In this document: positions 1 to 20,000 of the stretch, one piece after another
Numbering within the stretch: position 1 is the first letter of the stretch
How the letters are laid out: the number at the start of each line of letters is the position of its first letter
Virus record (IMG/VR): IMGVR_UViG_3300046534_001898
Source of the DNA: an uncultured virus (IMG/VR IMGVR_UViG_3300046534_001898)
Taxonomy: Duplodnaviria; Heunggongvirae; Uroviricota; Caudoviricetes
Strand: one strand, 5' to 3'
Length of the DNA stretch: 20,000 nucleotides
The notes under the pieces: model-generated
The model's input: only the letters and a program-made list of their open reading frames with translations
The model's database searches: none
What the model was told of the DNA's origin: nothing
Position numbers and translations under genes: made by a program

Positions 1-29
1 AAGTTATTAGTTCTTTAAAAACTAAAAAT

Positions 30-102
30 AGTCCAGAGGTGTTAATGGTAACACGCCTCCCTGTCACGGAGGAAATTGCGGGTTCGATTCCCGTGTGGAC
101 TG
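30..102 (+). tRNA. tRNA-Asp(GTC)
   Basis: Acceptor AGTCCAG/GTGGACT (G7-G66 mismatch), D stem GTGT/ACAC, anticodon arm CCTCC-CTGTCAC-GGAGG, T arm GCGGG-TTCGATT-CCCGT, discriminator G; CCA not encoded. Confidence 0.9.
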
Positions 103-107
103 CAATT

Positions 108-213
108 AAAAGGTGTTCGGATTCGAACGTATGCAAAGAAGAAGCGATGATTGTACATATTAAATCGTGAAGTACCTTAGTGTTAGGGCGCAAGCCAAAC
201 ACAGCACCTTTTT
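108..213 (+). ncRNA. candidate structured ncRNA within the tRNA array
   Basis: Terminal helix AAAAGGTGTT/AGCACCTTTT; internal hairpin GTGTT-AG-GGC-GCAA-GCC-AAACAC with a GNRA loop; no ORF. Confidence 0.45.
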
Positions 214-221
214 CTTTATTC

Positions 222-298
222 GGTTTTATATGCTGCTCTGGTGAGTGGATTTGCCCTGTCACGGCTCAAAAACGAGGGATCGTAACCCTCTAAGACCG
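222..298 (+). tRNA. degenerate tRNA-Asp(GTC)-like
   Basis: Acceptor GGTTTTA/TAAGACC plus G73, short anticodon stem GCC-CTGTCAC-GGC, T arm GAGGG-ATCGTAA-CCCTC (non-canonical loop), weak D arm. Confidence 0.65.
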
Positions 299-302
299 CT
301 AT

Positions 303-374
303 AGTGTCGTAGTTTAAAAAATAGAATTCCTCCGTTAGAGGGGGCGGGTATAGGTGAGAGTCCTGTCGATACTA
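303..374 (+). tRNA. atypical tRNA-like RNA, anticodon ambiguous (TAG or TTA)
   Basis: Acceptor AGTGTCG/CGATACT, D stem GTTT/GAAT with an A-rich loop lacking GG, anticodon arm TCCTCCGTTAGAGGGGG, T arm ATAGG-TGAGAGT-CCTGT. Confidence 0.55.
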
Positions 375-378
375 CTAT

Positions 379-452
379 AGTGATGCAGCATATTGGTGTA
401 TGGCGCTACGTTGTCAGCGTAGAGATTGCGGGTTCGAATCCCGTCATTACTG
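379..452 (+). tRNA. tRNA-Asp(GTC)
   Basis: Acceptor AGTGATG/CATTACT plus G73, anticodon arm CTACG-TTGTCAG-CGTAG, T arm GCGGG-TTCGAAT-CCCGT. Confidence 0.88.
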
Positions 453-589
453 CAAATTATTAACTTTATAAAATTAGAAAACATGGATGACTTGGGGGCG
501 ATAAGCTGAATAAAATCGAAAACAGAAAAAAAACAATTGGATCACGAAACCATAGGAAGCTTAAGAAATATTCCGACAACTTTAATGAG

Positions 590-976
590 ATGTTTGATTT
601 CTTTTTGAAATCATCTCATAGTGGATTACTGGAGTTTTGCGGCTCAGGTGTTAGTGTTGAATCCGACCCGAATTCTCCAGACGGCAAATTTTGCTTTAGG
701 AAATATGAAAACGGTCATAATGATTGGCATGTCACTCGTCATCCTAATATTTTGTATCATGTGGTGAGGGGTAAAAAGAGTTTCGGACTTTGGGTAAAAC
801 AATGGTCGGAAGGAATTGCAGAATGTTCTTTTACAAAAGAAGAAATCATTCAAGAATTCACAGATAGAGATTTAGTAATCCCTAAAGGATTGATGAAGAG
901 TTTTGATGACTCAATTCGGAAGGAAAAACAAAAACGTTATGATAGAGATTTACGAGAATTGGAAAGAACTAAATGA
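590..976 (+). CDS. hypothetical protein
   Basis: 128-aa ORF co-oriented with its neighbours; no recognised motif. Confidence 0.65.
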   Translation: MFDFFLKSSHSGLLEFCGSGVSVESDPNSPDGKFCFRKYENGHNDWHVTRHPNILYHVVRGKKSFGLWVKQWSEGIAECSFTKEEIIQEFTDRDLVIPKGLMKSFDDSIRKEKQKRYDRDLRELERTK

Positions 977-1259
977 TATTGAAATTTGCAACAATGTTGT
1001 TGCCGACATTGAAGTTGGATTAGTTTTAATCGAAAAGAGAAGCAAAAGGAAATGTATTATAGATGGTAAATCTAAAAACACCATTTCCATTTGGGGAACA
1101 AAAACTTCAAAAGAAGGAATCAATTGCGCTCAGTGGACTCAGTTAGATGGGAAGCACGGAGCAGTTGCTAACTTCTTTAAGTCTGATGAAGTGATTGAAG
1201 ATGTTTTAGCTTGGAAAGATGCCAAAATTAGAAAAGTGGCGCAGAAGTATAGAAAATAA
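939..1259 (+). CDS. hypothetical protein (start uncertain; ORF track start is 903)
   Basis: Open frame overlapping the end of the previous gene; ATG at 939 (MIEIYENW) reduces the overlap. Confidence 0.6.
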   Translation: MIEIYENWKELNDIEICNNVVADIEVGLVLIEKRSKRKCIIDGKSKNTISIWGTKTSKEGINCAQWTQLDGKHGAVANFFKSDEVIEDVLAWKDAKIRKVAQKYRK

Positions 1260-1265
1260 TAAAAT

Positions 1266-1339
1266 GGGGACGCATGTGCCAAGGCTGGCGAGGATGCTTT
1301 GCAAGTAACCTGTGGTGAATTCGATTTTCACCGTCTCCA
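1266..1339 (+). tRNA. tRNA-Ala(TGC), atypical D region, copy 1
   Basis: Acceptor GGGGACG/CGTCTCC with G3:U70 and A73; loop TT-TGC-AA; T arm GTGAA-TTCGATT-TTCAC; extra nucleotides between acceptor and D stem. Confidence 0.8.
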
Positions 1340-1340
1340 C

Positions 1341-1494
1341 TAAAACAAAAGATGATAGTTACCGCATTGGCTGACTGACGAGAGCTACGTCAATAGTTAT
1401 AACAAGGGTTGTGTAGCGTTTTGATTTTAAACCTTAGCGGGTTTAAGGGATTTGAATCATAAGAACGACTTGTATTGCTTTTTACTTTTGTTTT
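1341..1494 (+). ncRNA. candidate structured ncRNA between Ala tRNAs
   Basis: Closing helix AAAACAAAAG/CTTTTGTTTT; hairpin TGACG-AGAGCTA-CGTCA; long irregular stem ACAAG..CGTT..TGATT..CCTTAG / TTAAGG..AATCA..AACG..CTTGT. Confidence 0.45.
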
Positions 1495-1499
1495 TATTT

Positions 1500-1556
1500 G
1501 GGGAGGTATAAGAGGTGTAAACGGTATACCCAAGGGTTCGACTCCCTTCCTCTCCA
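1500..1556 (+). ncRNA. mini tRNA-Ala-like RNA resembling the tmRNA tRNA-like domain
   Basis: Acceptor GGGGAGG/CCTCTCC (G3:U70, A73) and perfect T arm AAGGG-TTCGACT-CCCTT; between them only a 7-nt unpaired linker and one 6-bp hairpin GGTGTA-AACGG-TATACC. Confidence 0.7.
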
Positions 1557-1586
1557 CTAATAGTAGAAATAATAATTTATAAACAC

Positions 1587-1659
1587 GGGGCTGTAGCTAA
1601 ACTGGCTTAGCACCTCCCTTGCACGGAGAAGCATGTGGGTTCGACTCCCATCAGCTCCA
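1587..1659 (+). tRNA. tRNA-Ala(TGC)
   Basis: Acceptor GGGGCTG/CAGCTCC with G3:U70, D stem GCTA/TAGC, anticodon arm CTCC-CTTGCAC-GGAG, T arm GTGGG-TTCGACT-CCCAT. Confidence 0.93.
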
Positions 1660-1672
1660 CAACATTTTAATT

Positions 1673-2746
1673 ATGAAACAAATTACGTTATTTCCTATGC
1701 AATCTACAGATGACTTGCATAGAGTTAAATTGGGAATTGATCCCACAAGCGATAAGCTCCACTTGGGTCATTTGGCTCCTTTAAGAATTGCACGAAAGAT
1801 GCAGGAACGAGGAAAGCACTTGACATTGGTTTTAGGTACGTTTACAGCTCAAATGGGCGATCCTTCGGGACGAGATAAAGCTAGACCTATTTTACCAGCG
1901 GAAGAGGTTAAGCAGAACGGAGAGAAGCTTTTAGAACAAGCTTCTAAAGTTTTGATCGAAGGTTTTGATGTTTTTAGAAATGGAGATGTTTTCGATAAGA
2001 TGACAGTTCCAGAATTAATGGCATTGGTTTCTAATTTTACATTGAAGAGAATTACATCGAGAGATGCTTTTCAGCTTAGAATTGAAAACAACCAGTCAAT
2101 TTCTATTCAGGAATTGATTGTCCCAGTTCTTCAGGGTTTTGACAGTGTTTCCTTGAAGACTGAAATCGAGATTGGAGGTTCTGATCAGTTGTTCAACTTT
2201 CAATTGACCAGAGAATTGCAACAGATGCATGGTCTTGAACCAGAGGTTTGTGTTATGACTCCTATCTTGAGTGGGACTGACGGTAGGAAGATGTCAAAAT
2301 CTTTAGGGAATTGCATCTTTTTGGATGAGACTCCTGAAAACATGTTTGGTCTTTGTATGAGTATTTCGGATGAAGTTATGGATGAGGAATTTATTCCAAT
2401 ATTAACTGATCTAAAAGACTTGGAAGAAAGTCCAATAAAAAGAAAGATGCAAATGGCGTTTGATATCGTGGAACAGATTCACGGAATTAATGCGGCTAGA
2501 TTGGCTCAGAAGCATTTTGAATCTACAATTCAGAATAGACAGCTTCCGCAAGACATTAAAACAACCAATCACAAAGATATCATTGATATCATCAAAGAAG
2601 TTAGAAACTGTAGTGGTTCTGAAGCTATGAGGTTGATTAAAGGTGGTGGAATTAAGATTGATGGAAAGAAGGTCGAGGAGCGTTGTGAAGTCAATCAAGG
2701 TGTTGTTGTAAAGGTTGGTAAGAGAGACTTTGTAGAAGTCATCTGA
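1673..2746 (+). CDS. tyrS: tyrosyl-tRNA synthetase
   Basis: KLGIDPTSDKLHLGH (HIGH motif), GDPSGR, GGSDQLFN, KMSKS and a C-terminal S4-like domain (SEAMRLIKGGGIKIDG..VGKR). Start moved to ATG 1673 because the ORF-track start lies inside tRNA-Ala. Confidence 0.95.
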   Translation: MKQITLFPMQSTDDLHRVKLGIDPTSDKLHLGHLAPLRIARKMQERGKHLTLVLGTFTAQMGDPSGRDKARPILPAEEVKQNGEKLLEQASKVLIEGFDVFRNGDVFDKMTVPELMALVSNFTLKRITSRDAFQLRIENNQSISIQELIVPVLQGFDSVSLKTEIEIGGSDQLFNFQLTRELQQMHGLEPEVCVMTPILSGTDGRKMSKSLGNCIFLDETPENMFGLCMSISDEVMDEEFIPILTDLKDLEESPIKRKMQMAFDIVEQIHGINAARLAQKHFESTIQNRQLPQDIKTTNHKDIIDIIKEVRNCSGSEAMRLIKGGGIKIDGKKVEERCEVNQGVVVKVGKRDFVEVI

Positions 2747-2750
2747 TAAT

Positions 2751-2824
2751 GGGGGCGCATGTGCCAAGGCTGGCGAGGATGCTTTGCAAGCAACCTGTGG
2801 TGAATTCGATTTTCACCGTCTCCA
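2751..2824 (+). tRNA. tRNA-Ala(TGC), atypical D region, copy 2
   Basis: 72/74 nt identical to 1266-1339; both differences preserve pairing. Confidence 0.8.
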
Positions 2825-2829
2825 CAAGA

Positions 2830-2855
2830 TGTAACAAATCTTTAATTTTAGCGTT
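2830..2855 (+). promoter_or_regulatory. ECF-sigma-like promoter TGTAAC-N16-CGTT
   Basis: One of five identically spaced intergenic copies; ATG lies 8 nt downstream. Confidence 0.7.
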
Positions 2856-2863
2856 TAAGAATT

Positions 2864-3211
2864 ATGGATTTACAAGAATTATGCAAGCATGATAATGGGA
2901 CAGAAATTGTAGGGGAATCAATTGAGTTAAAATATGGCATGAAACCATACTCAGGAGATTATTTAAGTTTTCAGTTTCCTAAGAATTATAAAACAAAACA
3001 TCATACAGTAATTGAATTTTGTTTTAAATCTCAGTCTTCTGATCTTTTTGATAAGTATTCAGAGTTGGGTGATGACAATCCAAATTGGATTGTAAAAACA
3101 AGAGTGTGTACAAGTCATATTTTTATGTCTCAACCCCATATTTTATTTAGTCTTATGGTGTCTATTCCAAACGAAGAGGCTAAAGATATTTTAAAAAATG
3201 CCTTTAAATAA
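2864..3211 (+). CDS. hypothetical protein
   Basis: 115-aa ORF directly after the promoter motif. Confidence 0.7.
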   Translation: MDLQELCKHDNGTEIVGESIELKYGMKPYSGDYLSFQFPKNYKTKHHTVIEFCFKSQSSDLFDKYSELGDDNPNWIVKTRVCTSHIFMSQPHILFSLMVSIPNEEAKDILKNAFK

Positions 3212-3219
3212 AAGTAATA

Positions 3220-4362
3220 ATGAAACTGAATTCTGTAGAAGAAATAAGGGAGACAAGTATTGAGAGATTTGTTGCAAAATACAAATTGAAGCATAAAGAT
3301 TATGGACATAAGTTCAGTCTTAAATACGATCAGCTTGATACTCCTAAGAAACCAGCTGCAAATGAGTGTAGAGGGATTGTTCTTTCAAACAATTTAGAAG
3401 TTCTTTCTATGCCTTTTGCTAGGTTCTCAAATTACAATGAGACTTCTCGGAAGGATATAGATTGGGAAACTGCAACGTATTGGGAGAAGACTGATGGAAC
3501 AATGATTCAATATTACTATGATCATATTATTGATAAATGGTGTGTTGGAACTACTGGTACAGCGGAAGCTGTAGATAATGTTTCTAGTAGAGATAAGATC
3601 AAGCAAATTGAGAATCATTATGATTTCAACTTGACTGATTTGTTTTACAAGGTTTGTGAAGAAAACGGGATTGACTTAACACAATGCGAAAAAGAAAATT
3701 ACACTTTCATATTTGAGCTTGCTACTGAATGTAATATTGTCATCAATAGCTATGAAAAAAGGCGTATAGTCCTTTTGGGGATTAGAGACTTAGCTTCTTT
3801 AAAAGAATTGTCTCAAGATGATTTGGATAGATGGGCAGAGGCTTTGAGTTGCGAAAGACCAAGGCAATACTTTTTTGAGTCTGAAACAGAAATGATTTCT
3901 TCTCTAAAAAATGTAAAGCATGGTGATGTTAATTTTGAGGGGTATGTAGTTGTTGATCAGAATCATAACAGGGTAAAAGTTAAATCTAATACCTACATTA
4001 TATTCTCTCAGTTCAATGGAGACATTGAATCCAGATGGAGGTTAGTGGATGTGGTTATTAGCAACGAAATAGATGAGGTAGGTTCTTACTTCCCAAATCT
4101 ATTGGAACCCATGAGAAGCATTGAAAAGAAGTATAAAGAATTAATCGCTCCGATACAAGAAAAATTTGAGTTCCTAAAGGAAAACATTGACTCACTTGAA
4201 AAGAAGGAATTCTTTATCGAGGCTCAAAAGGCAGTTAGCTTCGATAAGAAGAAGAAGATTCTTTTGGGTGTAATGAGCCAACTTCAAAGAGATCGTAATA
4301 TTGATTTCAATGATGCGGTAGATAAAATTGATAAAAGGAAATTGTATAAACTTTTGAAGTAA
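3220..4362 (+). CDS. T4 Rnl1-family RNA ligase
   Basis: ECRGIV..PFARFSNY, nucleotidyltransferase motif I EKTDGT, FIFEL, EGYVV, RVKVKS. Confidence 0.88.
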   Translation: MKLNSVEEIRETSIERFVAKYKLKHKDYGHKFSLKYDQLDTPKKPAANECRGIVLSNNLEVLSMPFARFSNYNETSRKDIDWETATYWEKTDGTMIQYYYDHIIDKWCVGTTGTAEAVDNVSSRDKIKQIENHYDFNLTDLFYKVCEENGIDLTQCEKENYTFIFELATECNIVINSYEKRRIVLLGIRDLASLKELSQDDLDRWAEALSCERPRQYFFESETEMISSLKNVKHGDVNFEGYVVVDQNHNRVKVKSNTYIIFSQFNGDIESRWRLVDVVISNEIDEVGSYFPNLLEPMRSIEKKYKELIAPIQEKFEFLKENIDSLEKKEFFIEAQKAVSFDKKKKILLGVMSQLQRDRNIDFNDAVDKIDKRKLYKLLK

Positions 4363-4493
4363 TGGAAAAAATAGAAATAACCAAAGAAGATTTACAGACC
4401 TTTATGGATGATGTAAACAAGGGTGTAGGTTGGTCAGATACTTCTTATAGAATATGTGAATTTGTAGGTATTGACCCTACAGATGGGGTTTAA
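4362..4493 (+). CDS. small hypothetical protein (43 aa, not in ORF track)
   Basis: TAATG stop-start overlap with the ligase; MEKIEITKEDLQTFMDDVNKGVGWSDTSYRICEFVGIDPTDGV. Confidence 0.6.
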   Translation: MEKIEITKEDLQTFMDDVNKGVGWSDTSYRICEFVGIDPTDGV

Positions 4494-4506
4494 AACGACA
4501 GATAAA

Positions 4507-4686
4507 ATGGGTTGGAAAAGCACATTAGACTTAACTAGAGACGAAGCAGTTTCGCTAATTCAAAAAAGGATGGCGAATCTTGATGAGTTCTCTGATAGTG
4601 AACTAGAAGAAATGATTGAGGGTCTCGGTTATGGAGAGAATACTGAGCTGCCACATTACGGTTGCAATTTTTCAATAGTGGATTAA
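4507..4686 (+). CDS. small hypothetical protein
   Basis: ATG at 4507 (MGWKSTLDLTRDEA) avoids overlap with the 43-aa ORF. Confidence 0.65.
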   Translation: MGWKSTLDLTRDEAVSLIQKRMANLDEFSDSELEEMIEGLGYGENTELPHYGCNFSIVD

Positions 4687-4702
4687 TATAAAATTAGAAA
4701 CA

Positions 4703-6199
4703 ATGGCTGGATTAAAAATTACAGGTAAGGACTTATTAGAGATTGGTTTCGAGAGTGGAAAAACTCTTGGGGTGACTCTTGATGTCGTTAGAAAAGGTTA
4801 CAAGCGTGATCACTGGGATGATGTAACTCCAGTCTTGAAGAAGATGTTGGCTGATCCAGAGGCTTTCTTGAATCACAATATTCTTGGGAGAGCTGCTGAG
4901 ACTTTAATCGTTAAGACAGAATTCGACCCAACCGTTGCTATCAATGACGAAAGTGTTCGTTACGATGTTTATGGTAAGGAAGGAATTGAGCAGGGAGCTT
5001 TCGATCAAATTGATTGGGCTACTAAGTTGCCAGTTGCTATTAGAGGAGCTTTAATGCCAGATGCTCACCAAGGATATGGTTTACCAATCGGAGGTGTACT
5101 TGCAACTGATAACGCTATTATTCCTTACGGAGTAGGTGTTGATATCGGTTGTAGAATGTGTTTGACAGTTTATGACACTAAAAGCGATTTCATTACTGGA
5201 AACAGAAAGTTCTTAGCTGATATCTTGAGGAAGAATGCTTTCTTTGGAATCAACGGAAACGACATTACCCTTGAGCATGAGATTTTGGATAACATCAATG
5301 AGACTGATGTGGTCTTTGCTAGAAATTTAATTGATAAAGCGCAAGCTCAATTAGGAACTTCTGGTGGAGGAAATCATTTCATTGACTTTGGACATGTTGA
5401 TATCACTGATGTTAATAACGAGTTTGGATTAGAAATAGGAAGGTACTTTGGTATCTTGTCACACTCAGGATCGAGAGGTTTTGGTGCTAAGATTTCTAAT
5501 GAGTATACCGAAAGAGCGAGAGCTTCTTGTATGCTTCCATCACAAGTTAAAGACTTGGCTTGGTTAGATATGGATTCTCAGGATGGTCATGAGTATTGGG
5601 TCGCTATGAATTTAGCGGGAGATTATGCTTCGGCTTGTCACGAGAAGATGCATGAGAGAATATCGACTGCTCTTGGTATTGAAGAAGTCGGAAGAGTAGA
5701 GAATCACCACAACTTCGCATGGAAGGAAATGGTGAACGGCAAGGAGGCTATTGTTCACCGTAAGGGAGCGACTCCAGCTGGTGAGGGAGTTATGGGAATC
5801 ATACCGGGTTCGATGGTCTCAAAAGGATATATCGTTCGTGGTAAAGGGAATCCACACTCTTTATCTTCAGCTTCTCACGGAGCAGGAAGACTACACTCAA
5901 GAACAAAGTGTAAAGAGTTGTTCAACAAAGAAACAGTAGCTGCAACGTTGAGAAACGCTGAAGTAACACTTATTGGTGGAGGTCTCGATGAGGCTCCAGA
6001 TGCTTACAAAGATATTGACACAGTTATGTCTTACCAGAATAACTTGGTTGATATTGTAGGAAGTTTCACTCCACAAGTTGTTCGTATGGCTTCTAGTTCT
6101 GAAGAAGGTCTTTCTTGGAAGGAACGTAAAGATAAGAAGAAAAAAGACCAAGAACGTAAAATAAGACAAAGTAAAGAAAGAGAGCGTAAGATGCGTTAA
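4703..6199 (+). CDS. rtcB: RtcB family RNA ligase (3'-phosphate/5'-OH)
   Basis: MPDAHQGYGLPIGG, GVDIGC, LGTSGGGNHF, HSGSRG, NHHN, VHRKGAT, IPGSM, SASHGAGR, DEAPDAYK; highly basic C-terminal tail. Confidence 0.96.
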   Translation: MAGLKITGKDLLEIGFESGKTLGVTLDVVRKGYKRDHWDDVTPVLKKMLADPEAFLNHNILGRAAETLIVKTEFDPTVAINDESVRYDVYGKEGIEQGAFDQIDWATKLPVAIRGALMPDAHQGYGLPIGGVLATDNAIIPYGVGVDIGCRMCLTVYDTKSDFITGNRKFLADILRKNAFFGINGNDITLEHEILDNINETDVVFARNLIDKAQAQLGTSGGGNHFIDFGHVDITDVNNEFGLEIGRYFGILSHSGSRGFGAKISNEYTERARASCMLPSQVKDLAWLDMDSQDGHEYWVAMNLAGDYASACHEKMHERISTALGIEEVGRVENHHNFAWKEMVNGKEAIVHRKGATPAGEGVMGIIPGSMVSKGYIVRGKGNPHSLSSASHGAGRLHSRTKCKELFNKETVAATLRNAEVTLIGGGLDEAPDAYKDIDTVMSYQNNLVDIVGSFTPQVVRMASSSEEGLSWKERKDKKKKDQERKIRQSKERERKMR

Positions 6200-6215
6200 G
6201 CGCTCTCTTTAATTT

Positions 6216-6303
6216 GGCAATATGGCAGAGTGGTCAATTGCGCTCGGCTCATATCCGAGTTTCCGAAAGGATACCGTTGGTTCAAATCCAACTATTGCCA
6301 CCA
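6216..6303 (+). tRNA. tRNA with CAT anticodon (Met or Ile2) and a long variable arm
   Basis: Acceptor GGCAATA/TATTGCC plus ACCA, anticodon arm CTCGG-CTCATAT-CCGAG, variable hairpin TCC-GAAA-GGA, T arm GTTGG-TTCAAAT-CCAAC. Confidence 0.88.
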
Positions 6304-6305
6304 AA

Positions 6306-6680
6306 TTAATTTTCTAATATACAGCTCTCAAATTTGAGAGCGATATTTATATCCATAATATCGGAGAAATAATTATCAAACGATGTTTGCTCTACATTGC
6401 ATTTTTTGAAATAAATTAATTCTCCATCCTGACAACCTAATGTATCAATTATTTCAATATGGAAGTCAAAGTCTTTCATTTTGGAAACTTCCTTCACAAA
6501 GATTTCTATTTCATCTGAGGGGAGGTCATCTATAGGGGTAAACTTGAATAGCTCCCATTCTTCTTTTGTTGTATTGAATATGGGCATATAGTTAGACTGA
6601 ATAATCCAAGGACTAACTTTTGGGAGATGGGCAATGAAATGTCTTTTAATCATAGGTTCATCTTCTATTTTGATTGTCAT
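6306..6680 (-). CDS. tail-tube (T4 gp19-like) paralog, divergent
   Basis: EPMIKRHF...EWELF...IEIIDTLG...C.V....F pattern parallels the neighbouring tube-like gene. Confidence 0.45.
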   Translation of the reverse strand: MTIKIEDEPMIKRHFIAHLPKVSPWIIQSNYMPIFNTTKEEWELFKFTPIDDLPSDEIEIFVKEVSKMKDFDFHIEIIDTLGCQDGELIYFKKCNVEQTSFDNYFSDIMDINIALKFESCILEN

Positions 6681-6695
6681 AAACTTGTTTTTAAT

Positions 6696-7268
6696 TTAAA
6701 ATTCAGCTTGTTTAAAGCTTTTAAAAACGCAGGATTCTGGCTTAATGCTAATGGTGACTTTGCTGAGATCATCATTACCGTAATCGCTATTACCATAATC
6801 GACACTTTCTAGTTTGCAATTTGTTAGAGTCTATTTATCTAATGCTACTCCAGCGCAATCAAGGTCTGTAAACGTACAGTCAAAACCTTTGTTTTCAGAT
6901 AACATTTTCTGAATCCCATTAAGAGTAGAGTTGTTTGTTAGTTCCAGAATTTGAATACTCACTGGTAGCCATTCGCACCCTTTAACTGATTCGTTGATTT
7001 TTATTTTAGGTCTATCAGCTGTTTGAACTAGATAGGAATCAATACCGAATTTTTCTGGGAATCTGAATTCAAAACTGTTTTTGAGTTTTGGCTCATTTGC
7101 TAGAGGAGCTAAATTATATTCCTTAATTAACCTTTCTCTTCTTTGGGTTTCTTGGTTTTCTTTTAAGGATGATTTAACTTCCTCTCTAATTGTGTACATT
7201 AAATCTACTCGTTCACGTTGCTCAGGTGTCATGAGGTCTATTGGTATTGGGTTATAGTAATCTGGCAT
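6696..7268 (-). pseudogene. tail-tube (T4 gp19-like) gene interrupted by an in-frame TAG at 6831-6833
   Basis: EPKLKNSFEFRFP..GIDSYLVQTADRPK..EWLPV..LDCAGVALDK*TLTNCKLESVDYGNSDYGNDDLSKVTISIKPESCVF; the frame stays open for 44 codons after the TAG. Confidence 0.65.
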
Positions 7269-7307
7269 GTTTCTTTTTCTTTTAAATAAGAATTGAAAAA
7301 TTTTTCG

Positions 7308-7315
7308 TATCTTTG
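7308..7315 (+). promoter_or_regulatory. Bacteroidota housekeeping promoter -7 element
   Basis: TATCTTTG matches TAnnTTTG in a divergent intergenic region. Confidence 0.55.
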
Positions 7316-7430
7316 CGATATGGAATTAATAAAGAGTTACGAATTTCATTCAAGATGAAAGCTATGGTGAGCAAGGGTGGGCTTTCTTTTTGAATGATAA
7401 GAAAGTTGAGTTAAATGAAGAATAACATAA

Positions 7431-7886
7431 ATGATATTAATAGATAAGAATGGAACCACTGGTTGGTCTCATATGGTGGCATCCACAGTCTCGGAATTGC
7501 ATGATTTTGCAAAAAGGGTAGGTTGCACAAGATTTTCGAACAAGAGAGGTAAATACCAACCTCACTATGATGTTCGGGACGAAGAGTTTGATAAAGCAGT
7601 TGATCTAGGGGCAGTCCTAGTATCGAGTAAAGCGATTATACATTTTTTAAGATTACATTATGGTTCTGATATTTCTCAGGATCGTATCAATAAGTTGGTT
7701 ATGCTTTGGGAGGTGTTTCATTTTGCTCTTAATGAGGAAACATTAGAAACCTCTAGTGATTCCCATAAAGAGAAGTTAAAAAAAATGATGGAATCTGCCG
7801 AGAAGAGATATGATGAATATTCAGAATTTGGATCGGAAGTGGCGGAGTATTTGGCGATGTTTGAATTAATTTCAAAAGTTTTTTAA
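7431..7886 (+). CDS. DUF4031-domain protein
   Basis: WSHMVASTVSELHDFAKRVG...PHYDV...AVDLGAV pattern typical of DUF4031, plus a helical C-terminal extension. Confidence 0.75.
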   Translation: MILIDKNGTTGWSHMVASTVSELHDFAKRVGCTRFSNKRGKYQPHYDVRDEEFDKAVDLGAVLVSSKAIIHFLRLHYGSDISQDRINKLVMLWEVFHFALNEETLETSSDSHKEKLKKMMESAEKRYDEYSEFGSEVAEYLAMFELISKVF

Positions 7887-7892
7887 AAAAAG

Positions 7893-7923
7893 TTTGCCAA
7901 TTAGAAAAACATTCATATATTTG
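7893..7923 (+). promoter_or_regulatory. Bacteroidota promoter (-33 TTTG, -7 TATATTTG)
   Basis: TTTG at 7893-7896, 19-nt spacer, TATATTTG at 7916-7923, followed by a leader hairpin ATTAGGGGAAACGTTCCTTAAT. Confidence 0.75.
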
Positions 7924-7961
7924 CATCCGCATTAGGGGAAACGTTCCTTAATAAATACCTG

Positions 7962-8090
7962 TCCGATGTAGCTCAGTGGTAGAGCGCCTAATATCTCATT
8001 TAGAGATTATGAAATTTTTAGGTTTTGACATTATAAATGATACTACGCATTCCAAGCGGGAGGTCGGGGGTTCGATTCCCTCCATCGGCA
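7962..8090 (+). ncRNA. tRNA-Gly(TCC)-like RNA with a ~57-nt structured insert in the anticodon stem
   Basis: Acceptor TCCGATG/CATCGGC, canonical D arm GCTC-AGTGGTA-GAGC, insert at ~7989-8045, then CGC-ATTCCAA-GCGGG and T arm GGGGG-TTCGATT-CCCTC. Confidence 0.85.
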
Positions 8091-8092
8091 CT

Positions 8093-8329
8093 AAAATTAG
8101 ACATTTAATAGCTTACTCAACTCCAAATATGAAAAACAGCTATTGAGATTACTAATTTTTTAATTAGACACACAACATTAGTGAGACATTTTTTAGCTTA
8201 CTCTACAACTATTAATTGAAAACAGCAGCTGAAGAGATTACTCACTTATAAAATTATAAAACATTGACTTAGACATTTGGTAGCTTACTCAACTCAAATG
8301 TGAAAAACAGCTGCAAAGATTACTAAGTC
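8093..8329 (+). repeat. three tandem structured RNA motif units (~87-nt period)
   Basis: Units at 8093-8159, 8180-8246 and 8266-8329, each with the layout outer stem-ACATTT-(N2)TAGCT-TACTC-loop-AGCT(N3)-(G/A)AGATTA-outer stem; the outer stems covary. Confidence 0.88.
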
Positions 8330-8360
8330 TTTATTATTAACTTTTAATACCCTATACAAA

Positions 8361-10415
8361 ATGAGACATTTTATTACATTTCAAAAGCTTAAAGGAATCT
8401 ATGTAGGTTCTGGAGACGCTAGTGTTGATAACTCAGGACTAGTACACCAAATTAATCACGAACTGATGTCAGTTGGTTATGTGATGGATCAGGAGCTTTT
8501 CCAAACGCTTTCTAAGCAGTCGGAAGAGACTTTGAATGAGGTGTATACTCAGATTGTTGCAGGGATTAGAAAAGTCGTTCCACAAGGAACTTTTGAGCCA
8601 ATCTACAGAAACTTTCCGCAGAGTGTCGTGCAAATGTCACACTTCGAATTTGTTGTTAATGCGATTATGCATTACTGGAGTTTTGGTACATGGAGACCAG
8701 AGGACGCTGAGTACATCAACCGAGAGCTTAAGCTTGAGGCTGTTAACTACAAGGCTGTTCGTTTGATTAACTCTGCCCAATATTTTGGTATCTTCACTAA
8801 CATCCTATTTTCAGTAAATTCTATTTCTGGATTCGATAAGGAATGTGTTGATTTCTACCTTGATAATCACGCAGACAATATTAAGCTTTCTGGAATCAAG
8901 TTCAAGGAGACTTTAGCTTACGTTGGTCAGAGATTAATGGATGCATCTACATCTGCTCTTCCGACAACCGAGAATGGGGAAGCGGTTCTTCCAACTAGAA
9001 ATGCAACAGATATCCTTAGGGTTTATGCTGCATACTCTGGTGGGGATGAAGGTCTGAAAGAGAACACTAAGTTCAAGAAGTTGAAGTCATCTCAAAGAAG
9101 GCTTCTTAGAAATTCGCTTAACAATTCGTACAACTTGGAGGATTCCTTCAAAACGTACCGTGAGCAATGGTTGAGAGTTTTATTCTACTTGAACCCAAGA
9201 CAGTACTCTGAAAGATACCCTAACTTGGGAATCTTCTCTGATGCGTTGAGAAACGCACCAGATTCTCTTGAAACTTTCAATGCTAAAATTGAAAAGTATC
9301 TTAGAAATGAGGATGAGGCAATCTTTGATCTTTTGACAAAGAGAGCTGGTGTCTTTTCTAGAAGACTGGATCATTTGGTTCGAATCTTTGGAAAGACTGC
9401 CATCCAGAAGTATGTTGCTTTAGATAACATCACCTTTACTAACTTAGTTGCAACTTACAACCATTTCGATGGTCGTGATAAGGAGCAAGCTGGTAGGGGA
9501 GTTATCTTAGCTTCGCAGGGCGCTTCTAACGTTGTTAATTATGATGGTTTGGCTCCACTTGACACCAAGTTGGTAACCTACATCAAAGGTGCGATTATGA
9601 CACGTCTACGTGACTTTAAGATTGATGATAACAAGAAGTATTTCATTGATAGATCATTGTACTACACTCCAATGGCGATGAACAACAGAGCTTCCGAGCT
9701 TTCGTTGGATTCAAAAGTGATCGGTGAGTCAGTAATCTACGAAGGAAAGAAGACACTTCGTTTGTATGTTCACTGGGAAGGGCGTTCAGATATTGATCTT
9801 TCAGCATTTATTATCGATAACGAGAATAATGTAAAGAAGATTGGTTGGAACTCTTACCACCATTCAGATGGGTATGTTGTTTACTCAGGTGACAACACAG
9901 GTCTAGAGGATAAGAATGCCGAGTATATGGACATCAACGTTAAGGACGTTCCTAAAAATGTTGAGTGGATCATTACGGAAGCTCGAATCTATAGCGGGCC
10001 ATCTACTTACGCTGACTACAACGGAAAGGCTCATATGGGATGGATGGAAACAAATCACCCAGAAGAAAACTTGCACTGGCAACCTACTAAGTTGGTAAAT
10101 GCTAAGTTGCTTCAAGCTAAAGCTAGCACTGCTTATTTGATGGCATATCATGCCCCAACTAAAAGCGTTGTTTATCTTGACATGGCAATGGGTAGTTCGT
10201 CAGTATCTAATAACCAAGATGCTGTTAAAATGAGAATGTTCTTGGAATCATTCATTAGTTTGGATGATGGACAAGATATTTCTTGGGACAAATTGAATCA
10301 AGGACATTTGTTAGAGCTTAGGCTTCCTAACATTGTAGAAGATTCAAAAGAAGCTGATGTTGTTTTTGATGGAGCATCATCGGTGGATGAAATCTCGACT
10401 CTGATTACGTCATAA
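8361..10415 (+). CDS. large helical protein with a C-terminal TerD-like domain (resembles a RING-less MXAN_6230/SCO0854-type protein; possibly ROT/TROVE-like)
   Basis: PIYRNFPQSV..NAIMHYWS, TDILRV..SGGD, RAGVFSRRLDHLVR; C-terminal LRLYVHW..DIDLSA..YSGD..AEYMDI is TerD-like. Confidence 0.65.
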   Translation: MRHFITFQKLKGIYVGSGDASVDNSGLVHQINHELMSVGYVMDQELFQTLSKQSEETLNEVYTQIVAGIRKVVPQGTFEPIYRNFPQSVVQMSHFEFVVNAIMHYWSFGTWRPEDAEYINRELKLEAVNYKAVRLINSAQYFGIFTNILFSVNSISGFDKECVDFYLDNHADNIKLSGIKFKETLAYVGQRLMDASTSALPTTENGEAVLPTRNATDILRVYAAYSGGDEGLKENTKFKKLKSSQRRLLRNSLNNSYNLEDSFKTYREQWLRVLFYLNPRQYSERYPNLGIFSDALRNAPDSLETFNAKIEKYLRNEDEAIFDLLTKRAGVFSRRLDHLVRIFGKTAIQKYVALDNITFTNLVATYNHFDGRDKEQAGRGVILASQGASNVVNYDGLAPLDTKLVTYIKGAIMTRLRDFKIDDNKKYFIDRSLYYTPMAMNNRASELSLDSKVIGESVIYEGKKTLRLYVHWEGRSDIDLSAFIIDNENNVKKIGWNSYHHSDGYVVYSGDNTGLEDKNAEYMDINVKDVPKNVEWIITEARIYSGPSTYADYNGKAHMGWMETNHPEENLHWQPTKLVNAKLLQAKASTAYLMAYHAPTKSVVYLDMAMGSSSVSNNQDAVKMRMFLESFISLDDGQDISWDKLNQGHLLELRLPNIVEDSKEADVVFDGASSVDEISTLITS

Positions 10416-10436
10416 CTGAGATTTCATGTGGGAGCA

Positions 10437-10469
10437 AAAGAGGGGTGGATTTATTCATCCCTTTTTTTT
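10437..10469 (+). terminator. intrinsic terminator
   Basis: AGGGGTGGA-TTTA-TTCATCCCT followed by a T run. Confidence 0.8.
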
Positions 10470-10504
10470 GCTTTTATGTGTAACTTTTTGTATATTTGTG
10501 CGTT
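10467..10504 (+). promoter_or_regulatory. composite promoter (TTTG/TATATTTG overlapping TGTAAC-N16-CGTT)
   Basis: The 26-mer TGTAACTTTTTGTATATTTGTGCGTT is identical to 18875-18900. Confidence 0.72.
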
Positions 10505-10605
10505 GTGTTTATATACACAAGAAGAAAAAGAAGAAATATGTTTTACATTACAACACCATACGATATGATTTTATTTGAGTAAGTACTCATTTAAAAACAT
10601 ATCAA

Positions 10606-11412
10606 ATGAAAAATCATTCTAAAAACCCACGATACAAAGAGCTTCTTGCTCTTGAAGATCGTAAGTCAGAAATTTGGCAAGCCAAAAGAAAGAATCGCAT
10701 CAAACTTGATGAACCTTATCATCGAGGATACAATCACTCTCTTGTGCCGAGACATGATATCCAAAATCGAGAAGATGCTTGGGTGTTCTGGGCTATCTGC
10801 GAACTTTTTGTTAGAAGCAAATACACAAGAAGACAAAAGCCGTCAACCAAAGAAAAGAAAATTGGTTGGAACGCTCTTCAGTCTTATTACCCAACCGTTA
10901 GAAAAATTTCTGAGGAGGAATACAATAAGTATGTTCCTGCCATCCAGAAACACTTCACTCCTATTGAGTGGGATTACAGACTTGAGCCAGAATACAAGTG
11001 GACTAGTTTTTCTTTTAACAAAGATGACGGTTACTGGAATGATACTGGTAACATCAAAAAAGTTTGGAAAGCCTCAAGAAAAGGATACCAATGCACTATT
11101 CCTTCATTCTATTTCATAACCAAGACTGAAAAGAACATGGTTGAATACGGATACAACGTTGATGAGCTTCTTGAGCAAGAGCTTGCTGAAATCAACGATC
11201 TTCTTTACCGAGATTTCCGTCACGTCAACAAGTGGGACAAGTGGAGCTGTGGCGCTCCTAAACACTTCAGAGAAGCAGTCAACAAATCTAAGTCAGCTCA
11301 TAATAAGCGTGTGCTTAAGAGAATCGTTGAGCTTGATAACTCTGATGATGCCAATCGCCATAATGAAGAGTTTGTTCCTTTCAAAAGAGATGCGGGTTGG
11401 TACTGGTGGTAA
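10606..11412 (+). CDS. basic hypothetical protein
   Basis: 268-aa Lys/Arg/Trp-rich ORF with its own promoter and terminator. Confidence 0.8.
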   Translation: MKNHSKNPRYKELLALEDRKSEIWQAKRKNRIKLDEPYHRGYNHSLVPRHDIQNREDAWVFWAICELFVRSKYTRRQKPSTKEKKIGWNALQSYYPTVRKISEEEYNKYVPAIQKHFTPIEWDYRLEPEYKWTSFSFNKDDGYWNDTGNIKKVWKASRKGYQCTIPSFYFITKTEKNMVEYGYNVDELLEQELAEINDLLYRDFRHVNKWDKWSCGAPKHFREAVNKSKSAHNKRVLKRIVELDNSDDANRHNEEFVPFKRDAGWYWW

Positions 11413-11556
11413 GATTCTATCGGGGTAAAAAACAGTATAATTTACCCCGATAGCAAAAATAGGGGTAAATTATTTCCATTATTTGGAATTTTTAAATATT
11501 GAGATCAAAAAGCAAAAGAAGAAAGTTAAAAAATAAGAAGTTTAGTTTCTAAAATT

Positions 11557-11586
11557 AAAAGGGGTGGAGAAATTCACCCTTTTTTT
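11557..11586 (+). terminator. intrinsic terminator
   Basis: GGGGTGGA-GAAA-TTCACCCT followed by a T run; similar to the 10437 terminator. Confidence 0.8.
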
Positions 11587-11611
11587 GTAACATTTTTTTT
11601 AAATTGCCGTT
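11586..11611 (+). promoter_or_regulatory. ECF-sigma-like promoter TGTAAC-N16-CGTT
   Basis: Same spacing as the other copies; ATG lies 8 nt downstream. Confidence 0.7.
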
Positions 11612-11619
11612 TACTTTTT

Positions 11620-12240
11620 ATGGAATACCAAAAGTTTGATGTAGAGTTTCTTAAAAAATATTGGGAAGCTCTTAGAAATGTAGAAAGACATACTGTTGAG
11701 AGGTATGGTGATAAATGCCCGAAAGAGGTGTTTGTTCGAAGGACATTTAAGAAGTGGTTTTCAGGAAAGACAATTGCTGTTATTGAAAATGAAGGTACTG
11801 GGTGGTTTTCAGATAATCATTCGGAAATAAAGAAGAAAGTGAAAAAATACCTTCAAATTGGAGGTCTTACATACTACTATGGTTATGGAGAAGAGTTGGA
11901 AGTGTATACCTCTAATGCTATAGAAATTTATAAGTTTGGCTCCAATAAGATTGGTTTCAATGATCTTCTTGATATGGAGTTCCAAGAAATTTCCTCTTCT
12001 AAATTTAATGAGGTTGTTGATCTATTTAAAGATGACCGACCTGATAAAAAATTCACTGTTAAGTATTATGATTTTAATAAAAAATCAAACTGTGATATTC
12101 CATCTTTTGAAATTGTAGAAGCAAAAGATGATAGAGAAGCTTTGAAAAATTTTGAGATTGCAAATAAGAAAAACTTAAAAGAAGGTGAAGCTTATAAATT
12201 AATGGCTTCAGAAGCTGTGGAATATGTCAAAGAAAATTGA
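11620..12240 (+). CDS. hypothetical protein
   Basis: 206-aa ORF; no recognised motif. Confidence 0.75.
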   Translation: MEYQKFDVEFLKKYWEALRNVERHTVERYGDKCPKEVFVRRTFKKWFSGKTIAVIENEGTGWFSDNHSEIKKKVKKYLQIGGLTYYYGYGEELEVYTSNAIEIYKFGSNKIGFNDLLDMEFQEISSSKFNEVVDLFKDDRPDKKFTVKYYDFNKKSNCDIPSFEIVEAKDDREALKNFEIANKKNLKEGEAYKLMASEAVEYVKEN

Positions 12241-12529
12241 ATTACAAACATGTGAGATGTGTGGGCGTGAGAGCGTCTGTAATGAGCATCATTTGATTCC
12301 TAAGAAGAATCATCGGAAGAAGAAATTCAAGAAGATGTTTACTAAGGATGAGATGAATAAGACAATCGAAATATGTAAGAGTGATTGCCATAAGGCTATT
12401 CACGTAACCATTCCAGATGAAGGTGTTTTGGGAATTAAGTACAATACTCTAGAGGCTATCTTATTGCACCCAGAAATAGAGAAATTTGTGGCTTGGGTAA
12501 AGACTCAAACAAAGAAAAGTAAGTTTTGA
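12224..12529 (+). CDS. small HNH-endonuclease-like protein
   Basis: CEMCGR...EHHLIPK...ICKSDCHKAIH zinc/HNH pattern. Confidence 0.75.
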   Translation: MSKKIELQTCEMCGRESVCNEHHLIPKKNHRKKKFKKMFTKDEMNKTIEICKSDCHKAIHVTIPDEGVLGIKYNTLEAILLHPEIEKFVAWVKTQTKKSKF

Positions 12530-12555
12530 TGTAACAATTATTTTTTAATTGCGTT
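12530..12555 (+). promoter_or_regulatory. ECF-sigma-like promoter TGTAAC-N16-CGTT
   Basis: Same motif and spacing, upstream of the 817-aa gene. Confidence 0.7.
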
Positions 12556-12598
12556 TAATAAATAATATAAACTGATTAAAATTTAATTACACATCAAA

Positions 12599-15052
12599 AT
12601 GAAGAATTTACTTTTACTAATTTGCCTGTCTTTTGTATCAATTTCAATGGTGGCTCAGAACGATTTCAGCGTAGACGGAACTTTTACGTACACTGAAAAC
12701 GTAGACTTCGATAACCAATACCTAGAGAATCTCTCTACAGGTGGAGTCGCCTTGATTGACACCAATCAGGTAATTGTAATTGACTCCGATGGAGCAGTTA
12801 ATGCAGTGTCTCCTATAACTATTCCTTCAGGATGGAATTATGTAGATCAAAATGGAGTAGATCAAATGTCTACTTTTTATGATTCAGATTTTCCTACCGA
12901 TTGCGCTGTTTTCTATAATAACACTGATTTACTAAAAGTTAATTTGACTACGGGAGTAACTAGTTCGTTAAACGTTAGTGCTGGAATTCCAGAGATTGAT
13001 GATGCAGGTAATAGTACAGGAGCATCATTGACTTTTGATGTTATTCAAGTAACTTATGCATTTAGCTCCTTTTATCTTGTTTCATACAATGTGTTTGTAG
13101 ACGGAGTATATGATAGAAAGACGGCTTGTTTGTTTGATATGGAAGGAGGTGGAGCGTATGCTTCTGACATTTTTGAAAACTACATTACTGGAGACATGGG
13201 GTTATATGATCGAATTGTATATCTCCATTCAGATGTAACTAATAGTGGATCATTTTTAACAATCACAAACAATCTTATTACTAATAAAATTGATTACTCA
13301 GTTGTTGATGATGCCAATCCAATAGGCACAATTAATCTAAGTGACACATACACCGTAACGATTGATAACACATTTGCCACCAACTATAACTCACTTGGGA
13401 TCACTAACCTACAATCTACCTATTCAGTTGGAAATAATAGATGTCTTGTTATGGGGACAATAGGGGCAAATCAGTTTACGGTATTAGAGGCTAACGGAAC
13501 AATTTACTCATCGTTTACTTATCCTCCTTATCTAGTAAATTCACAGGCAACAATTACTGATGTAGATATTTATGATTCATCTACTGGAACAGGGGATTTT
13601 GATCCGTTAAATACTCACGTAATTGCTTTAACTTTTCAAGCAAGTAATTACTTATCACCAGCACCATACGGAATTAGTGTGTTTGATGCTCAAGGATGCC
13701 CTTGGCAGTTTTTCGCCAACAGCTCTTCTGGGTCATGTGTTTTTAATTCACAAGGTTTAGCGGGTGAAGGTTTGAATTTAAATGGTTTAGCAAAAGGAAT
13801 CCAGTTTGATTCCAATGGAAAAATATTAGTGTCAGGAGGAGATTTTGAAACATTTAACCAAGCAGGTTCTAACACAGTGTTTAGGGTTGGGGGGTTTGAA
13901 AGTGGTTCTATTTTGATTTTGGGATGTAATGATGTCTTGGCTGCAAACTACGATCCAAATGCCACATTTAATGACGGTACTTGTGATTACTCAGCCTTCA
14001 ATTTGATTTGCTATGCCTCTGTAAATGCTGATTCAACTGTTACGGTAAATTGGGCAGAAGGTTCAACAGAGTTTTCAGACTTTAGAATTTACCGTGAATC
14101 AGGATCGGTGGGCGTATTTGATTTAGTGTCTACTGTAAATGATGGAGATGACCTTATGAGAAGTTATAACGACACTGGAGTAAACGCTTTTGTTCAAGAG
14201 CATCGATATAAAGTTGTAGGGCTTCTTACGGCTTCTGATACGACCTCTGGAAATACTCCGCTAGCAAACTTATCTCTAGTAGCAGAACGTGGCACAATCA
14301 AGCTTAATTCGCTTCCAGATATTGATAGTCAAATAGTATTAACTTGGAACGCTCCAGCTAACACTCCACTGACTTCTTATTATATTGTAGAGACTGATAC
14401 AGAAACAGTTATTGACACAGTATCATCTAACGTTCTTTCGTACACTGTAATTAGTCCTTCAGTTGCAGGAGATTACTATATTTCTTTTGACGCACCAGCT
14501 TGTGTGGAAGGAAACTCTCAAAGTTTTACAGGAAATATAGCAAATAATCAGAAATCTAATAAAAATAGAGGAACCAATAAAAACTTAGTAGATGGTCTTG
14601 TTAGGTCAAATGCTGATAATGTCATTCGTGGATGCACTTACCAAATTGCCACCAATTATGATCCTCTAGCAACATCTGATAATGGTTCTTGCATTCTTGA
14701 TTGCGAAGATGATTGTCCTACTGACATAAATAACGATGGTGTTACCGATGCAGGTGACTTACTTATGTTCCTTGGAGGTTTTGGAAATTCTTGTGATGGC
14801 AGTGAGTTTGCCGACAATAACTTAAGATCAGAAGGTAGTTTAGAGTCGGTTGTAAAAAGTGTTCTCGATGAAATTGTGTTTTCACAAGATGTAGTTCAAC
14901 TTAGAGAGCCTATGCAGTTCGATATTTACTCAGTTAGTGGTCAGTTGCTAGTTAGTAAGTTCTCTGATCAAATTAACTTTAGACAGCTATCTTCAGGAAC
15001 GTACATTATTGTTACCGAAAGAGACTCTCGATACTTTGTGATCCAAAATTAA
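12599..15052 (+). CDS. secreted protein with a putative T9SS C-terminal sorting domain
   Basis: Sec signal MKNLLLLICLSFVSISMVAQ; two GCxxxxAxNYDPxATxxxGxC repeats; FN3-like segments; dockerin/EF-hand-like CPTDINNDGVTDAGDLLMFLGGFG; C-terminal IYSVSGQLL...LSSGTYII. Confidence 0.75.
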   Translation: MKNLLLLICLSFVSISMVAQNDFSVDGTFTYTENVDFDNQYLENLSTGGVALIDTNQVIVIDSDGAVNAVSPITIPSGWNYVDQNGVDQMSTFYDSDFPTDCAVFYNNTDLLKVNLTTGVTSSLNVSAGIPEIDDAGNSTGASLTFDVIQVTYAFSSFYLVSYNVFVDGVYDRKTACLFDMEGGGAYASDIFENYITGDMGLYDRIVYLHSDVTNSGSFLTITNNLITNKIDYSVVDDANPIGTINLSDTYTVTIDNTFATNYNSLGITNLQSTYSVGNNRCLVMGTIGANQFTVLEANGTIYSSFTYPPYLVNSQATITDVDIYDSSTGTGDFDPLNTHVIALTFQASNYLSPAPYGISVFDAQGCPWQFFANSSSGSCVFNSQGLAGEGLNLNGLAKGIQFDSNGKILVSGGDFETFNQAGSNTVFRVGGFESGSILILGCNDVLAANYDPNATFNDGTCDYSAFNLICYASVNADSTVTVNWAEGSTEFSDFRIYRESGSVGVFDLVSTVNDGDDLMRSYNDTGVNAFVQEHRYKVVGLLTASDTTSGNTPLANLSLVAERGTIKLNSLPDIDSQIVLTWNAPANTPLTSYYIVETDTETVIDTVSSNVLSYTVISPSVAGDYYISFDAPACVEGNSQSFTGNIANNQKSNKNRGTNKNLVDGLVRSNADNVIRGCTYQIATNYDPLATSDNGSCILDCEDDCPTDINNDGVTDAGDLLMFLGGFGNSCDGSEFADNNLRSEGSLESVVKSVLDEIVFSQDVVQLREPMQFDIYSVSGQLLVSKFSDQINFRQLSSGTYIIVTERDSRYFVIQN

Positions 15053-15069
15053 TATTGTATCTTTGAAAT

Positions 15070-15702
15070 ATGGAAAGAGAGAATTTAGATATACAAGAGC
15101 AAGCTGAGAGGCTTTACGGAGATTTCCCTGTATTTCAGGGGAGAGAAAATTCTTCTCACATTACAGAAGATGGTTTAGAGATTTGGGAATCAAGATCAGT
15201 AGCTGTTGTGTTAACAATTGTTTTCTGGGACAAACAAAATAATGACTTCTATATCCCGATGGGAAAAAGAGGTATAGCTTGCCCTGATGAAATTGGAAAA
15301 TTCTCTCTTCCATGTGGATATATGGATTGGGATGAGTCTGCTACCGATAGCGCTTTTAGAGAAACTTGGGAAGAGATAGGTCTTTTTATGGAGAAATTCC
15401 TTTTCATTAATACTTTGAAAGGAAAAGTAGCTCATCAATTTACTGATCAGCCTTGGCATGTAGGTCACCACCCAAATGCCAATAGACAGAATGTTACTTT
15501 GAACTTTGGTGTTGTTGTTGAGTGGGATGATATGGATAATCTCCCAGAACTTACCAACGCATATAATGAGAAAGTTGGTGAAGTAGATGAAATCAAGTAT
15601 TTTAATTTCCATGAATACCTCAAAGGATCATCTGATGATGATATCGCCTTTGGTCACCAACATGTAGTTGAAGGATTCCTAAAAAGATTAGATTATGTCT
15701 AG
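15070..15702 (+). CDS. Nudix hydrolase
   Basis: Nudix box GYMDWDESATDSAFRETWEEIGL and C-terminal AFGH; preceded by TATCTTTG at 15058-15065. Confidence 0.88.
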   Translation: MERENLDIQEQAERLYGDFPVFQGRENSSHITEDGLEIWESRSVAVVLTIVFWDKQNNDFYIPMGKRGIACPDEIGKFSLPCGYMDWDESATDSAFRETWEEIGLFMEKFLFINTLKGKVAHQFTDQPWHVGHHPNANRQNVTLNFGVVVEWDDMDNLPELTNAYNEKVGEVDEIKYFNFHEYLKGSSDDDIAFGHQHVVEGFLKRLDYV

Positions 15703-16069
15703 TGTAACAGAAAAAGAATTTAAGCCAACAATGGAAGAGTTTTGTCAAATGATCTTAGATCAGCAGAACAAAATGGTAGGAGTTAATATCAATGGTTCTT
15801 ATGAAGATGTTGTTGATGACATTAAAAGATTTGGTTATTATAAACCTGATAGTTTAATGATTGATTCTTGGGCGAGAAAAGGCAATGTATTTCAGATAGA
15901 TAATAAATATCTAATTGTCCTTAATAAGGATAATTCAATTAATGCTATTCTAAGTGTTTATGAAATTGAAAGTTGGGTACAACTAGATGGTGTTATTGCC
16001 GCTTCAGGAAACAAATCAATTTTGATCTATAATATTGAGAAAATGAAATTTGCTTATACTTCTTGTTAA
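15695..16069 (+). CDS. hypothetical protein
   Basis: 124-aa ORF overlapping the Nudix stop. Confidence 0.7.
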   Translation: MSSVTEKEFKPTMEEFCQMILDQQNKMVGVNINGSYEDVVDDIKRFGYYKPDSLMIDSWARKGNVFQIDNKYLIVLNKDNSINAILSVYEIESWVQLDGVIAASGNKSILIYNIEKMKFAYTSC

Positions 16070-16551
16070 AAAGGAGCTTCTAGTAGCTTCTTGATGAAGT
16101 CATCTTGTTTCATAGACTTTCCTCCCATCTTTTTATCATCAGCTCTTTCACAAGAATGAATAACAAGATCACCGTCTTTCATTTTAACCGAAAGAACATG
16201 CATTGGTTGCCAATCTCCGCCAGCGTAAATAATAAGTTCAGAAGGAGTTAAGCTTTGGATTTCAGTGTTTTCGAAATCTACATGATCTCCATAGTATTCT
16301 TCTTTTCCGTCAGCATCGTCTTCCGTAAAGAAATCATCTCCTTTTCTATAAAGACATTCGCACTTGTCCTTAAAATTAGAAATGTCTTTGATGTTGTGTA
16401 GGTTTACACTGATTGATCCAGCACTCCATGAAGCGTGATCCCCAACAGAAAGGGTCAATCCACGAAGTATTTTATGAAAATTAGGCTTCTTGCCCTCTCT
16501 TAATAAAAGGTGTTCAAATATCTTGTTTCTTATATCTTCTCTTAACAGCAT
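16066..16551 (-). CDS. hypothetical protein, possibly virion-associated
   Basis: 161-aa ORF with two LLRE motifs near the N-terminus. Confidence 0.7.
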   Translation of the reverse strand: MLLREDIRNKIFEHLLLREGKKPNFHKILRGLTLSVGDHASWSAGSISVNLHNIKDISNFKDKCECLYRKGDDFFTEDDADGKEEYYGDHVDFENTEIQSLTPSELIIYAGGDWQPMHVLSVKMKDGDLVIHSCERADDKKMGGKSMKQDDFIKKLLEAPF

Positions 16552-16553
16552 TC

Positions 16554-17471
16554 TTATGAGTATTTTCTCTTAAGCATTTCGTAATCCAAAAGAGCTTGAG
16601 TTGCTGGGTGTTGTTCTAAGTCCGACTCATGAGACCAAAGTGCCTCTGCTATTTCTTGAGTTAAGGGATAAACAAAATGCTCTCCAGCCGCATACTCTTC
16701 GGCAGTTCCTAAATCTCCTCTAACAATACGATCACCAGCTGCATTTAAAAGTTGGTCAGTATCAAGAGTTGCTTCATCCCAGTGATAATCATATGAAGGA
16801 TCGCCATCTTCATCTTGACCTTCTACTTCATATGGAACGTCTCCATAATCGAATAAAATGTCACGGTAATAGTTAGGGCTTGATTTTAAATTTTCTACAT
16901 TGATAACAAACCGTTGACCTTTACCGTTGTTGACCATCATTTCTAAATCAGGGTTACCAGCATCAACTGTCAGTTGAATTGGAGAGGATTTTCCTTGGTG
17001 AACATTTAAATCTTCTTGATTCCAAGGGGCAGAAGGATCGTTTGCAGCTCCTGCTGGATAATTTTCACTTAAGCTCTTTTTTTGAGAAGCAATTTCTGAT
17101 AGTCTTTCAAGTTTAGCAAGCTTTGCCGTAACATATTCACGTAAAGCCGATTCTTTGATCTTCTTTTTCTTCTTATCTTTAACTGATTTTGGCTTAAGGT
17201 TTGAACCTTTTTGGTTAGCTAGAGAAATACTACCAGCTTCATCCAACTCTTCTTCTTCACGAACGAAATCAACGCTATTCTTCTTTGAGTTTTGAACTTT
17301 AGCATTTACGCCATTTTTTACGGTCTTAGAAAGACCAATACCTTCATCTAAATCTTTTTTATAGCATTCAAACCAAGCTGATAGCTTATCGTCATCTGGG
17401 CAAGATTTTCCTTCTTTACCTTCGCTGTAAAATTGTTGTGCTTGTTGTTTGTATTCTTCGAAAGTGATCAT
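16554..17471 (-). CDS. acidic hypothetical protein, possibly a head-internal protein
   Basis: 305-aa ORF with IKESALREYV and LSEN motifs. Confidence 0.75.
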   Translation of the reverse strand: MITFEEYKQQAQQFYSEGKEGKSCPDDDKLSAWFECYKKDLDEGIGLSKTVKNGVNAKVQNSKKNSVDFVREEEELDEAGSISLANQKGSNLKPKSVKDKKKKKIKESALREYVTAKLAKLERLSEIASQKKSLSENYPAGAANDPSAPWNQEDLNVHQGKSSPIQLTVDAGNPDLEMMVNNGKGQRFVINVENLKSSPNYYRDILFDYGDVPYEVEGQDEDGDPSYDYHWDEATLDTDQLLNAAGDRIVRGDLGTAEEYAAGEHFVYPLTQEIAEALWSHESDLEQHPATQALLDYEMLKRKYS

Positions 17472-17500
17472 GGTGTAAGTTGTTTTGTATAAATATGTAT

Positions 17501-17544
17501 AAAAAGACGAATCCAGACACCGTAGCGAATGGTAGTCTGGATTC
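17501..17544 (-). terminator. intrinsic terminator (minus strand)
   Basis: 10-bp stem GAATCCAGAC/GTCTGGATTC followed on the minus strand by GTCTTTTT. Confidence 0.6.
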
Positions 17545-17581
17545 TATTAGCCGTAATTTAACAGTCCTATGGCTCGTATCT

Positions 17582-17902
17582 TTAAAGTTGCTCTGACTCT
17601 TTTTTGTCAAGAAGTCCGAGAATGTGTTCTCTTGCTAATTCTGGGTGGTATTCTCTACCGTATCCATTAAACCCTCCAATCGTTGATGGAACTACAACGT
17701 GAATCATTGTATCGCCTCTATAATTGTGTTTACCTGTAATGAAATCCTTTTTTTCTGGCATGATCTCAGGTAAAACTTCAACAACTTTTCTTAATTCATC
17801 TCTTATAGTGACAATCATAAAACCCATCAAATATTCTGGATTATTATTTTTATCGTTTGGGTCTTTATCTTCCCATCGTTTTGGTGGGTTGTATTTTTTC
17901 AT
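17582..17902 (-). CDS. hypothetical protein
   Basis: 106-aa ORF co-oriented with its neighbours. Confidence 0.7.
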   Translation of the reverse strand: MKKYNPPKRWEDKDPNDKNNNPEYLMGFMIVTIRDELRKVVEVLPEIMPEKKDFITGKHNYRGDTMIHVVVPSTIGGFNGYGREYHPELAREHILGLLDKKESEQL

Positions 17903-17958
17903 AAGTCTTGCGAAATTGTATTCTTTTACATATTCACGAGCTGTATCAAATTTAGCTT

Positions 17959-18825
17959 TCAGTTCTTTTTGGACTTTTTTTTCTTCATTCCAAAAATATC
18001 AAGCTCTTCTAATGAATCATTTTCCATTAAACTATTAAGTTCTGAGAGTTTATCCATCTTCATCTTATGAAGTCTAGTCAAGTGGTTCTTTTTAGCAATC
18101 TGCATCTCTACTGAATTAGGATCAACATCATCAGCAGTTTCTATACCAGCTCTAAAATCTTCTATATCTCCACTCACGCTAGGGTCAATGAAATCATTTC
18201 CAATATCAGTTGATGCCATATTTTTTGCGCTCATAGTATCTAAGAACTCATCGGATACCTCTTCTAAAGCGGCAAGTTGTTTCTCTAAATCCGAGTAAGC
18301 TGTATGCATAGCATCCTCATCACCCATTGCATCGTCACCAGTACTGATTGCTCCCGACATATCTCTAAAGGCATCCATGCTTCCTGCATCACCTGCTTGA
18401 CCCATGTTATTCTGAGCAACGTTCAGACCATGTTGTAAATCCATTTGATCTTTATACTTGTCCATCATATCTGATTCATCAAAAGCTACAGTTTCATTAA
18501 CGTTAGCGGTTCTAATCATAATAGCTGGCTCTATAATATCGTTAGCATCTTCTCTAGGAATCGACATGTTCGCACCGTTACGGTCAGTGAAAGAAACGCT
18601 ACCATCATTGATTTCGTTTACTTGCATTCCCCAGTTTGAGAACTTCTCTTTAATCTTTTCTGACTCAAAAGCTTCATTTAAAGAGGTAGTTAGCTCTTCT
18701 TGCTCCTGAATGTTTTTATTAGGAAAGTGAAAATCTTGAGGTAAAAGAGTTTCTAGCTGACCTGCAATCTCTTTTTTTCTCTTTTGAATATTTTCGTAAT
18801 TCGCTGATACTGAGTTATTTTTCAT
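17959..18825 (-). CDS. acidic Met/Asp-rich hypothetical protein, possibly virion-associated
   Basis: Likely start is ATG 18825 (MKNNSVSAN); the ORF-track extension overlaps plus-strand promoters. Confidence 0.75.
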   Translation of the reverse strand: MKNNSVSANYENIQKRKKEIAGQLETLLPQDFHFPNKNIQEQEELTTSLNEAFESEKIKEKFSNWGMQVNEINDGSVSFTDRNGANMSIPREDANDIIEPAIMIRTANVNETVAFDESDMMDKYKDQMDLQHGLNVAQNNMGQAGDAGSMDAFRDMSGAISTGDDAMGDEDAMHTAYSDLEKQLAALEEVSDEFLDTMSAKNMASTDIGNDFIDPSVSGDIEDFRAGIETADDVDPNSVEMQIAKKNHLTRLHKMKMDKLSELNSLMENDSLEELDIFGMKKKKSKKN

Positions 18826-18863
18826 TGTCGATGTCTTTATTTCTAGTAAATAATCAAAAAAAA

Positions 18864-18980
18864 TTTGTTTCCTATGTAACTTTTTGTATATTTGTGCGTT
18901 CAATAACCCAAGAGCAACGAAAGTTTTTTGAAAAAATATTAAATTAGTTTTGGTATTATAAAAAAAGTTTTATATATTTG
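18864..18980 (+). promoter_or_regulatory. tandem promoters upstream of the large ncRNA
   Basis: TTTG 18864 with TATATTTG 18887, overlapping TGTAAC-N16-CGTT 18875-18900; a second pair TTTG 18949 with TATATTTG 18973. Confidence 0.72.
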
Positions 18981-19024
18981 CTCTTCAATAAGGGAAGTGT
19001 CCCTTGAAAATGTTCTTTGAAATA

Positions 19025-19818
19025 AAAATTTTCAGGCTGTTTGGAGTCTGTTTCTTGTCCTTCGGGGCTAGAATAGCTAACCCTCTTCGGAGGTGCAGAA
19101 AATAAGTGCCGTAAGGCATGTAAAGGTCGGGTTAACAACCGATTCGCCTTTTTCTTAAGTTCGCTTAATTGGAGGTCAACCAAAAAATGATGAGTATACT
19201 CTGGATGGCATAATTGCTGAAGGGGTCTCGTGTTTAGTGAATAGATGCGAGTGAGGTGTAACAGCCAATCTGTGTAGAAAACAGTTAATAAGAAAGTCAG
19301 GGGTTTTAATGCAAGTGTGAAAAGCGAGTGTTGAGTCCATAAGGTTTTAAATGCGTAAAGTTCCTTCGGGAGCAGTGTTTGCCACTTTGATCTCCGTATC
19401 AAAACGGAGTAGGAAGGCGTGTAGTATTTTGTGACGAAAGTTACGAAGCTACTCCTAAACCACGTCTTCCAGTTGAACTAAAAAGGTCGGATGCCAAATC
19501 CGAGTTTTTCACTATAAATGAAAAATCACAGCAAAAGTGTTTAGGCGTTGGATTTCCAAAAATTCTCTAAACCCATCCTTGAGGTGGGGATATGGAGGCT
19601 GCAAGCCTCGGTGTTTTGATGATGTGAGTATGATGATGATTGGCTTAGCGGTTGGTCGTTGTAGTAAAGCGTGTCGAGTAAGAACCAACGTAACGAAGTT
19701 GTTTCCCGTAAGGAGACCGAGATTACCGAGTACAGGTGGCAACATCTGTGGACATGAAACCTAACCGAAAGGGTACGGGGTTCTAAAGATCGGTACTAAA
19801 GCTTTAGTCTCAGGCTTT
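19025..19818 (+). ncRNA. large ornate ncRNA, GOLLD-like (ends approximate)
   Basis: ~800 nt, GC-richer than its flanks, no credible ORF; many UUCG/GNRA hairpins (CCTC-TTCG-GAGG, TGCC-GTAA-GGCA, GTGAC-GAAA-GTTAC, ACAGGTG-GCAA-CATCTGT); long-range helices GGAAGGCGTG/CACGTCTTCC and TACCGA/TCGGTA; bracketed by promoters and terminators. Confidence 0.7.
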
Positions 19819-19828
19819 TAAAACATTT

Positions 19829-19901
19829 TCCTCGGCTTCGCAGAGGATTTTTCCCCTCATCTATAAGAGTTTCGGCTTGGACAGGTGAGGGGTTTGTTTT
19901 T
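19829..19901 (+). terminator. tandem terminator-like hairpins
   Basis: TCCTC-GGCTTCGCA-GAGGA followed by TTTTT, then CCCTCATCT...AGGTGAGGG followed by GTTTGTTTTT. Confidence 0.6.
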
Positions 19902-20000
19902 ATAAGGATTTATTTGTTAACTAGCTTGATATTGTCACATTGTTTTACTATTTTTTGATTAAATATAGAAAACAATTCAAATGGGCTTAATAGATTTAAA

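Follow-up and report, generated by a model that had tools for sequence, protein, structure and literature searches.

The locus

By appearance the window, the whole 20,000-nucleotide stretch of viral DNA analysed here (IMG/VR IMGVR_UViG_3300046534_001898), probably belongs to a large Bacteroidota phage. Domain and PHROG profile searches identify genes for TyrRS, Rnl1, RtcB and a NUDIX protein, an Rfam scan finds a GOLLD RNA, and TAnnTTTG promoter boxes occur in the window. ARAGORN and Rfam together give five tRNA genes in addition to the chimera described below. The sequencing runs containing the window sequence are ice and marine metagenomes.

At the centre of this study lie a tRNA-shaped RNA, three tandem RNA units and the gene for a 684-residue protein with a TerD domain (Table 1). 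A promoter-like site and a terminator-like hairpin flank the RNAs and the gene, as a sequence-only reading of this DNA had proposed, and the span between them would form one transcript. The promoter-like site consists of TTTG (7893-7896), a 19-nt spacer and TATATTTG (7916-7923), in agreement with what we take to be the Bacteroidota -33/-7 consensus; a related strain differs from it at 7918, an n position. At 10 of 29 close loci TAnnTTTG precedes the first unit by no more than 60 nt, against a background of 0.043 per 60-nt window. A sigma-70 scan also gives a site at 7894-7921, its total of 53 sites being not above the 60 expected. The leader hairpin is no stabler than its shuffles. The start-codon context AGACAUUUU is similar to the RNA module's 5' strand; no partner strand was found for it, and we take the resemblance as chance. 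The two short contigs of run X20 (expression) both fall within the 684-residue gene and do not cover the RNA units, an absence to which we attach no weight.

Table 1 Features of the locus and two context genes (positions in the window).
Feature	Position	Strand	Evidence and remarks
T4 Rnl1-type RNA ligase	3220..4362	+	TIGR02308 E 4.5e-16; phrog_562 E 9e-41; context
RtcB RNA ligase	4703..6199	+	PF01139 E 4e-80; context, outside the unit
Bacteroidota-type promoter-like site (TTTG ... TAnnTTTG)	7893..7923	+	sequence
Leader hairpin, 9 bp, between promoter and tRNA chimera	7931..7952	+	z -0.5
tRNA-shaped Y-like RNA, true tRNA connectivity	7962..8090	+	Rfam tRNA 43.1 bits, 129 nt
Grafted docking module, circularly permuted	7996..8044	+	comparison; not minimum-energy fold
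Residual anticodon hairpin, 3 bp, 7-nt loop, UCC at 34-36	8046..8058	+	sequence
Free unit 1	8092..8160	+	71 bits; outer stem, ACAU/GAUUA loop, inner helix, UUACU, 21-nt loop
Free unit 2	8177..8249	+	67 bits; loop with 3-bp hairpin, 7-nt anticodon-like loop 8209-8215
Free unit 3	8264..8331	+	61 bits; ends 29 nt upstream of start codon
684-aa protein, RING-less MXAN_6230/SCO0854 relative; Ro60-like helical region and TerD	8361..10415	+	NF041916
Residues 140-420, helical-repeat region aligning with TROVE ring of Rsr/Ro60	8778..9620	+	
Residues 459-627, TerD domain; invariant D477, D479, G510-D511, E521	9735..10241	+	
Intrinsic terminator-like hairpin followed by U run	10436..10467	+	14 pairs

A family of RNA units encoded beside the gene

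The three hairpins that had been described as covarying repeats upstream of the gene are confirmed by their repetition (spaced 85-89 nt), by folding (z -2.7 to -3.1 for each free unit) and by covariation among 54 units. Each reads, in order, outer stem, ACAU, inner helix, UUACU, loop, inner 3' strand, GAUUA and outer 3' strand. The internal-loop motif said to be shared by the tandem units is present, and the inner helix next to it, given earlier as 7 bp, in fact has 9-10 bp. An RNA model of 54 units, the window's own three included, matches only the three free units in the window (next best score 14 bits).

Homologues of the gene were collected in viral contigs (10 loci), metagenomes (59), genomes (2) and cultured phages; the module stands in tandem in their flanks. 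The alignment comprises the 54 short-loop units among 94 called. In it 89.1% of cells are paired, against 54.8 +/- 1.2 in shuffles, a figure that the choice of units (6 or 7 of 7 pairs) partly builds in; this choice does not account for the variety of pair types. The covariation score is 0.851, compared with 0.193 for shuffled alignments and 0.12-0.19 for slid registers. The inner helix is 97.6% paired, with nine of its 10 pairs varying on both sides and a U-G pair invariant. UUACU occurs in 90 of the 94 units, a count partly built in because the search pattern required TAC[TC], and it is invariant in alignment A4.

A unit lies no more than 1 kb from the gene at 42 of 52 protein-found loci (collapsed at 90% protein identity), compared with 3 of 52 in an opposite-strand control; units at L059, L072 and L075, visible by eye, are additional to the 42. 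Within the close clade 29 of 32 loci have a unit. One of the misses is without upstream flank, and the other two, L035 and L042, are the unit-less loci among the 31 that have it. At most close-clade loci the unit stands 60-100 nt ahead of the start codon. Units are also often located past the stop codon, reach six copies, and at L005, L006 and L008 lie 5-8 kb from the gene in tRNA clusters. The window RNAs are encoded less than 4 kb from the 684-residue gene on the same strand, the arrangement expected of YrlA and its ring protein.

Beside distant homologues (22-32% identity) the motif is of a second type, made up of GGCYAY, a helix and CWUCCUUCU, in which 72 of 97 units have a partner strand and seven positions show mixed pair types; model R1 scores these type II units poorly (21-29 bits). 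A DNA-only pattern for the second type found 102 stretches in IMG/VR. Sixty-five are within reach of a family gene, all of them on the gene's strand and many just downstream of the stop codon. The other 37 have no family gene in the DNA examined, which for many amounted to 300-nt flanks, and include some real units in tRNA clusters and some chance matches. Type I DNA-pattern scans of IMG/VR were dominated by chance (4 of 46 near a family gene in one, 3 of 117 among the matches listed in another) and gave more units in known contigs and no new gene-bearing type I locus. On a FastTree protein tree, with long branches for L072, L075 and L404, type I is confined to one clade (carried by 26 of 29 rows; support 100), and the RING-bearing proteins have their own motif variant in five of eight rows. 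The motif label changes 14 times on the tree versus 40.4 when shuffled; since kin share labels, this agreement is consistent with co-evolution and not proof of it. Related motif arrays and insert-bearing tRNAs thus accompany the homologues, and scans of the window and of relatives' flanks found no Rfam family for the docking module.

A tRNA-shaped RNA with a permuted module in its anticodon stem

The chimera runs from acceptor stem and D arm through a 2-bp stub of the anticodon stem, the grafted docking module and an anticodon hairpin to the T arm, a layout common to 10 other loci. ARAGORN does not detect it. Its acceptor end has a U1-C72 mismatch and A73 followed by CUA. It does not qualify as a functional tRNA-Gly(UCC): the anticodon stem is split on its 5' side by a 57-nt insert, U1-C72 is mismatched and CCA is not encoded. 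CCA could be added later.

A fourth copy of the motif had been noted within this tRNA. The copy is there; it is not a simple graft but a module circularly permuted in the anticodon stem. The order of its strands is reversed, with the 3' strand first (7996-8009, GAUUA at 8005-8009) and the 5' strand second (8028-8044, ACAU at 8028-8031 and AUACU at 8040-8044). Positions 7996-8005 pair with 8031-8040, with one A-G mismatch. A small hairpin closes the module, the tRNA body stands where free units have their loop, and the residual anticodon hairpin keeps a CGC/GCG stem. The grafted copy is the weakest of the four. Its forced helix gives -28.7 versus -32.1 kcal/mol (ViennaRNA) and a mean pair probability of 0.01. 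Because this fold costs 3.4 kcal/mol, and 14 of 15 grafted copies retain 8-9 of 9 pairs despite differing sequences, the helix is supported by comparison, not by energy.

Related strains add natural variants. In run X7 a compensatory co-change (7966/8085) falls in the acceptor stem, and changes at 8051-8052 in runs X7 and X8 turn the pseudo-anticodon from UCC to CAC. Changes at 7991 and 7993 in run X7 affect positions that are paired in the alternative fold and form unpaired linker in the grafted model; a change at 8269 disrupts an outer-stem pair of unit 3. In this run CAU, GAUU and UACU are all free of changes.

The protein

The TerD assignment of the 684-residue product holds, with PF02342 matching residues 474-547 (E 7.7e-6). 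The protein is homologous to the MXAN_6230/SCO0854 family NF041916 (E 8.9e-40), from which it differs in its score (136.6 bits, under the cut-off of 600), its length (about 860 residues in that family) and the lack of CxxC and of a RING finger (PF14447). True MXAN_6230/SCO0854 members, found with a profile built for this study, pass NF041916 and are accompanied by a related RNA module; the literature searched describes no RNA partner for them. The Pfam text for PF14447 presumably joins ROT/TROVE-like repeats to TerD and suggests a role in RNA processing.

Fold searching points to Ro60, as had been anticipated. Three Ro60 chains are the sole rows with more than 115 aligned residues (233-268, at modest Z), and two of them rank first and second. 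In BFVD a TROVE protein (prob 0.92, E 0.068) and a Ro-like one (prob 0.66) are among the best rows outside the family. Foldseek against the PDB gave TerD alone as significant for the whole model and no match at E 0.001 for the N-terminal model, a sequence search of solved structures gave TerD only, and ESM Atlas gave just unnamed or TerD-named clusters (0.84-0.89). PF05731 (TROVE) matches neither the protein nor, among the families shown, any of 70 members, and hhalign against TROVE was negative (probability <0.2%). In profile and fold searches a C-terminal vWA with MIDAS is absent and TerD occupies the C terminus.

Clustered at 50% identity, the family numbers 2,571 clusters when E values up to 0.001 are admitted and 1,172 up to 1e-30. 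It occurs in cultured phages and in 19 of 301 genomes sampled from the phylum of genome G001, where a regular-expression search places a unit beside the gene in 10 of the 16 examined.

Comparison with Ro60 and Y RNAs

Comparators were Rfam RF02553 and PDB entries 2nvo, 9l5y and 1yvp. The RF02553 consensus of YrlA runs lower stem, internal loop, 7-bp helix, CUAc, stub, T arm, closed acceptor and D arm. Its conserved motifs are GNCGAAN0-1G and YUAY according to the accessible text of Chen et al. (PMC4201824), and the portion available of bioRxiv 10.1101/312249 describes a closed acceptor stem with no free ends and no anticodon loop.

The system resembles Ro60/Rsr in its probable helical ring fold and in having RNAs that adjoin the gene on the same strand. 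Like YrlA, the RNAs present a lower stem, internal loop, upper helix, YUAY and tRNA-like domain in the same order, with UUACU in the place of YUAY and aligned to CUAc. The window chimera has a YrlA-type tRNA-like domain with D and T arms, tRNA-less companion units beside family genes recall YrlB, and relatives at L004, L019, L022, L048, L072, L387, L388 and L391 carry the permuted T-acceptor-D form. RNAs beside family genes reach YrlA scores of 43.9, 37.8, 32.5, 31.1 and 29.8 bits, below the gathering threshold of 69; RF02553 has no match in the window. There are differences too. The protein has TerD in place of vWA, about 140 additional N-terminal residues and no detectable sequence similarity to Ro60. 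The docking loop is CAU/GAUU (in the distant clade GGCYAY...CUUCCUUCU) and not GNCGAAN0-1G, which is absent from 7925-8363 and found by regular expression in 1 of 94 units. The window chimera has true tRNA ends and an anticodon loop instead of a permuted closed acceptor. Formally, therefore, the system belongs neither to TROVE (no profile match, no vWA) nor to YrlA (score, docking motif).

Canonical TROVE genes served as a control. They occur in 18 of 301 genomes, and the 14 loci scanned gave eight insert-bearing tRNA matches of about 120-135 nt. These RNAs read D arm, helix strand, hairpin, GCCGAAG-like motif, helix strand, small hairpin and T arm, with UUAU after the second helix strand in some. 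The grafted design thus belongs to the Ro60 world, and what sets the TerD family apart is its docking loop. The sequence-only reading had called the system Y-RNA-like but analogous and different; the likeness stands, and the system is probably homologous to Ro60/Y RNA rather than merely analogous.

A full-text literature search, with subscription papers and some supplements outside its scope, found no description of RNAs beside TROVE-like/TerD genes. The main text of PMC5737381 mentions none of TerD, TROVE and Y RNA, the accessible text of PMC7159879 does not describe these RNAs, and a 2026 tRNA-mimic preprint, in its accessible part, deals with three different families. Relative to the TerD family (PF02342; PDB 2kxt, 3ibz, 2qz7), the domain is here fused behind what is probably a helical ring, and the window holds no other ter genes.

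Displayed modules

What follows UUACU varies among short loops, T-arm minihelices, permuted tRNAs and whole tRNAs. A full tRNA-like unit occurs at about 19 of 52 protein-found loci (regular expression; at least one false and at least one mislabelled). Among T-arm modules 13 of 55 contain a hairpin of 2-3 bp whose loop has 7 nt (U33 required). Position 37 is a purine in every one of these: it is G where 36 is G (five modules) and A in the remaining eight. In real tRNAs the identity of purine 37 likewise tracks base 36. Short type I loops contain strict anticodon-like hairpins in 13 of 59 cases, versus 2.9 +/- 1.6 in dinucleotide shuffles (0 of 500 reaching this number), or 20 versus 4.4 with one mismatch allowed. 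UUU (seven) and UGU (four) are the commonest anticodons among the 20. Type II loops give 10 of 51, versus 3.7 +/- 1.8 (maximum 9 in 300 shuffles), with scattered anticodons. In the window, unit 2 contains such a hairpin and units 1 and 3 do not. The prime targets of PARIS are tRNA-Lys(UUU) and tRNA-Thr(UGU), according to the accessible text of PMC12409363, and that of PMC7790460 contains an earlier proposal of YrlA as a competitive inhibitor of an anticodon nuclease. Together these points favour a decoy or sensor role.

Discussion

Given the structure of the RNAs, their tight linkage to the gene family, the layout shared with YrlA and the fold likeness of the protein, we consider it likely that the locus encodes a divergent Ro60/Y-RNA ribonucleoprotein system, made of a TerD-capped ring protein and Y-type adaptor RNAs. 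The protein would be a Ro60-like helical ring in which TerD replaces the vWA cap. Each RNA unit would be an adaptor in two parts. The docking stem, which the protein very likely binds, would be the constant part and comprises an outer helix, the CAU/GAUU internal loop, a helix of 9-10 bp and UUACU. The other part would be exchangeable: a short loop, an anticodon hairpin, a T-arm minihelix, a permuted tRNA of the YrlA type or a whole tRNA that keeps its true ends. The operon transcript would be cut into separate units, and TerD may sense a metal or nucleotide ligand.

This is probably an undescribed second Ro60/Y-RNA branch, used in conflicts over host tRNAs. How it would act is proposed more tentatively. 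At somewhat below even odds, the particle displays protected tRNA parts, chiefly anticodon loops, to host tRNA-cutting nucleases or tRNA-processing enzymes, serving during infection as decoy or sensor, and assists in steering damaged RNA towards repair or decay. A bolder version, which we regard as speculative and rather doubtful, is a widespread branch in which ligand-sensing TerD gates a ring with exchangeable tRNA baits, giving large phages an RNA-programmed counter-defence against anticodon nucleases that a few loop bases could retune. The baits would then range from whole tRNAs through elbows and T arms to anticodon loops on their own, Lys-UUU and Thr-UGU among them.

The same particle might instead have a RYPER-like purpose, in which the RNA would link the ring with PNPase or some other exoribonuclease so that structured RNA is degraded or the host nuclease dampened, and the anticodon loops would survive from the tRNA genes that gave rise to the RNAs. 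Such a purpose is established for D. radiodurans Rsr and, with RYPER-like complexes and attenuation of PNPase, for the Ro60 of phage phiLo in the accessible text of PMC4201824 and PMC12135203, respectively. The UCC and CAC pseudo-anticodons of near-identical strains are expected if the loop is unconstrained, but they also fit diversifying selection, and anticodon-like hairpins recur in units stripped of other tRNA parts. We judge this purpose unlikely, if a serious competitor.

It is improbable that the modules are cis-acting operators through which the protein binds its own leader to control synthesis, the tRNA-like parts being incidental. The usual position shortly before the start codon, and a unit at L394 that ends at it, would suit operators, whereas units past the stop codon or kilobases away in tRNA clusters, up to six copies, and three designs of tRNA-like module would not. 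A secondary autoregulatory role may exist. Equally improbable is that the protein binds RNAs and is unrelated to Ro60, its helical repeats having converged, or that the insert is an intron that RtcB or Rnl1 removes to leave tRNA-Gly. The absence of TROVE sequence similarity and the modest Z leave room for convergence, against which stand an alignment over the whole domain to each of three independent Ro60 structures and an RNA layout that matches. With the insert gone a 7-nt UCC loop would remain, and two RNA ligases are encoded close by; yet the insert is the same module as the free units, relatives have a CAC anticodon, contigs of four sequencing runs show no spliced joint, and the acceptor end (U1-C72, A73) presumably lacks the usual Gly identity elements. 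Less credible still is a type III toxin-antitoxin-like pair in which the RNA repeats neutralise a toxic downstream protein: such systems do place tandem repeats ahead of the toxin gene, and structured repeats stand here immediately upstream of one gene behind one promoter, but searches of Pfam, NCBIfam, PHROGs and folds find no ToxN, AbiQ or nuclease domain in the protein, a terminator scan of the window finds no site separating repeats from gene, and two flanked close-clade loci have no unit.

A divergent Ro60/Y-RNA system would give an uncharacterised protein family a candidate RNA partner and mechanism. It suggests that Y RNAs are more widespread and varied than Rfam shows, and that some of them, having true tRNA ends and anticodon loops, are missed or miscalled by tRNA finders. 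The short units come close to a minimal form, and their docking stem can be mutated independently of the displayed module, so that direct tests can be made of what bacterial Y RNAs present and to whom.

The accessible text of a jumbo-phage review (PMC7824862) describes RNP platforms for RNA repair that are formed by ROT/TROVE proteins and a tRNA-like partner; its main text does not connect these proteins to TerD. RtcB and Rnl1 are encoded upstream in the window as had been pointed out; the wider tie drawn from them does not extend to the family, as both are absent at the other 97 of 98 loci (median 6 kb of DNA per locus). The other neighbours of family genes with RNA-repair or NAD-related roles recur weakly: RlaP (three), Thg1 (three), Rnl2-like (two), HAD_SAK_2, Macro and YAcAr (two each).

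RNAs at canonical Ro60 loci and in the homologues

Six of the loci fetched as a control for canonical Ro60 (L408, L409, L413, L414, L418 and L423) carry tRNA-shaped RNAs with an insert next to the Ro60 gene. The Ro-binding motif sits inside this insert, and Rfam labels the RNAs as tRNA, not as YrlA, the bacterial Y RNA of Ro60. These RNAs are likely to be overlooked Y RNAs that have true tRNA ends.

Y-like RNAs also lie 3' of the canonical Ro60 genes in L411 and L412 (= L436, G292). The initial loop segment is identical to part of 23S rRNA in L412 and similar, not identical, in L411; the matched segment corresponds to helix 69. An 18-mer from the loop of a Y-like RNA recurs in the LSU rRNA of another genome. 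The segment is possibly an rRNA-mimic module.

Atypical tRNA genes cluster around the canonical Ro60 genes of L407, L411, L412 and L413, with up to nine tRNA matches in L407.

No RNA unit was seen upstream of the gene in the high-GC close-clade homologues of the 684-aa protein (L035, L042/L071, L040 and L049), where a leucine-rich-repeat-like gene precedes it. These systems are possibly RNA-less, or their RNAs may be encoded elsewhere.

Other genes and RNAs of the window

The DUF4031 and 268-aa genes are shared only by the window and its closest relatives, L011 and L012. The weak matches of the 817-aa secreted-looking protein are consistent with a Bacteroidota host. A weaker GOLLD match lies 3' of the homologous gene in L036. 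ARAGORN called no tmRNA in the window, and the region of the partial match is possibly a divergent phage tmRNA. The five tRNA matches comprise two tRNA-Asp, tRNA-Ala, tRNA-Met(CAT), whose variable arm is unusually long, and one weak tRNA that ARAGORN did not report.

Features of the window and the canonical Ro60 loci
Feature	Location	Strand	Remarks
Insert-bearing tRNA-shaped RNA	L408:396-521
Insert-bearing tRNA-shaped RNA	L409		three copies
Insert-bearing tRNA-shaped RNA	L413:3267-3395
Insert-bearing tRNA-shaped RNA	L414:2302-2423
Insert-bearing tRNA-shaped RNA	L418:304-437
Insert-bearing tRNA-shaped RNA	L423:338-470
DUF4031 gene	window 7431-7886		upstream of RNA/684-aa gene unit
268-aa protein gene	window 10606-11412		uncharacterised; downstream of 684-aa gene
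817-aa secreted-looking protein	window 12599-15052	+	weak fn3 (E 0.001), type IX secretion tail (E 0.037)
GOLLD RNA	window 19412-19816	+	158.7 bits
Partial tmRNA match	window 1500-1559 (region about 1300-1560)	+	33.4 bits, below cut-off
tRNA genes/matches	window 30-103, 303-374, 379-453, 1587-1660, 6216-6303

Follow-up and report, generated by a model that had tools for sequence, protein, structure and literature searches.

The 20,000-nt stretch of DNA analyzed here (the window) comes from an uncultured virus of the Caudoviricetes (IMG/VR record IMGVR_UViG_3300046534_001898). Its source record spans 75.9 kb, is estimated to be 26% complete, and contains 25 tRNA calls. On the + strand, three tandem hairpins preceded by a tRNA-shaped RNA lie directly upstream of a gene for a 684-aa protein. 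Do these RNAs control the gene, are they removed from something else, or are they products in their own right that the protein binds? We favor the last of these, namely, that the hairpins and the tRNA-shaped RNA are Y-like small RNAs bound by the adjacent TerD-domain protein, and we put the probability of this reading at roughly 65%.

Three hairpin units and a fourth copy inside a tRNA-shaped RNA

Three tandem hairpin units had been predicted, and three were found, at 8093..8159, 8180..8246, and 8266..8329 (all on the + strand). They score 70.8, 63.0, and 59.5 bits, respectively, with a covariance model whose matches in the virus's own 75.9-kb genome are exactly these units. The outer stems (8093-8100/8152-8159, 8180-8185/8241-8246, and 8266-8272/8323-8329) all pair as written in the original prediction. 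In unit 1, ACAT begins at 8101, and the 9-bp helix (8105-8113/8138-8146) is flanked by TACT from 8114 and GATT from 8147. The corresponding parts are ACAT at 8186, helix 8190-8198/8227-8235, and GATT at 8236 in unit 2 and ACAT at 8273, helix 8277-8285/8309-8317, and GATT at 8318 in unit 3. The inner stems proposed for units 1 and 2 pair, but that of unit 3 (GGTAGCT/AGCTGCA) has one G-A mismatch. ACATTT and AGATTA, which had been taken as unpaired, are so only in part: covariation places the loop at RCA opposite AUUA, closed by a U·G pair and the 9-bp helix. The outer stems had been called fully covarying. Their sequences do differ among the units, but an AG/CT core is common to all three in the window, so that the strong covariation comes from homologs and not from these three copies.

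The folding z-scores of units 1, 2, and 3 on the + strand were -4.07, -2.36, and -3.35, with 0, 5, and 1 of 200 shuffles, respectively, folding as well. In a fold of the whole leader, pair probabilities were 0.52-0.99 for the outer stems and 0.63-1.0 for the inner helices, except for the first three pairs of unit 3 (0-0.06). The repeat noted at the gene start, ATGAGACATTTT, is present but is not a further unit, as it has neither UACU nor a partner strand; it encodes the conserved M-K/R-H-F start of the 684-aa protein.

Just upstream of the array, a tRNA-shaped RNA (7962..8090, +; Rfam tRNA, 43.1 bits, E 6e-07) carries a circularly permuted module within its anticodon stem, on the 5' side between positions 28 and 29. 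This is a real fourth copy (7996..8044, +; 8 of 9 pairs), lying outside the region that the original prediction covered. It opens with the 3' helix strand (7996-8004), GATT (8005-8008), and a short capping hairpin and closes with ACAT (8028-8031), the 5' helix strand (8032-8040), and TACT (8041-8044). The embedded helix forms in isolation; in the whole leader, another fold wins and its pair probability is about 0.02. The anticodon hairpin (8046-8058) has the loop ATTCCAA, and the RNA has a U1-C72 mismatch and no encoded CCA. With introns on, ARAGORN reports 7962-8090 as an intron-containing tRNA-Met. Elsewhere, outside the window, a tRNA-shaped gene at G000:C1:30785-30893 has two short hairpins in place of the anticodon arm and carries no module.

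A search of positions 7000-11700 against Rfam 15 (E<=5) gave no family for the hairpins, the tRNA alone being significant. A mir-3473 match on unit 2 (19.2 bits, E 2.3) was attributed to chance, as was the exact pattern GACATTT-N2-4-AGCTTACTC, which occurs at 19 viral loci, none of which match the covariance model. No published description of the hairpins was found in the literature searched, most subscription papers being outside its reach.

Conservation of the module upstream of homologous genes

Homologs of the 684-aa protein gave 152 matches, with 43-99% identity among the 120 matches listed. From 50 fetched locus records (numbered with L), we dropped near-duplicates (12 records: L001, L044, L046, L059-L061, L063-L066, L068, and L069), records without the gene start (L037, L048, L053, and L056), and the distant L002, and 34 loci were kept, window included. 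Selection by the motif only ([ACG]CAT-N9-TAC[TC]) gave 88 matches in 30,413 nt of upstream sequence versus 6 in 63,777 nt of gene body, and the 88 matches on the same strand as the gene compare with 2 on the opposite strand. At least one copy lies upstream (within 1 kb, same strand) in 30 of the 34 homologous loci. The four loci without an upstream module (L051, L052, L054, and L057) are all GC rich, and the L054 contig also exists as a Myxococcales assembly. In 81 of the 88 copies, a nearby GAYT is immediately preceded by nine bases that pair at 8-9 of 9 positions. When the 9-mer was instead taken from another locus, the number was 5.9 +/- 2.2, with a maximum of 15 over 200 rounds.

Fifty-three short units were aligned with MAFFT; a pairing filter applied at selection makes this alignment lean towards structure. 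The RNAalifold consensus has a 6-bp outer stem, a 3x4 loop (RCA/AUUA), an invariant U·G pair, and a 9-bp helix followed by UACU. In this alignment, 94.8% of cells are paired, compared with 38-52% in slid-partner controls. Covariation in homologs was found, with both sides changing in 15 of 16 pairs. The U·G pair is present in 53 of 53 units and in 15 of 15 embedded sequences.

We also scanned viral contigs from the RNA side, using two degenerate patterns with six free pairs, and obtained 95 loci. All six pairs are present at 14 loci, which are spread over 10 contigs, and the gene is found on 9 of these contigs; it lies within the locus in 11 cases, farther along the contig in 2, and is absent in 1 (L148, a 184-kb record, 53% complete, with one perfect unit). 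The gene is absent from the 3 five-pair loci and from the 78 poorer-paired loci. Because the nine gene-bearing contigs were already known from the protein search, the scan shows that gene-less units are rare and not that there are new co-occurrences.

Hairpins of this kind could form on both DNA strands, and inverted repeats acting at the DNA level (cruciforms or single-stranded DNA signals) or arising by chance would account for them in principle. We regard this as extremely improbable given the invariant U·G (53/53 and 15/15), the fusion to tRNA parts, the position just after a promoter element, and the outcome of the swap control. The original view of an RNA-level motif, probably bound by a protein, agrees with the covariation, the + strand bias of 88 versus 2, and the promoter element just upstream. 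The hairpin family is real, widespread, and uncatalogued in Rfam.

Five cultured phages and one unannotated record encode distant homologs of the protein (22-31% identity). Variant units were read by eye beside the gene in Weasels2, Xoo-sp13, XacN1, LpeD, and RcXuper; these assignments rest on reading the sequence because covariance model R1 is weak there (best score, 22 bits, E 0.015). The variant modules lie at L073 2540-2880, L074 2425-2930, L075 4870-5265, L076 1790-2032, and L078 850-1495. Clade-specific variants have a UUCCUUCU or UACUUCU junction and an ACUUU or CUCGC 3' loop strand. A tmRNA gene is located just upstream of the unit array at L078 417-950 (Rhodobacter phage RcXuper, permuted tmRNA) and at L077 808-1108.

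Plain hairpins, permuted tRNAs, and tRNAs with an inserted module

The RNAs differ in what is attached to the module. Form A, to which the window units belong, is a plain hairpin with an A/U-rich tip of 15-35 nt, and form B has a T-arm hairpin at the tip (L023, L024, L030, L034, L035, and L038). The tip of form C is a circularly permuted tRNA in the order T-arm, looped acceptor stem, D-arm (L032 and L033); some form C RNAs keep the anticodon hairpin as well (the second unit of L033, L062, and Weasels2). Form D has ordinary tRNA topology with the permuted module in the anticodon arm and comprises 18 RNAs in 13 loci (20 rows minus 2 without a D-arm, namely, L036 and the third L038 row). Fifteen of the 18 were aligned; in these, 93.3% of cells of the embedded helix are paired and 9 of 10 pairs change on both sides. 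The three left out have the module in or beside the anticodon loop and not in the stem (L034 3059-3194, L038 1855-1996, and L039 711-856), which suggests that the insertions arose independently. Circular permutation relates form C to form D, and tandem duplication could interconvert the two. On two GC-rich contigs (L026 3853-3975 and L058 3728-3996), tRNA-embedded modules stand alone upstream of the gene. Since L058 is a Myxococcales assembly, the RNA/protein system is not confined to phages.

The embedded module might instead be a removable tRNA intron of a new type, with the protein as part of the splicing machinery and the free hairpins as intron-derived substrates or regulators. ARAGORN calls an intron, and 12 of the 18 form D RNAs have a canonical 7-nt loop with U33 and R37, representing 10 different anticodons, with insertion mostly at one place. 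The window also encodes RtcB and a weak match to T4 RNA ligase 1. However, the remaining 6 of the 18 loops are noncanonical or missing, and three near-identical bodies (L026 and, twice, L058) carry three different loops. The tRNA body in the window, with U1-C72 and A73, does not fit the identity rules for glycine tRNAs, and the genome has intact tRNA-Gly(UCC) genes. Permuted versions with an open-ended module (L033, L062, and Weasels2) cannot be ordinary introns. RtcB is found in the virus's own genome and in 0 of 2 complete relatives, and a T4-type RNA ligase is found in 1 of the 2, leaving one complete relative with neither; a fixed repair-ligase partner is thus not supported. Among 114 ORFs of >=130 aa in 28 loci, no RNA-repair neighbor recurs, and genes for HAD_SAK_2 and HAD_PNKP both occur in a single locus, L038. 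We judge the intron explanation quite unlikely.

Positions 1619-6303 of the window form a cluster for translation and RNA repair that encodes a class I W/Y-type tRNA synthetase, the protein with the weak T4 RNA ligase 1 C-terminal match, RtcB, and tRNAs. Two further tRNAs, at G000:C1:23742-23815 and 24127-24199, have CUA (amber) anticodons, and TAG terminates only 3 of 55 long ORFs, but the coding density, at 0.81, 0.83, and 0.84 under tables 11, 15, and 4, respectively, gives no support for stop-codon recoding.

A TerD-domain protein with a helical-repeat region

The protein that follows the array (684 aa; gene at 8361..10415, +) consists of a helical-repeat region (residues about 128-450) and a TerD domain (about 455-630), the latter matched by Pfam TerD at E 7.7e-06. 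The AlphaFold model has a mean pLDDT of 81.5. Residues about 455-630 adopt the TerD fold (Z 13.2, rmsd 3.4, 150 residues aligned with VIA-align; Foldseek E 3e-05 to 4e-04). After TerD, the next rows for the whole model were Deinococcus radiodurans Rsr (Z 6.6, 287 aligned, rmsd 5.5) and the Ro60 of phage phiLo (Z 6.3, 288 aligned, rmsd 5.4), with Xenopus Ro lower (Z 4.6, 290 aligned). For a second structural comparison, residues 128-450 were folded alone. Three Ro60 structures (9l5y, 2nvo, and 1yvp) align over 247, 247, and 265 of the 323 helical-region residues (Z 6.5-7.0, rmsd 5.3-7.2) and are the sole near-full-length matches, the other 47 rows aligning over 78-139 residues. These Z values are tied with those of unrelated helical repeats (best Z 7.6), and Foldseek gave no match for the helical region at E<=0.001. 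The modeled resemblance of this region to the Ro60/TROVE ring is suggestive but falls short of proof.

Sequence comparisons gave no such likeness. Pfam TROVE matched 0 of 48 homologs and Pfam vWA also 0 of 48, and a sequence search of the PDB returned TerD alone (E 0.05), with no match for the helical-region profile. Ro60 alignments extend to residues 676-684, so that a small vWA remnant may be present in the model. At least 90% K/R was found in 23 alignment columns.

Among the nearest named Atlas clusters is the MXAN_6230/SCO0854 RING-domain family (NF041916; Pfam PF14447, Prok-RING_4), which is homologous over the helical and TerD regions. The NCBIfam NF041916 match to the 684-aa protein has an E value of 8.9e-40 and 136.6 bits, below the 600-bit cutoff, and 6 of 6 proteins gave E 1e-31 to 1e-41 and 108-140 bits. 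Unlike members of that family, the 684-aa protein has no detectable RING finger, nor did any of the 48 homologs have a Pfam match to one. Pfam reportedly describes MXAN_6230/SCO0854-type proteins as ROT/TROVE-like repeats with TerD and a possible role in RNA processing. No description of an RNA partner for the family was found in the literature searched.

The nature of the protein bears on one further idea. The layout had been loosely likened to a type III toxin-antitoxin locus (such as ToxIN, TenpIN, or CptIN), in which RNA repeats upstream of one gene act as antitoxins that neutralize a toxic RNase. An arrangement in which tandem RNA units share a promoter and directly precede a single gene would suit this, as would the terminator-like hairpin between units and gene in Xoo-sp13 and XacN1. 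The likeness did not hold up on closer comparison: the 684-aa helical and TerD protein has no match to a ToxN/TenpN/CptN endoribonuclease (Pfam and PADLOC) or to AbiQ, and no RNase fold is among its structural matches. The units are nonidentical and are not the near-identical pseudoknot repeats of such systems, 4 loci have the gene without an upstream unit, and no terminator separates array and gene in the window. An antitoxin role is very unlikely.

Transcription and genome context

A predicted Bacteroidota-type promoter (7893..7923, +) is formed by TTTG (7893-7896), a 19-nt spacer, and TATATTTG (7916-7923). The Bacteroidota promoter consensus is TAnnTTTG; in the window, such an element precedes the tRNA-shaped gene and sits at -445 relative to the protein gene. 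TAnnTTTG occurs 19-38 nt before the first unit in 12 of 29 loci, and it also precedes the lone L148 unit. No terminator was found between array and gene (8330 to 8361), and the only + strand terminator-like hairpin between 7800 and 10650 follows the gene (10436..10467). With the promoter ahead of the tRNA-shaped gene and a lone + strand terminator after the protein gene, a single precursor is predicted. Two 151-nt contigs in one RNA run fall inside the 684-aa protein gene and none over the hairpin units or 7962-8090, a result that speaks neither for nor against expression of the RNAs. We infer a probable Bacteroidota host from the TAnnTTTG elements together with a weak match to a secretion-system C-terminal sorting domain (E 0.037, below the cutoff).

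Other features of the neighborhood vary among the loci. A DUF4031 gene lies directly upstream in the three closest loci only (window 7431-7886, L022 858-1313, and L023 448-897). L029, L031, and L042 have a common three-gene run about 2 to 4 kb downstream of the gene, ending with an OmpA-domain protein, and a GOLLD-like RNA (97.8 bits, below the cutoff of 150) lies downstream of the gene at L047 2750-3157. A signal peptide is likely in the 817-aa protein encoded at 12599-15052 of the window, which also matches, weakly, fibronectin III and a secretion-system C-terminal sorting domain; such a protein is unusual for a phage.

The original prediction left two roles side by side, processed small RNAs and an autoregulatory array in a 5' untranslated region. 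In the second case, the units would be cis operators in the leader through which the protein controls its own translation or mRNA stability. Position lends this some weight: most copies share the strand of the gene and lie within the 600 nt that precede it, the final copy ends about 8 to 60 nt before the start codon in most loci, and no terminator parts the units from the gene in the window. Against this, copies are found 5 to 8 kb upstream of the gene in G007 (a complete 172-kb genome), several kilobases downstream in G006, downstream in Weasels2, and inside tRNA-shaped RNAs, and in two Xanthomonas phages, Xoo-sp13 and XacN1, a terminator-like hairpin stands between units and gene. Copies up to about 8 kb upstream or several kilobases downstream argue for RNAs that act in trans. 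Processed small RNAs are the better fit, and operators alone are an unlikely explanation, although feedback on the protein's own gene could occur as a side effect.

Comparison with Ro60 and Y RNAs

The closest parallel to Y-like RNAs bound by the adjacent protein is Ro60 (Rsr) with YrlA, YrlB, Yrn1, and Yrn2 (RF02553), where several stem-bulge-stem RNAs stand beside one ring-type protein gene (PMC4201824). Several Y RNAs per locus, some of them plain hairpins, are described there as arising by cleavage of a single precursor encoded upstream of the gene for Ro60, and YrlA as having a conserved YUAY. The system described here shares with this account the plain, T-arm, and T-acceptor-D permuted-tRNA forms, a YUAY after the stem, and one (predicted) precursor that includes a tRNA. 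As in Ro60/Y RNA systems, a long stem with an internal bulge is formed from the 5' and 3' ends (the ends being predicted here), and the RNAs are encoded on the strand of the gene and <4 kb from it (<1 kb upstream in 30 of 34 loci).

In an alignment, the UUAC of the module occupies the place of the conserved YUAY of YrlA, and the T-acceptor-D tRNA-like domain with YUAY before it is present in L032, L033, and L078. This permuted tRNA scores 47.6 (L032), 43.9 (L033), and 40.7 bits (RcXuper, L078) with the Rfam YrlA model; these scores fall below the cutoff of 69 bits and come mostly from the tRNA-like part. The window's three units have no tRNA-like domain, and the highest YrlA score in their own genome is 16.2 bits.

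Several differences set the two systems apart. The Y RNA motif GNCGAA/GGUCCGA is absent, and the 5' strand instead has (A/C)CAU opposite GAUU, with a fixed 9-bp helix. TerD appears to stand in the place of the vWA domain of Ro60, and the protein has no sequence match to TROVE. A form with ordinary tRNA topology and the module wedged in the anticodon stem is not among the Y RNAs as presented in the accessible part of PMC4201824.

The Ro60 of Thermus phage phiLo, which has the Y RNAs Yrl1 and Yrl2, binds and dampens host PNPase (PMC12135203). It resembles the present system in being a phage gene with Y-like hairpins directly upstream, and of the Ro60 structures, its own (9l5y) scores highest against the helical region (Z 7.0, 247 residues). 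In contrast, the phiLo protein has canonical HEAT and vWA domains and its RNAs have the CGAA motif, neither of which was detected in the window system. ROT/TROVE and TerD in jumbo phages are mentioned separately in PMC7824862. The system probably works like a Y RNA system but, by the sequence tests for membership, does not belong to the Y RNAs.

A proposed Ro/Y-like system and its significance

The constancy of the loop, the U·G pair, the helix length, and UACU, in combination with free helix sequence and the gene as the sole constant neighbor, leads us to the reading of Y-like RNAs bound by the adjacent protein. Its parts differ in strength: we think it likely that the module is an RNA site for the 684-aa protein and somewhat less so, though still probable, that the RNAs exist as discrete Y-like species. 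In that case, they would represent a new branch of the Y RNA system. The promoter at 7893-7923 would drive the tRNA-like RNA, units 1 to 3, and the mRNA as one precursor. Host RNases, those that process tRNAs among them, would cut this precursor at its A/U-rich spacers and so release the RNAs. Recognition would fall to the helical region predicted to resemble Ro60, which would contact the RCA/AUUA loop, its U·G included, and probably also UACU at the junction 9 bp along. At the opposite end the RNAs vary, with an A-rich loop, a T-arm, a whole permuted tRNA, or a tRNA body that has an anticodon hairpin.

According to PMC4201824, Y RNAs link Ro60 to PNPase as a tether and also gate the Ro60 cavity. 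By analogy with this and with the dampening of PNPase by the phiLo protein, the RNAs described here might gate the putative ring of the 684-aa protein and serve as tethers or baits for host enzymes whose substrates are tRNAs or structured RNAs; for enzymes acting on tRNAs, the hint comes from the variable ends, which derive from tRNA. Candidate targets would be exoribonucleases such as PNPase and anticodon nucleases, with phage translation being kept going as a result. We offer this tether or decoy role tentatively. More doubtful, if conceivable, is a wider proposal: that large phages and some bacteria have a second Ro/Y system of independent origin, built from a TerD-fused ring protein and a portable module grafted repeatedly onto tRNAs in both circular permutations. 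Its tRNAs of many anticodons would serve as baits or tethers against host tRNA-cutting defenses, and TerD would be a possible signal sensor.

Until now, Y RNAs have had a single known partner, Ro60, and a single binding motif; here, a different motif accompanies a different, uncharacterized protein family. This TerD-fused helical family is common in large phages, and the presence of variant units beside distant homologs in cultured phages opens it to direct experiment. The steps between a plain hairpin, a permuted tRNA mimic, and a tRNA with an inserted module are visible among its RNAs, which bears on the origin of Y RNAs from tRNAs and on the role of TerD-fused helical proteins. It may also be that certain phage genes annotated as "tRNAs with introns" or as pseudo-tRNAs in fact encode Y-like RNAs.
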